Below, piece by piece: positions 1 to 64,000 of a stretch of DNA of 64,000 bases. The first letter of the stretch is position 1. Each line of letters opens with the position of its first letter. The DNA comes from a bacterium. GTDB lineage: Bacteria > Electryoneota > Electryoneia > Electryoneales > Electryoneaceae. Both the position numbers and the translations under genes were made by a program. The DNA lies in assembly GCA_963675295.2 (NCBI GenBank), contig CAXXKJ010000002.1, positions 384,001-448,000 on the forward strand, read 5' to 3'. The notes under the pieces were generated by a model, which made no database searches, was not told where the DNA came from, and worked only from the letters and a program-made list of their open reading frames with translations.

Positions 1-1115
1 AAAATAGCCCCGGCCACCTGGCGGCGCGAGCGAACGGCACACCCCAACCCGATTCATCACATTCGTCCGAAGTGTCGGAGACCGTTCCCGGCGACCATTT
101 CATGCAGTTGTTCAGCACACGCAATCACCCGGTATTTGTCGACGAACTCCGCGCCCGCCGAACCAAGGTGCTGGACGAACAGGACTGGCGTTGGCTGAAA
201 CAAAGCGGCATCGTCATGCTGCTGCCCTTGCAGGGGTCAAGCCGTGTGATCGGCTTCCTCGCCAGCGGCCGGAAGCAGAATCACGACGATTTCCATCACG
301 AAGAGGTTCACCTTCTTGGCCAGCTCGCCGACCGTGCGGGCCTGGCACTGGAAAACCAGCGGCTGCTGCAGGACAACCTTGACAAGCAGCGCATGGAACA
401 CGACCTGCTGTTCGCGCGGGACGTGCAGATGCGGCTGCTGCCGTTGGATCTACCGAAGGTGGAGGGTCTCGATGTCGCCGCGCGAGTCAGCTTCAGCACC
501 GAGATGGCAGGGGACTACTACGACGTGCTCACACTGCCGGATGGCCGCACAGCGTTCGCAGTCGCGGATGTTTCCGGCAAGGGGGCGGGTGCGGCGCTGC
601 TGATGGCGAATTTGCAGGCGTCCTTCCGCGCGTTCAGCAGCATCGGGCTCGAGCTGGCACGGATGACCGCCGAGATCAACCGCATGATCCACGCGAACAC
701 ATCCGCCGAAGCCTACATCACCTTTTTCGCGTGTGTGTACGACCCACGCGGCCGGGTGCTGACCTACGTTGACGCCGGCCACAACCCGCCAATGTTCCAC
801 CGTCCAGGCGAACCGTTACGCATGCTGGACGAGGGTGGGCTGGTGCTGGGCGTGTTGCCGGATGCGGTCTACGAGGAGCGCACGCTGCAGCTGCAACCCG
901 GCGACCGGCTGTTGATCTACACGGACGGTCTCAGCGAGGCGTCCAACGGCGAGGACGAAGAGTACGGCGACAAACGCGTCGCGGAGTTTTTCCAGTCGCA
1001 GCCGTCCGCGTCCGCCGATCAGACCTTGGACGAGTTGCTCGCGGATGTCCACCGGTTCAGCGGCGGAGGGTCCATGGACGACGACACCACCGCCCTCCTG
1101 ATCCAGGTGACGTAA
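1..1115 (+). CDS. SpoIIE/PP2C (RsbU-like) phosphatase with upstream GAF region, probably 5'-truncated by the window
   Basis: AGDYYD, ADVSGKG, DAGHNPP, YTDGLSE and DDTT motifs; GAF-like segment upstream. Confidence 0.9.
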   Translation, partial: NSPGHLAARANGTPQPDSSHSSEVSETVPGDHFMQLFSTRNHPVFVDELRARRTKVLDEQDWRWLKQSGIVMLLPLQGSSRVIGFLASGRKQNHDDFHHEEVHLLGQLADRAGLALENQRLLQDNLDKQRMEHDLLFARDVQMRLLPLDLPKVEGLDVAARVSFSTEMAGDYYDVLTLPDGRTAFAVADVSGKGAGAALLMANLQASFRAFSSIGLELARMTAEINRMIHANTSAEAYITFFACVYDPRGRVLTYVDAGHNPPMFHRPGEPLRMLDEGGLVLGVLPDAVYEERTLQLQPGDRLLIYTDGLSEASNGEDEEYGDKRVAEFFQSQPSASADQTLDELLADVHRFSGGGSMDDDTTALLIQVT

Positions 1116-1273
1116 CCCTATCCGAATGACGTGCCCCAGACATTCATGTCTGGGATTCGTGAATGGTTCAGGAAATCATCCTGAGCGCAGCGACGTTTTT
1201 TTCTTTTCCTGTCTGTTCCTGTCTTTTGCATCTGTTGCGTCTTTTGCTTCTCTTGCTTCCGTTGCCTGTTTTC

Positions 1274-1789
1274 TCACACTCCCCAGAACTGAATCACCAC
1301 ATCCCGTGTCCGTTGACGGTTGTCCCAATCAACCAGGACAATCTGTTGCCACGTGCCCAGCGTCAACCGTCCCTGGGTGAACGGAACCGTCAATGATGGC
1401 CCGACCGTCGAGGCGCGCACGTGGCTGTGACCGTTCCCGTCGTGCCACGTTTTGTCGTGTTCGTAAGGGATATCACGCGGCATGATCCGGTCGAACGCCG
1501 CAGGGAAATCCTGTTTCAAACCGTGTTCGAATTCGATCGTCGTCAGGGACGCCGTCGAGCCGGGGACAAACAGGACCACCTGTCCGTCGTGCATGCCGAG
1601 GGAATTCAGCAGACGGGTGACTTCCGGCGTCAGGTCGAGCATGTCGCCGTGCCCCTTGCTAGTCACCGGCACGGATCGTGTCGCAATCTGGATCTGTTGC
1701 CCATGCTGCGGGGGGTGCAGGCCGGGGATCGGTGGCGGAACCTGCCCGCCGTCCGGGCCTGGAGGTTTACCGGCTTTGTTCATCGTCAC
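1274..1789 (-). CDS. YjbQ/UPF0047 family protein
   Basis: PGSTASL, YEHD, DGNGHSHVRAS, LGTWQQI motifs. Confidence 0.9.
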   Translation of the reverse strand: MTMNKAGKPPGPDGGQVPPPIPGLHPPQHGQQIQIATRSVPVTSKGHGDMLDLTPEVTRLLNSLGMHDGQVVLFVPGSTASLTTIEFEHGLKQDFPAAFDRIMPRDIPYEHDKTWHDGNGHSHVRASTVGPSLTVPFTQGRLTLGTWQQIVLVDWDNRQRTRDVVIQFWGV

Positions 1790-1835
1790 CTTTCCGGTTG
1801 GTTATCTTCGTCGGATCAGTCCCCAATCAACGAGG

Positions 1836-3512
1836 ATGCAAGTGTTCACCAAGGTACAACAGCGGCTGCATCAATTCGAACGACCGATCGTCGGGATCGC
1901 CCTCACGGTGATCGTGCTATCGCTTGCCGGCCACATCCTCACCGCGCCGCTCGACCATGACGAACACATGTACCTCACCGCCGCCTCGCTGCTGGACGAT
2001 CACAGCATCTACAGCGACTTCAGCTACTTCCAGACACCGTTGATGCCGTATGTCTACAACGCCGCTCTCGCACTCCCCGGCGGCAACTCCATCCTGTTGA
2101 CCGCCAGACTGGTCAAGGTCGCCCTCGCCGCGCTGCTGGTGCTGGCGGTGTACGGCCTGTTGAAACGCCTCACCGCCAGCCGCTGGATCGCGCTGGGGTT
2201 GCTGCTGTTTTTCGTGCACAACGACGTCCTGCGTTTCACCCTCGCTCTCGCACGCAACTATGATCTGCCGCTGTTGCTGACCGTTCTCGCGGTTTGGTTA
2301 CTGGCAACGCCCCCGGCACGGCTCACTCGGTTGCATGCTTTCGCGCCGGTGGTGCTGGCGGGCATGTTGGCCACCCTGTGCGTAGGCTTCAAGCTGACCT
2401 ACGCCGTGGTGCCGCTTGCGTTGGGGGCGGCGTTGCTGGTTTCACATCGGCCACGGATCACCACCCTGAAACAGGTCGGCGGGTTCATCGCCGGAGGCCT
2501 GGTCGGATTGCTCCCGTTGCTGGCGATCTTTCTCGCCACACCTCGCGACCTGTTCCTGTTCAACAACCTCGGCTACCACGACCTCAACACGCTCTGGCGT
2601 CTCGAGCACGAACCCCTCGCCACCATGACCCTCGGCGGCAAACTGACCGCGCTGGCCAGCGAGCTGTCCGACAACAACAGCCTCGCGTTGCTGCTGGTCA
2701 TCTTGACGGCTGGCATACTGCTCAGCCTTCGCGTCAGACAGGATGCCCGCGGGGCAGAAGGTGCTGCTGCGGCTCATCCGTCTGCCGAACGTACCGACAA
2801 TCTTGCCCGTGTTGGCTCAGCCAACGCGGTTCACCCGTCCGCCGAATCAACCGACAATCTTGCCCGCGCTGGCTCGGTCAACGCGACTCATCCACCGTTG
2901 ATCATCCCGTTGGTCCTCGCCGGCCTGACGATGGTCCTGGTCCCGACACCTTCCCTGACCAGCTATAACTCCCTGTTGATCGTCTCGCTGGTCCTCGCCG
3001 CTGCGATGCTGTTCAGCCGCCTCAACGGGCGCTCCCGTCGTTACACCGGCACCGCGATCCTCCTCATCGCCGCCGTGATGATCGTCTCCAACCTTCCCCG
3101 CGATTGGCGCAACCTCGCGGCAGTTGCTCAACCAGACCGTTGGACCGGCGTTCAGCTCCACCGTCAGGCACGGGCGTTACACGACCAAATCCCACCCGGC
3201 GAACGGGACAAACCGGTCTTTACCTTATCGCCGTTGTACGCCCTTGAGGCCGGGTTGCCGGTCTATCCCGAGCTGTCGGCGGGAGTCTTCGGCTATCGCG
3301 TCGCGGAGTATCTGTCTGAGCAGGATGCCGAAGGCTTTCGCCTCGTATCTCCGCTCACAGTTGACAGTTTCCTGAATAGGACTCCGCCATCCTTGCTGCT
3401 GACTGGTTTCGAGGGAGAACTAGAGAGGGGAATTGACGAGTGGGCGACATCGCACGGCTACGTGGAGAACCGCACCTTGATCCCCGCCGCAACGATCTAC
3501 CTCGCACCGTAG
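1836..3512 (+). CDS. Polytopic membrane glycosyltransferase (GT-C/ArnT-like)
   Basis: DHDEHMY and YSDF..QTP loop followed by many TM helices; start moved to ATG 1836 because the longer ORF overlaps yjbQ. Confidence 0.7.
   Translation: MQVFTKVQQRLHQFERPIVGIALTVIVLSLAGHILTAPLDHDEHMYLTAASLLDDHSIYSDFSYFQTPLMPYVYNAALALPGGNSILLTARLVKVALAALLVLAVYGLLKRLTASRWIALGLLLFFVHNDVLRFTLALARNYDLPLLLTVLAVWLLATPPARLTRLHAFAPVVLAGMLATLCVGFKLTYAVVPLALGAALLVSHRPRITTLKQVGGFIAGGLVGLLPLLAIFLATPRDLFLFNNLGYHDLNTLWRLEHEPLATMTLGGKLTALASELSDNNSLALLLVILTAGILLSLRVRQDARGAEGAAAAHPSAERTDNLARVGSANAVHPSAESTDNLARAGSVNATHPPLIIPLVLAGLTMVLVPTPSLTSYNSLLIVSLVLAAAMLFSRLNGRSRRYTGTAILLIAAVMIVSNLPRDWRNLAAVAQPDRWTGVQLHRQARALHDQIPPGERDKPVFTLSPLYALEAGLPVYPELSAGVFGYRVAEYLSEQDAEGFRLVSPLTVDSFLNRTPPSLLLTGFEGELERGIDEWATSHGYVENRTLIPAATIYLAP
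2742..2896 (+). repeat. In-frame REP-like insertion including two 57-bp tandem units
   Basis: 2769-2825 and 2826-2882 are near-identical and match intergenic hairpins at 3570, 10567 and 41887. Confidence 0.85.
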
Positions 3513-3515
3513 CTA

Positions 3516-3770
3516 CGTGCCCCTGATGGCTCCGCCAGCAGGGCTTATCCGCCGGTCATCGAATCGATTCTTGCCCGTGTTGGCTCTGACAACGCGGTTT
3601 ATCCGTCTGCTGAGTACACAACGGTAAACCATGCCCGCGACATTCATGTCTGGATTGGTAGGGTGGCCCGGAGCTTTAGACTCGGGTCTCACATGAAATA
3701 ATAAGAAACCCGGGTTTGAAAACCCGGGCCTCCCAAGTTCTTGTCCGTGTTGGCTTTGCCAACGCGTGTT
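3516..3770. repeat. Cluster of REP-like palindromes
   Basis: GTGCCCCTGATGGCTCCGCCAGCAGGGC, CTTGCCCGTGTTGGCTCTGACAACGCGG and GACATTCATGTC, all recurring elsewhere in the window. Confidence 0.85.
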
Positions 3771-3790
3771 TTCATGAATACCTATCGGGC

Positions 3791-5461
3791 TTACTCCCCC
3801 CACGGTTCATCCCTCGGAATCACCAGCCCGTTCTTCTTCGCCGTGTCGCGCGCGATATCGTAGCCGGCGTCGGCGTGACGGATGACGCCGATCCCCGGAT
3901 CGTTGGTCAGGACGCGCAGCAAACGGCTCGCCGCCGCGGGCGAACCGTCCGCGACAATCACCTGCCCGGCGTGGAGGGCGTAGCCCATGCCGACCCCGCC
4001 GCCGTGGTGGAACGACACCCAGCTCGCGCCGGAGGCGGTGTTCAGCAACGCGTTCAGGATCGGCCAATCGGCGACTGCGTCGGTGCCGTCCTTCATCGCT
4101 TCGGTTTCACGGTTCGGGCTGGCGACGGAGCCTGTATCCAAATGGTCGCGTCCGATCACAATCGGCGCGCTGACCTTGCCGGTGCGTACCAGTTCGTTGA
4201 ACAGCAGGCCGGCTTTCGCACGGTCACCTTGTCCCAGCCAGCAGATCCGGCACGGCAGCCCTTGGAAGTGGACTTTTTCCTGCGCCATGTCGATCCAGCG
4301 GTTCAACGCTTCGTCGTGCGGGAACAGTTCCTTGATCGCGGCGTCGGTGGTGTGGATGTCCTTCGGGTCGCCGGAGATCGCGCACCAGCGGAACGGGCCT
4401 TTGCCTTCGCAGAACAGGTCCCGGATGTACGCCGGCACAAACCCTGGGAACGCGAACGCTTCTTCGTAGCCCATCCGTTCCGCCTGCCCGCGCAGATTGT
4501 TGCCGTAGTCAAATGCCACCGCGCCCTGCTTCTGCATCTCGACCATCGCCCGGCAATGGACCACCATCGACTCCATCGCCCGCTTCTTGTACTCGACGGA
4601 ATCGCTTTCCCGGAGCTTCAATGCGTCTTCGTACGGCATCCCGTGCGGGACGTAGCCGTACAGCTCGTCGTGCGCGGAGGTCTGGTCGGTGACGATATCC
4701 GGGATGAAGCCCTTGTCCAGCATTTCCGGCAACACGTCGGCGCAATTCCCGAGCAGCCCGATGCTCAGCGGCTTACCGGCGGCTTTCGCTTCCTGCGCCA
4801 GCTTGATCGCTTCGTCAACGCTGTCGGTGGACGTATCCATGTACTTGTGATCGATCCGCCGCTGGATCCGGGCCGGGTCGACTTCGACGCAAATCGCCAC
4901 ACCTTCGTTGAACGTGACCGCCAACGGCTGCGCGCCACCCATCCCGCCGAGGCCGCCGGTGAGGGTGATCGTGCCCTGCAGCGACGGCTTGTTCCAGTGC
5001 TTCTTTGCCAGCGCGGCGAAGGTTTCGTACGTGCCCTGCAGAATGCCCTGCGTGCCGATGTAGATCCACGAGCCCGCCGTCATCTGGCCGTACATCATCA
5101 GGCCCTTTTTCTCGAGCTCGTCGAAGTGTTCCCAGTTCGCCCAGCGTCCGACGAGGTTCGAGTTGGCGATCAGCACCCGCGGTGCGTGTTCATGCGTCGT
5201 GAACACACCCACCGGTCGCCCGGACTGGACGAGCAGCGTCTGGTCGTTTTCGAGGCGTTCCAGTTCCCGGATGATGTAGTTGACATCGTCCCACGTGCGC
5301 GCCGCTTTCCCACGTCCGCCGTAGACAATCAGCTGTTCCGGCAGTTCGGCGTTGTCCGGCATCAGGTTGTGCAGCAGCATCCGTTTCGCGGCTTCCTGGA
5401 TCCAGCCTTTGCAGGTTCGCGTGGTTCCGGTGGGGGCGGTGACAGGGTGTTGGTAACGCAT
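3791..5461 (-). CDS. hutU: Urocanate hydratase
   Basis: [44 protein letters not shown]. Confidence 0.97.
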
Positions 5462-5873
5462 GGCGACGGCCTCATGGTTTGCGCGGAACAATGGGCGATT
5501 GGGACACTTACTCCCGTAAGTGTCCCTGAGGGTTGGTTCTACGGGACACGTTGGGGACAAGGCGTCCTTGTTGGATCGGGTCCATTCCGCGCGTGATTGT
5601 TGTGAAGTTGATCGCAAGGTAGGGAGTGAAGGATAGGGCGGCAAGAGAACGGGAAACCTCCCGTCGTTACCACAGCAGGAAATCTCGTTTCATGGAATCC
5701 GAACAGTGGAACTGTTTGGTTATCGAGTGGTGCAAAAAGGTAGGTAATAGATAAATGAGAGGCTCGGTATTGACTTATCAAAAGAATTATTTTATGATTA
5801 AGACAGTGTTGGATGTGTTTTCTGAGGCCAATCATATGGCTTCTGGAGCACTCTGCTCTCTCAAGTTGATTGG

Positions 5874-5902
5874 TTGACAATGCTTGGCCATTAGGATATA
5901 TT
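5874..5902 (+). promoter_or_regulatory. Sigma70-type promoter
   Basis: TTGACA-17 nt-TATATT. Confidence 0.8.
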
Positions 5903-5908
5903 CAGCTG

Positions 5909-5966
5909 ATAGCAAACCTGCCAGGCCTCTGCCGTAAGGCATGCACACTTGGTGGGTCTTTTTTTT
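5909..5966 (+). ncRNA. Candidate AbiF-associated structured RNA (antitoxin or attenuator)
   Basis: ACCUGCCAGG/CUUGGUGGGU stem with 3 G-U pairs, inner UGCC-GUAA-GGCA hairpin, U8 tract; lies between the promoter and the Abi gene. Confidence 0.65.
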
Positions 5967-5982
5967 CCGAATTGTGAAGGTG

Positions 5983-6933
5983 ATGGGGGGTATCGCCTTG
6001 AACAATGGTGTCGCGGGTTCTGTTGGCTCGGAAACTTTGCTGCAGGTGAATGATCAGGCCGATCTGCTACTGCAGCGGGGGATGGTTGCTAACCCATCAA
6101 CCCTGATCCAACGCCTTGAAGTTGTCAGTTATTACCGTCTACGTGCCTGTTGGCACCCCTACCTGCAGCCGATCAACACGTCCGATCCTCAACGGAACCG
6201 TCCCTTCAAACCGGGTACAAGCTTCACTGAAGTTTGGACACGCTATGTCTTTGACCGGCATCTGCGTTTGATGGCGATTGACGCTATCGAGCGAGTGGAA
6301 GTTGCGTTGCGCAGCTCTCTCGCCCGCACACATGGCGAAAAGTATGGCGCGCTCGGGTACACACGTCCCTCTCGCTCTCTTCCGAACATGCCGCCGAAGT
6401 ATCGCAGGAAATTTCTCAAGGATATCCGGCGCGAATTTCAGCGCAGCCGAAACCCCTACGTTCAAATGGCAGCGAAAGAAAATGTGCATCCACCGGTCTG
6501 GATGGCGGTTGAGCTGATGAGTCTGGGTACGTTACTCAGCTTTTACAAGGGATTGACCAACAAGATGCAGCGCAAGGTGGCGGAGAAGTTCGGCGTTCAT
6601 CACGTTGTGCTGGAATCCTGGCTGACATCGTTGCTCACGGTACGCAACATCTGTGCGCACCATGGCAGGTTGTGGAACAGCGTTATGGGTACCCGGCCGA
6701 TGATCCCGAAAAAAGCAACCGAGTGGCATCTTCCGGTTGAAACCGATACCGACCGGGTTTTCTCGATCTTCACCATCCTGAAGTACTTGATGAACCGTGT
6801 TGCTCCGCAGAGTCACTGGCCATCCCGATTTTCCGGCCTGCTCCGGAAATACCCGTCAATTCCACTTGGCAGCATGGGATTCCCATCCGACTGGAAACGT
6901 TGTCCAATCTGGGCATACAAGAAAGCCGCGTAG
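5983..6933 (+). CDS. Abi family (AbiD/AbiF) HEPN RNase; start uncertain
   Basis: QADLLLQRGM, VSYYRL, Y.FDRHLR..IERVEVALR, PPVWMAVELMSLG, RNICAHHGRLWN (Rx4H intact). Confidence 0.9.
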   Translation: MGGIALNNGVAGSVGSETLLQVNDQADLLLQRGMVANPSTLIQRLEVVSYYRLRACWHPYLQPINTSDPQRNRPFKPGTSFTEVWTRYVFDRHLRLMAIDAIERVEVALRSSLARTHGEKYGALGYTRPSRSLPNMPPKYRRKFLKDIRREFQRSRNPYVQMAAKENVHPPVWMAVELMSLGTLLSFYKGLTNKMQRKVAEKFGVHHVVLESWLTSLLTVRNICAHHGRLWNSVMGTRPMIPKKATEWHLPVETDTDRVFSIFTILKYLMNRVAPQSHWPSRFSGLLRKYPSIPLGSMGFPSDWKRCPIWAYKKAA

Positions 6934-7039
6934 TCGCATCTCAAAAATGCCCCTGTGAACCGGCGTCAGCCGAATCGCAGGGGTCATTCGAGAGATCAAT
7001 ATCAACCAATATGTCACCGCCCCGGTCCTCACCTCCCGC

Positions 7040-7079
7040 GAGACCAGAGACGAGAGACTAGAGACGAGGGACGAGAGAC
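7040..7079. repeat. 7-bp tandem repeat (GAGACNA)
   Basis: GAGACCA GAGACGA GAGACTA GAGACGA GGGACGA. Confidence 0.85.
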
Positions 7080-7084
7080 TGTCC

Positions 7085-10000
7085 CTACTTCATCAACACC
7101 ACCCGTCGTGTCGCCGTGAAGTCGTCGGCCTGCATCCGCACGAAGTACACGCCGGACGCGGTCTTGTCACCGTTCCACACCACCTGGTGCGCGCCGCCGT
7201 TAACCGGTTCATTCAGCAACGTCGCCACTTCACGTCCGAGCACGTCAAACACCGCGATCTTCACCTGTGCCCGGTGCGGCAGCATGAACGGCACCACGGT
7301 GCTCGGGTTGAACGGGTTCGGATACGCCGGTTGCAGGCTCCACGCCAGCGGCACCTTCGCGGAGGACGGTTCACCCATCCCTGTCGTCATGTCGTGAATC
7401 CGCATCGCGTAGACATCATCGCCGGGTGCATACCCCAGCCGTCCTCGATAGTCATTCCACACAGCGAGCATGCCGCCGAAACCGTCCGGCGCGATTACGA
7501 GATCTTCCCGTTCATACGGCGCATCACTGAAGATCAGCCCTTCCGTATTGTAGTCGGGGCTGGCGAACGATCCGTCATGCTTGAGATGCACATACCGCAT
7601 CTCCATGTCGTCCCAGGTATACCCGTCGACACACATCCACGTCGCGTAGACACCACCTTCGCCATCCGGACACAGCAGGTTGTACCAGTGATAGTCAGTG
7701 TTCGAATTCAGTTCGATTGGGTCCCCAACAACCTGACCCGTCTGAATATCCATCACCTGCACGACCTCGCCATAGCTGCCATTCTGGCGCGCGCACCAGA
7801 ACGTGTTTGCGTCACGCGGCGCAATTCCCGGCCGCACGGTGATCGGTTCCAGATCCAGCGGCGCGTCCGGATACAGCAGGTCGCCGTTTGCATCAATGCC
7901 TTGCAGGTAATACACCGCATTCCGGTTCGAGTCGTTCGAACAGATGATGGTTAAGACGGTGTCACCCTGAATGATGGTTTCGAAAGTGTCAAGGTCTTCG
8001 CAGGCATACAGATCGGCGAGTACAACCGGTTCCGGCCACAGGGTTTCGCCGGCTTCGTTCACGGCGACCGCATAGAGGGGACGGCTGGCGTCCGTACCAC
8101 AGTGATAAAACACCATCTTCGTGCCGTCATCCATGCGGACAGCTCCGTCGATGTTGCTGTAGTATTCCGTTTCCGCCAACTGGACTCCCTGCGGATCGGC
8201 GAGGGTCGACTGTCCGTTACCGTCGTAGTGGTTGAACCACACTCCGTTGATATCATCCATATCATCTAAATCGAAGAAGACGGAAAGACCACCCTGACCA
8301 TCGGGCAGCAGTACCATTGGCAGACCATGCCCGAAAATATTGTGGTCGGCGTCATACACAGTAAGCCCTTCTTCGCCCCACAGCAGGTTGCCAGCGGCAT
8401 CCACACGCTGCACGCGTGACCGTTGCCCACCTTCCCAACCAGTGGTATACCGCTCATACCAGCTCGCAAAGGCCCCGCCGGTTCCATCCGGTTGAATGTC
8501 AAGAGTAAAACAATCGACACTTATACTGTCATACTGAGCATTTTCCAGGCCGGGCGCGATGTGAATACCATGATCCGTCCACATCGTTTCCCCGCTGATC
8601 AGGTCGATCCGCTGCATGTACGGCCGATCGCCGCGATCCAGGTGACGCCTGTCATTCCACAACGTATACGCACTGTTGCCCGAGCTGATGATCTGGGGCT
8701 CACGTGTATTTCCCGCAAATCCTTCGACCACTGTCTGCTGTGTATCAACCATTTGCCCAGTGGTCAGACTGAAGCTGTTCGTATACAGCCCCTCAATTCC
8801 CGGCGCTTGCACCATGTATGCCGCCCGCAGCACATCGTCGTCCTGTAGCATGTAGCGGCCGGGATAGGTGTACAGGTCGTCAATTACGTCATCGACCGTC
8901 CACACCGTCGCGCCGTCATCGGCGAGACGTAGCAACTGTGTCTGATTGACAATGCGGTTCCCACCAGCATACTCCGGCCGGGTCCACAAAACGACAGCTC
9001 CGCCGTCCACCAGCGGCAATACACTGCCGGTGCTGAACCGGATACAGTCATCATCCTCGATCTGCAGCCCCGCGGTACCGTTCCAGTCAAGCACCAGGTC
9101 ATCGTTGACCAGCCGCATTCGCTGCATGAACAGCGGGTTTTTGCTACCCTCAGGTCCGGAATGATACAGCATGTACCAGGTCTGATCATCCGCCTTGAAA
9201 ATCTCCTGATCTTTTTCCCGGCCGTCACCTTCAGCGACAACCACTTCGTCCACCCCCCAGGCAAGCGTCCCGTCAGCGAGGATGTGCTGCGCGAAGATGT
9301 CGTCAAAGTTAGGCACGGTTTCCTGGGTGTACGTCACCAGCGCGCCACCCTCGCCGTCGGCGCTGACCGACAGATCCAGGTGTTCCCAGTCGCCGGTTTG
9401 CGCAATCAGCAGATACGAGTCGTCATCACCCCACAACACCTGCCCGTCCGGCGCGATCCGCGTGCAATACAACTCGTCCGTATCATCGCTCAGCCAGAAC
9501 AGGAGCAAGCCATTGTGCTCGTCTGACCTCATGTCCAACAGGTATTCGCGCTGAGTTCCAGCTGTGGTGAAAACAACGCCGTGCCGTCGGCGTCGAATTT
9601 CTGTACGCCCTGATATTGATTACGCACCGTCCACACGGCGTAGAATTCGTCGTCGCCGGCAGGAATCAGCTTGAAGTTGTAGGCCTGTACGACCTCATCC
9701 GCAGCCGGGATACCGTTGCTATCCCACAGCAGGTTGCCATTGGCGTCCAGCCGTTGCATGTACAGTTCGCCGTAGTCGGATTTCCCGCTTCCGAAGGTGT
9801 TGTAATCGCGCCACGCGACCACCCAGCCATCGAGGAATGGGATGATCGTCGGGCTGTCCTGGGCGTAATTGTCGGACGTCACCTGCACGCCGCCGTCACC
9901 CCAAAGCGGGTTGCCGTCGGAATCGTAGGCTTGCACGTACACATTCTGCACCTGCGTGTGCGCGTCCGACCACGCAATCGCGTAGCTGCCGTCGGCCTTT

Positions 10001-10155
10001 TCGGCGACACCGCTGTCCAGCCAGCGAATGTGCGGCGATTGACGGACCTCGACACCGGTTTCCGGCGACCAGACGGTGAAGTTTGCGGAAGCGGAACAAA
10101 TGGTAAGTAGAACAGCGAGGAACACCAGGACGGGTAAACGGTTCACAGTCAGCAT
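7085..10155 (-). CDS. Large secreted beta-propeller-like protein with C-terminal sorting domain; frameshift near 9540
   Basis: Signal peptide in 9529-10155; repeated DG.GGA..W.D and QR.D..G..LWG motifs in both halves; YPNPFNPST C-terminal domain. Confidence 0.8.
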
Positions 10156-10419
10156 CTCACATCCCCCGAGTGTTGTGACATAGATAGATTCGCTTTGTCG
10201 TCCGGCACGCGATTCGAACGGCATACCGCCCGTACAGTGACGAATCTTGAAGTTATGGTGTGTCAAAAAATACAAACAAAGGTACGGACACTGTTTTCCA
10301 CGTATCAAGCGATCAGTCACAAATCGTCAGGAATATCACCGGTTTTGCTCCCGGGAGCCGGGGAAAGAGATCGGTTGAATTGGGAGATTCCTGGTGCTTG
10401 GGGGAAGGTGAAATGGCTG

Positions 10420-10600
10420 TATGCCCCGACCAGCTTGCTGGTCGGGCATATCCGCAGGCTTCAATCATGTGGTGTGTCATCCCCCACGATATTCATGTCT
10501 GGGATGAACGCCGGTAGCATGTGCCCCTGATGGCTCCGCCAGCAGGGCTGATCCGCAGGATGGAATCTTGCCCGTGTTGGCTCCGACAACGCGGGTCAAC
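10420..10600. repeat. REP-like palindrome cluster
   Basis: Four different hairpin families in tandem. Confidence 0.8.
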
Positions 10601-10738
10601 CGCACCCGATCCAGCCTCCACACCACCTCTCCGGGATCATCCGTGTCCGATCTCAAGTATCACCGTCAGATTCGAGCTTGCGCGCCACATTGATACGTCC
10701 GACCTTCCAGTCATCACCAACCGGGGGACCCAACCGCC

Positions 10739-11395
10739 ATGCGCACCCTGACCGTCGTACTCTTCCTCCTCATCGCGACCATTTCCGCCCACGCCGAAGA
10801 CTCCTGGCGATCCCTCGTCAACGATCAGATCAAGCACGCGCGCACCGTGATGCGCACCGACACGGTCACCGTCCTCACCATCAACATCATGCTGGAGAAG
10901 GACGGGGAGGAGAAGGAGCGCGACACCACCCGTACCCGTGTCTACTTCGAGGGCGGCGACCAGATCATTGACCAGCTCGCGCCGGACGGATCCATCACCG
11001 ACACGAAACGCGAACCCCGCCCGGACGGCTACGTCCCGCAGTCGGGCGTGCTGTCCATGTTCGACGTCGAAAACGCGGACGTGTTCACGTTAACCGAACA
11101 GGGCCACGACGCGGACGGCTACCTGATCGTCGACTTTGCCCCCCACGAACCAGCGGACAGCCTGTTCACCGGCACGGCGTACATCGACACCAGCGCGTGG
11201 TTTCCGGCCCGGATGGAGATGACCCTCAGCGAGCTGCCGGACAAGGTGAAGGAGATGGACATGGTGGCATACTTTGGCCCCGGCGCGGACGGTGTCTTCC
11301 GCCCACAGTCGATGACCGCCGACGGCCGCGCGAAATGGCTCTTGCTGACCTTCTACTTCCGCACCGAAACCCAGTACAGCTGGTCACAACGATAG
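10739..11395 (+). CDS. Exported hypothetical protein (beta-rich, possibly LolA-like)
   Basis: Signal peptide; FTGTAYIDT..W.PAR pattern. Confidence 0.6.
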   Translation: MRTLTVVLFLLIATISAHAEDSWRSLVNDQIKHARTVMRTDTVTVLTINIMLEKDGEEKERDTTRTRVYFEGGDQIIDQLAPDGSITDTKREPRPDGYVPQSGVLSMFDVENADVFTLTEQGHDADGYLIVDFAPHEPADSLFTGTAYIDTSAWFPARMEMTLSELPDKVKEMDMVAYFGPGADGVFRPQSMTADGRAKWLLLTFYFRTETQYSWSQR

Positions 11396-11412
11396 CATAC
11401 GTGGAGTTTACG

Positions 11413-11976
11413 ATGGACATCATGGACGCTATCCACAGCCGCCGCACCATCCACGCATTCAAGCACGATCCGATTCCGGACGATACCCTGTCCGCCATTC
11501 TCGAGGCGGCCACCTGGGCACCGTCCCACAAGAACGAGCAGCCGTGGCGGTTTGCCCGTGTCGGCGCCGAAACCCGTGCGAAACTGCTCGGCATGCTGCA
11601 GATGAAGGTGAAGGAGCTGCTCGCCGACGAGGATGTCGCTCCGCCGGTCCGCAAGAATTATGAGTCGTTGGCGAACGATTTCGGCGGCGCGCCGGTGATG
11701 ATCGCGGTGTACGCGCAGGGTGGGGAAGACCCGTTGCACACGCAGGAAAACCAGCTCGCAACCGCGTGCGCGGTGCAAAACCTGACCCTCGCGGCGTGGG
11801 CGAAGGGTGTCGGCGCGGTGTGGCTGACTGTCGGCTCGGTCCCGCCGGCGAAACCGGTGCTGCAGGCGGGGGACGGCGAGACCGTCGTCGCGCTACTCGC
11901 CCTCGGCTACCCGGACCAGCAGCCGCCCGCTCTGCCACGCACCCCCTGGTCCGGCAAGATCCGCGACCTGCCGTAA
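11413..11976 (+). CDS. Nitroreductase family protein
   Basis: SRRTIHAF, APSHKNEQPWRF, AVQNLTLAAWAKGVG. Confidence 0.92.
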   Translation: MDIMDAIHSRRTIHAFKHDPIPDDTLSAILEAATWAPSHKNEQPWRFARVGAETRAKLLGMLQMKVKELLADEDVAPPVRKNYESLANDFGGAPVMIAVYAQGGEDPLHTQENQLATACAVQNLTLAAWAKGVGAVWLTVGSVPPAKPVLQAGDGETVVALLALGYPDQQPPALPRTPWSGKIRDLP

Positions 11977-12058
11977 TCGGCTGCTGAATTTCTGCTTCCA
12001 AACTGAAACGGAATATAAGTGCAACCAAAGATTAACTAGTAACACTGAAAAACACTTA

Positions 12059-12292
12059 TTATTGTTCATTTCTATGGATTGAGGCGGTAGAATATGTCTG
12101 ATATACATAACCACTTGGGTTAACTTCATCGTGGTTATATACTTCATGTTCTTGGTCTTCATGAACAGAAAATGTTATATCTCCATCTTTATTTACTTTA
12201 ATATGCACTATTTTTTCGTTTAGATGCATTAATTGTTCAACTAGTCCTTTGTCGGCGGAAATTGTTAGCTTGTTGAGTTTTTGATCGCTCAC
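12059..12292 (-). CDS. Small hypothetical protein in low-GC islet
   Basis: 77-aa ORF with AAGGAG RBS, starting 17 nt after the upstream gene. Confidence 0.55.
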   Translation of the reverse strand: MSDQKLNKLTISADKGLVEQLMHLNEKIVHIKVNKDGDITFSVHEDQEHEVYNHDEVNPSGYVYQTYSTASIHRNEQ

Positions 12293-12309
12293 TTTCTTCT
12301 CCTTAACTT

Positions 12310-13095
12310 TTAGTAAAAATATTCTGCTATTTTATCAACCGATAAGTCATTACCACCATCAACATTCAATATCAAACAAAAATCCTTGTTAAAATATTTC
12401 CAAAATAACGATTTCCAATTACGCATTAAATAATAAGTAGAAGCAGATGTGCCTGTGGATCCTAATCCGGCACAAATGATTATCCAAAACTTTTTATTTA
12501 TGGGAGATCGAATTTTCATAACTAATCCTTTATCGTATCTACCATCTATTCTGTATTTTTTATTGTTCCAAAAAGTTTGAATTGCAACTCCCTTTGAATC
12601 TTGAATAAAACGCGCAAAATGTGTAAATTGCCTATTTAAAATGTCGTGTGTCTTAATATTAGAACTGCTACTGCCCAAACAAATTAGATTAGCATCCCAT
12701 AAATTTTTTACTTCTAAATCGTTCTTTATTTTCGGTGCGTGTCGCGTAAACTTACCAAATGTTTGGTTTATATATTGTATAGAACTAATATTACTTTCGC
12801 CATATACCTTTCTTGGACCGTTTATATGGTGATTACGATTTATTTTTAGAAAGAACAAATCTTTTAATGGAGGATAATCAATTTCAAGCACATCGGGAAC
12901 AATTATAGTCTTATCTTTGAAATATCTACTCGAACCCCAAAAAAGCCGAGTTCTAAATCGTAATAAGAACTCCAATAAAATAGGACCATACTTTGAGCCA
13001 AGTACCCATATAGAAGTAGCTAATAGACTAGCAAGAATACCGGCTTTAACTGTTTCTGAAGTTATAACATCAAAAATCTTTTCCCAAATCTCCAT
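12310..13095 (-). CDS. Hypothetical membrane-anchored protein in low-GC islet
   Basis: 261-aa ORF in AT-rich DNA; N-terminal TM; NLICLGS and CAGLGSTGT motifs. Confidence 0.75.
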   Translation of the reverse strand: MEIWEKIFDVITSETVKAGILASLLATSIWVLGSKYGPILLEFLLRFRTRLFWGSSRYFKDKTIIVPDVLEIDYPPLKDLFFLKINRNHHINGPRKVYGESNISSIQYINQTFGKFTRHAPKIKNDLEVKNLWDANLICLGSSSSNIKTHDILNRQFTHFARFIQDSKGVAIQTFWNNKKYRIDGRYDKGLVMKIRSPINKKFWIIICAGLGSTGTSASTYYLMRNWKSLFWKYFNKDFCLILNVDGGNDLSVDKIAEYFY

Positions 13096-13098
13096 ATC

Positions 13099-14052
13099 CT
13101 ACTCCTCAAACACTCCCATCTTCCCGAATTTCGCGACACGTTCGGTGATCAGGGTTTCGACGGGCAGTTTGCTCAGATCGCGGAAGTGTTTCATCACGCC
13201 GGTCTTGATGCTCGCGGCGGTGGCTTTCCAGTCACGGTGGGCGCCGCCGAACGCTTCCGGCAGGATTTCGTCGATGATGCCCAGTTCGAGCAGGTCGGGC
13301 GCGGTGATTTTCATCGCGTCGGCCGCGGCGGGGGCGTGTGCGGCGTCACGCCACAGAATCGACGCGCACCCTTCCGGGCTGATGACGCTGTAGATCGAGT
13401 GTTCGAGCATCAGGACACGGTCGGTGACGCCGATTGCCAGCGCACCGCCGGACCCGCCTTCGCCGATCACGCAGGCGACAATCGGCACTCGCAGCTGGCT
13501 CATCTCGTACAGGTTCCGTGCGATCGCTTCCGCCTGGCCGCGTTCTTCCGCGCCAAGGCCGGGGTACGCGCCGGGCGTATCGATCAGCGTCAGCACGGGA
13601 CGGTTGAACTTTTCCGCCAGCTTCATCGCACGCAGGGCTTTACGATACCCTTCCGGGTGCGGCATGCCGAAATTGCGGAACAGGTTGTCCTTGGTGCCGC
13701 GGCCTTTCTGGTGGCCGACGATCAGCACGTCCATCCCGTCGATGGTGGCGATACCGGTGATGATCGCGTTGTCGTCGCGGTAGTTCCGGTCGCCGTGGAT
13801 TTCCTCGAACCGGCTGGCGATCAGCTTGATGTAGTCGAGGGTGTACGGCCGTTTCGGATGACGTGCGAGCTGCACCCGTTGCCAGCGGTTCAGGTTGCTG
13901 AACACATCCTGGCGCAGGCTGTCGGCTTTCTTCTGCAGCAGCGTGATTTCATCGGTGATATCGACCCCGCCGGACGACAGTTCCTGCATCTCGGCGATCT
14001 TTTTTTCCAGTTCGACAATCGGCTTTTCGAAGTCGAGCACGAATTCCCGCAT
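13099..14052 (-). CDS. accA: Acetyl-CoA carboxylase carboxyltransferase alpha subunit
   Basis: LDFEKPI, FGMPHPEGYRKA, AEERGQ, GEGGSGGALAI. Confidence 0.97.
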   Translation of the reverse strand: MREFVLDFEKPIVELEKKIAEMQELSSGGVDITDEITLLQKKADSLRQDVFSNLNRWQRVQLARHPKRPYTLDYIKLIASRFEEIHGDRNYRDDNAIITGIATIDGMDVLIVGHQKGRGTKDNLFRNFGMPHPEGYRKALRAMKLAEKFNRPVLTLIDTPGAYPGLGAEERGQAEAIARNLYEMSQLRVPIVACVIGEGGSGGALAIGVTDRVLMLEHSIYSVISPEGCASILWRDAAHAPAAADAMKITAPDLLELGIIDEILPEAFGGAHRDWKATAASIKTGVMKHFRDLSKLPVETLITERVAKFGKMGVFEE

Positions 14053-14159
14053 CGGTATCCTCTTTCCACTTCAATGAAGTCATCGCCCCAATTCAACGAG
14101 ATCGGCACCTCAATTCAATGAGGTTAATGCCACTGTTAAACGAGGCTGGCACTCCAATG

Positions 14160-14400
14160 GTGTCATCCTGAACGAAGTGAAGGATCTACGTTCCCGTTGA
14201 TCCATCACGTGATATCGAAATCATGCCCCAGACATTCATGTCTGGGCTCATCGTCGGTCGCCATGCCCACGACATTTATGTCGTGGCTGATCCGTCATCT
14301 GGTTTTAAAGTCATGCCCTCGGGCTTCAGCCCGGGATCATCAGCCAACAGACATTCCTCAGGATCCACGCCCTCGGACTTCAGTCCGGGATTACCAACCC
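14160..14400. repeat. REP-like palindrome cluster
   Basis: GTCATCCTGAACGAAGTGAAGGATCT, TGCCCCAGACATTCATGTCTGGG, CCCTCGGRCTTCAGYCCGGG twice. Confidence 0.85.
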
Positions 14401-14453
14401 CGGAAATCCATCACAATCTTGCTTTTCTTTCCCACAGCCCACAGCCCGTCGTT

Positions 14454-16046
14454 TCACTCGTCCCCGTTCTCGGCTTTCCGCGCGTCTTTTTCCTGTTGTT
14501 CCCGTTCTTCGGCGTGTTTCACCGGATCGGGCCACAGCGTGCTTTCGTCGAGGATGCGCACATGCACCCCCGGCAGCGGCGACAGTTCGAGGAACGTTAA
14601 AATCTGTTCATAGGTCGCGGTTCCGGCGGAGAACAGCACCTGCTTGAGCCGTCGTTGCCGTGTCAATTCGGGTAGATCTTCGACCCGCGCGAAGATATCG
14701 AGGCCGAGCGTGTCGGTATCAGCGGATTCGTCCGCATTTCCCCACAGTGCCCACGCCCAGGTATCGCGTTTGACACCCTGCTCGAGCTGTTGTTTCAGCC
14801 AGTCGCGGGAGACATCGTCCGGTCCGGCGATGACCGACCGCGCGGTCACACTGGGCAGCCGGGAGATGGTGCGGAAGATCCGCCGCGACCCGAGCAGCAC
14901 CCAGCCGAACCCGGCCCACATCGTCAGGAACAGCCCGGAGCGTCCGTTCGAGCCGGACAAAAAGTAACCTGCCATCGCGAGGAAGGCAAAGATAATCGCG
15001 GCGACGATATGGAACGGCGCACGCAGTTTTTCTTTCGGTTTGCGGGCACGGTACGCGCCCAGCAGCGCGAGCATCAGCACTGGCGAACCGGTCAGCAACG
15101 GTCCGATCATCGGGTCGCGTGGCCCGAGCAACGGCATCAGCACCCACACCAGCCCGGCCATCAGGCCGGTATCCAGCAGCGGTGCGCGCCACGTGCGACG
15201 GTTCCGCCGCATCCGGGACGCAATTTTGGCAATTTCGACGCCGGAGTCCATCATGAAGGTTTTCACCGGTCCCGGCCGTAGACGGTGGCGGTAGAAAATC
15301 TTCATCGCGTCGAAGAAATGACGGTCGTGCGCGGCTTCGTCCTGCTTCGTCGATTGGCCCTTGATGTGCATGATTGGCGCGTCAGGAACGTAGCCCAGTT
15401 TCCACCCGGCTCGACGGATCGCGTCGCTCCACGCGATATCCTCACCATACATGAAATACTGTTCGTCGAGGCCGCCGACCTTCTCGTACGCTTCCCGCCG
15501 CACCATCATCGCGCAACCGCACAGCGCGCCGACGTCATGCAGCATATCCTCGTGCAGATAGCCCAGCTGATACTGGCTGAAGAACCGGCTGCGTGGGAAC
15601 ATGCTGGACAGACCGGACAGCTTGCAGAACGACGACCACGGGGTCGGGATCGACCGTTTGCCGGATGCTTGGTACGTGCCGTCTTCGTTCAGCAGCTTCG
15701 GGCCGACCGCGCCGTACTCTTCGTGGTCGTCGAGGAACCGGACCAGCGTCGACAGCGACTGCGGACGAAGAATGGTGTCCGGATTGAGGATCATCAGGTG
15801 CCTGCCGGTTCCCTGCTTCAGCGCGATGTTGTTCGCTTTCGCGAAGCCGAGGTTATCCTCATTCGCGATCAGTTTCACCCACGGGAACCGTTCCCGGACC
15901 ATCTCCGGGGTATGATCCTCGGAGGCATTATCCACCACCCATGTCTCAACCTCCATGCCGTCCCGGGCCTTGTCGAGGGACAGCAGGCAGGTCGCGAGCA
16001 GGTTGCGCACGTTGTAAGAGACGATGATGACGGAGAGATCGGTCAC
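14454..16046 (-). CDS. GT2 glycosyltransferase with C-terminal TM region and nucleotide-binding-like domain
   Basis: VVDNASED, NLGFAKANN, LNPDT, FMYGED. Confidence 0.9.
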   Translation of the reverse strand: MTDLSVIIVSYNVRNLLATCLLSLDKARDGMEVETWVVDNASEDHTPEMVRERFPWVKLIANEDNLGFAKANNIALKQGTGRHLMILNPDTILRPQSLSTLVRFLDDHEEYGAVGPKLLNEDGTYQASGKRSIPTPWSSFCKLSGLSSMFPRSRFFSQYQLGYLHEDMLHDVGALCGCAMMVRREAYEKVGGLDEQYFMYGEDIAWSDAIRRAGWKLGYVPDAPIMHIKGQSTKQDEAAHDRHFFDAMKIFYRHRLRPGPVKTFMMDSGVEIAKIASRMRRNRRTWRAPLLDTGLMAGLVWVLMPLLGPRDPMIGPLLTGSPVLMLALLGAYRARKPKEKLRAPFHIVAAIIFAFLAMAGYFLSGSNGRSGLFLTMWAGFGWVLLGSRRIFRTISRLPSVTARSVIAGPDDVSRDWLKQQLEQGVKRDTWAWALWGNADESADTDTLGLDIFARVEDLPELTRQRRLKQVLFSAGTATYEQILTFLELSPLPGVHVRILDESTLWPDPVKHAEEREQQEKDARKAENGDE

Positions 16047-16792
16047 GAGTTACGTCCGAGCAGCGCGCCGAGCCGCAGCCTCCACACGCGCCAGATGGCC
16101 TCAAGTACGATTTTCTTGTTCATCTTCGAGCTGCCCTGTTCACGTTCAGTGAACACGATCGGCACCTCGACAATCCGGAATCCGCGCCGGTGTGTCTTGA
16201 ATTTGATCTCGATCTGGAAGCTGTATCCGTTGGAGCGAATCCTGTTCAGGTTGATCTTCTCCAGCACTTCCCGGCGGATCGCGGCAAACCCGGCCGTCTG
16301 GTCAGTGTACGGCATCCCGGTTACCAGCCGGGAATAGACCGACGCCGTGTACGACATGATCAGCCGTTGCAACGGCCAGTTGATCACGTTCACGCCCTTG
16401 ACGTAACGGCTGCCGATCACGAAATGTGCCTTTTCGGCGGCTTTCAGCAGGCGGGGGATGTCGTCCGGGTTGTGGCTCAGGTCGGCGTCGATTTCGATGA
16501 CGGCGTCAAAATCGCGTTCCAGCGCGTACTTGAACCCGGCCACATACGCCGTCCCGAGTCCGAGCTTGCCCGCACGCCGCAGCAGGGTCACCCGCGGATT
16601 GGTCAGCTGGATTTCCTCGACGATTTCCCCGGTACCGTCCGGGGACGCGTCATCCACGATCAACAGGTTGATGCGGTTATCAGCCGCGAGTACGCGATTA
16701 ATGGCATTCCGGATATTGTCGCGCTCATTGTACGTCGGCATGATCGCGAGCACTTTCCGGATCGGGGTTTCAGGTAGGGGTATCGTGGCCAT
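16043..16792 (-). CDS. Polyprenol monophosphomannose synthase (DPM1-like GT2)
   Basis: PTYNE, VDDASPDGT, GKLGLGTAY, DADLSH, GYSFQIE. Confidence 0.92.
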   Translation of the reverse strand: MATIPLPETPIRKVLAIMPTYNERDNIRNAINRVLAADNRINLLIVDDASPDGTGEIVEEIQLTNPRVTLLRRAGKLGLGTAYVAGFKYALERDFDAVIEIDADLSHNPDDIPRLLKAAEKAHFVIGSRYVKGVNVINWPLQRLIMSYTASVYSRLVTGMPYTDQTAGFAAIRREVLEKINLNRIRSNGYSFQIEIKFKTHRRGFRIVEVPIVFTEREQGSSKMNKKIVLEAIWRVWRLRLGALLGRNS

Positions 16793-17697
16793 CAGTTCAA
16801 CATGGCTTCCTGTTTACGGAACAGCATCAACTGTTCTTCCACGGTTCGGAACTGCATCTCCAGGTCGCGCTCGGTGCTGTCGATCACCAGCCCGCCCTGC
16901 AACGGACGTTGCGCCGTCTGCCCCAGCAGCTGCGTCAACGTCGGCTGAATGTACACGTCGTTCAGACCGTACGCCTTCGCCACCTTCATCGCGAACTCGA
17001 AACGGCTGAGGATTTCCTTGCCGGCGGCGTGGTAAATTCCGGTGCGCTTCTTCACGATGATCCGGCGGATCGCTTCCGCGATGTCGTCCACGATCGTCGT
17101 GTTCGAAATCTGATCGGTCACGATCTTCACGTCCTGCCGGTTCCGCACCATGTCCACCAGCCAGGTGACGAAGCTCGGTTTCAGATCGCGGCCATGACCG
17201 TAGAGCACGACGGTGCGCACAATCGCGCCGTCGATTCCACCGCCGAGCACGGCGTTTTCCGCCGCGTGCTTGCTTTTGCCGTAGAAGCTGATCGGATTCG
17301 GCCGGTCGAGTTCGCTGTACGGCCCCGCCTGCCCGTCGAACACGTAATCGGTGGACACCTGGATCAGGTGCGTGCCGATTCGGCGGGCGGAATCAACCAG
17401 CGTTTCAACCGCTGCGCAGTTGATTTTCCAGCAACGGTTGCGTTCAATCTCACACGCGTCCACATGCGTCATCGCGGCAGCGTTGACGATGGCGTGCGGC
17501 CGAATCTGCTGCAACAGGTCGAGTACCTTCGCCCGGTCTGTCAAGTCGATCTGGTGGAAGGTGTACTTCCGCCGTCCCGGAAACAGGTTGTCCTTGTGGA
17601 CATCCAGTCCGTGCAGCTCGCAGAAATCCGCGGTCAGGATTTCGACAAGCTTCTGTCCGAGCAGGCCATGACAGCCCGTGACGAGGATTCGTTTCAT
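16792..17697 (-). CDS. rfbD: dTDP-4-dehydrorhamnose reductase family SDR
   Basis: TGCHGLLG, STDYVFDG, YGKSK. Confidence 0.85.
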   Translation of the reverse strand: MKRILVTGCHGLLGQKLVEILTADFCELHGLDVHKDNLFPGRRKYTFHQIDLTDRAKVLDLLQQIRPHAIVNAAAMTHVDACEIERNRCWKINCAAVETLVDSARRIGTHLIQVSTDYVFDGQAGPYSELDRPNPISFYGKSKHAAENAVLGGGIDGAIVRTVVLYGHGRDLKPSFVTWLVDMVRNRQDVKIVTDQISNTTIVDDIAEAIRRIIVKKRTGIYHAAGKEILSRFEFAMKVAKAYGLNDVYIQPTLTQLLGQTAQRPLQGGLVIDSTERDLEMQFRTVEEQLMLFRKQEAMLN

Positions 17698-18162
17698 CTA
17701 TTTCGGCAGTTTGAACCCGTTGGCGGCGAATTGCTTCAATTTGTCAGCGATCGCGGCATCCTGCAACGCAAGGATCCGCGCGGCGAGCACCCCGGCGTTG
17801 GTCGCGCCGGCCTTGCCGACGGCGACGGTTGCCACAGGCACACCGCCCGGCATCTGCACCGTGGACAACAGCGAATCGAGGCCGTCCATCAGCCCGCCCG
17901 GCAACGGAACCCCGATCACCGGCAGGTTGGTCTTCGCGGCGACGGTTCCGGCGAGGTGGTTGGCCATGCCCGCAGCGGCGATCACCGCCTGGAAGCCGTT
18001 CGCTTCGAGGTTCGCACAAAACTCGCTCACCTCGGCGGCGTTGCGGTGCGCGCTCAGCACCTTCACCTCGTGCTCGATTCCAAACCAGTCCAGTATCGGC
18101 AACGCGCGTTCGACAATGTCCCGGTCGTTCGCGCTGCCCATCATAATGGCAACTTTCGGCAT
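17698..18162 (-). CDS. purE: N5-CAIR mutase
   Basis: [30 protein letters not shown]. Confidence 0.95.
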
Positions 18163-18296
18163 GAGTCTTTTCTATCCGTTGGTAACGTTTCCGCGCGGCT
18201 CGTTTCCCCACCCCGAGCCGAACTCAAAGGGTAAGATATACCCCGCTTGCTGGCAAGCGGGGACAAGCGATCAACTCTCGGCGGCCTGACGGCGGC

Positions 18297-19328
18297 TTAC
18301 GGTTCAAACGTGTTCAGGAACACGTCGAGATGCCGCACGAACGCTTCTTTCTGCCGGTCGGGAGCGAACACCTTGCCGTCAACAAGATAGAGCGTTCCGT
18401 CTTTCTGCAGCAAGTACGCGACAAACGGCCCTCCGCCGATGGGGCCGTACGTTTCCCAGATCCCGTTCGCCTTGAGCGCGTCTACGCCGTTTAACGTCGT
18501 CCACGCCGTGTCGAGGATAATCGGGTTCGTGCGCGACGAATCGGTGTACGTCAATCCCAGCGTGTCACGCCAACGGATCAGCTTGTCCGCGCTGATGCTG
18601 TCCTTCGGGCCGGGCTGCCACGCGATGGTCACAAACCGATCCGGATACATCCGCCGCATCCGGATGTAATTATCCGCATCACGGCTCGATTCGGTGATGT
18701 TGTAATCGTTGGGGATGCGGATCTCCCACCCGTGCTCCTTGCGCAGGCTGTCGGCGAGGTCCTCCTGCTCGAGACGCGCGTACATCGACTTCTTCATCCG
18801 CGCGTTCCGGTCTTCGGTCAGCAGGTCATCCATCACCTCACCATTCACCCGCAGCCATTCCATCAGCTCGTCTACTGTCGGCGCAACCGCGACCACCACC
18901 GTCTGCCCACGCACCCAGACGTCTTTCTGCCGGAAGACACGCAACGTGCCGTCGAGCACACCCTGCCGCAGCTCGTCGTTCAGCATCCGCTGCACACGCT
19001 GGCTCATCGGATCGTCTTCCTCCAATGCGCCAAGCAGCACGATGTTCTGCCAACGGCTGATGAGGCCGAGCGAGTCTTCGCCGACGTACATCGTCACCCA
19101 CTGCAATTCCGGCTGCGGTGTGCTGACCACGTCCGCGAAGATGTTCTCGATCAACGGCCGCGCCATCGCATCAAGACGTCCGTCAACGCCGACGCCGAGC
19201 ATCAGGTCGCCTTCGGTCGAATTTTTCTTGAAGCTGCTGCAGCCGGTAGCGCCGGCCAGCAACAGGATCAGTCCAAGCAGCAGAAGGTGTTTGGTCAGCA
19301 GGCCCAACCGTGTGCGCGTGGCTATCAT
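18297..19328 (-). CDS. DUF4837-like lipoprotein
   Basis: Lipobox ATGC; TPQPE, DVW..GQ, GGPFVAY, DG.VFAP. Confidence 0.75.
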   Translation of the reverse strand: MIATRTRLGLLTKHLLLLGLILLLAGATGCSSFKKNSTEGDLMLGVGVDGRLDAMARPLIENIFADVVSTPQPELQWVTMYVGEDSLGLISRWQNIVLLGALEEDDPMSQRVQRMLNDELRQGVLDGTLRVFRQKDVWVRGQTVVVAVAPTVDELMEWLRVNGEVMDDLLTEDRNARMKKSMYARLEQEDLADSLRKEHGWEIRIPNDYNITESSRDADNYIRMRRMYPDRFVTIAWQPGPKDSISADKLIRWRDTLGLTYTDSSRTNPIILDTAWTTLNGVDALKANGIWETYGPIGGGPFVAYLLQKDGTLYLVDGKVFAPDRQKEAFVRHLDVFLNTFEP

Positions 19329-19374
19329 GAAACCCCCACAATCAGCGTAAGATCATTGGTCTCTGTAGTAATAA

Positions 19375-19404
19375 ACAAAAAACGCCCCCGCGATGCGGGG
19401 GCGG
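19375..19404 (-). terminator. Intrinsic terminator
   Basis: CGCCCCCGC/GCGGGGGCG hairpin with T-tract on the minus strand. Confidence 0.75.
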
Positions 19405-19424
19405 AAATCGTCACTCGGAGTTTC

Positions 19425-20243
19425 TTACGGCGCATACCAACCGGTGGCGGCATCGAAGTAGGCCCGGATGCCGAGTTCCGCAAACGCGCCGGTGAAGTCA
19501 ACCGCGATCTTGCGTGTCCGGTTGTTGTTCGCGTCCCAGACGTACGGTTCGATCGGATAGTTGCCTTCTTCGTCGAGGCTTCCGGTCAGATCTTCGTACT
19601 CGAGGTTCGGTACGTTCGCCATGCGATAGCCGATCGCGCCCGTGATACCGAACATCTCGGTCAGCATGAATTCAGCGCCGAGGGATGCGCGCAGGCCGAG
19701 GCCCGTGCCGGTGGCGTCGTAGATTGCCGGGTCGAACTCGTTCTGCGATGTGATACGGTCAATCTTGGCGTTGATCAGGCTGACACCACCGCCGACGAAC
19801 AAGTGAAAGGCGTCCCCGAACGGAATCAGGTAATGACCGGCCACATAGAACTCACCACCGGAAGCAACGTGCTCGTTCGTCGCGGTCGAGCCGTCTTCGA
19901 GGTTGGTGAAGCTGCCTTCAAACTTGTCCTGGCCGAGGTAGTTGTACCCGATGTGCCAGCGGAAGTTTTCGTGGCTGCGATACAGCAGCGCAAGGCCGCC
20001 GCCGATGCCAAGCTCGGCTTCGTTGTAGTCGTTTCGCTGGATGTTGTCGATCGGCGTGAGGAAGTAGTTATTCACATCGTCCATCGCAAACATGCTACCA
20101 CTTCCGGTAATCTGGATACCGAACTTGTGGGGCAGTTCAACGCGTTCGGTCTGGAAAATCGAAATGTCGCTTCCTGCGGATGCCAGGCCTGCAAAAATGA
20201 GCACACCGACGATCATCCCCGCCAGCAGTCCATGACCCTTCAT
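19425..20243 (-). CDS. Outer-membrane beta-barrel protein
   Basis: Signal peptide; alternating amphipathic strands; ELGIRAYF near the C-terminus. Confidence 0.75.
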   Translation of the reverse strand: MKGHGLLAGMIVGVLIFAGLASAGSDISIFQTERVELPHKFGIQITGSGSMFAMDDVNNYFLTPIDNIQRNDYNEAELGIGGGLALLYRSHENFRWHIGYNYLGQDKFEGSFTNLEDGSTATNEHVASGGEFYVAGHYLIPFGDAFHLFVGGGVSLINAKIDRITSQNEFDPAIYDATGTGLGLRASLGAEFMLTEMFGITGAIGYRMANVPNLEYEDLTGSLDEEGNYPIEPYVWDANNNRTRKIAVDFTGAFAELGIRAYFDAATGWYAP

Positions 20244-20348
20244 ACTGGATCGCCTCCCAATCATCTGCGGCGCCATCGTAGGTAGAATGATGTGTCCTCC
20301 CCGGCCCCGCCGGCGCCTCTCCGGGGCATGTCTGGAAACTCGCTCAAG

Positions 20349-21407
20349 TTAGGTTTCGGTTGCGGACTTTGCAACCAGTTGAGTGACCTTACGAACACCG
20401 CGTGCATACGCGAAGAGAATCGATCCAGGGTACACAACATGACCCAATTGGCGCCAGTGAACTTTCCGTAATTCTTGAATATGACGGCGTTTTGATTGGT
20501 TGCGCTTCCATGCCCGGGCGAAGTCTCTCCACGCTGCCATCACTGCGGTGAATCTGCCGGGGTGCCCCCGGAGAGCCTCCACCACTCCGATTCCGTGGTC
20601 GAAGACCAGCCTCGCGAGCAACAATCCGGGCAGGTCGAACTTGTCCGCGTTCTTCAAAATCATGAACAGGCTGTTGCGGTGGTTGAGGTACATTTTGTTC
20701 CAGGATTCGTACGCCAGCGTCGACCCGCCGAGGTGATACACCGTCCCGTGCGGAGCAGACGCCACCTTCCATCCGCGCAGCCACGCTCGCCACGAGAGGT
20801 CGATCTCCTCCTGGTGCGCGAAGAAGTCCTCGTCCAGCAGCCCGATGTCCTTGAGCGTCGATCGCCGCCACAGGCACGCCGTCCCGCTCGCCCAGAAGAT
20901 CTCGCGCGGCTCGTTGTACTGTCCGGTGTCCTCCTCCATGTCGCCGCCGATCCGGCCGTAGGCGAACGGGTATCCGAAACGGTCGATCAACCCGCCCGCG
21001 CCGCCGGCATAGTCAAACATGCCATGGTTGTGATGCGAGAGGATTTTCGGCTGTACCGCGGCGATCTGCGGTGAACTCATCGCCACGTCCAGCATCGCCT
21101 CGACCACGCCCGGCACCAGCCGCACATCATCGTTCAGCAGCCACACCCAGTCGCCGTTGGAGGCTTCGATCCCACGGTTGCAGCCGCCGGCATAGCCATG
21201 ATTCTTCGTCAGCCGCAGCACATGAATCCACGGGTGCGCCTTTTCCGCATCCCGGACCGAACCGTCGGTGGACGCATTATCCACAACCAGCACCTCGAGC
21301 GCGACCCCGCGTTGCAGCAAACGTTTCCGTTCGTCAGCGAGGTCGGTCAACGTGTTCAGCAGGATTTCGTGGCCCTGCAGGTGCGGTATGATGACGGTGA
21401 TCAGCAT
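20349..21407 (-). CDS. GT2 glycosyltransferase
   Basis: VVDNASTDGS, GYAGGCN, LLNDD, FAHQEEIDLSWR. Confidence 0.9.
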   Translation of the reverse strand: MLITVIIPHLQGHEILLNTLTDLADERKRLLQRGVALEVLVVDNASTDGSVRDAEKAHPWIHVLRLTKNHGYAGGCNRGIEASNGDWVWLLNDDVRLVPGVVEAMLDVAMSSPQIAAVQPKILSHHNHGMFDYAGGAGGLIDRFGYPFAYGRIGGDMEEDTGQYNEPREIFWASGTACLWRRSTLKDIGLLDEDFFAHQEEIDLSWRAWLRGWKVASAPHGTVYHLGGSTLAYESWNKMYLNHRNSLFMILKNADKFDLPGLLLARLVFDHGIGVVEALRGHPGRFTAVMAAWRDFARAWKRNQSKRRHIQELRKVHWRQLGHVVYPGSILFAYARGVRKVTQLVAKSATET

Positions 21408-21539
21408 GGTTTGTCGTGCACGTGGTACGCTGGGTTTTGCCTGTGATTGACGTTTGGTTCTACTCTGATTGCCGTTGAGTTCTACTGCAATTGACGCCGG
21501 GCTCTGCTACTGGCTAACGTAAGGAAAGGTCACAAGCAC

Positions 21540-21795
21540 GTGCCCGTGCTGGCTCTGACGACGCGGCTCATTCACATGTTCCTATCCCGATGCCCGCGGG
21601 AGCTTGTCTACTGCGGATCATCCGCCACTCTCGTGTTCGGGTCAAGGACATGTGCCCCTGATGGCTCGGCCAGCAGGGCTTATCTGTCGGTCAATCATCG
21701 TACTGGTTTCGTGCCCCAGACATTCATGTCTGGGCACACCCGACCGTTCAATCCCTGATGCCCGCGGGAGGTTTCCTACCGCGGATCATCCATTA
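21540..21795. repeat. REP-like palindrome cluster
   Basis: Five TGCCC-initiated hairpins. Confidence 0.85.
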
Positions 21796-21808
21796 GCCCA
21801 CAGCCTGC

Positions 21809-24800
21809 CTAGTGATCCCGATCCGGTGCCGCGCTGATGTCGACCCCTTCCGGTAACGTCCCGCCCCACTGTTGCAGCAGACGTCCGGCTTCGCCGTCAT
21901 GCGGATTCCGTTCCAGCCACCGTTCGAGGGTCCGCTGCACCTTCTGCGAATCGTCCATGCTCTGGTATGCCTGCAGCAGGCTGCCGAACACTTCCCCGTT
22001 ATCCGGTTGTTCGTTGGCGAGCTCTTCGTACAGCGTCGCAGCCTTCTGGTATTCATCCAGCGTGAAGTAGAACGTGCCCAGGTCGAGCTTATCCTGTAGT
22101 GTCAGGTTGTTCCGCGATTCCATCTCGGTCAGCACTTCAGTGAGCCGGCCCATCATGCCCAGCCGTTCATAGATCGCCGCCGCGCCGAACAGCACGTCGA
22201 TGCTGTTGTCATCTTCCAGCACCTGTTGCACCAACTGATCCGTACGTGTCGAGTCGCCGGAGTATTCGCCGATGTAGTACGCGATCTGCAGCTGGCCGGA
22301 GATGTCGCCGCTGAGCTGTTCGATCGCATGCTCGAAATACTTCAGCCCGGCTGTGCTGTCGCCGAGTTCGTAGTAGATCCTCCCGATCTGCAGCGACACG
22401 TCCCGGTTGTTCTGCGGCACCGCATCCAGCGTGATGTACTCGTCCATCTTGCGCAACGTGAACAGTGCCTTTTCCGCCGGAGTCAGCTCGTCAAATCGTT
22501 GTTCCCACTGTTCGTCCGGCACGCCGCTCGGTGTCCGCACCCCGGACCGCTCCATCTCCCGGTAGTAGCTATACACCAGTTGCAGGAACCCGCTGCGGTA
22601 ATTCTGCAGCAGCTTGATCACGTTGTCGAAGTAATACACATCCGGGTTGTCGAGGTTGCGATAGTTGTCCTTATACGTTTCGAACAGGTTCTTCCGCAAC
22701 GCCGGTTCGTTGATCTCCGGCACTTCCTCGCTGTGCAGCCGGAATAGCAGACCTTCCATCGTCATGTAATCATCCAGCCCGACGAGGTTGCTGCCGGAAA
22801 CGGTCACCGCGAAGTAGATCGGCCGTTGCCACCGGTTCTGCTCGATGATGTGCAGAATCATGATGTCCTGCACCCGCAGGAAGTTCGGCTCACCCGGCTG
22901 TTCGCCTGGCATGCCGGTGGGGATGTGCATCGTCGCCGGCACTCGCCAGGTCATCGTGTCACCGCGTGCGCCGCGCACGCTCCACGTCTGCGCATCCGGC
23001 GGCCAGTACCGCGCCAGCAGGGCTTCGTCCGACAAGCCGGTCAATCGTTCGTCGATCATCCGGTCAGACAGCGAGATGGGCACTTTCGGCTCTTCATCCC
23101 GCAGCTGCTTGATGTACCAGTCGGTGTTCAACAGGCTGAGGTTGACCACACGGACATCCGTGCGAATTCCTTCCACCACCTGCAGGTACCACAACGGGAA
23201 GGTGTCGTTGTCACCGTTGGTGAAGATGATCGCGTCCTGCTCAGCGGTTTCCAGCATGTTGTGGCTGTAGTCCCAGGCGACAAAATTCCCCGCACGGCTG
23301 TGCGATTCATAATTCGCCAGCACCATGTTGATCGGCACCAGCACCGTGCATGCGATCACTGACCCGTACGCGAACACTTTCTTCAGGCTGGTGTTTTCCT
23401 TGTTCCGGATCATGTCCTCGAGGAACTCATACAGCGCCGCGACCCCCATCCCGATCCACAGGGAAAAGGCGAAGAATGAGCCGACGTAGGCGTAATCTCG
23501 CTCACGTGGCTGCGGGTTGTCCTGGTTCAGGTAGAACACAATCGCGATGCCGGTCATCAGGAACAGCAGCCCGACACTGAACGCCCGCTTCGGATCTCGC
23601 CAGAAATGCCAGATCATCCCCAGCAGCCCGAACAGGAACGGGAACACCAGCGGTTTTCCTTCCTCGCTGATGAAGTATTGCCACGACAAATACCGGATGT
23701 ACATCTGGTTGATCTGGTACTCCCACAACGGGGCGTTACGTTCGAGGATATGCAGCCGCAGCACATTGCCGCCGCCGAGTGGAATCAGCGCCGCGCCGTC
23801 GTCCTGCAACCGGCGGATCGTGTTCGCGGAATAGTTTTCCAGCGCCACCGGCCCGACCGCGCCGTACTGTTCACGGTTGAGGTACTTGATCAGCCGTTCC
23901 ACCGTGTCCGGCTGGTTTTCGTTGATCACCGGGTTGAGGTTGGAACGGACATAGATAATCGCGTAGGTCGAATAGCCAATCAACACCAGCACCAGGCTGG
24001 CGAGGATGATCGCCATCAGGCTGCGGCGTTTCCGGATCGCCCAGACGGTTCCGCCGATGATCACCAGCAGCACCAGCGCCTTCCAGATCACGCCGGCTTC
24101 CAGCAGCTTCGGAACACCACCGACCACGCCTGGATACACCACCAGGATCGCCGCCATCGAAATGGCCATCGCGATGATGAAGCCCTTCCATGTGAACTTG
24201 TATTTCTGGAAATACAGCAGCATGATGATCGGGCTCAACGCCAGCACGTTCAGCAGGTGAATCCCGATCGCGACGCCGACGAAATAGGAGATCAGCAACA
24301 AATATTTCGTTGCCATCGGGGTGTCATGCTGGTCCATCCACCGTACCGCGAGCCAGAACACCAGCGCGGTGAAAAACATCGAGATCGCGTACACCTCCGC
24401 CTCGACAGCATTAAACCAGAAGCTGTGGCTGAAGGCGAATGCGAGTGCGCCGGTAACACCGGAGCCGTAAAGCACCCACTTGTCGGCAGTGCTGGTTTCC
24501 GGCCCACGCCAGCGCCGAACCAGCCGTACCACGATCAGGTAGGTCAGCAGCACGGTCACCGCGCTGAGGATCACCGACAGCGCGTTGACACGCATGCCGA
24601 TGTCCGGCAGCGGCATGAACAGGCTCATCATCCGGCCGAGGATCAGATAAAAAGGTGCGCCGGGCGGGTGGGGGACGCCCATGGAATAGGAACAGGCGAT
24701 GAACTCACCACAGTCCCAGAACGATGTGGTCGGCGCCATGGTGCTGAAGTACAGAATCAGGGCCAGCAGTAGCACGGCACCGGCGATAATCCGATGGACG

Positions 24801-24922
24801 CGCGGATTGACAGATGTGCCCGAAAGGGCCGGGCGCGGGTCGCTCACAAGTGTTTCCTCGGCAAAATGGACAAGACTGGTAATATCACGCCCTTGGTTGG
24901 CGGGAGCAAGGCTCTCCGGCAT
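21809..24922 (-). CDS. DUF2723/TMEM260-like membrane glycosyltransferase with C-terminal TPR
   Basis: SFWDCGEFI, HPPGAP, AVEAEVYA, RERDYAY, GDNDTFPLWY. Confidence 0.9.
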   Translation of the reverse strand: MPESLAPANQGRDITSLVHFAEETLVSDPRPALSGTSVNPRVHRIIAGAVLLLALILYFSTMAPTTSFWDCGEFIACSYSMGVPHPPGAPFYLILGRMMSLFMPLPDIGMRVNALSVILSAVTVLLTYLIVVRLVRRWRGPETSTADKWVLYGSGVTGALAFAFSHSFWFNAVEAEVYAISMFFTALVFWLAVRWMDQHDTPMATKYLLLISYFVGVAIGIHLLNVLALSPIIMLLYFQKYKFTWKGFIIAMAISMAAILVVYPGVVGGVPKLLEAGVIWKALVLLVIIGGTVWAIRKRRSLMAIILASLVLVLIGYSTYAIIYVRSNLNPVINENQPDTVERLIKYLNREQYGAVGPVALENYSANTIRRLQDDGAALIPLGGGNVLRLHILERNAPLWEYQINQMYIRYLSWQYFISEEGKPLVFPFLFGLLGMIWHFWRDPKRAFSVGLLFLMTGIAIVFYLNQDNPQPRERDYAYVGSFFAFSLWIGMGVAALYEFLEDMIRNKENTSLKKVFAYGSVIACTVLVPINMVLANYESHSRAGNFVAWDYSHNMLETAEQDAIIFTNGDNDTFPLWYLQVVEGIRTDVRVVNLSLLNTDWYIKQLRDEEPKVPISLSDRMIDERLTGLSDEALLARYWPPDAQTWSVRGARGDTMTWRVPATMHIPTGMPGEQPGEPNFLRVQDIMILHIIEQNRWQRPIYFAVTVSGSNLVGLDDYMTMEGLLFRLHSEEVPEINEPALRKNLFETYKDNYRNLDNPDVYYFDNVIKLLQNYRSGFLQLVYSYYREMERSGVRTPSGVPDEQWEQRFDELTPAEKALFTLRKMDEYITLDAVPQNNRDVSLQIGRIYYELGDSTAGLKYFEHAIEQLSGDISGQLQIAYYIGEYSGDSTRTDQLVQQVLEDDNSIDVLFGAAAIYERLGMMGRLTEVLTEMESRNNLTLQDKLDLGTFYFTLDEYQKAATLYEELANEQPDNGEVFGSLLQAYQSMDDSQKVQRTLERWLERNPHDGEAGRLLQQWGGTLPEGVDISAAPDRDH

Positions 24923-25029
24923 GTCGCACTCGCGGTGCTTGCATAGTCAACATGCCGTTGAACACGCCCCTGTGACCCGCCGGGCTGTTTCGGCGGTTCG
25001 CAGGGCGACTCCGCAAGTACTCGACGGAG

Positions 25030-25372
25030 CGTATGCCCCGACGGCAGAAGGGCTCGTCGGGCTGATCCACCCGTTCAATCTCTGAGGTGGCTCGTCCGCC
25101 GGTACCCACCCCGATGCCCGCGGGAGCTTCTGTATGCTACCGCGGCTCATCCGTCAAACGATGCAGTGAGGTCAATCTGCAGGGCCAGGCGCGATTGCAT
25201 GGACCCGAGAGACGAAAGACATTTGCATGGACCCGAGAGACGAAAGCTAAGAGACAAGAGACGGATTCCCCTGGTGCCCGTGATTGTCCGCCGGTCTGTT
25301 TCGGCGGCTATCGCGGGTCAACCGTTCACGCCATGCGTCCCCTCAACCACCGACCACCGACCACAGATAACC
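25030..25372. repeat. REP-like hairpins, a 24-bp direct repeat and a 7-mer repeat
   Basis: TTGCATGGACCCGAGAGACGAAAG twice; ACCACCG repeats. Confidence 0.75.
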
Positions 25373-25480
25373 GCCTTCACGCCACCGCCCCTCCTCGCCG
25401 GGCGTTGTACGCCCGCTGAGCTCCGACTACTTTAAAAGGAGATACGCGGAAGTATACGGACGGTTCGCACGGAGTCTCTG

Positions 25481-26974
25481 GTGAGAGGTCGAGTACTGAT
25501 CGAGCTGATGCTCGCGTTGTTGGTTGGAGTCGGATCCGCCCTCGCGGATGCGGACGGTCCTCCGGACGGATTCGCTGGCAACCCGCCGAACATGACCACC
25601 TGCATCGCCTGCCACGACACCTATCCGCTCAACAGCGGGATCGGCGGCGTGCTGCCCGGCGGGATCTCCACCCAGTACATCCCCAGCCACTTGTACAACC
25701 TCAACGTGCTCGTCGGCTATGTCGGCCGCGAACACTGGGGCTACCAGATGACGATCCTCAACGCCGACGGCGAATCGGCGGGGATCTTTCTGCACGCCGA
25801 CAGCTTGAGCACCATTTCCGACCATCCCGTCCCTGAGCAGGATTTCATCGGCCAGAGCGAGCTCGGTGTCTTACCGGGTCAGGAATACGCACGTTGGTAT
25901 TTCGACTGGTATTCCCCGCCGGAGGATTCCGGTCCGCTGACGTTGTACGTCGTCGGTGTGGCCGCGGACGGTGACGGCACTCCGGCCAACGACTACGTCT
26001 ACGCCTATTCCGCGGCCTTGCAGGAAATCAGCGGCGGATTTTCCGGCCCGGCAGCCTACACCGACACCACCCGGCACGATTACCGCCTTGTCCCGGTCAA
26101 CACCACCCGCAGCTGGACCGAACGGCTGTACAGCGTGGGCACGGACAACCTTGTCATCAACGGCTGGGACTGGTTCAACGACCAGTATTTTACGGTGCTC
26201 GAGCCCGCCGGCCCGATCACCCTCGTACCCGGCGACTGGACCGATGTCACCATCGAGTTCGCGCCCGTGCTGACCGGATCGTGGTCCGACAGCCTGTGGT
26301 TTGATTTCGCGGGTAACGTTGACTTCGGCGCGTTCGCCGTTCAGGGACGCGGCACCTTCCCGTTGCCACCAGAGGAATTTCACCTCGTGTCGCCGGAAGA
26401 TGGGGAGCACGTCGCCGGCGATTCCCTGCGTTTCCACTGGACCCCGACCACCAACCCGGACTCGTCGAACACCGTCGTCGATTTCGCCGTCGAAATCGAC
26501 ACCGAATCCGATTTCAGCAGCAGCATGTTCTACGAAGCCGGGCACGACACCACGCTAGCCCTGCCGATGGTTGAATTTCAGTTAAATGATCTCTATTTCT
26601 GGCGGGTGCTGGCACGGGATACGAACACCGGGGGCCGGTATTCGGACGAGGAGTGGGTGTTTATCCCGAGTCTCTCGGCGGTCATCGAAACGGGGCCATC
26701 CGCGCGGACGGACAGCCCCATTCGTGTGAACACCTGGCCGAATCCATCAAACGACCGGGCGGTGGTTACTTTCGAGCTCCCCCGTGCCATGCCGGTGGAG
26801 GTGGCGGTGTATGATATCGCTGGCCGCCTCGTATCGGTTCTCCACTCGGGTCCGATGGCCGCGGGACGGCAAACCATTGTCTGGACGGGAACTCATCCGA
26901 GTGGCCTCTACTTGCTCCGTCTGACTGCTCCAGGTATTTCGCCCGTGCACGCGAAAATGATCGTGCTGAAGTAG
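25481..26974 (+). CDS. Secreted Reeler-like (choice-of-anchor V) protein with CxxCH, Ig/FN3-like domains and C-terminal sorting domain
   Basis: GPPDGFAGNP..TCIACH, FDW.SP, AADGDG; PNPSN C-terminal domain. Confidence 0.8.
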   Translation: MRGRVLIELMLALLVGVGSALADADGPPDGFAGNPPNMTTCIACHDTYPLNSGIGGVLPGGISTQYIPSHLYNLNVLVGYVGREHWGYQMTILNADGESAGIFLHADSLSTISDHPVPEQDFIGQSELGVLPGQEYARWYFDWYSPPEDSGPLTLYVVGVAADGDGTPANDYVYAYSAALQEISGGFSGPAAYTDTTRHDYRLVPVNTTRSWTERLYSVGTDNLVINGWDWFNDQYFTVLEPAGPITLVPGDWTDVTIEFAPVLTGSWSDSLWFDFAGNVDFGAFAVQGRGTFPLPPEEFHLVSPEDGEHVAGDSLRFHWTPTTNPDSSNTVVDFAVEIDTESDFSSSMFYEAGHDTTLALPMVEFQLNDLYFWRVLARDTNTGGRYSDEEWVFIPSLSAVIETGPSARTDSPIRVNTWPNPSNDRAVVTFELPRAMPVEVAVYDIAGRLVSVLHSGPMAAGRQTIVWTGTHPSGLYLLRLTAPGISPVHAKMIVLK

Positions 26975-27500
26975 AGCGTTCGCCGAGCTGGTTGAAGTAA
27001 TCGCGGCCGTTTACCCAGCCAGACGGTGGGAAATCCTTGTCGTAGTCGAAGCTGCGTCCACGCGCGAATGGCGCACGCGGCACAAGCCGTTCGCCCTGCA
27101 TCGGCACCAGGTTGCCGTCTTCGTCCAGCACGAACGTCTTCCCGTTGCTCGGATAGGTGTACGTGCGCGACGTTCCGTCGATATACTGCACCGTGAAGTC
27201 GCCCTCACCGTCCTCGGCGTCCATCACCTGAATCTCGCTCTCGCCGATGGTGGTGGTCACGCTCGTACCATTCCCCGAGACCGCAACCGCGCCGGACGTT
27301 CCCCCCGAACCGGTGGAATAACTGTAGCTGTAGCTTCCGTCCGCTTCGGTGGCCGCCTCAGACGTGGACGAGCCGCTGACGGACTGCGACCTCGACGAGC
27401 TGCTGACGGCGGTGCTGGAGCTCGAGGACGTGCCCGCGCAGGCGACGAACAGGACCGCCACGAACACCGTCACCACTGGTAGCCAGACTGCTTTTCTCAT
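26766..27500 (-). CDS. Ser-rich hypothetical lipoprotein; 3' end uncertain
   Basis: Lipobox FVAC; overlaps the convergent gene by about 209 nt. Confidence 0.6.
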   Translation of the reverse strand: MRKAVWLPVVTVFVAVLFVACAGTSSSSSTAVSSSSRSQSVSGSSTSEAATEADGSYSYSYSTGSGGTSGAVAVSGNGTSVTTTIGESEIQVMDAEDGEGDFTVQYIDGTSRTYTYPSNGKTFVLDEDGNLVPMQGERLVPRAPFARGRSFDYDKDFPPSGWVNGRDYFNQLGERSTSARSFSRARAKYLEQSDGASRGHSDEFPSRQWFAVPRPSDPSGEPIRGGQRYHTPPPPPAWHGGARK

Positions 27501-27599
27501 CCTGCCCTCCGGACTTCCTGACCCGTTACACAGGCTACGACAACCGCCACACGGATTTGTTACAGCCCGTCACGTCTGATTCTCGAGAGCCCGGTGCCC

Positions 27600-27750
27600 T
27601 GGTGCCCCTGATGGCTCCGCCAGCAGGGATTATTCGCAGATGGTGTATTCGGGTCCGTGTGGCCCGGCTTGGTCTGTGTGGCCAATTGGTCGTGTGTCCA
27701 AGCGGTCGAGTGCCCCGACGGCAGAAGAGCTCGTCGGGATTATCCACCCT
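27600..27750. repeat. REP-like hairpins
   Basis: GTGCCCCTGATGGCTCCGCCAGCAGGG and TGCCCCGAC..GTCGGG. Confidence 0.75.
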
Positions 27751-27773
27751 TGGATCTCAGCCCGCAGCCCGTT

Positions 27774-28364
27774 TTACAGCGCCGCCCTAAGGTGACTCAT
27801 GGTCAGATCGTCCCCGCCGGCGTCATCGAACCACCGCACAACACGCCAGCCACCGTCCTGCTCCCGTTTCAGGGTCAGGTCGGCGACACCTGCGTACAAA
27901 CGTGGCAGGGTCTCGTTGGCTGGTGCGATCTCGAGAGTGTAGCTCTCACGGAACACGGCGGAGTCGGCGAACGACACTTCCTCGATCGGGGTGAAGGTCA
28001 GCGTGGCCGTCGAATCCGGCGGCAGCAGGGTGGAGGAAAGCAGCGACCGGATGAACACATCCTCGCGGGTGTAGGTCCAGTCGTCGAAATAAGCGGGGTC
28101 TTCGGAGAATGCGGACGGCGTCGCGGCAAACTCGAACGTCTCGGAGATCGCCGTCAGGTACAGGTTCGGATCGTGCAACGTGATCGCGGATTCCAGCTGG
28201 ATCAATGCTTCGGTCGGGCTGAGCGCGAGGTTGTCGGACGCCTGCGAGCCTGTCGGCGACTCCGGATCCCGCGTTTCGAATAACCCACATCCGCTCACCA
28301 CCACCAGCAGCAGCATGGTTCCCGCCAGCCGCACGACCCGAGCGGCCCGTGCCCGTGGAATCAT
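27774..28364 (-). CDS. Hypothetical lipoprotein (possibly NTF2-like)
   Basis: SGCGLFETRDPE lipobox region; WRVVRWFD at the C-terminus. Confidence 0.7.
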   Translation of the reverse strand: MIPRARAARVVRLAGTMLLLVVVSGCGLFETRDPESPTGSQASDNLALSPTEALIQLESAITLHDPNLYLTAISETFEFAATPSAFSEDPAYFDDWTYTREDVFIRSLLSSTLLPPDSTATLTFTPIEEVSFADSAVFRESYTLEIAPANETLPRLYAGVADLTLKREQDGGWRVVRWFDDAGGDDLTMSHLRAAL

Positions 28365-28519
28365 GCGTATGCCACACCGCGTGCGGTCAGCCTGCTTTCC
28401 ACCATGCCCGGCTGGAAAGTGTGTTGTCCATGTTCTCTTCATGACATCAAGATACACAACAAAACCCGCGCACCTCGAAATCCTGTTCTCCTTCCCCCAG
28501 AATCCGTGTGACAACCAAT

Positions 28520-28665
28520 CGTGCCCCAGACATTCATGTCTGGGCTCTTCCACCCGTTCAATACCCTATGCCCGCTGGAGCTTCCGTATGCTACCGCGGC
28601 TCATCCACCATCGAACAGAATGGTGACAATCACGTGCCCCTGATGGCTCCGCCAGCAGGGCTCAT
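28520..28665. repeat. REP-like palindrome cluster
   Basis: Three TGCCC-initiated hairpins. Confidence 0.8.
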
Positions 28666-28782
28666 CTGACTTTCCCCCACGAGCGCAAATCGGCGTACAG
28701 GTTCGATGTCTGTTCCGGAATTATCCCACGACTGGTTTTTCTCTGCTATATTACTGACAATCGCACTCAGGAGGACGATCCA

Positions 28783-30528
28783 ATGAAACGCATCACCGCC
28801 ACGCTTCTCGCCCTGTTCGTGATCCCCTTGTTTCTACCTACAGTCACCTACGCCGACTTCGCCGAACTCGCCTGGTCACAAGCGTTCTTTGTCGAGGACG
28901 GCCGAGATGTCGCCGAAAAAGTGACCGACACAACAAGCGGTCAAACAATCGTTGTTGGCCAGGGCCGGTTGCCGGACGGTGTCGAAATGCTGTGCCTTAC
29001 ATACATTTCCGAGGGGGGTGAATTTGAGCACACGCAGTATGCCGGCCTTTGGTATGAGGATGAGTACGCGGATTTTGGCATCATGGAGCTGACTTGGGAT
29101 CTGAACAGCGGGGTGTTTGCTATCTATGCCGCGGACCTCGGCGCGTGGTTTCCAACTTACTATTATACCGCAAGACTTAATCCCGGTGGCAATCCGAGAG
29201 AACTAACCTACTACGATGGTCTTTCCGTACGGGATATGGTAACCAATAGTGAGGGATATACGATCCTGATGGAAGAAATGTCCTTTGCCAGCGATCATAC
29301 TGTAGAACTTTATCACTACAACCCGACTTCACAGCGAACCTGGCATCGCCAACTCGCTGATTGGGGGCAAAATACACGTGCGTATGGCACAGCGCAGTTT
29401 AGCTCAGAAACACAGCCCCACGCCGCAGTACTTAGCACCGAGGGGATCCACCTCTTCACATCATCGGGCGATTCAATCCGCCATATCGCGCGAGACTCAT
29501 TCCTCGAAGCAAGGAACATTCTTCCCGGCCCGCACGGTACAGCTTACCTCATTGAGGACGAATCGTTAGCAAAAATTTCACCACAGGGCGAAATCCTCTG
29601 GCGTCGCGACGGGTACGACTGGGACGGTCCGTTAGACCAGATATTCGCTTTGCCTGAATTCGGGATTGTCAACGTTGACTATGAAGATGCCACTCTCCGT
29701 GTCTACCTGTACAATTTGAACGGGACGCGCCTGCTCCATACGTCAATTCACGTGTCAGGCTACCATCGGTGGTGGGATCTTCATGACGTCAGGCCGACGA
29801 TTGACCAGCGCGGTTTTGTCTACTGTGGTAGCCAGGATCGGGTAAACGGTCGCGTTGGCAAGATTCAGATGAATCCGGTCAGCGTAAATGTCGTACACTA
29901 TGGGGACACTCCTGAAATCCCGCATGAAGGCGGCTCACTGCAGCTGCACACCGTCATGCTCAACCTGGCAGATCCCCTTACCGTGGACGCCTGGATTGAT
30001 ATCGAATACCTGCCAACTGGCGAAACGACAACGCTGTTGGTCGAAGAAGGGTTGACATTGCCGCATGGCAAGCGGACGCGAAACCCATCGATCCAGATTC
30101 CATCGGACATGCCAACAGGAGAATACCGTGCGCATGTCATGATTGGCGATTATCTGGCTGGCCCCATAAACCGGTCCAGCCTGCGCTTTACCAAGACAAA
30201 TGACGGCGGCGATCTGGTGGAAGAGAGGGTTGCCGGTGCTGACTCGGCAATCCAGCAGCAATCGTCCGGTGAGCTGCTGGATGATGTTCACCCGAACCCG
30301 TTCAACGCGACCACATCCTGCACGGTCAAGTTGAATCAAGCCGGTCAACTTCGAGTTGCGATCTTTGACGTGCTGGGCCGCGAGGTGGCGAACCTGGCGG
30401 ACGGTTCCTTTCAGGCAGGCCGTCACACGTTCACCTGGGACGCAAACCCCTATCCAACCGGCATGTACCTGCTCCGGGTTTCGACTGCTTCGCTGACAGA
30501 GGTACACAAGCTACTGCTACAGAAGTAA
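28783..30528 (+). CDS. Secreted protein with C-terminal sorting domain
   Basis: AGGAGG RBS, signal peptide, HPNPFNATT C-terminal domain. Confidence 0.8.
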   Translation: MKRITATLLALFVIPLFLPTVTYADFAELAWSQAFFVEDGRDVAEKVTDTTSGQTIVVGQGRLPDGVEMLCLTYISEGGEFEHTQYAGLWYEDEYADFGIMELTWDLNSGVFAIYAADLGAWFPTYYYTARLNPGGNPRELTYYDGLSVRDMVTNSEGYTILMEEMSFASDHTVELYHYNPTSQRTWHRQLADWGQNTRAYGTAQFSSETQPHAAVLSTEGIHLFTSSGDSIRHIARDSFLEARNILPGPHGTAYLIEDESLAKISPQGEILWRRDGYDWDGPLDQIFALPEFGIVNVDYEDATLRVYLYNLNGTRLLHTSIHVSGYHRWWDLHDVRPTIDQRGFVYCGSQDRVNGRVGKIQMNPVSVNVVHYGDTPEIPHEGGSLQLHTVMLNLADPLTVDAWIDIEYLPTGETTTLLVEEGLTLPHGKRTRNPSIQIPSDMPTGEYRAHVMIGDYLAGPINRSSLRFTKTNDGGDLVEERVAGADSAIQQQSSGELLDDVHPNPFNATTSCTVKLNQAGQLRVAIFDVLGREVANLADGSFQAGRHTFTWDANPYPTGMYLLRVSTASLTEVHKLLLQK

Positions 30529-30611
30529 TTACACCCCATCGTCCCCACCAAAAAAAACGCGCCCGGTGGATAATCGACCAGACGCGTAATGTCTCCTGAC
30601 ACGAAGCGGCA

Positions 30612-32999
30612 TCACTTCATCAACAACATCTTGTGATGCAGTGGAGCGCCCCCTTCACGCGCCACCTGCAGCACGTAGATCCCGCTCGCCCAGGAACTGG
30701 CATCGATAGTAAACTGGTGCCGGCCGGACATGTACCGCCCGTCGGCGAGGGTCGCGACCCGTTTGCCGAGCACGTTGTACACGTGCACCCGCAACGTCGT
30801 CGCCTGCTCGAGGTTCACCGTCACCACCGTGATCCCGTTGAACGGATTTGGCTGTGACGTCACCGCAAGGCCGTCCTCCCGTGACGCGCGCACATCAACT
30901 CCGTCCGCCGTCACCGGCCAACCGTGGAATGTCCACTCGTCCAGCCCGGCGAGCGTCGCTGCTCCGGCCAGTTTCTCGAACGTGAACGACCCCATCGCGG
31001 TGTATTCACCAAGCAGATCTTCCACATGCGCGCGATACGTGTACGTGCCCGCCGGAGCCGATCCCGGCACATTCTGGCTCAAATTGTCCGCCTGGAACAC
31101 CTGCCCCGGTTCAAGGTGCAGCACCGGTGCCTGCACCAGCGGTCCGTACGGGTTGCCATTAGGCAGCAGCGCATCGGTCCACGCATCCAGATCGAGCGCG
31201 TCGTCTGTCTGGTTTTCGATGGTCACATCAAACGAGATCGGCCCGCCATTCGCCGGCACGATAATCGGATCGTTATGCGGGAACAGGGTGACCACCAGCT
31301 CGCCGGGCTCGGTCAACGATTCCAGCGTGTCCGTCACCGCCTGCATCGTAACCGGTGCCGACATGCCATGATCCAGCCAGTACTGGTACAGATTGTCGCC
31401 GTCGTCCGTGGTCGTGTTTTCGTCCCGCAGGAACTCGATGTATTCCTTGCTCGTCGTCTGGTACAGCAATTTCGTCTCGACCAGTGCGGTTTCGTCCGGC
31501 AACGTATACGTCGTCACGTCCCAGTATTGCCCGTCCGGATAACTGTAGTCTACCACCGGCGAACCGACCGCTTCCAATCCCGCGTTCGTGAACCCGCGCG
31601 GCGGAATCCGGTTGTCCTTGTAGACCGTGTCGTTCAGCACGAAGTGGAAGCTCGGTCCCGCCGGAATGTTCACCACCGGGCTCAGGCCGGTCGAAATCCC
31701 CGGTTTGATCTCGTAGATCTTCGCGTCATCATCGTGAATCAGGTCGGCGGTCGCGTCGATGTACTCGCCGGAAACGTAAATCTGCTCGCCATACTCATCG
31801 TACGCCCGCACCTGCAGCCACATCCGCCGCCCTTCCGGGAAGCCGGACGGCAGCTTGTGCCCGGTTTCATTGCTCGCGTTGACCTGCAGCTCGTACGAGT
31901 CGTTAACCTCCGTAACCTCTGTCGTCATCGACGCTGCCAGCTGCAGCATCATCGTTGCTCGCTGGACGCCGGCGTTCAACGCGGCCACATTCGCCTCACC
32001 CGGGAACGCATCGTCGATCATCAGCGGCACGAACGTGTTCCCGCCGGTCATGTCGTGCAGCGGCAGGTCGTCACGGATCGGCGCGTCGTTCATGTCCGCG
32101 CCCTGGCCGGTGACATCCCGCATGTGGCAATCCTGGCAGGTTGAGACATATTCGAGGTTGCCGCCAAACTGCGGCGCGTAGACACCGTTCGGCGAGTTGT
32201 AGTCCGACTGCAACCACTCGCTGTACGTGCGTTCGACGGGGAAAAAACCGTACGTGTCAAACTGACCGGCGGGCTGCCCGAACGCGTTCGGCACATAGTC
32301 CCGTCCGCCAGCGTGGTCGAACACAGGGTTGCTGACATCGTGGCACGTGCCGCAGAATACCGCTTCCTTGTGATACGGCGAGTACAGCGTAGAGTGACGC
32401 GCGGTGGTTTCGAAATACGGCCCGCGCTTGATCTCGGCGTCGTCCATCACGTACATCCCGTTCCCGTCCACCGGCGGAATCGCGGTGATCGTCGCCAGAT
32501 ATGCTTGATCCACCGAGTACGTGTTGTCCGTGTACACCGGATCGTCCGGATACGGATTCTCCCCCAGCTCACTCGGCTTGATCATCCGGTGGCAGGTCGC
32601 GCAGTGCAGCCCCTCGCGGTCGTCTGCGTTTAATGCTGATCCGTCCGTTGGCGTCGAACGGCCCTCCAGCCACCCCGACTGGGTGTGGCACCGGATGCAC
32701 AAATCCCCCACCTCCGGTGCGTCCTGGTTGCTGACTGCGAGGCACGCCAGCCACATCGGGTCGCGCGCGGACTGCGACATCATGCTGCCCGCCCAGTTGA
32801 AATACGGCTCCACCGCCTGGTCGTATCCGCCGTGGCAGTTGTCGCACTGGCCGGGCGAACGGAAGGTGCCGGACTCATCCGGCTGCGATCCCGGCAGGAA
32901 AAAATCGTCGATGGTGGTCGGCACCGGGTCCGCCACCGCACCGACGGCAAACGCCAACATGAGAACGGACGCCAGGACAGACGTCAACACATGTTTCAC
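30612..32999 (-). CDS. Secreted pentaheme cytochrome c with C-terminal sorting domain
   Basis: CDNCH, CIRCH, CATCH, CGTCH, CQDCH; GHKLPSG; DNRIPPRGF; PNPFN C-terminal domain. Confidence 0.85.
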   Translation of the reverse strand: MKHVLTSVLASVLMLAFAVGAVADPVPTTIDDFFLPGSQPDESGTFRSPGQCDNCHGGYDQAVEPYFNWAGSMMSQSARDPMWLACLAVSNQDAPEVGDLCIRCHTQSGWLEGRSTPTDGSALNADDREGLHCATCHRMIKPSELGENPYPDDPVYTDNTYSVDQAYLATITAIPPVDGNGMYVMDDAEIKRGPYFETTARHSTLYSPYHKEAVFCGTCHDVSNPVFDHAGGRDYVPNAFGQPAGQFDTYGFFPVERTYSEWLQSDYNSPNGVYAPQFGGNLEYVSTCQDCHMRDVTGQGADMNDAPIRDDLPLHDMTGGNTFVPLMIDDAFPGEANVAALNAGVQRATMMLQLAASMTTEVTEVNDSYELQVNASNETGHKLPSGFPEGRRMWLQVRAYDEYGEQIYVSGEYIDATADLIHDDDAKIYEIKPGISTGLSPVVNIPAGPSFHFVLNDTVYKDNRIPPRGFTNAGLEAVGSPVVDYSYPDGQYWDVTTYTLPDETALVETKLLYQTTSKEYIEFLRDENTTTDDGDNLYQYWLDHGMSAPVTMQAVTDTLESLTEPGELVVTLFPHNDPIIVPANGGPISFDVTIENQTDDALDLDAWTDALLPNGNPYGPLVQAPVLHLEPGQVFQADNLSQNVPGSAPAGTYTYRAHVEDLLGEYTAMGSFTFEKLAGAATLAGLDEWTFHGWPVTADGVDVRASREDGLAVTSQPNPFNGITVVTVNLEQATTLRVHVYNVLGKRVATLADGRYMSGRHQFTIDASSWASGIYVLQVAREGGAPLHHKMLLMK

Positions 33000-33474
33000 C
33001 TGCAACCCCCTGCGCCCAAGGGTGAATCGGTTCAATTGATACCGCCGTCACGTGAACACGGCGGGGACGCATAGCTGTCCAACCGTGATTCATCGTTGGT
33101 AACGGCTTACAACTCTTCGTTGGATGACGGAAACGGAAATTCAAAGGCAGGCTACGTCGGGTGGACACCAGTACGTCATCCGGTGAAACGTACGAAGCTG
33201 GGTGGTTTCACACAACAAAGATGCCGTGTTTTTCAACAGATTTCGCTAAGATTGAGTCTAATCGGCTCTGATCTCCAATGTTTGTGCATACTAAGCGTTA
33301 GGAACGCCTTACACGCTAAACGATCTTTCATCATTGCCAACTCTTATCGCACTGTCACCAATCAATAGCGCACAATGTTGCCAATCTTTGAGTACATATG
33401 TAGGCTGTTTTCATCCGGCCGCTCGATTCTGTATCTTCCGGACCTTAGGCTCGCAGTGTATTTCCCGTGTTGTT

Positions 33475-33980
33475 TGCCCCGACCGCCAAAGAGCTGGTCG
33501 GGATTACCCGCACGATCGTTACCCGAGCCCTGGGCCCTGAGCCCTGAGCCCTGAGCCCCGAGCCCTGAGCCCTGAGCCCTGAGCCCCGAGCCCGAGCCCC
33601 GAGCCCCGAGCCCGATAATCACCGCGTAGCGGTGACGGGTGGATAGCGTGTTACCCGCATGATCGTAACCCGAGCCCTGAGCCCTGAGCCCTGAGCCCTG
33701 AGCCCCGAGCCCTGAGCCCGGTAATCACCGCGTAGCGGTGATGGGTGGTTAGCGTGTGGCTTCAGCCACACGACCGGACGCTCGCCCAATCTCTCCGGCT
33801 GCGTCCTGTAGGGACGCCGCGGCTTGTTGTCCTCCCGAGAGACGAGGGACCAGAGACGAGAGACGAGACGAGAGACCGGGGTTCCGTGCCGAGAGCCGCG
33901 AACGGCGTGGCCCGACATGGTGCCATTCCATATCGGGTATCGTGGTGTTATTGTCCCGCGAGACCAGACACGAGAGCCGA
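33475..33980. repeat. Composite of (GAGCCCY)n and (GAGACGA)n heptamer arrays and palindromes
   Basis: Arrays at about 33523-33614, 33670-33720 and 33837-33877; TCACCGCGTAGCGGTGA twice. Confidence 0.9.
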
Positions 33981-34019
33981 GTCCCGGTCCTATCTCCGGA
34001 GAAGGTCTCGCGGAATCCG

Positions 34020-34048
34020 TTGACTCTTCGCGGGGCACGGTCTATCTT
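34020..34048 (+). promoter_or_regulatory. Sigma70-type promoter of rplU-rpmA
   Basis: TTGACT-17 nt-TATCTT. Confidence 0.6.
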
Positions 34049-34088
34049 TGCGTTTCTGGAAAAAAACACAACCGGGAGCGGTTATCCC

Positions 34089-34409
34089 ATGAACTACGCG
34101 ATTGCAGAAATCGCGGGACGTCAATTCCGCATTGAAGAAGGGGCAGAGCTCGATGTCCCGCGTCTGTCGGCGGAAGCTGGCGAATCGGTTACGCTGGACA
34201 AGCTGTTGCTGACCAATTGGGACGGCAAGGTTGTTGTCGGCGGTCCGTATGTCGACGGCGCCTCTGTGACGGCGGAAGTTGTCGATCATCCCCGCGGCAA
34301 AAAGGTGTGGGTGTTCAAGAAGAAGCGTCGCAAGGGCTTCAAGAAGGGCGGCTCGGCGCGTGAAGTGTTTACCCGCATATCCATCAAGCAGGTGAAGGTT
34401 CCGGCGTAA
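34089..34409 (+). CDS. rplU: 50S ribosomal protein L21
   Basis: [30 protein letters not shown]. Confidence 0.95.
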
Positions 34410-34435
34410 GCACGGACTGAAAGCGGAGGCCGGAA

Positions 34436-34696
34436 ATGGCACATAAAAAAGGTATGGGTTCGTCGCGGAACGGTCGTGACAGCAACCCGCAGATGCTTGG
34501 TATCAAGCGCTATGGTGGCGAAGCGGTAACGGCCGGTTCGATCATCGTGCGCCAGCGTGGCACGAAGTTCCACCCGGGCAAGAATGTCGGCCTGGGCAAG
34601 GACGATACGTTGTTTGCGAAGGTGGATGGCGTCGTCGAATTCTCGACCGCCGGCCGTCGCCCGAGAACCGTCCACATTCAGCCCGCCGAGGACTGA
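34436..34696 (+). CDS. rpmA: 50S ribosomal protein L27
   Basis: [29 protein letters not shown]. Confidence 0.98.
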
Positions 34697-34807
34697 GGGG
34701 ACGAGTGAGCACGTGCCCGTGTTTGCTTGCAAACGCGGACGCTCAGACGGTTGCATGTACTTGTGAGTGATTTTCCAACGACTCATCATTCGTGATGAGT
34801 CGTTTTT

Positions 34808-35140
34808 GTATGCCCCGACCACAAAAGAGCTGGTCGGGATTAGTCGCAGCCTATCCAACCCGGCTTGTTCGTTCAGGCCGGGTTTTCTGTGTCTGGTTCA
34901 ATGCCCGTGTTGCAAAAGATGCAAACGCGGACGATCAGAGGCCGAATAGACGGTTGTTTCAGGGTGTCATCCTGAACGCAGTGAAGGATCTCGTCGTTAT
35001 CTCAAGCCGCATCGATTTTCGTTGCGGCTTTTTCTGTGTCTGTTCTTTCTTTTCCTGTCTTTTACTATCTGTTCCTATCAGTTCCTGTCTTTTACTTTCA
35101 GTTCCTATCTGTTACTTCTTTTGCGTCTTTTGCTTCTTTT
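34808..35140. repeat. REP-like hairpins and pyrimidine-rich short repeats
   Basis: TGCCCCGACC..GGTCGGG; GTCATCCTGAACGCAGTGAAGGATCT; TTCCTGTCTTTTACT twice. Confidence 0.7.
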
Positions 35141-37485
35141 CACCCCCCACAATGCTTGCGCAACCTTATAACCACCCACCTATGCCACCGCCCGGGCAAT
35201 GAATCCGGCCATTTCTCCGCATACGGCCGAAGCAACCCTTTCGCCTCCGTCCATGACCGGCAGGCGTCATCAGCCTGCGCTAATCCATGCAAAACGAGTC
35301 CTCGCTGAAATAGACTTGCCCCCAGATCAGCATTGAAGCGCACCGGATTTTCATCGGCGAGCGCACGCCGAATCCGAATCGCCTCTTCGATTGCTTCCAG
35401 TGCTTCGTCATACCGCCCGAGGTTGGAAAACCGGATCGACAGGTTGTTCAGGCTTTGGGCGAGATCCGGCCGGTGGCGCGCCGGATTCTCCTCTGCCAGC
35501 GCACGGTACATATTCAACGCTTCTTCAATCGCTTCCAGTGCTTCTTCATGCCGTCCGAGGTTGGAAAACCGGATCGACAGGTTGTTCAGGCTGTCGCTGA
35601 GATCCGGCCGGTATCTTGCTGGATTCTCCTCCGCCAGCGCGCGACGGATTTCAACCGCTTCTTCATTCGCCTTCAGTGCTTCGTCATGCCGTCCGAGGTT
35701 GGAATACATGACCGACAGGTTGTTCAGGCTGTTGCTGAGGTCCGACCGGTATCGCGCCGGATTCTCCTCTGCCAGCGCGCGACGGATTTCAACCGCTTCG
35801 TCGATTGCTTCCAACGCTTCGTCATGCCGCCCCAGGTTGGAATACTTGACCGACAGGTTGTTCAGGCCTAGGGCAAGATCCGGCCGGTATCGCGCCGGAT
35901 TCTCCTTCGCCAGCCCACGCATCATCTTCAACGCTTCTTCGCTCGCCTCAAGCGCTTCAACAGGTTTTCCGCGATATTCCTCAAAGATCGACAAATCGTT
36001 GTTCAAATCTGATCGTTTATATAAATCCTCGGTATGCAAGAGAAGCTCTCGACAGGCATTACATGCCAGTGGAAGAAATACTTGAGGAAGGCGTTCCTCT
36101 CGAAGCAGTGGATGCACAACTCGACACCGTTCTGCTTCCCCATCCACCATCCGTTCCAGCGCATCCCGCAACGGCGCCGTATCCCGCCCCAACACAAAGT
36201 GCATGTCATCGGCGAGTCGCTCAATCCGGCTGAACGCATTCGCCGGGTCAGGTTCAATCGCCGCCCACAGGCGTTCGGGATTGGCGACCGAGTCGTCCTT
36301 GTCCGGAGCGAACAACACCACGTGCAGCAACGCCGCCGCCACGATATCCGGTTCCGGCGGCTTCACGACCAGCGGCGCGGCATCAGGCGTGGCTGTCCCC
36401 GCGTCTTCGCCTTCCACCACCCAGCGGCCGGCGAGATGCACTTCTTTCAGCTGTTCCGCGATCATCTCAGCGTCACCCAGACCGAGTTTCAGATCCGGGT
36501 TCGCCGCCCACGCCTTCACCGTCCTCAGCGGCACCGGCCCGTGCATCGCGGCCATCGCGACCAGACGCGCCAGCCCGTCGGGATGCGTGCCCGGCAGCTC
36601 GCCGAACCCCGCCGCTTTTGCCGCTTCACGCAGGCGTTGAATCTCCCGGTCCGCCAGCGAGGTCACAATCTCACGACCCGCGTATTTGATCTCAGCGTCG
36701 CCCGGCGTGGTCGCTTCGTACACCGACGCCGCGAGCACAAACAGCGCGCGTTCGTTTTCCGGTGCTAGCTTGACCCACTCGTCCAGCGCCTCGACCGATA
36801 TCGCGTCACCGCCCAGGCCGAACTGCTCCTGCAGCCTTTCCAGCGCGGAGGTGTACAGCTCATGCGCCGCCTCGCCGCGCAACGGTTTCAGCCGCAATGG
36901 CTGCATGTCCACCTTCGTGCGCACATGGGCTTCGTTCAGCATGTCGGTCCATTCGTCCGGATCGGACCGGCTCAGCAGCAGCACCCGGACCCGGGTGTCC
37001 GTGCCCAACTCCGACAGGTTTTTCAGCAGCTCGCGCGTTTCCTTCGGGTGTTGTTCCGGGTAGTCAACCAGCAGCAGCAGGCCGTGCTTCGAGACGTAGA
37101 AACTGACCGGTTCATTCAGCCGGACAAACCCCGCCGACCATTTCTCGCCGATCATCTGCTGCGCGAATTCCGCCGCCAGCCGTGTTTTCCCCATTCCGCC
37201 CGGCGCGACAACGAATTTCGCCGACACCGTCTGCGACCCGGTCGCCCAGTCCCGCAACGCCGCCATTTCTTCGTCCCGTCCGACGAACCTGGAAACACGT
37301 GTACTCCACCGCATCACGGAGAACAGGTCGAAGGTGGGCTGCAGGTCGTCCCACGGAATGCTTAGCTTGATCGGTTGTTCGGGCGGGTTGCCACGTCCGC
37401 CCAGACTGAGGTTGCCGATGAAGTTGAATTCCGGTCCGGGAACGGACCCTGGTGTGGATGCGCTGAATTTGATAAGGTTGAACAT
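35140..37485 (-). CDS. STAND-like P-loop NTPase with C-terminal TPR repeats
   Basis: FVGRDEE, APGGMGKTRLA (Walker A), LLLVDYPE (Walker B), VLLLSR; 46-aa TPR repeats. Confidence 0.85.
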   Translation of the reverse strand: MFNLIKFSASTPGSVPGPEFNFIGNLSLGGRGNPPEQPIKLSIPWDDLQPTFDLFSVMRWSTRVSRFVGRDEEMAALRDWATGSQTVSAKFVVAPGGMGKTRLAAEFAQQMIGEKWSAGFVRLNEPVSFYVSKHGLLLLVDYPEQHPKETRELLKNLSELGTDTRVRVLLLSRSDPDEWTDMLNEAHVRTKVDMQPLRLKPLRGEAAHELYTSALERLQEQFGLGGDAISVEALDEWVKLAPENERALFVLAASVYEATTPGDAEIKYAGREIVTSLADREIQRLREAAKAAGFGELPGTHPDGLARLVAMAAMHGPVPLRTVKAWAANPDLKLGLGDAEMIAEQLKEVHLAGRWVVEGEDAGTATPDAAPLVVKPPEPDIVAAALLHVVLFAPDKDDSVANPERLWAAIEPDPANAFSRIERLADDMHFVLGRDTAPLRDALERMVDGEAERCRVVHPLLREERLPQVFLPLACNACRELLLHTEDLYKRSDLNNDLSIFEEYRGKPVEALEASEEALKMMRGLAKENPARYRPDLALGLNNLSVKYSNLGRHDEALEAIDEAVEIRRALAEENPARYRSDLSNSLNNLSVMYSNLGRHDEALKANEEAVEIRRALAEENPARYRPDLSDSLNNLSIRFSNLGRHEEALEAIEEALNMYRALAEENPARHRPDLAQSLNNLSIRFSNLGRYDEALEAIEEAIRIRRALADENPVRFNADLGASLFQRGLVLHGLAQADDACRSWTEAKGLLRPYAEKWPDSLPGRWHRWVVIRLRKHCGG
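35345..35960 (-). repeat. 138-bp coding tandem repeats (TPR)
   Basis: GACAGGTTGTTCAGG at 35438, 35576, 35714 and 35852. Confidence 0.9.
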
Positions 37486-37677
37486 CGTCGTCGTTCCCCC
37501 GGGGTCAACGAGTACACGCGAACAATCAATGTACAGAAATACAGTCGTGCGTGCGGAGCGCTCGACCGGATTGCTTGCAGTCCTGTTGGTTTATACTAGT
37601 CAAACCTGCTCGTGCCGATTCAAGTGATGCTCACGACAGATTGCACTCACCGGCCAGCCGACCCTCGATTGTATTCG

Positions 37678-37727
37678 TTCATCCCTCATCCCTCATCCCT
37701 CACACCTCACACCTCACACCTCATCCC
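37678..37727. repeat. 7-bp tandem repeat (CTCATCC/CTCACAC)
   Basis: Direct reading. Confidence 0.8.
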
Positions 37728-37840
37728 TGTTGTTGAAAGACCTCTGTCTCTCTGGCGTTTGCTTGGTACGTTCCCGACATTATCCGGTTGAAGATTGAAC
37801 CAGGTTTCACAAGAACTTTGGATCAGACACGGAGGGAGCG

Positions 37841-38776
37841 ATGGTACGCAAGATCACCGTGATCGGTGGTGGGTATGTCGGCGAGCATGTGGCGCAAGGC
37901 TTGATGCTGCAGGAATTGGCGCAGGAAGTGGTGTTGATCGACGTGATCGAGGACATGCCGCAGGGCAAGGGTCTCGACCAGCGTCAGAGCGCGCCGGTAT
38001 GGGGCAAGGACACGAAGGTAACCGGCACGAATGACTGGGCCGACACCAAGGGCTCGGACATTGTGATCCACACCGCCGGCCGTCCGCGCAAGCCGGGGAT
38101 GAGCCGTGACGATCTGCTCGAGGCGAATGTCGCGATCGTTCGTCCGTGCATGGAACAGGTGAAAGCGCAGAGCCCGGACGCGACCGTGATCATGGTTGCG
38201 AACCCGTTGGACGCGATGACCTACGTCGCGAAGCAGACGTTGGGCTTCCCGAAGAACCGCATCTTCGGTATGGCGGGTATTCTCGACACCGCGCGTTTCC
38301 GTGCGTTCATCGCGATGGAAACCGGCGTCAGCGTGCGCGACATCCAGGCGATGGTTCTCGGTGGGCACGGCGACACGATGGTTCCGCTGCCGCGTTTCAC
38401 CACGATTGCCGGCCTGCCGCTGGAAAACTGGGTCAGCAAGGACAAGATCGACGCCATGGTCGAACGTGCGGCCAAGGGCGGCGGTGAAATCGTCAAGCTG
38501 CTGAAGTTCGGTTCGGCCTACTATGCTCCGTCCGCGGGCGCGGTCGAAATGGCGGAAGCGATCGTCAAGAACAGCCGTCGCGTGCTGCCGTGCTGCGCGT
38601 TCCTCGAAGGGGAATACAAGCACGAAGGCATCTACATGGGCGTGCCGGTGATCGTTGGCGAGAATGGCGTCGAAAAGATCATCGAGTATCCGTTCAACGA
38701 CGAGGAACAGGCGATGTTCGACAAGTCCGTCGAAGCCACCAAGGGCCTGCTCGAAGATGTGAAGAAGTTCCTCTGA
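37841..38776 (+). CDS. mdh: Malate dehydrogenase (LDH-like)
   Basis: IGGGYVG, RKPGMSRDDL, ANPLDAM, LDTARF, GGHGD, SAYYAP. Confidence 0.96.
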   Translation: MVRKITVIGGGYVGEHVAQGLMLQELAQEVVLIDVIEDMPQGKGLDQRQSAPVWGKDTKVTGTNDWADTKGSDIVIHTAGRPRKPGMSRDDLLEANVAIVRPCMEQVKAQSPDATVIMVANPLDAMTYVAKQTLGFPKNRIFGMAGILDTARFRAFIAMETGVSVRDIQAMVLGGHGDTMVPLPRFTTIAGLPLENWVSKDKIDAMVERAAKGGGEIVKLLKFGSAYYAPSAGAVEMAEAIVKNSRRVLPCCAFLEGEYKHEGIYMGVPVIVGENGVEKIIEYPFNDEEQAMFDKSVEATKGLLEDVKKFL

Positions 38777-39835
38777 GGAACAGCAGCTGTGAGCTCTGAG
38801 CTTTGAGCTGTGAGCAACAGACTTATCCAGGGACACGTTGGCGACAATGTGTCCCTGTTTCTTTGCCTGGTTTGCGTTACGGAGTGGTTTTTTTGCGGGG
38901 CTGACGGAGTCTTTCAACTCTGGTCTTCCGTCTCTTGGAACTGCAGCAATGAGTTTCCTTGCTTCGCTCAGGATGATGTCTGAAGAATCGATTGACGGGC
39001 AGTGTTCTGGTAGCGAAACACGAGCAGATCCAGGTTTCGAACACGGGTTCAATGCCGCTGGTTGTTCTCTGTTTGCGAGTGCGTCGAGTCCGCGTCCGCA
39101 AGCGGACACGGGCACATCATTCGGACGGAGATAGCGGACAAAGCCAGCGTGCGCGGAGGAATAGCCGTGTTTGCGGCGGGAGATCAGTTCGGGGTAGACT
39201 AGGCGAGGCGGTTCGGGACGTGGGCCGCGCAACCCCCTGTTCCAGCCTCCGCCGGGTCCGCCGGGCCCATGGCCGGGTTTGTAGTGCCGGCGGGGCTTGC
39301 GTGGCGGACGCTTGAGACGGCCATATGGGTCAAGCAGCTCGCGTGGGACGGGCTGGCCGGTATCGTCGTACAGGATCGGGCAGGGCCGCAGCGGCTGGAT
39401 GTTTTCCTTGACCTTATAGGTGCCTCGTCGAACACCGGTGGGCAGGCCGGGACGGTCCTCGGAGGGGCCTCGGGGTGGTTTGGTCGAACGGGTCCGGTGA
39501 AAGCTGCGGTTGGGATCAAAGATAGATCCTGCTTCGGGCTCGGGACGCTGGGTTCGGTGGGATTGCGGACGGCGGGTTACAGGAAGTCTTTCCGGGCTTT
39601 CCAACGCTAGCGATTGAGGTTCAGGCGGATGATCCGCAGTAGCACGTTTTACCTCGCAGGCATCATCGGGTGTCTGGACAGAGGTCATGCGTTCCGAGAT
39701 ACAAAGGATGTGCCGGATAAGGCGCAACAGAGTGGGCAGCAGGTGTGGGGTGCGGGCGATGAAACGCATGGCAGTAAAGATGTGGGTGAAATGCCGGGGT
39801 GTAACTGAGGGCAGGTCTTGGATCCGGTCGGACAC
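38777..39835 (-). CDS. Hypothetical basic Pro-rich protein, paralog A; the frame stays open antisense to mdh until 37823
   Basis: 39131-39394 encodes a domain about 66% identical (manual count) to 42121-42387, with many synonymous differences. Confidence 0.7.
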
Positions 39836-39846
39836 CGGATACGAGG

Positions 39847-39875
39847 AATGTAACTGAACAGATGTTTGATGTCAA
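39847..39875 (-). promoter_or_regulatory. Sigma70 promoter with LexA-like box in the spacer
   Basis: TTGACA-17 nt-TACATT on minus; GAAC-AGAT-GTTT at 39856-39867. Confidence 0.7.
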
Positions 39876-39911
39876 GCCTCAATTGACTGGCGTTGAAAGC
39901 CCTGACAATCT

Positions 39912-39964
39912 AGTCCGTCAACGAGACTAAGGGTCTGCTCGAAGAGGTGAAGAAGTTTTTGTAA
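39912..39964 (+). pseudogene. Diverged duplicate of the mdh 3' end
   Basis: Encodes SVNETKGLLEEVKKFL* versus SVEATKGLLEDVKKFL*; 42/53 nt identical to 38724-38776. Confidence 0.85.
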
Positions 39965-39987
39965 AGCTAAGCAATAGTTCGTACTTT

Positions 39988-40015
39988 AGGCCTGACTTGC
40001 GTCAGGCCTTTTTTG
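39988..40015 (+). terminator. Intrinsic terminator
   Basis: AGGCCTGAC-TTGC-GTCAGGCCT followed by T-tract. Confidence 0.85.
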
Positions 40016-40049
40016 ATGCTTTCAAAGCACTCTGGTCATGGGGGAGGGG

Positions 40050-40778
40050 ATGATGAGAAAGCTTTTACTCTTGATTGTATTCCTGATGTTAATACCAGGA
40101 TGTGTTTATATTGTCAGATTCCACCCAATTATAGAACCTGATAAAGCTAAAGAGATGTTATATGTAGATGGCAATGAAGTTATTTTTTCTGAAAAGGACA
40201 GCACTTCAATAGCATTATATTTGCATAAGAAAGATGAGTATGAGTTAATTTGTCACATATTATATTTCAACAAAACTGATAGTTTGTTAAATGTATTCCC
40301 AGATCACGCAAGAGTCTTCTATTACTATGATAATAGGAAAAAGATGGATTCATTATATGTATATCCAAGCGATATATATATGAAAAAAATCAGAACTATG
40401 CAGCAAATAAATAATTTTGCATTAGCGTTGAGTGCTACAGCAGCATCCTATAGTTCAAATACTACAACAACAACTACAGGGGTCATTGGTGGAGATGTGG
40501 TAAATGTTACATCAACAAGTAGTAATCCTCAAACATTTACACAATCAATGTTACAGGTCGGAAATACAATAAGATATAATAATCAAATATATGCAGCAGC
40601 AAATCTTGCAACCGAGTTAGGATTGGTAAAAAGACACACATTATGGCCAAATACATATGTAGAAGGAAATATAATCATAAAATATAAATCATCAGATAGA
40701 TACAGAGTTGAAATACCATTTGGCGATGATGTTCATATTGTTGAATTTAATGCTGAACAAGTTAGCGTCCCAGATTAG
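40050..40778 (+). CDS. Hypothetical lipoprotein in low-GC islet
   Basis: LIPGC lipobox; strongly AT-rich ORF. Confidence 0.75.
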   Translation: MMRKLLLLIVFLMLIPGCVYIVRFHPIIEPDKAKEMLYVDGNEVIFSEKDSTSIALYLHKKDEYELICHILYFNKTDSLLNVFPDHARVFYYYDNRKKMDSLYVYPSDIYMKKIRTMQQINNFALALSATAASYSSNTTTTTTGVIGGDVVNVTSTSSNPQTFTQSMLQVGNTIRYNNQIYAAANLATELGLVKRHTLWPNTYVEGNIIIKYKSSDRYRVEIPFGDDVHIVEFNAEQVSVPD

Positions 40779-40839
40779 ATAAAGGGAAACAGACGGCCGG
40801 GTGGCCCGACTTGCTTGCCAAGTCGGGTGTCATGGTTTT

Positions 40840-41094
40840 CTACCTGTATACATCCTTCCGATGCCGAATCCGTGTCACGGTCAATTCTTCTGCGCCTTCA
40901 ACATACTCGTACACCACCCGGTGTTCGCCAGCGCGGATGCGATACAGGAAATCGGCTCTCTTGAGCTTGCGGTGGTTTGTCGGGAACGGATCACTCTCGA
41001 GCGCATCAATGGCTTGGTTGACACGTTCGACGAACTGTTGTGGCAGCTTCTTGTAATCGCGTAGTGCGGCGGATGTAAACGTGATGCGTGGCAT
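40840..41094 (-). CDS. RelE/ParE family toxin
   Basis: A.RDYKKL, YRIRAGEHRVVY, IRHRKDVYR. Confidence 0.9.
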   Translation of the reverse strand: MPRITFTSAALRDYKKLPQQFVERVNQAIDALESDPFPTNHRKLKRADFLYRIRAGEHRVVYEYVEGAEELTVTRIRHRKDVYR

Positions 41095-41111
41095 GGCTCG
41101 GTCGTGTTGGT

Positions 41112-41357
41112 TCACGCTTGCCGACGGATATCCTTCCACTCGTGCCGTGCCGGATCGGCCATTGCTTTGCGTGCCGCCGCCGCATCCGCCTTATCCAGCA
41201 TCGATTCCATCAGCTCGTAATCTTCCAACGGCACCAGCACACCGGCCACCTTCCCGCGACGGTGGATCTGAACCCGCACCTTGTTGTATTCGACACGGTT
41301 GAGCACGTCCCGTAGTTCGGACCGAAGCTCACTCGCCTGCATGCGTTCGCTGTTCAT
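41112..41357 (-). CDS. Phd/YefM family antitoxin
   Basis: ASELRSELRDVLNRV..RRGK..VLVPLEDYE. Confidence 0.88.
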   Translation of the reverse strand: MNSERMQASELRSELRDVLNRVEYNKVRVQIHRRGKVAGVLVPLEDYELMESMLDKADAAAARKAMADPARHEWKDIRRQA

Positions 41358-41361
41358 GGTT

Positions 41362-41404
41362 CGTACCTCATGTACATAAAGTCAATCTCGTACGAAACGT
41401 ACAA
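41362..41404. promoter_or_regulatory. Probable TA autoregulatory operator
   Basis: Four GTAC cores (CGTACC, TGTACA, CGTACG, CGTACA) just upstream of the antitoxin. Confidence 0.55.
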
Positions 41405-41528
41405 TACACCGTCGTGGAAATCAAGCGATACTGCAACAATTGTCGTTTCACCGTCGCAAACAGGCTACGTATCAACCGTTTTCCGTGTCGTCCGTGTATT
41501 CCGTGGTTCCATTTGGGTTGCCTGCCTC

Positions 41529-41593
41529 TTGACAACCCCGTCCAGATTCCGTATCATCAACTGAACATTTGTTCTGTCCTGGAACAGATGTCT
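41529..41593 (+). promoter_or_regulatory. Sigma70 promoter with two LexA-like boxes
   Basis: TTGACA-17 nt-TATCAT; GAAC-ATTT-GTTC at 41563-41574; GAAC-AGAT-GTCT at 41582-41593. Confidence 0.75.
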
Positions 41594-41625
41594 GCCGAAA
41601 TCCCACCAACCCGCCGACCCACCGT

Positions 41626-42702
41626 ATGCCCCTCGCCGTCCCGACATACAGCCTGTATTGGTTCCGCCGTCTCGCGCATTTCTTGCGACACGCGCCGGGC
41701 ATCGGTGTGATCATCACGCTGCTGGTGCGAGTTTTCTCTGGACCTCGAGGAGGCGGCGCATTCGTCAACGGACGCGCCGACTCTACAGGGCGACTTCCCG
41801 AGCCCCAAGCCCGGAGCCCCGAGCCCGTCATGGTGCCCGTGATAAGCCGGCGTCAGCCGGTTATCGCGGATCATCCGCCCTCTGATCTTGCCCGTGTTGG
41901 CTTTGACAACGCGGCTGATCAACACGCTAACCCGTCAACCGGATCTCAACGACCACGAATCCCATTCGTGGCAGCCCCTTCACCGCCGCCCGTCGACCGC
42001 CATCCGCAGCCGGTTTGTGAGCCCCAAGCCCGGAGCCCCGAGCCCGTTGTTGTTGACTCACAACTCACCACTCATCACTCATCCCTGTCCCTACCGACCG
42101 GCCTCGAGAACGGGTTCGCCCCGCTCCGCGACCATGGCCCCATCTACGATTCCAGCGGCGAGCCGGTTCCGCCGGAACTCCTTGACGAATACGGCCGCCT
42201 CAAACGTCCCAAGCCCAAACCCCGTAAGCGTTACAAGCGGGGTCAGGGACCGGGCGGACCGGGCGGTGGTTGGAATCGAGGGATGAAGTGGACAATCAAG
42301 CCGGATCGTAACCGGCTGATCTATCCGGAGTTGATCTGGCGGGAGAAGAACGGCTACCGCTCTGCGCACGCCGGTTTCGTTCGTTACGACCATTCAAAAC
42401 GGAGACAGGCGCAGGATTTAACAGCAAATGAACAGCCACGTTCTGTATCCCCAGTTCCCACAATTGACAGGAAGGATCCAAAGTGTCACGTTACCCGGAA
42501 AACACGATCAATTCCGGATTCGAAATCCGATTCTCTGCTGACCGTTCCTGTTCCAACTCCGGTGAACGGGTCGTTAATCTCTGGATCTCCCGACGATCTT
42601 GGTGTTTGTTTAATCTTTGCTTATTATTTCACATACCCTGTACTGGCCGCCGATGACAGGACCTCCAACGCCCACAGCTGTTATTGTCTGGGAGAAACGT
42701 CC
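41626..42702 (+). CDS. Hypothetical basic Pro-rich protein, paralog B; no stop before the in-frame cytochrome gene
   Basis: Shared domain at 42121-42387. Confidence 0.7.
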
Positions 42703-44586
42703 ATGCTCCGTACCACGAGTGCCAGGCATTTGTTGATAGTTATCCTGACGTTGCCGTTGACTCTGTTCGCGCAGAACTTGCCGACAGACACCTCGTCGCT
42801 CTTCGCCGGATCGGGTGTGTGCGCGAACTGTCACTCCTCAGACGGCTCGATCATGATGGAGAACAACAAGGACATTTCGCCGCCGACCACGTGGCGGTCG
42901 TCGATGATGGCAAACGCGGCGAAGGATCCGGTGTGGCAGGCGAAGGTGATGGCGGAGAATCAGGACAATCCGGCGTTGCAGGCGATTATCGAGGACAAGT
43001 GCACAACGTGCCACGCCCCGTTGGGCCGGACGCAGGCGATATATGACGGCGCGGACGGGTACACGTTCGATGAGGCGATGGGGTCGGCGTTGGCGCTGGA
43101 TGGGGTGAGCTGCACGTTGTGTCACCAGATCCAGGCGGACAACCTCGGCACCGAAGCTAGTTATTCTGGCGGGTATGAGATCGGGGACGAACACGTAATC
43201 TACGGGCCGTACCAGAACATCTTTCCGAACCCGATGATCAACCAGTCCGGATTCACGCCGACCTACGGCGAACACATCCGCGATTCCGAACTGTGCGGCA
43301 CCTGCCACACGTTGTTCACACCCTATGTCGACAACAACGGCAACATCGCCGGTGAATTCCCGGAACAGACACCGTACCTCGAATGGGAGAACTCGGACTA
43401 TCCGGGTGAGGGGATTGAGTGCCAGACGTGTCACGTACCGGAAACAACCACGCCGCAGGACATTTCGACGATGCCGCCGTGGCACACCGAAACGCACACG
43501 CCGTTCGGCAAGCATGAACTGGCCGGCGCGAACATGACGATGCTGGGTTTGATCCAGGACAACCTGTCGGAGTTGGGGATTACCGCGACGGACGCGCAGT
43601 TTGATGAAACGCTGGGTCACACCTCGGCGATGTTGCAGCGGGCGGCGTCCCTGCATGGCAGCTACGAGCTGATCGGGGACACACTGGTGGTGGATGTCGA
43701 GGTGCGCAGCCGGACGGGGCACAAGTTGCCGACAGGGATTCCGTTGCGTCGGATGTGGCTGCACGTGACGGCGCGGGATGAGGCGGGGAACGTGTTGTTC
43801 GAGTCGGGCGAATGGGACGGCGAGGGGCGGATTCCGGATGAGGACACACCATACGAAGTTCACCGTAACCGGATCGACGCCGAGGACGAAGTGCAGATTT
43901 ACGAAGGCGTGATGGGAGATGTGGATAACGAACGGACGTGGACGCTGCTACGAGCCGGGCAGTACCTGAAGGACAACCGGATTCCGCCGCGCGGCTTCGA
44001 CATCGATCACGAGAACTATGACGACACCGGAATTTTTGGCCGTGCGCGGTTCGACCGCAATTTCAACCGTGCGACAGGTCCGCAGACGACCGGCGTGGAC
44101 ATCGTCCAGTATCGCATGCCGGCTGCGGCAACGGTCGAGATCGAACTGGTGATGCAGACGTTGAATCCGAGGTTCATCGACGATCTGCTGACCCACACCG
44201 GCGACAAGGTCGATCAGTTCGCCGGAATGTACGCGGAAGCCGGGAATGAGCCGTACCAACTGGCGGAAATCGAGATCAGCCTGAGTCCGACGCACCGGTC
44301 AACGGACAGTTCGGAACCGCCGATGCGGGCACGGAACCTGCGGGTGTATCCGAACCCGGCGAACGCGAGCTCGATACTGGGATACGAGTTGCCGTACGCG
44401 CAGCAGGTGACGTTGCAGTTGTACACGGTGAACGGGCGGTTGGTGCAGACGATCCACCAGGGTGCGCAACGGGCGGGCGAACACGCGGTGTCGTTGAACA
44501 TCAACGGGCTGTCGTCCGGGATCTACCTCGCACGGATGAGCGGGCAGACGTGGCAGGCGGCGGAGCGGTTTGTGGTGTTGAAGTAA
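42703..44586 (+). CDS. Secreted pentaheme cytochrome c with C-terminal sorting domain
   Basis: GGAG RBS and signal peptide; CANCH, CTTCH, CTLCH, CGTCH, CQTCH; DNRIPPRGF; YPNPAN C-terminal domain. Confidence 0.85.
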   Translation: MLRTTSARHLLIVILTLPLTLFAQNLPTDTSSLFAGSGVCANCHSSDGSIMMENNKDISPPTTWRSSMMANAAKDPVWQAKVMAENQDNPALQAIIEDKCTTCHAPLGRTQAIYDGADGYTFDEAMGSALALDGVSCTLCHQIQADNLGTEASYSGGYEIGDEHVIYGPYQNIFPNPMINQSGFTPTYGEHIRDSELCGTCHTLFTPYVDNNGNIAGEFPEQTPYLEWENSDYPGEGIECQTCHVPETTTPQDISTMPPWHTETHTPFGKHELAGANMTMLGLIQDNLSELGITATDAQFDETLGHTSAMLQRAASLHGSYELIGDTLVVDVEVRSRTGHKLPTGIPLRRMWLHVTARDEAGNVLFESGEWDGEGRIPDEDTPYEVHRNRIDAEDEVQIYEGVMGDVDNERTWTLLRAGQYLKDNRIPPRGFDIDHENYDDTGIFGRARFDRNFNRATGPQTTGVDIVQYRMPAAATVEIELVMQTLNPRFIDDLLTHTGDKVDQFAGMYAEAGNEPYQLAEIEISLSPTHRSTDSSEPPMRARNLRVYPNPANASSILGYELPYAQQVTLQLYTVNGRLVQTIHQGAQRAGEHAVSLNINGLSSGIYLARMSGQTWQAAERFVVLK

Positions 44587-44669
44587 GCTTGGACAGAGCG
44601 GGTATTAAACAGGGCCGGATCAGACGATCCGGCCCGTTGTGTTTCGAGTGGCGAGGTGCTGGCAAACGG

Positions 44670-45767
44670 TCAACCGAACATTTCCTGCAGGGCGGACTCG
44701 AGGACGTCCATCTCCTCCGGCGTGCCGATGGTGATGCGGACGCAATGCGGCAGCCGGAACGGGATCATCGGGCGGGCGATGATGCCGAATTTGAGCAGGT
44801 CGTCGCTGACCGCGGCGGCTCGTTCGGCGGACTCGAACACGACGAGCGTGAAGTTCGCGATGCTGTCGGTGTGAGTCAGGCGCAGCTTGTCGAGCAGCGT
44901 GTGCAGGCGTTCCATACCCTGACGGTTGGTGCGGAGCGTGGTCTCGAGAAACTCGGTGTCGTCCAGCGCGGCGACGCCGCCCATTTCGCTGAGGATCGCC
45001 GGTTCGAACGGCAGCTTGACCTTAAGGATGTTGGTGATGATTTCCGGGTCCGCGACGCCGTAGCCGATCCGTGCGGCGGCCATGCCGTACGCCTTGGAAA
45101 ACGTGCGCATGGTGATCAGTTGCGGGTGCCGGGTCGTGAGCGAATCCGGGTAATCGGTGGCGAGATCGCGGCCGTATTCGTAGTAGGCTTCGTCCATGAT
45201 GACCAGCACGCCCTTGGGCAGTTTCTGCAGGAAGTTGCGCCAGGCCTGGTCGCGGAACGCGGTCCCGGTCGGGTTGTTCGGGTTGGCGATGTAGATCAGT
45301 TTCGTCGCCGGGGTGATCGCGTCGAGGAGGGCGTCCAGGTCGTACGTGTAATCCGGGGTCAGCGGGACGGTGGTGACCATGAGGTTCATGGCGTTCGCGA
45401 TGACGTAGAAGCCGATGAACGTACCCTCGGCGGTGACGACCTCGTCACCGGCCTGCAGGTAGGCACGCATGGCGGCGAGCAGAATGCCTTCGCTGCCGGC
45501 GCCGACCGCGACTTCGTCCAGGCCGATGTTGTAGTGCGCGGCCAGTTTTTCGCGCAGCCGCAGGCCGGTGCGTGGGTAACGGCTGACGTCCTTTGCGGCT
45601 TCGATCATCGCTTCGACGGCTTTCGGCGAGGATCCGAGCGGGTTTTCGTTGGACGCGAGCTTGATGATGCGTTCGAGGCCGAACTCTTCGCGGATTTCTT
45701 CGATCGAACGGCCGGGCTGGTACGGTTTCAGGGCTTGGATGTGCGCGGGTACGGGCGGGGTTTTCAC
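44670..45767 (-). CDS. hisC: Histidinol-phosphate aminotransferase
   Basis: KLASNENPLG, ANPNNPTG, DEAYYEY, RTFSKAYG..RIGY. Confidence 0.92.
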   Translation of the reverse strand: MKTPPVPAHIQALKPYQPGRSIEEIREEFGLERIIKLASNENPLGSSPKAVEAMIEAAKDVSRYPRTGLRLREKLAAHYNIGLDEVAVGAGSEGILLAAMRAYLQAGDEVVTAEGTFIGFYVIANAMNLMVTTVPLTPDYTYDLDALLDAITPATKLIYIANPNNPTGTAFRDQAWRNFLQKLPKGVLVIMDEAYYEYGRDLATDYPDSLTTRHPQLITMRTFSKAYGMAAARIGYGVADPEIITNILKVKLPFEPAILSEMGGVAALDDTEFLETTLRTNRQGMERLHTLLDKLRLTHTDSIANFTLVVFESAERAAAVSDDLLKFGIIARPMIPFRLPHCVRITIGTPEEMDVLESALQEMFG

Positions 45768-45993
45768 CGAACGGTCCTTTGTGTTGACGGTTGTCCGGGT
45801 TGGGACGCACCCGGAGCCGGGCTGTCGTGCAATTGTGAGCGGGGACAGGACGTGAAATACGGAGTCCGTCCGCGCTCAGAATCGGGGGTTCCGAAAGGTA
45901 GGCGCGGGGGCTGGAACGGGCAACTCGGGCGGGAGACGGGCGGATAATCCGCGGTAGTGAAACGACGCTACCGCGGGCATCTGCTTCTGATCC

Positions 45994-47850
45994 TCATTTC
46001 ATCAGGGTCACCTTCTCGATGGCGTTCAGCCTACCCGGTACCGTGGCTTGGATGAAATACAGGCCGCTGGACAGATGGGACGCGTCAAAGGTCAGGCTGT
46101 GTGTCCCGGCGTTGAACGATCCGTCCGCGAGGGTCGCCACCTGCTGGCCGGTGACGTTGTACACGTTGACCGTCAGCTCGGCCGTTTCCGGGAGATTTAC
46201 GCTGATTGAGGTGGTCGGATTGAACGGGTTCGGATACGCCGTGCCGAGGCTGAAGCTGGCGGGCAGCGAAGCGTCGGCCTGTTCGGACGCATATGTCGCC
46301 GGGCTCTGGTCGTGGAAGGTGAGCTGAACGGCACGTTCCCAGTCAACGTTTTCCCAATCCGTGACGGCGTTCGGGGCAGCGACGATGTCCTTTTCAAACT
46401 CGTAGGAGTCGAGGGCTTCAATAATCCATGGGTAGGATCCGCCGTACAGGGTGATGCGGTAATGTCCCGGCGGGGCGGACGAGTGGATACTTGCGTTGGC
46501 ATAGACGGTGATGTTGTTGTTTGCGGGTAGACTCGCGTTGACTCGTCGATTGAGATTCACTGAATTGTAGGAATCCAGGTGAGTCAGGTTGATCCAGAAG
46601 TCGGCGTTCCGTTGCGGGCCTTCGTTGAAAATGTCGATCTGGTTGAACCAGTTCGCGCCGATTGCGGGCACAACGAGGCCGCCGATGCCGATCGGGAAGA
46701 TGTTCACGTTCAGCGACTGGGCGGTGATATCGAGTTTGATCGCGACCGCCTGGGAGCCGTCGTAGACCCCCGCGCCGATGACGTCGTTGTTGCTGTCCAG
46801 GGCATAGCCGAGCATCAGTTCGGACTCGATGTCGCCGAAGAAATCGACACGATCCACATCCCCGAGCTCGTTCACCTGGTACAGCATCATATCGTGGTTC
46901 ACTCCCTGGGTTTGCTGGCCGTAGCCCCCGATGAAGAAGCCGCCGTAGGGATTGATTCCGATCCACGTAGCGACTTCGGCTTCGGGATCGTTGCCGTAGT
47001 TTCGCATCCAGCGGACGATATTGTCCGGGGCCAGACGGATCGCCCAGGCGTCAAACTGTGCCCCGTTCGGCAAGTCGCCGCCAACCGCCATGCAATCGCC
47101 ATTCGGCGCTTCGGTGATGCCTTCGATGTAGCCGTAGTCGGTGAGTTGATTGGTGTAGGACCAGTCGATGCTGCCGAAGCTGTTGAGCCGCATCACCCAC
47201 TGCTGCGGGACAAAGTTGTCGTAGACATTGCCGCCGGTGTAGAACCCACCGTCAGCGCGTTGCACGACATCGGTAATCATCGAGGTCAACGGGCCTTGCT
47301 GCGTGTAGTAATGTTCCCATTCCATCTGGAAGCTGCTGTTGATGTAGAACAGGTAGCCCTGCGAATCGACGGCTCCGGCGATGACATAGCCGCCGCCGGC
47401 AAGGGGTTCGATGGAGGTCGCGGTGTTGTTTGTTCCGGGGGACCAGGTGCGGGTGCCGAGGTCAAACCCGTTCTGATCGAATTGCGAGAGCACGATGTAG
47501 GTTTGGCCGGTGCTCATGTTTGTGGCGTTGCCGACGGCGAGGTACTCGGTGGTGATTCCGTTCACGGTGCAAATGTCGCGGAACTCGATGCGGATGTTGG
47601 CCAGGGACACGGTGTGTTCCCAGAGGATGGTGCCCTGCGTGCTGAGCCGTGCGGCGTACCCCATGGATGGTGTGCCGACAGCGTTCTGCACGCCGGCGCC
47701 GATCATGCCGTCGTCAAAGCTGGCGATTGTTGCATTAAACAGCCGGTTGTCCGCGCCAGACAGATTCGTCATCCAGTTCAGGGTGGGTTGGGCGATTGCT
47801 GATGACAGCGTCAGGATTGCGGTTACAAATAACAGTGTCAGGTGTCTCAT
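45994..47850 (-). CDS. Secreted beta-propeller-like protein with C-terminal sorting domain
   Basis: Signal peptide; DGG...G repeats; AYPNPFNPTT C-terminal domain. Confidence 0.8.
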   Translation of the reverse strand: MRHLTLLFVTAILTLSSAIAQPTLNWMTNLSGADNRLFNATIASFDDGMIGAGVQNAVGTPSMGYAARLSTQGTILWEHTVSLANIRIEFRDICTVNGITTEYLAVGNATNMSTGQTYIVLSQFDQNGFDLGTRTWSPGTNNTATSIEPLAGGGYVIAGAVDSQGYLFYINSSFQMEWEHYYTQQGPLTSMITDVVQRADGGFYTGGNVYDNFVPQQWVMRLNSFGSIDWSYTNQLTDYGYIEGITEAPNGDCMAVGGDLPNGAQFDAWAIRLAPDNIVRWMRNYGNDPEAEVATWIGINPYGGFFIGGYGQQTQGVNHDMMLYQVNELGDVDRVDFFGDIESELMLGYALDSNNDVIGAGVYDGSQAVAIKLDITAQSLNVNIFPIGIGGLVVPAIGANWFNQIDIFNEGPQRNADFWINLTHLDSYNSVNLNRRVNASLPANNNITVYANASIHSSAPPGHYRITLYGGSYPWIIEALDSYEFEKDIVAAPNAVTDWENVDWERAVQLTFHDQSPATYASEQADASLPASFSLGTAYPNPFNPTTSISVNLPETAELTVNVYNVTGQQVATLADGSFNAGTHSLTFDASHLSSGLYFIQATVPGRLNAIEKVTLMK

Positions 47851-48025
47851 GATTCTCCCTCTGTTCAACTGGCAGCCGGGTTCGTGCGGTATCCGGTAGC
47901 CGGCATTTGTTAGGTTCGCCGAACAAGATCGCTGGTGTGGGGGTGGGATGGTGTGCGATGTGTCACTTTGACGGGGTTGTCATCGGCTGATGTGATGGGT
48001 GTCAACGGGGTGCGGGTGGACGGTT

Positions 48026-48210
48026 GCGGATGAGCCGCGTTGTCAGAGCCAACACGGGCAAGACCATGTGCGGATCAGTCCTGCGAACCGCCGAAACGGG
48101 CCGGCAGGATACAGGGACAATCACGGGCGGATGAGCCACGACATGAATGTCGTGGGCATGTTGCGAAATGAGACCGGGACACTTTAGAGACAAAATGTCC
48201 CCGGTCTGGC
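48026..48210. repeat. REP-like palindrome cluster (reverse orientation)
   Basis: CCGCGTTGTCAGAGCCAACACGGGCAAG; CCACGACATGAATGTCGTGGGCA; GGGACAC..TGTCCCC. Confidence 0.8.
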
Positions 48211-48228
48211 GCTGTTCCCAGGAAATAA

Positions 48229-49191
48229 TCAATCGTGATGGACGGTCATGGCTGCGCGGGTTTCGTCGACGAGGCGGTGGACAAGGTCTGCTGCGGACGG
48301 GATGTCACGGATCAAACCCGAGCCCTGCCCGGCCTCGACCTGGCCTTCGTCGAGGTCGCCTTCGAAAATGCCGAGGCGTTCGCGTTTCGTACCCAACAAC
48401 TCGCGCAATTCCTCGACCGAGGCACCGCGTTGTTCGGCGGCGGCGATGCGTTCGGTCCATGCGTTGCGGACCATGCGTGCCGGGCCGATCTGTTTCAGGT
48501 GGAAGACAGTGTCGCGGTCGGATGCGTTGACGACGGCCTGCTTGTAGTTGTCGTGCGCGCTGGATTCGACGGTTGCGGCGAAGCGTGTGCCGATCTGAAC
48601 ACCGTCCGCGCCGAGCAGGATGGCGGCGGCGATCTGGCGGCCGTCCGCGATGCCCCCGGCGGCGAGGACGGGGATCTGGACGGCGTCCGCGACCTGCGGG
48701 ATCAGCGCCATGGTGGTGATCATGTCGACGCCGTTGTGGCCACCGGCCTCGAAGCCTTCCGCAACGACCGCGTCACAGCCCGCCGCCTCAACCTTTTTCG
48801 CCAGAGTAACCGACGGGACGACGTGCACGACTTTAATACCGTGTTCGTGGAACGTGGGCGTGAATTTCTTCGGTGATCCGGCGGAGGTGAACACGACGGG
48901 GACCTTGTGGTCAAGCACGACCTGGACCAGGTCTTCGGCGTCCCCGCGCAGCAATGGAATGTTGACGCCGAACGGTTTGTCCGTCTGGGATTGGGCTTTG
49001 CGGATGTGGTCGGCGAGCAGGTCCGGTTTCATCGATCCGGACCCGATCAGGCCGAGCCCGCCGGCGTTGGAAGCCGCAGCGGCGAGTTTCGCGCCGGAGA
49101 CCCAGACCATGCCGGCCTGGATGATGGGGTACTCAATGCCGAAGAGTGTCTGGATGCGTGTGCCGGTGAAGGGCCAAATATGTTGGGACAT
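48229..49191 (-). CDS. Nitronate monooxygenase/FabK-like flavoprotein
   Basis: YPIIQAGM, EGFEAGGH, AAGGIADG, GVQIGTRF. Confidence 0.9.
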   Translation of the reverse strand: MSQHIWPFTGTRIQTLFGIEYPIIQAGMVWVSGAKLAAAASNAGGLGLIGSGSMKPDLLADHIRKAQSQTDKPFGVNIPLLRGDAEDLVQVVLDHKVPVVFTSAGSPKKFTPTFHEHGIKVVHVVPSVTLAKKVEAAGCDAVVAEGFEAGGHNGVDMITTMALIPQVADAVQIPVLAAGGIADGRQIAAAILLGADGVQIGTRFAATVESSAHDNYKQAVVNASDRDTVFHLKQIGPARMVRNAWTERIAAAEQRGASVEELRELLGTKRERLGIFEGDLDEGQVEAGQGSGLIRDIPSAADLVHRLVDETRAAMTVHHD

Positions 49192-49242
49192 GGTTCGCAC
49201 CGTGATGGATGAAAGACGATGTGTGTCGTTCAGTTATGGATA

Positions 49243-49340
49243 ACCCCAGACATGAATGTCTGGGGCATGAAAGTAAGGGTGAATCATCCGCAACGTGATT
49301 GTCATCGGTATACTTACCACGGACTTAAGTCCGTGGTAAT
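49243..49340. repeat. REP-like palindromes
   Basis: CCCCAGACATGAATGTCTGGGG; CCACGGACTTAAGTCCGTGG. Confidence 0.8.
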
Positions 49341-49420
49341 GGATAGTGATCGGAGGATAGTGATCGGATTCCGGAAAACGGGTCAACAGAATCAGCTAAA
49401 CGTGTGATCGGATTCCGATA

Positions 49421-49840
49421 TCAGGCTCCGGCGAACTCGTCCCGGCGTTTTTCGCGGAACAGCTCCTGCAGCTTCATGCGTTGGCTGGCGAGCTCGGCGT
49501 GGGTTTGCTCGAGCCGAGTGAGGAAGCCGCGTGTGCGTGAATCCTCGAGCGCATCCCGGCGGTCTTCACCGACGCGGAGGTAGAACACCAGCTTGCCGAG
49601 GCGTTTGTACAGAGTACGCAGACGCAGGCGCAGGTGGGTGATCTCGATCTGGATGACCAGCCGGACCATCACATTTTCGATACGTGTCAACCCTCGTCCG
49701 AGCATACGTCCCGCCCTGTTCAGCCACCGTTCCCAGCCAGTCATCCGGTCCATGCGGCCGTACGCATACGGGTCGCCGTTCCCGAGGATGGTTCTGCTGT
49801 GTTCCTCGCTGAACTGGGTGTCGCGGAAGGTTTGTGGCAT
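49421..49840 (-). CDS. Hypothetical helical protein
   Basis: Basic coiled-coil-like ORF with AAGGA RBS. Confidence 0.55.
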   Translation of the reverse strand: MPQTFRDTQFSEEHSRTILGNGDPYAYGRMDRMTGWERWLNRAGRMLGRGLTRIENVMVRLVIQIEITHLRLRLRTLYKRLGKLVFYLRVGEDRRDALEDSRTRGFLTRLEQTHAELASQRMKLQELFREKRRDEFAGA

Positions 49841-50133
49841 GGTCACGTCCTTGCGTTCAAGTGAATCTCAACCCCACAGGAATATACAAACAGGAAGGGG
49901 GGTGGAGGGTGACCGGGTTCGCCTCCGGTTGGCGGGGTATCGATAGGCGATGTGAGGTCGGTGAATTCGTTGTATTGTCCGGTGAAAGCCTCTATTTTCA
50001 GCGGGTGGCGAGAGGTGGGACACCCGGGTCGCAAGACGACCCGGGCCAACCGGCTATTCTGGTTACGGAACAAACGAACAAACATAGACGATATCGGGGC
50101 GCAGGGAGATTTCGGCGCGCAAGGAGATTCAGG

Positions 50134-52749
50134 ATGAACAGAAGCGGGCGTGTGACAGGCATCGCGTTGGTGCTGCTGCTGGTGGTTGCGGCGGTAGGAT
50201 CGGCGGAGACGGTGAACGTGGACCAGTGGCTGCTCGCGGGTCCGGTGACGATTCCTTATGCGGATGCCGACGAGGGGCTGGACGTTGACCCGGTGGCTGG
50301 ATTGCTGGAAACTCTGCCGATTAACCCGTTCGAGTTCTGGCCGGCAGATGGCGATCCGGTGCTGCTCGGTGTCGGGCAGGAAGTCACGTTCGGCGCGTCG
50401 GACGGCATGATCCCGGTCGGTGACGACGGCAACGGCACCCGTTTCGCGCTGCTCGCGACGTATCTCAGTTCGCCGGCGTGGCAGGAGGGCAAGCTGAGCG
50501 TGGTCACGCAGTCGCCGTTCGCGTTGTTCATCGACGGCGAGTCGGCCAAATCGCGCACCGAGTTCAAGGATGAAGCAGACACGACCAAGCACAAGTTTGT
50601 GTTGGATCAGGGGCACCACCGTGTGCTGTTGGCGGTGGCGTTGTCCGACACCCAGGCGGTAGACAGTTGGGGGGTGCAGGTAACGTACATGATGGGTGAG
50701 GACACGCCTGCCGAGTGGGCACCGTCGGTGACGGTTGATCCGGAACACCCGTATGATATCATCGACTATTTCCGCAGCGACAATGTCAGCGCGCTGGCGA
50801 TCAGCCCGGACGGACGCTGGTTGGCTGCGGACATCAGCCGTCGCAGCCGCAAGGATGATGCGGTGACGGACAAGCTGGAAGTGTGGGACACGAAGGACGA
50901 GGAGCTGGTGTGGACGTACACGGCCTCGAAGGGCGTATCGAATGTGGCGTGGGCACCGGCCAGCGACCGTCTCCTGTTCAAGTCCGGCGACCGGTTCTTC
51001 CTCTGGCATCGTGAGACGAACGAAGTCCAGCGGATTGACACCGAGTTTGAGGACGCGGGCCAGTTCAAGTGGTCGGCGGACGGCCTCGGCCTGTTCTACA
51101 TGAAGACGCTGGAAAACGAGAACGAGGAAGATTACCAGGTGGTGTGGAAGCTGGCCGACCGTTGGGCGGGCTGGCGGAATCACTATGAGATTCGCTACTA
51201 CGGGATCTCGGACGGGTTGGATACACGTGTCTGTACGATGAAGTACAACCCGGACGCGTGGGATGTCGGCCGTGACGGCAAGACGCTGGCGTTCAAACGC
51301 TCGTTGCCGTTGCGGGATCGTCCGTACGAAATGCTCGAGCTGTTGGTGTACGATCTGGAAGCGGGCGAGCTGAAATCAGTGTACCAGAGCCGGAAGCAGT
51401 CGTGGTCGACGGCGCTGGCGTTGAGCCCGGACGGCAGCAAGATCGCGTTCACCGCGCCGGTGGGTGAGGTGTCGGGTGACGATTCTCCGCCGCCATACTA
51501 CAACACCGGCCATCAGCGGTTGTGGATCCTGGACATTGCAAGCGGTGAGACCGAGGTGGTCGATCCGGAGTTCAAACCGTCAATTCACTACATGCTGTAC
51601 CGGACGTCCCGGGACAATGAATTCGTGTGGACAGACGACAACGAAGTCGCGTTCTCGTCGATATACATGAAGAAGGTGCTGTACTGCACATGGTCGCCGG
51701 GAGATGAGCAGATCAACGCGCAGCGTGTTTCCACGCCGGGCTTCTCGAATCTGACGATTGCGACCGGCGAAGGCACGGACATGATCGCCTACCGTGGCGA
51801 CGTGGTGGACGATCTGTGGGATGTGCACACGTGGAACAGCAAGCGTGAAAAGGGCGGTGTGCTGATCGACCTGAATCAGGAATCGACGCGTTTGACGATT
51901 CCGGTTCCGCGGGTTGAGGATTATGACTACGTCAACAGTGACGGTGTCACGGTCTACGGCTACCTGTACTACCCGCGCGACTACGACGAGTCGCAGAGCT
52001 ACCCGATGCTGGTGGAAACGTACGGTGGTGTAATCGGGTACGGCGACAGCTGGCAGTTCCTGATTGAATTGTTCGCCAACCGAGGGTATTTCGTCTACGT
52101 GCCGGTGCCGCGTGGCGCCGTCGGATACGGACAGGCATACGCCGACACGCACGCGAACGACTGGGGCATTCTGACCAGCCGTGACATGAACGAAGGTGTC
52201 CGGCATATCGTGGCGAATGTGCCGGGTGTTGACGGTGCCCGGGTCGGGTTTGCGTCGGGCTCGTACGGCGGTTTCCTCGCAATGTACCTGCTGTCGATGG
52301 ACAAGGACGATCCCGATTATTACCCGTACGCGACGGCGGTCAGCAATTACGGCATCAGCAACCTGGTGAGCTACTGGGGTGTTGGCTGGTGGGGTGTGCA
52401 CTACAGCGAAAAGGCGAGCACCGGATCGTACCCGTGGAACGCGACGCAGTGGTACAACGACCAGTCGCCGGTGTACCAGGCGGACAACATCACGGTGCCG
52501 CTCCTGTTGCTGCACGGCGAGGCGGACACGAATGTGCCGGTGGGTGAGAGCGCGCAGATGTTCGCGGCGCTGGAAACGCTTGGCCGGGATGTGGTGTACA
52601 TCAAGTGGCCGGGTGAAAACCACGGCATCGCGAGCACGCGGACGAAGTACCTCGAAACCAAGCGTATGCATATCGAGTGGTTTGACAAGTACTTGCGTGA
52701 CCAGCCGGGTGCGTGGGACAAGCGGATGGAAAACGAGTTTGATAAGTAA
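50134..52749 (+). CDS. Secreted S9 (prolyl oligopeptidase family) peptidase
   Basis: Signal peptide, beta-propeller, GSYGG nucleophile motif, HGEADTNV, GENH. Confidence 0.92.
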   Translation: MNRSGRVTGIALVLLLVVAAVGSAETVNVDQWLLAGPVTIPYADADEGLDVDPVAGLLETLPINPFEFWPADGDPVLLGVGQEVTFGASDGMIPVGDDGNGTRFALLATYLSSPAWQEGKLSVVTQSPFALFIDGESAKSRTEFKDEADTTKHKFVLDQGHHRVLLAVALSDTQAVDSWGVQVTYMMGEDTPAEWAPSVTVDPEHPYDIIDYFRSDNVSALAISPDGRWLAADISRRSRKDDAVTDKLEVWDTKDEELVWTYTASKGVSNVAWAPASDRLLFKSGDRFFLWHRETNEVQRIDTEFEDAGQFKWSADGLGLFYMKTLENENEEDYQVVWKLADRWAGWRNHYEIRYYGISDGLDTRVCTMKYNPDAWDVGRDGKTLAFKRSLPLRDRPYEMLELLVYDLEAGELKSVYQSRKQSWSTALALSPDGSKIAFTAPVGEVSGDDSPPPYYNTGHQRLWILDIASGETEVVDPEFKPSIHYMLYRTSRDNEFVWTDDNEVAFSSIYMKKVLYCTWSPGDEQINAQRVSTPGFSNLTIATGEGTDMIAYRGDVVDDLWDVHTWNSKREKGGVLIDLNQESTRLTIPVPRVEDYDYVNSDGVTVYGYLYYPRDYDESQSYPMLVETYGGVIGYGDSWQFLIELFANRGYFVYVPVPRGAVGYGQAYADTHANDWGILTSRDMNEGVRHIVANVPGVDGARVGFASGSYGGFLAMYLLSMDKDDPDYYPYATAVSNYGISNLVSYWGVGWWGVHYSEKASTGSYPWNATQWYNDQSPVYQADNITVPLLLLHGEADTNVPVGESAQMFAALETLGRDVVYIKWPGENHGIASTRTKYLETKRMHIEWFDKYLRDQPGAWDKRMENEFDK

Positions 52750-52861
52750 AAGGAAGTCGGTAGTACAACGTCCGAAGTCGAAAGTCACCAACTGTGCTGA
52801 CTGACGAGAGACGAAGGACGAAAGACGCGAGACGAACCCAACCGACCAGGAATCGGCGACG

Positions 52862-53650
52862 ATGAAATGGCTGCGTGACGGCTACACACTGGAAGATGTC
52901 TACAGCAAGGTGAAGGCGGCGAAGGATCGTGTGCTGCTGACGGATTACGACGGCACGCTGGCGCCATTCGTGTACGAGCGCGGGCGAGCGAAACCGTACC
53001 CCGAGGTGATGGAGGTGCTGAACGAGATTGCGAAGGCGGATCGCAGCCGTGTGATCGTGATCTCTGGCCGGTCGATCCAGGGGTTGAGCCGTCTGTTCAA
53101 GCTGGATGTGCCGGTAGAGATGTGGGGCACGCACGGCTGGGAACGTCAGAACGAGGAAGGTGAACGGACCACGTGGCCGATCTCGGACGAAGCCCGGGAA
53201 GCGTTGTACGAAGTCATCAACTGGGCGGAAAACGAGGAGTTTTCCAGTCATCTCGAGGTGAAGCCGGCGAGTGTCGCGTTGCATTGGCGTGGCACCGACG
53301 CGCACATGCGCGAGCACCTGATGGACCGTTCGGCAAAGATCATGGGATCGTTGGCGGAGAAAACCGGTCTCGAGCTGCACGAGTTCGACGGCGGGCGGGA
53401 ACTGCGTGTCCCCGGACGGAACAAGGGGTTGGCGGTTGATCGCATCCTGCAGGATGTCGACAAAAGCACCTACCTCACCTATCTCGGCGATGACAAGACG
53501 GACGAGGACGCGTTCGAGGTGATCGGGACCAGGGGGTTGCGGGTGCTGGTGCGGAACGAGGCGCGGGAGACGAAGGCGGATTTGTTGTTACGTCCACCGC
53601 GTGAACTGATGCGTTTCCTCGAAGGGTGGCTGAGCGCGTTACGGGGGTAG
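52862..53650 (+). CDS. otsB: Trehalose-6-phosphate phosphatase
   Basis: DYDGTL, ISGR, NKG, GDDKTDEDAF. Confidence 0.92.
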   Translation: MKWLRDGYTLEDVYSKVKAAKDRVLLTDYDGTLAPFVYERGRAKPYPEVMEVLNEIAKADRSRVIVISGRSIQGLSRLFKLDVPVEMWGTHGWERQNEEGERTTWPISDEAREALYEVINWAENEEFSSHLEVKPASVALHWRGTDAHMREHLMDRSAKIMGSLAEKTGLELHEFDGGRELRVPGRNKGLAVDRILQDVDKSTYLTYLGDDKTDEDAFEVIGTRGLRVLVRNEARETKADLLLRPPRELMRFLEGWLSALRG

Positions 53651-53965
53651 GTGAGTCGAGTTGGGAACGGTTGGATAGGTCGCGCCGACAGAGCTTGCGC
53701 GGGCATCCGGGTGTGTCGTGTTTTGATTACCCGCGTTGTCAGAGCCAACACGGGCAAGAACTTTGAAGAACGCGAAAAGTTGGGAAAAACAAAGTGTTAG
53801 GTTCTCGAGAGGCTCGAATTCAATTCAATCAAACGGAACTGTGGTATCACCTGCGTTGTACCTAGTTCGGGAGATCGAACGTCTGGAACCTTCGGACGGT
53901 CTGGTTCGATGAAAGACTCTGTCGTTCTCACGCAACCGTCCCCTTTCAATCAGTGAGGCAGTAGC

Positions 53966-55504
53966 ATGTTAGGCAAACGCCTGGTTGTCGTCTCGAACCG
54001 CTTGCCGGTGGCAGTGGTCAACGACGGGCAGACCAAGACGCTGAAACCGTCTTCCGGTGGACTGGTGACCGCGCTGAATCCGATTCTCGAATCGGAGGGC
54101 GGGTTGTGGATCGGTTGGCCGGGAATGGGTGAGGACGAGGAAATCCGTCCGCTGGCGGAGCAGTACAACCGGGACCACACGTACAAGATCCATCCGATTC
54201 CGTTGACCGAAGCTCAGGTCGATCGATTTTACCTCGGGTTTTCCAACCAGACCATCTGGCCGCTGTTCCACGACTTTCTCGGCACGACGCATTTTGATGT
54301 CGGGCAGTGGGAAGAGTATGACAAGGTCAATCGGATTTACGCGGAACACATCGCGGAAGAAGTCGGCCCGGGCGATTTCATCTGGGTGCATGACTACCAG
54401 TTGATGCGGGTGGCGTATCATCTGCGCAAGCTGGGTGTCGAACAACCGATCGCATATTTTCATCACATCCCGTTCCCCGCGCCGGATTTGTACCGGCGGC
54501 TGCCGTGGGCGCAGCAGATTTTCAACGGGACGATCCAGTACGATTCGATTGGATTTCAGACGTTACGTGACCGGCGCAATTTTGTCGCGTTGGCGCGTGA
54601 GCGGTTACGCAAGACGAACTTCCGGATCCAGCGGCGTCACACGACCTTCACCATCAACAACCGCAAGGTGCATGTCGGGAACTACCCGATCAGCATTGAC
54701 TTCGACGAGTTTGACCGTGGTGCGCGCAGCAACGCGGTGAAGATGGAGATGGAAGTGATTCGGCAGGCGTACCAGGTCGATCACCTGGTGCTTGGACTGG
54801 ACCGGCTGGATTACACCAAGGGCATTCCGCAACGTTTCCTCGCGTTCGAACGGCTGCTGGAAAAATTCCCGGAATTGCAGGGTAAGATCAGCCTGATTCA
54901 GGTGGTGGTGCCGAGCCGGACTCAGGTGAAAACCTATTCGGATCTGAAGGAACAGCTCGACCAGTTGACAGGCCGGATCAACGGGCGTTTCGGTCGGCAT
55001 GGGTATGTCCCAATCCATTACTTCTTCAAGCATTTGAACCGGTCGCAACTGCTTGCGTTGTACAGCAGTTGCGAGATCGCGTTGATCACGCCGTTACGGG
55101 ACGGCATGAACCTGGTCGCGAAGGAATACGCGGCGGCGTCCGGCGATCACAGGAACGTGCTGGTGTTGAGCATGTTCACCGGATCGGCGGATCAGTTGGG
55201 CAAGAGTGCGTTGCTGGTGAACCCGTACGACCTGGAAGGGACCGCGAACACGTTACACCGTGCGTTGCACATGGATCCACGTGAGCGGCGGCGGCGGATG
55301 CGGGATCTGCGGACGCAAATCCGGCGGAACGATGTCCATCGCTGGGTGAAATGGGTGATGGGAGCGTTAACCGGCGTCGAGGTCCAGGATATTGCATCTG
55401 AACTGGAAGGGAAAGGCGAGGCGCCGTACGACCCTGATCCTGAGCTGAGCCCGCATGTGGAATCAGCCCGGCGTGCGCGGGAAGTGCCGAAGAAGCTACT
55501 CTGA
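53966..55504 (+). CDS. otsA: Trehalose-6-phosphate synthase (GT20)
   Basis: VVSNRLP, WVHDYQL, HIPFP, DRLDYTKGI, DGMNLVAKEY. Confidence 0.95.
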   Translation: MLGKRLVVVSNRLPVAVVNDGQTKTLKPSSGGLVTALNPILESEGGLWIGWPGMGEDEEIRPLAEQYNRDHTYKIHPIPLTEAQVDRFYLGFSNQTIWPLFHDFLGTTHFDVGQWEEYDKVNRIYAEHIAEEVGPGDFIWVHDYQLMRVAYHLRKLGVEQPIAYFHHIPFPAPDLYRRLPWAQQIFNGTIQYDSIGFQTLRDRRNFVALARERLRKTNFRIQRRHTTFTINNRKVHVGNYPISIDFDEFDRGARSNAVKMEMEVIRQAYQVDHLVLGLDRLDYTKGIPQRFLAFERLLEKFPELQGKISLIQVVVPSRTQVKTYSDLKEQLDQLTGRINGRFGRHGYVPIHYFFKHLNRSQLLALYSSCEIALITPLRDGMNLVAKEYAAASGDHRNVLVLSMFTGSADQLGKSALLVNPYDLEGTANTLHRALHMDPRERRRRMRDLRTQIRRNDVHRWVKWVMGALTGVEVQDIASELEGKGEAPYDPDPELSPHVESARRAREVPKKLL

Positions 55505-55792
55505 CCAACCCTCACTGGCGGGATTCTGCCGCCAGTCGAAGACGGTAAGGATCTGGATTTCGTCAGCAAAGATGGAAAACGTGACGCGATAGTAATCGAC
55601 AATGATATATCGAATTTCTTCAGCGTCGACACGCGGCCTGACAATACCCTGCCACGGTAGTTTTAACAGGTCTTCACAACGCGAGATGATGCGCTGGATG
55701 ACCTCATCAGCGGTTTCTTCCGAAAACTGAGTATAGTACTCCCAGATCGCTGCAAGACTAGCTTCCGAATTCGTTGACCAGGTTAGCCTCAT
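55496..55792 (-). CDS. ParE/RelE family toxin
   Basis: L.WS..A...L.AIWEY, P..G, VFDWRQNP; overlaps the antitoxin stop. Confidence 0.85.
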   Translation of the reverse strand: MRLTWSTNSEASLAAIWEYYTQFSEETADEVIQRIISRCEDLLKLPWQGIVRPRVDAEEIRYIIVDYYRVTFSIFADEIQILTVFDWRQNPASEGWSE

Positions 55793-56082
55793 CCTGCATT
55801 CCGGGTTGACTGCTTGCGTTCAGACAAGCGGCGCTTCAGCTCGTCAGTTGAAATCGACCTGCCGGCATTGCCGTCTGCGAGACCTCTCGCAATCGCGGCA
55901 AGTTCCTTGATTTCGCTGTGCAGGCGGTCGTGTGCCTGCGGCGATAACAGTACACCGGCGGATTTGCCGTTCTGGGTGAGCACAATCGGGCCCTGCTCGC
56001 GGAGATACTGTAGGTATTCGCTAGTGCGTGCCTTAAAATCGCTAACGGAAATAATGGCCTGTGCGGACAGTTGGTCGTGCAT
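55789..56082 (-). CDS. Phd/YefM family antitoxin
   Basis: ISVSDFKA, PIVLTQNGK.AGVLLS, RGLAD..AGR. Confidence 0.88.
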   Translation of the reverse strand: MHDQLSAQAIISVSDFKARTSEYLQYLREQGPIVLTQNGKSAGVLLSPQAHDRLHSEIKELAAIARGLADGNAGRSISTDELKRRLSERKQSTRNAG

Positions 56083-56165
56083 GGTATCCTCCGGATTGAC
56101 GGAATTTTAACGAAATTTAGTCGAAATTTCGTCGATATTCAACCGAAATTCGAACGATATTTCAT

Positions 56166-57065
56166 TTGAACGCACCGATTCCCTACTACGGCGAGCTGCT
56201 CTCGTTCGCCACGGCATTTATCTGGGCGTCCGCCGTCATTTTGTTCAAGAAGAGCGGCGAAACGGTCAGTCCGCTCGGCTTGAATTTGTTCAAGAACGCG
56301 CTGACGTTCGTGCTCCTGATCCCGACGATGCTGGTGCTGGGGGTGTCGTTCTTCCCGGAAGATTTGCCGTTCAGCGTGTACGGACTGGCGATGGTCGGCG
56401 GATTGCTCAGCATCGGGCTGGCGGACACGACATTGTTCCGCAGCTTGAATATGCTCGGTGCGGGCCGTTTCGCGGTGGTGGACTCGTTGTACAGCCCGTC
56501 GATTATCCTGTTCGCGTTTGTGTTTCTCGGCGAACGGCTGACACTGTGGCAATGGATTGGCGTCGGCGCGGTGGTTTCGGCGGTGTTCATTTCCAGCTAC
56601 GAGAAGAATGAGGAGAAGCTGGAACGGCGGCGGTTGATCGAAGGCACGATCTGGGGTGTCAGCAGCGTGTTGTTGATGGCGGCGGGGCTGACGATTATCA
56701 AGCCGGTGCTGGAGTCGAACCATCTGCTGTGGGTGACATTCTGGCGGGTAGTAGGCGGCCTCGGCACGATGTTGCTGATCCTCACGGTACATCCACGCCG
56801 GAAGATCGCGCTGCAATCGTTGATGAAGCGGGAAGGGTGGGGCTACACCTTTTTCGGTTCGTTCCTCGGGGCGTACCTGGTGACGATGGTCTGGCTCGGC
56901 GGGATGAAGTACACGACGTTGTCGATCTCGTCAGCGTTAAATCAAACCGCGACGGTGATCACGTTTCTGCTGGCTGCGTTGCTGTTGAAGGAGCCGATCA
57001 CGCCGCGTCGGACGATCGCGATCGGGATGGCGTTCGCCGGAGCGTTGGCGGTAACGTTCGGGTGA
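56166..57065 (+). CDS. DMT/EamA family transporter
   Basis: About 10 TM helices; duplicated LGERLT and LLKEPIT motifs. Confidence 0.9.
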   Translation: MNAPIPYYGELLSFATAFIWASAVILFKKSGETVSPLGLNLFKNALTFVLLIPTMLVLGVSFFPEDLPFSVYGLAMVGGLLSIGLADTTLFRSLNMLGAGRFAVVDSLYSPSIILFAFVFLGERLTLWQWIGVGAVVSAVFISSYEKNEEKLERRRLIEGTIWGVSSVLLMAAGLTIIKPVLESNHLLWVTFWRVVGGLGTMLLILTVHPRRKIALQSLMKREGWGYTFFGSFLGAYLVTMVWLGGMKYTTLSISSALNQTATVITFLLAALLLKEPITPRRTIAIGMAFAGALAVTFG

Positions 57066-57191
57066 ACGGAGCGTGTATCGCCACGGATAGACGCAGCATC
57101 AGCATGACACACCTGCCGCCAACCTGCCGAACACTGAATGCTGATCCCTTCGCCGTTTAGCTGACCACTGATTACTGACCACTGTCTTTTC

Positions 57192-57632
57192 TCATCCCAT
57201 CCACGGCCGGTAGAGCATCAGGTAGACCAGCACACCGGTGATGGAGACGAACATCCACACCGGCCACACCCACCGTGCGAGCTTGCGGTGCAGGGTAAAT
57301 TTCTGCCGCAACGCCGCGATGACCAGCACGATGATGAACGGCGTCATCAGGCCCGCGAGGATGACATGCGGGATGAGGATGGTGAAGTACAGCGGCCGGG
57401 TCCAGTCGTGGAACGGGTACGGCACCGACCCGACCTGCGCGTGATAGACGAGATAGCTGATCAGGAATGCAGTGGAGAGGGCCAGCGCGACGACCATCAG
57501 GTTGCGGTGCGCCTGCCAGTTGACACGGTCACGGCGGATACGCAGCCAGCCGAGCAGCAGGAAGACGGCGGCGGAACCGTTGAGGACGGCGTTCAGGGTG
57601 GCGTGTGCGCTGGCGTGTGGAAGTGTTTCCAC
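57192..57632 (-). CDS. DUF420 membrane protein
   Basis: LNAVLNG, HRNLM, FLISYLVYH, HRKLARW..PVW. Confidence 0.88.
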   Translation of the reverse strand: METLPHASAHATLNAVLNGSAAVFLLLGWLRIRRDRVNWQAHRNLMVVALALSTAFLISYLVYHAQVGSVPYPFHDWTRPLYFTILIPHVILAGLMTPFIIVLVIAALRQKFTLHRKLARWVWPVWMFVSITGVLVYLMLYRPWMG

Positions 57633-57634
57633 GG

Positions 57635-58249
57635 TCAGTTGTCCTCACCGTTCATCTGTTCAAGCAACACGACGATCTGATCATGCAGGGCGATCATCGG
57701 CTTTTGTTCGAGCGAATTGTAGTAGCCACGGATCTGGCCGTACGGGTCGACGAGGGCGAATTTGGACGAATGCCCCATCGGCAGGTTGTCCGCCGGCAAC
57801 ATGAAGCCTTTCTCCGAAACGCGCTGTACTTCTTCCATCGGACCGTTGAGGAAATTCCAGCGGTGGTCGGTCACACCGTGCTCGCGGCCGTACTGTTTCA
57901 TCACCTCGGGGGTGTCATGCTGTGGGTTCACGCTGATCGAGACGATCTGAAACTTGTCAGTATCGTCGAAGGCGTTGTATAGCTTCTGCTTTTCGACCAC
58001 CATCACCGGGCAGATGGTCTGGCAGGTGGTGAAAAAGAAGTCGACCACGGTGATTTTGCCGAACAGATCGTCACGTCCGAAGGCGACCGAATCCTGGTTG
58101 ACGAACTCGAAGTCGGGCACAGTGCCGTAAATCGGTAGTTCGGTCTTGGATTTCTCGGCGTTGGTCAGGATGAAGGTGGCGAATACGGCGAGGGTGGCGA
58201 CAACCACCGCGCCGGCCACGATACCACCGATAGCTTTTCCGTCAGACAT
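57635..58249 (-). CDS. SCO family copper chaperone
   Basis: FFTTCQTICP, DTPEV, HS..FALVD. Confidence 0.92.
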   Translation of the reverse strand: MSDGKAIGGIVAGAVVVATLAVFATFILTNAEKSKTELPIYGTVPDFEFVNQDSVAFGRDDLFGKITVVDFFFTTCQTICPVMVVEKQKLYNAFDDTDKFQIVSISVNPQHDTPEVMKQYGREHGVTDHRWNFLNGPMEEVQRVSEKGFMLPADNLPMGHSSKFALVDPYGQIRGYYNSLEQKPMIALHDQIVVLLEQMNGEDN

Positions 58250-58261
58250 CAGGGGTCTCCG

Positions 58262-59224
58262 TCATCGTCGTTGGTTTATCTGGTACGATGCGATGGAAGG
58301 CAGGAAGTTGTACTTCACGCAGACGAAAAGAATCAGGAGGCTACCGAGCAGCAGCGCGCTGAGCCAGAGGTGGAACACCTGCAGCAGCGGCATGTAGCCG
58401 TAGATAATCATTGCCAGCCCGACGACGATCTGTCCCATCGCGACGGCGGTGACGCTGACCGCAGCCTGAAAAACGAGGGTGGACGGCTGCTCGGATCGTT
58501 TGATCAGCGTGACGGCGTTGTGCATCACCAGCAGCGCGACGATAACGCCAAGCAGTTGGTGGATGACGCTGATCGGTCCGACGGCGTCGGTCCAGAACGA
58601 ATGCCCGCCGAGCGGTTCCAGTTCACGGATGACCTTGATCGCGCCGCGTAGTTGCGTGCCGAGAATGGTCTGGATCACGGCGAGGATCGAGGTGATGGTG
58701 AGCCAGGTGTTGAGCTTGGTCGGATAGAGCGGGCGGCGCTCGACATACGGATGCCGCAGGAAGCGCAGTTGCAGCGCGGTGTAGAGCAGTGCCAGCGCGA
58801 TGGTCAACGACAGCAGCATGTGGATCGCGACGAGGAATGGTTCCAGCCCGCTGGCGACAACCTGGCCACCCTGCCAGCCAACATAGGCGACGAGGATCAG
58901 CGAGGCGACCGCCGGAATCCAGACACGCGGGAAACGGCGGGCGTCCTTGATCGCAAGGATCGCGGTGATCAGGATGAAAATGCCAACGAGTGCGCCGAGC
59001 ATGCGGTTGCCGTACTCGATCCACGCGAGGGTGAAGTTGAACAGGCTGGGGTCAATGTCTGGCGGAAGTTGCTCGACCGAGGTCGGCGGCAGCCAGCGTC
59101 CGAAACACTTCGGCCAGTCCGGGCAGCCGAGTCCGGCTCCGGAAACGCGGACAAGCCCACCGGTAAAGATGAGCAGAAAGGTTGCGAGGGTGCTGGTCCA
59201 GGCGAAGCCACGCAACGTCTTCAT
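58262..59224 (-). CDS. ctaA: Heme A synthase (COX15/CtaA family)
   Basis: GAGLGCPDWPKC, AWIEY.NR, TM histidines. Confidence 0.85.
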   Translation of the reverse strand: MKTLRGFAWTSTLATFLLIFTGGLVRVSGAGLGCPDWPKCFGRWLPPTSVEQLPPDIDPSLFNFTLAWIEYGNRMLGALVGIFILITAILAIKDARRFPRVWIPAVASLILVAYVGWQGGQVVASGLEPFLVAIHMLLSLTIALALLYTALQLRFLRHPYVERRPLYPTKLNTWLTITSILAVIQTILGTQLRGAIKVIRELEPLGGHSFWTDAVGPISVIHQLLGVIVALLVMHNAVTLIKRSEQPSTLVFQAAVSVTAVAMGQIVVGLAMIIYGYMPLLQVFHLWLSALLLGSLLILFVCVKYNFLPSIASYQINQRR

Positions 59225-59332
59225 TCTCTTACTCCTGCGACAGTTTGCTCATTATTTCACGAACTATGGTCAAAAAGTGCCGTCCTGATGACGGCAAAGT
59301 AGGGCTCAGGATACGCTGTTTCCACGTCCGGG

Positions 59333-59914
59333 TCAATGCCCGCCGGCTGCGGAGGGTTCATCCCCGGTGGTGGATTCGCCTGCGTGGTCCCCGGTTGCAG
59401 CAGCATCGCCTTCGCCGGTAGCGGCTTCATCAGTGGCAGCTTCACCTGTGACGGCTTCACCTTCGGCGGCGGCGTCATCCATGTGTTCGCTGGCGGCACC
59501 TTCCTCGCCGTGGGACGCGTCGCCGTGTTCGCCATGCGCGTTGGCTTTCAGCGGGGCACCGTCCTCGTTGTAGATCACCGCACGTTGGTTGATCGGACCG
59601 TTGACGTCCTCGTAGATCCGGCCACGGGTTTCAGTGTCGAACATGGTGAAGACGACAAAGGTCGCGAGGAAGACCAGCGAGCCGACAAAGAACGACGCGT
59701 ACAGCTTGTTGTCGTACTTGAGGTGCATGAAGAACAGCGCAACCAGCGACGCTTTCACAGCGGCAACCGCCATCGCGACGATGATGTTCATGCTGCCGAA
59801 GTCATACTGGGCCACCGCCACGGTGATGACGGTGAGGACGAACAACGCGCCCGCGACGCTGTAATAAACGCTCAGCGGCAGGATGTGGTGTTCATGATCG
59901 TGTCCGGAACTCAT
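59333..59914 (-). CDS. Cytochrome c oxidase subunit IV with acidic tail
   Basis: LFVLTVITV, KASLVALFFMHLKYD. Confidence 0.88.
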   Translation of the reverse strand: MSSGHDHEHHILPLSVYYSVAGALFVLTVITVAVAQYDFGSMNIIVAMAVAAVKASLVALFFMHLKYDNKLYASFFVGSLVFLATFVVFTMFDTETRGRIYEDVNGPINQRAVIYNEDGAPLKANAHGEHGDASHGEEGAASEHMDDAAAEGEAVTGEAATDEAATGEGDAAATGDHAGESTTGDEPSAAGGH

Positions 59915-59956
59915 GGGCTTGTCTCTTGTCTTTCGTCTCTCGTCACCGACAACGAC

Positions 59957-60100
59957 GAGATTCTTCACTTTGTTCAGAATGACGTGCTTTTACAGCTCCA
60001 ATAAGCTGGAGATCCTTCACTTCGTTCAGGATGACGCTCTTGCCAGCTTTCGGCTTTGTACTTACCGACTTTGTACTTCCTGACTTTGTACTTGCCGATT
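59957..60100. repeat. Two REP-like palindromes and a 15-bp tandem repeat
   Basis: GAGATYCTTCACTTYGTTCAGRATGAC twice; CTTTGTACTT three times at 15-bp period. Confidence 0.8.
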
Positions 60101-60113
60101 TGGCACTCCTGTT

Positions 60114-60794
60114 CTAGGCGATCAGGTACAGCAGCGGGAACAGGAAAATCCAGATCAGGTCGACGAGGTGCCAGTACAAGCCGCTGACCTCGACCGGGTT
60201 GTAATACTTCGAATGGAAATGGCCCTTGGCGGTGCGCACGATCAGCCACACGATCACGCCCATGCCGATCAGCACGTGGAGGCCATGCAACCCCGTCATC
60301 ATGAAGTAGATGCTGAAGAACACGTGCGGGTTGACGGTTTCTTCCAGGCCGGTGTAGGTGTAGAACTTGCCGGGCAGCTGGCCGAGATGGAACTTGTGCG
60401 CGTACTCGAAATACTTGACCACCATGAAGGTACCGGCGAGCACGAAGGTCGCGATCAGGTTGTAAAGCGCGACTTTCACCTTGTCCACCTGCAGGTAGCG
60501 GATGGAGAGGGCGAAGGTCAGCGAGCTGGTGATCAGCACGAAAGTGTTGAGCATGCCGAGACGCCAGTCCAGCACCTTGTGGGCGTCATGGAAGGTTTCC
60601 GGATGCCATGTGTGGTAGATCGCGTACGCCGCGAACAGCCCTCCGAAAAAGAGGACCTCGGTCACGAGGAACACCCACATCCCGAACTTGGAGGATTCCC
60701 GTTGTTGTGACGCATCGTAGAAATGATGCTGCACGTAGTCCGGGTGGCTGTGTCCGTGTTCCGCCGTGGCGGCCTGTGCTGCACTGTCGGCCAT
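60114..60794 (-). CDS. ctaE: Cytochrome c oxidase subunit III
   Basis: GMWVFLVTE..FFGGLF, TGLHGLHV, YWHLVDLIW. Confidence 0.93.
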   Translation of the reverse strand: MADSAAQAATAEHGHSHPDYVQHHFYDASQQRESSKFGMWVFLVTEVLFFGGLFAAYAIYHTWHPETFHDAHKVLDWRLGMLNTFVLITSSLTFALSIRYLQVDKVKVALYNLIATFVLAGTFMVVKYFEYAHKFHLGQLPGKFYTYTGLEETVNPHVFFSIYFMMTGLHGLHVLIGMGVIVWLIVRTAKGHFHSKYYNPVEVSGLYWHLVDLIWIFLFPLLYLIA

Positions 60795-60835
60795 CGCCTG
60801 TTCCTTTATGATGGTCGTACTGCTTTGTGTTGTGT

Positions 60836-61065
60836 TCATGCCCACGACAATGATGTCGGGGGTGATGTCATTCTGAAGGTCTGAAGGACCTGAAGAATCT
60901 CCAGATTAGCGATCTCGGACGACGAGATCCTTCACTTCGTTCAGGATGACACCTTTAGCATCCACGGACTGAAGTCCGTGGTAATTGTATATTTCGAAGC
61001 CCGAAGCCCGAAGCCCGAAGCCCAAAGCCCGAAGCCCGAAGCCCGAAGCCCGAAGCCCGAAGCCC
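60836..61065. repeat. REP-like palindromes plus (CGAAGCC)n array of about 10 units
   Basis: Direct reading; array at 60994-61065. Confidence 0.9.
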
Positions 61066-61068
61066 ATC

Positions 61069-62788
<1,720 letters not shown>

Positions 62789-62796
<8 letters not shown>

Positions 62797-63747
62797 CGCC
62801 ACCTCCAACCTCCTTGATGTATGCAACGAGGGCGTCGATTTCCTTGTCGCTCAACAGGCCCTGGTATGTCGGCATCACCGGCTGGTAGCCGGCGACGATA
62901 GCCGCTTTTGGATTGAGGATTGACTCGCGGACGTAATTTTCGTCCACGACGATACTGCTGCCGTCCGCCATCGGCTGGTCATGCCCCCAGATGCCTTGCC
63001 AGGTGGGTCCGTTTCCGGGGGAACCGTCCACGCTGTGACAGGTGACGCAGGCCTTGCTGACGTAGAGGCGTTCGCCGTATTCGGCCATGCTCATGCCTTC
63101 GCCGGAGAACATCGCCTCTTCTTCCCATGCCTTGTAGTCACTGTCGCTGAGCACGCGCACGGTGCCGATCATTTCGGATGCTTCGTGCCGCAGTATTCGG
63201 TGCAGAACAGGTGGTAGTCGCCGGTCTGGGTCGCTTCGAACCAGGTAACGGTGTAGCGGTTCGGCAGCACGTCCTTTTTGACGCGGAAGCTGGGCACGTA
63301 GAAGCTGTGGATGACGTCCTGCGACGACATCAGCAGCTTGACCGGGGTATCCACCGGCACGACCAGCTCGTTGACTGTCGCGGTGCCTTCGGGGTAGGTG
63401 AAGGACCAGAACCATTTCTGGCCGGTGACCTTGACTTCCATCGCGTTGCCGGGAATGACCGCCATTTTCATGTAGGTGCGGAAGCCCCAGAAGAAGATGA
63501 CCAGCACAAGCAGGGTGGGGACGACGATCCACGTCGCCTCGAGCCACGAGTTGTGCGCGGGGCCGGTATCGAGCCTGCCGACATCGCCCTTCTTTCGTCG
63601 CCACTTGGTGATAAACATGATCGTGCCGGCGACGATCAGGACGAAGAAGAAGACCGACATCCAGACGAGAAACATGAAGAGGCCGTCGACCTCATTGGCA
63701 ATGGTCGAGGCCGAGGATGGCAGCCAGAATGTAGCCGTGGTGTCCAT
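62789..63747 (-). CDS. ctaC: Cytochrome c oxidase subunit II with fused cytochrome c; 1-nt frameshift near 63178
   Basis: DVIHS and CTEYCG..H in one frame; EMIG and CVTCH in the next. Confidence 0.9.
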
Positions 63748-64000
63748 GCACGTTCCTTATGCGTCACATGCGAACGGGTTGTGTTGGACCCTCGTCCGCG
63801 TGGCGAAGTTGGACCGATTTGGCTTCGCCGGTCAGCCCGGGATGTTGGCGTTTGATCGCAATGGATCGTTCGCTCAACGCCGGGCGAAACTTAGGTTGTC
63901 CGAACTCTACAAAAAACAGTTTCCGTCACTCGTCCCGCCTCCGAGGGGTGGGACGTTGCCGGTAAACGGTTGTCGGAACTCGGTATTCAATTACTGTTAC

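Follow-up and report, generated by a model that had tools for sequence, protein, structure and literature searches.

Do two diverged and oppositely oriented stretches of protein similarity, one hidden in an antisense reading frame and the other in a fused one, represent a protein family in its own right, and if so, how are its genes controlled and what might they encode? The question was raised by an initial annotation of a 64,000-nt stretch of a bacterial genome (the window; the genome is referred to as G000), in which a divergent pair of paralogs with an unrecognized basic domain had been noticed and tentatively linked to stress. A comparative genomic approach was applied to the locus, combining the analysis of selection, gene neighborhoods and upstream sequences in the available relatives with profile, structure and RNA searches. 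The features of the locus are collected in Table 1.

Table 1. Features of the locus in window coordinates, in order of position
Feature	Position	Strand	Remark
Copy E, stop-less tail	37823..39130	-	Codon-aligned antisense across all of mdh; first in-frame stop 37823-37825
Functional mdh 3' end	38724..38776	+	Left copy of the ~53-nt repeat
Copy E, REP-like hairpins of the tail	about 39084-39120 and 38779-38855	-
Copy E, coding part	39131..39769	-	ATG 39769 (first after the operator), basic N-terminal segment, linker, LPxG, basic domain
Copy E, LPxG motif and conserved basic domain	39131-39445	-
Copy E, promoter	39847..39875	-	TTGACA, 17 nt, TACATT
Copy E, GAAC-N4-GTTC box	39856-39867	-	One mismatch; between the two hexamers
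Displaced mdh 3' end remnant	39912..39964	+	85% identical over 46 nt
Ancestral mdh terminator	39988-40009	+	3' of the displaced remnant
Low-GC lipoprotein-like gene	40038-40778	+	No Pfam match
ParE/RelE-family toxin with Phd/YefM antitoxin	40840-41357	-
Copy A, promoter and box	41529..41574	+	TTGACA, 17 nt, TATCAT (11 of 12)
Copy A, GAAC-N4-GTTC box	41563-41574	+	Perfect
Copy A, coding part	41626..42393	+	ATG 41626, basic/hydrophobic N-terminal segment, linker, LPxG, domain
Copy A, REP-like modules of the linker	about 41800-41830, 41881-41920, 42019-42047	+
Copy A, LPxG motif and conserved domain	42085-42393	+
Copy A, stop-less spacer	42394..42756	+	Unique sequence; no stop in frame 0, 5 and 3 in the other frames
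Multihaem-cytochrome-like T9SS cargo gene	42757..44586	+	In frame with copy A

A lineage-restricted family under purifying selection

The core of copy E (39131-39394, minus strand, 88 residues) and that of copy A (42121-42387, plus strand, 89 residues) translate into the peptides originally described, and a single BLASTP comparison of the two yields 59 identities in 89 positions with one gap (E 1e-21), in agreement with the manual alignment. Both copies are indeed easy to miss, being contained in a 670-aa open reading frame antisense across the malate dehydrogenase gene mdh (copy E) and in a 1005-aa frame fused to a T9SS cytochrome-like gene (copy A). The genes in 40038..41357, that is, the lipoprotein islet and the RelE-Phd pair that the copies had been said to flank, were found as annotated and are context outside the family. 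The pair itself is only a part of the picture: paralogy holds, whereas the count does not, because G000 encodes five copies (A-E) plus a decayed sixth, and besides the three additional copies, the first account had overlooked the promoter and operator, the origin of the linker from repeats and the absence of stop codons. The sixth copy lacks the domain and ends at a stop after 179 aa, and an operator box is present.

In pairwise comparisons of the five genomic copies, the differences per codon position are 0.245, 0.204 and 0.502, and the NG86 dN/dS values are 0.12-0.33 in 9 of the 10 paralog pairs, the A-E pair being saturated and outside the nine usable ones. The excess at the third position and these ratios, which are not near 1, place the conservation at the level of the protein in the given frame, as had been proposed from the synonymous changes. 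Among orthologs, dN/dS drops to 0.06 in the first half of the domain. Judging from dS of about 1 or more, the paralogs are old. The ortholog alignments examined for indel phase are strongly diverged, at 53% identity. The copies belong to a genuine, previously unrecognized protein family under purifying selection.

Within a single taxonomic family of uncultured bacteria, 7 of 16 genomes contain the protein family, and none of the 25 genomes from elsewhere in the phylum does; congeners differ in the presence of copies at the B and D loci. Only three matches were obtained among 1.84 billion protein representatives, and a collection of 5.8 billion proteins contained only the fused calls of G000 itself and one relative. 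The 986-aa and 760-aa “fusion” proteins are versions of family genes that were merged by gene callers, and this merging makes the family almost invisible in protein databases. Among metagenome contigs of JGI, 321 pattern matches were found and none was confirmed. Searches of the literature on LexA/SOS with REP or ORFs and on SOS boxes of Bacteroidetes and Balneolaeota gave no description of such a family; hypothetical genes related to it may figure in the regulon supplements to PMC8565304 and PMC7739468.

A small basic domain that resembles no known family

About 100 residues are conserved as a domain, in which an LPxG motif and a short acidic helix are combined with a stretch rich in Lys, Arg and Pro, a variable loop rich in Gly and an antiparallel sheet of three strands; up to the end of the domain, the ORFs comprise 165-250 residues, and the basic stretch is internal. 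Using 15 sequences, AlphaFold2 produced a model with a mean pLDDT of 71, in which residues 21-40 reach 87-92 and the terminal sheet 88-90; the predicted strands are 84-87, 90-93 and 97-100. The statement that the protein belongs to no recognized family stands: no accepted match was obtained in Pfam (tried at E up to 1 and 0.1), NCBIfam, PHROGs or PADLOC, a profile search of PDB sequences yielded no match, Foldseek detected no similar fold in the PDB (best E 4.4), and a feature-based search of the ESM Atlas gave no usable match. The sugar-binding domain of the OAA-family lectins (PF17882) reached 17.6-17.8 bits, short of the cut-off of 20, and did so in a single one of the 15 members, which was judged to be chance. 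The loose resemblance to NUMOD3 noted earlier did not hold up, as there is no such Pfam match and distant members have other residues in place of the Gly-rich WNRG loop (it is absent from those of G010, G009 and G003:C6). Nothing in Rfam matched 38000-43500 at E up to 1, so the region is not a known RNA. The basic composition and the small predicted beta-sheet suggest that the domain binds nucleic acid; the fold being tiny and without any match, this suggestion rests on composition.

A shared promoter and a putative LexA operator

All five copies are preceded by a TTGACA-17-TAnnnT promoter and a GAAC-N4-GTTC box (four perfect boxes and one with a single mismatch), and the same combination is found in 6 of the 8 copies from relatives with enough upstream sequence, so that promoter and operator are kept across genera. 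By their sequence, these promoters are strong and tightly placed on the operator. The lexA promoters of G000, G001 and G002 carry the box as well (that of G010 has it with one mismatch), and so do the regions 5' of an imuB-like gene that precedes a second gene for pol III alpha (an imuB-like/dnaE2 cassette), of ogt, of a gene for DNA-alkylation repair and of a gene of the DinB superfamily. The family supplies 6 of the 15 strict boxes in G000. Two findings count against control by LexA: recA has no box, and the box of lexA itself ranks below the top 40 under a matrix trained on the sites of the family.

The sharing of one box with lexA, the imuB-like/dnaE2 cassette, ogt and the alkylation-repair gene suggests that the family is SOS-regulated, that is, probably under LexA repression and inducible by DNA damage, and the presence of a LexA-type operator at every copy lends substance to the suspected link to stress. 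GAAC-N4-GTTC is the LexA motif in Gram-positive bacteria (PMC3323433), and other LexA motifs are in use in related phyla (PMC7739468 and PMC8565304). As in the LexA regulon of Bacillus subtilis and other Gram-positive bacteria (PMC3323433), the box has the same consensus, is positioned at the -10 element of a strong promoter or immediately behind it, and is common to lexA and an error-prone polymerase cassette. The family differs in that its protein has no relative among the described SOS proteins, in its five paralogs per genome and in its host, an uncultured lineage with type IX secretion.

A poorly constrained N-terminal part and a linker made of repeats

The part of the gene between the operator and the domain is of a different nature. 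By eye, a basic hydrophobic N-terminal segment can be discerned in copies A, B, C and E and in the decayed sixth copy, and it likewise looks amphipathic, as first described. Over this segment and the linker, dN/dS among orthologs is 0.64-0.77, almost neutral (0.64 for the segment), which makes a weak case for a role as protein, and the segment is wholly different in distant members. An alternative start for copy E is GTG at 39835, and in copy D the stretch from the operator to the first ATG contains an in-frame stop.

Small membrane-active inhibitors, such as SulA, YneA, SidA and TisB, are common in SOS regulons, and together with the N-terminal segment and the strong promoter placed tightly on the operator, this could point to a checkpoint or toxin-like protein, a division inhibitor or a tether between nucleoid and membrane, with its N-terminal helix at the membrane, its basic domain on DNA and a stop-less frame providing instability. 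We consider this reading unlikely, given the weak constraint and turnover of the very segment on which it depends, the stop in copy D, the unusual number of five paralogs and the lack of detectable similarity to known inhibitors.

The Pro-rich linker, initially taken for a part of the protein, is instead dispersed palindromic DNA, namely REP-like repeats translated in frame, the modules of which occur 11-82 times in G000 and are also present in relatives. The copies of the family lie in repeat-rich intergenic DNA in close association with such repeats; where the same repeats occur elsewhere in the genome, the surrounding frames have a median length of 47-83 codons. REP elements have transposases of their own, the RAYT enzymes (HUH Y1), and the family resembles these systems as a protein-coding gene amid the dispersed palindromic repeats of its genome. 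It differs from them in that the repeats are located within the reading frame and are of several classes, and, as compared to RAYT and IS200-IS605 proteins, in the lack of an HUH or tyrosine motif. Accordingly, a RAYT or IS200-IS605 transposase was rejected, with no match in Pfam, NCBIfam or PHROGs and a conserved part of only ~100 residues.

Copy E is inserted at the end of mdh

Copy E is located within a 1.14-kb segment that is bracketed by a direct repeat of ~53 nt of the mdh 3' end and contains the family gene as its sole long ORF, with no match to recombinase families. In G002, the order mdh-terminator-lipoprotein is uninterrupted and mdh leads straight into the sequence of the remnant and the terminator, whereas G001 retains just 117 nt of the segment. 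The mdh end on the side of the element has synonymous differences of its own. Phage 21 and e14 integrate into the 3' end of icd, leaving a substitute gene end. The similarity to this arrangement extends to the two diverged mdh ends around copy E, the intact mdh and the relative with an empty site; on the other hand, the segment is very short and without an integrase, and no flanking direct repeats were found around copies A, B, C and D.

These observations bear on the possibility that the family is cargo or an effector of a small selfish integrative element, a unit of ~1.1 kb comprising promoter and ORF that moves between gene ends, is SOS-induced as are integron integrases and many prophages, and employs the basic domain for its own needs, for example, binding of hairpin DNA, rather than those of the host. 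The bracketed copy E with its empty or nearly empty counterparts, the diverged mdh end as in phage integration into gene ends, the several dispersed copies per genome with loci B and D varying between congeners, and the tight linkage to REP-like repeats would all fit. Nevertheless, we regard this scenario as unlikely, if possible: flanking repeats accompany only one of the five copies, the copies become similar exactly at the -35 hexamer and terminal repeats are absent, no recombinase, transposase or HUH motif was found, the paralogs are old, and a single homologous crossover of the Campbell type could also produce the mdh repeat. In the contigs of four runs from one study, which break at repeats, no excised or inverted form was observed.

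Reading frames without stops

In the GC-rich genera, no copy has a stop codon after the domain, and the open frames continue in frame into the downstream genes or antisense through convergent ones. In G000, all five frames remain open for at least 409 codons beyond the domain, which a random position does with P = 0.047. The trait is not universal, as the G010 copy and P0003 do end, 105-140 aa past the domain. From copy A, the frame passes through the spacer into the next gene, and the first terminator-like site past its promoter on the plus strand is at 44612-44635; for copies A, B and D, no intrinsic terminator-like site was found from the domain as far as the end of the following gene. Stable hairpins start no more than about 60 nt past the domain in copies B and E and in four copies of relatives; such hairpins lack a T-run and occur in some copies only.

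Part of the openness comes cheaply, because among 11 genomes that lack the element, 5 have no stop in the codon-aligned antisense frame of mdh, and on the same ground selection on mdh for an open antisense frame was dismissed. The read-through part of copy C, with dN/dS far above 1 at dS near 0, is not selected as protein. Neither do the tails provide, as a general rule, a C-terminal membrane anchor from the signal peptides of the next genes, since a TM-like stretch is present in only 4-5 of 12 tails.

It could be argued that there is no functional gene here at all, only what is left of a single decaying ancestral gene in repeat-rich junk, dressed up by GC-driven shadow ORFs; the location in repeat-rich intergenic DNA, the near-neutral tail and linker and the open shadow frames contributed by GC3-rich neighbors agree with this. 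The domain dN/dS of 0.06-0.33 at dS of about 1, the conservation of promoter and operator across genera, frames open far beyond chance (0.047 per copy in five of five) and the fact that the sole copy without the domain is the one with an acquired stop make this explanation highly implausible.

Basic proteins translated from non-stop mRNAs and restrained by trans-translation include ArfA of Escherichia coli and BrfA of B. subtilis (PMC6881298 and PMC10107115). The frames of the family likewise meet structured RNA before any stop codon and encode a basic protein, the expected product of which would be tagged and short-lived, with the same consequence. Given that the in-frame stop after the domain is missing, that stable hairpins follow closely in six copies and that tmRNA is present, the family might comprise ribosome-rescue or ribosome-binding factors kept at a low level by tmRNA, the ribosome-binding option of the initial annotation. 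However, ArfA and BrfA have a later stop codon that is lost through a defined internal terminator or cleavage site, whereas no stop occurs in the family for more than 1 kb and a search for internal terminators came up empty, with copies A, B and D lacking any terminator-like site up to the end of the following gene. The family proteins are several times larger than BrfA, of ~70 residues, their basic stretch is internal rather than C-terminal, they show no similarity in sequence or fold, and five SOS-controlled copies are ill-suited to a back-up rescue factor. With size, copy number, regulation and sequence all unrelated, we consider a role of the family as such factors very unlikely.

Discussion

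The explanation that we favor, with a probability of about 0.55 for the whole of it, is that of lineage-restricted paralogs that are repressed by LexA and induced in the SOS response and that combine a nucleic-acid-binding domain with stop-less frames. Under this explanation, a near-consensus sigma-70 promoter with the LexA operator overlapping it or directly following would drive a transcript with a 5' stem-loop made by the second half of the operator, followed by the ATG. The ATG would open a frame that encodes the short basic hydrophobic segment, then the loosely constrained Pro-rich linker, colonized by REP-like palindromes with the frame always open, and, last in the gene order, the conserved domain of ~100 residues, presumably the nucleic-acid binder. 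On induction, we propose, ribosomes would trail the polymerase across the hairpins of the tail until the transcript ends or the next gene is entered. The domain would then never be made except carrying a long junk extension or as the product of a non-stop message, which would render it short-lived.

A further and more tentative proposal, which we deem improbable at present, is that these SOS effectors are stop-less by design. After LexA cleavage, coupled transcription and translation would then run from the first ATG through the REP hairpins to the end of the message or the neighboring gene, and the domain would exist only as a nascent, tmRNA-tagged or junk-extended chain that is rapidly cleared. 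If so, this would be a new way to limit the action of a DNA-damage effector in time, or to tether it in cis, and would tie the SOS response directly both to the rescue of ribosomes and to how neighboring genes are expressed.

The family probably represents a new kind of SOS gene, and we found no described counterpart of genes whose frames are open from where transcription starts, through repeat hairpins and on into their neighbors. It also exposes a blind spot of genome annotation. If the favored explanation is correct, a previously undescribed effector family joins the SOS response of an uncultured lineage and, as judged by strong operator sites, forms the largest block of its predicted regulon, whereas the stop-less architecture poses a testable question on the interplay of DNA-damage signaling, transcription-translation coupling and trans-translation.

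Paralogous genes conserved as protein

The two stretches of the divergent pair, copies A and E, translate into the peptides given in the initial annotation, and 59 of 89 residues are common to the two proteins. Both paralogs are real and have further siblings: searching the host genome (G000; 4.8 Mb, 2 contigs) in six frames found five copies, A to E, with 67-100% identity to copy A (Table). The observation is not only real but bigger than was stated. Among the five copies the pairwise differences at codon positions 1, 2 and 3 are 0.245, 0.204 and 0.502, and dN/dS is 0.12-0.33 for nine of the ten pairs, the tenth being saturated; in the first half of the domain, dN/dS between orthologous copies of two congeners is 0.06. 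The third-position excess and the low dN/dS indicate that the conservation reflects protein-coding selection in the family frame, and Rfam contains no family matching the region of copies A and E.

Table. Features of the family and its surroundings (window coordinates unless another sequence is named)
Feature	Location	Strand	Basis
Copy A	42121-42387	+	six-frame search
Copy E	39131-39394	-	six-frame search
Copies B, C, D	elsewhere on the contig of A and E		six-frame search
Sixth site, apparently decayed	G000:C2:1377999-1378597		
Boxes outside the family, predicted LexA regulon	G000:C2 2626815, 3585774, 249778, 3855069, 1872640, 1805900		
5' stem-loop, example	L033 2033-2055		
Duplicated end of mdh	38724-38776 and 39912-39964		
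Lipoprotein-like gene	40038-40778		
Uninterrupted mdh site, relative G002	L031 1429-1529		
HARE-HTH gene, relative G001	L030 (G001:C25) 2014-2775		
REP-like repeats, examples	39084-39120, 41881-41920, 41800-41830		

A small basic domain of restricted range

An alignment of 15 members places the upstream edge of the conserved part at an LPxG-type motif, a dozen residues beyond the former limit, and resolves two well-conserved blocks, the first an acidic helix that leads into a Lys/Arg/Pro-rich stretch and the second, C-terminal one a three-stranded antiparallel sheet in the AlphaFold2 model (pLDDT 71 on average, and 87-92 and 88-90 in ten-residue blocks across the two conserved parts). The blocks are separated by a Gly-rich WNRG loop, which had been likened to NUMOD3-type motifs; this resemblance was not borne out, as Pfam gave no match and distant members have other sequence in place of the loop. 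Foldseek found nothing similar to the small fold in PDB, and matches were likewise absent from NCBIfam, PHROGs, PADLOC, PDB sequences and ESM Atlas. A similarity to OAA lectins was rejected as chance, being sub-threshold and seen in one of 15 members. The residue composition of the domain suggests that it may bind nucleic acid.

A profile of the five copies detected the domain in 7 of 16 genomes of the host's taxonomic family, which is the whole of its order within the genome collection searched; all 25 genomes sampled from six further families of the phylum lacked it. Three matches were found with HMMER among 1.84 billion protein representatives, a collection of 5.8 billion clusters yielded one relative and the host's own calls and nothing else, and no family member was found in JGI metagenome contigs. 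The public contigs that carry the domain all come from metagenome-assembled genomes labelled only 'bacterium'.

An open frame without a stop, read through repeats

In all five host copies the frame closes upstream 380-590 nt away, near the promoter, and remains open for at least 409 codons past the domain, while across the ~100-codon spacer the other two frames contain 1-6 stops each; the chance that a frame picked at random from this genome, in position and strand, stays open for at least 400 codons is 0.047. Across all genomes, 11 of 14 copies have an open frame of 599-1017 codons, and two are truncated by contig ends; the frame ends 105 residues past the domain in the copy of relative G010 and ~140 residues past it in the database protein P0003. 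The next gene on the same strand is entered in frame at five of six loci (T9SS cytochrome-like, ChaN-like, pirin, M20 peptidase and DUF4846 genes), and copy C runs into a glycosyltransferase-4 gene off frame by one base. At three loci the frame continues codon-aligned and antisense through convergent genes (mdh, aminotransferase and tRNA methyltransferase). Some controls argue against a strong reading of the stop-less frame: seven of 13 genomes have no stop in the aligned antisense frame of mdh, among them 5 of the 11 that lack the element, and the read-through part of copy C, with dN/dS far above 1 and dS near 0, is not under selection as protein. Because of the open spacers and the frame match at nine independent loci, we consider the stop-less frame a real feature, and one specific to the GC-rich genera. 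In copies A, B and D no terminator-like site occurs from the domain to the 3' end of the following gene; stable hairpins stand close behind the domain in B, E and four relatives, not in every copy. The host has a tmRNA gene.

The idea that the Pro-rich linker, described as unalignable, is a protein domain is not supported. In DNA searches of the relatives, sequence flanking copies B and D gave dozens of short matches (30-85 nt) scattered throughout their genomes, and the same modules, the majority palindromic hairpins, occur 11-82 times each in the host; this dispersed recurrence identifies the linker and much of the post-domain sequence as a mosaic of REP-like elements that the frame reads through. 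In one module class just one of the six frames is open, and the family uses that frame. Module copies elsewhere in the genome have a median open frame of 47-83 codons, and at family loci the frames span 198-1017 codons. Genome-wide, several distinct REP-like palindrome classes of ~11-82 copies each are common to the host and its congeners, and assemblies of public runs break at such repeats.

A promoter and operator of LexA type

All five host copies are preceded by TTGACA, a 17-nt spacer and TAnnnT (score 10-12 of 12 where scanned), and the -35 hexamer is the exact start of similarity between copies. A GAAC-N4-GTTC palindrome, without mismatch in A-D and with one in E, overlaps this promoter or comes just after it. 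Eight copies from relatives have sufficient sequence upstream; six of them, including those of other genera, show this arrangement. A sixth host site has the promoter, a LexA-type box and an ATG, then the N-terminal segment and a repeat linker, with a stop after 179 residues; it lacks the domain and looks like a decayed member of the family.

The box is also present in the promoter of the host's single lexA gene, immediately 5' of an imuB-like gene with a second pol III alpha gene after it, and 5' of ogt, a DNA-alkylation-repair (AlkD-type) gene and a DinB-superfamily gene; recA has none. Among the relatives, the lexA promoter has the box in G001 and G002 and a one-mismatch version in G010, no box was found in G013, and the G003 contig ends at the lexA upstream region. 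There (L074, G003:C3), a G-run and a T-run are followed by what we take to be sequencing adapter, probably assembly contamination in the public MAG. Of the 15 strict boxes in the host, five are the family's (the one-mismatch box of E not counted) and the decayed copy accounts for one. A further predicted LexA site lies ~200 nt upstream of an ORF that, by eye, we take to be mraZ-like. The best-scoring site of all has a -35 hexamer and no ORF of at least 110 aa downstream.

GAAC-N4-GTTC is known as the LexA motif of Gram-positive bacteria (PMC3323433), and other LexA motifs serve in neighbouring phyla (PMC7739468, PMC8565304). Since the box at the family promoters is common to lexA and repair genes, the family is probably under LexA control. 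The earlier 'stress protein' proposal is right in part: the LexA-type box backs the link to stress, and the specific resemblances offered are not supported. In all copies, within about 30 nt of the predicted transcript start, the operator's second half pairs with sequence a few bases downstream into a conserved stem-loop followed by a T-rich run; this structure was flagged as terminator-like in copy D by a terminator scan, and could be a 5' stabiliser or attenuator.

Insertion at mdh and possible mobility

The last ~53 nt of mdh are present twice (85% identity over 46 nt) and bracket a 1.14-kb insertion with copy E. G002 has the uninterrupted site, in which mdh is followed by the old terminator and a low-GC lipoprotein gene; the insertion is common to G003, and G001 retains 117 nt of it. 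Copies B and D are missing at the matching sites of congeners. Neither flanking direct repeats at A-D nor a recombinase was found, and judged from these comparisons mobility of the family is possible. The lipoprotein-like gene of the window (~30-33% GC vs 58% for the genome; no Pfam match) had been regarded as an islet, but a fresh arrival is ruled out by its homologue directly 3' of mdh in G002, which makes it an old resident of the spot. In G001 a 253-aa gene with a HARE-HTH domain stands in the place of copy E and the lipoprotein gene, marking the region downstream of mdh as a variable hotspot in the genus.

The copies represent a new family, restricted to one lineage, of likely SOS genes that encode a small basic domain in a frame without an end.
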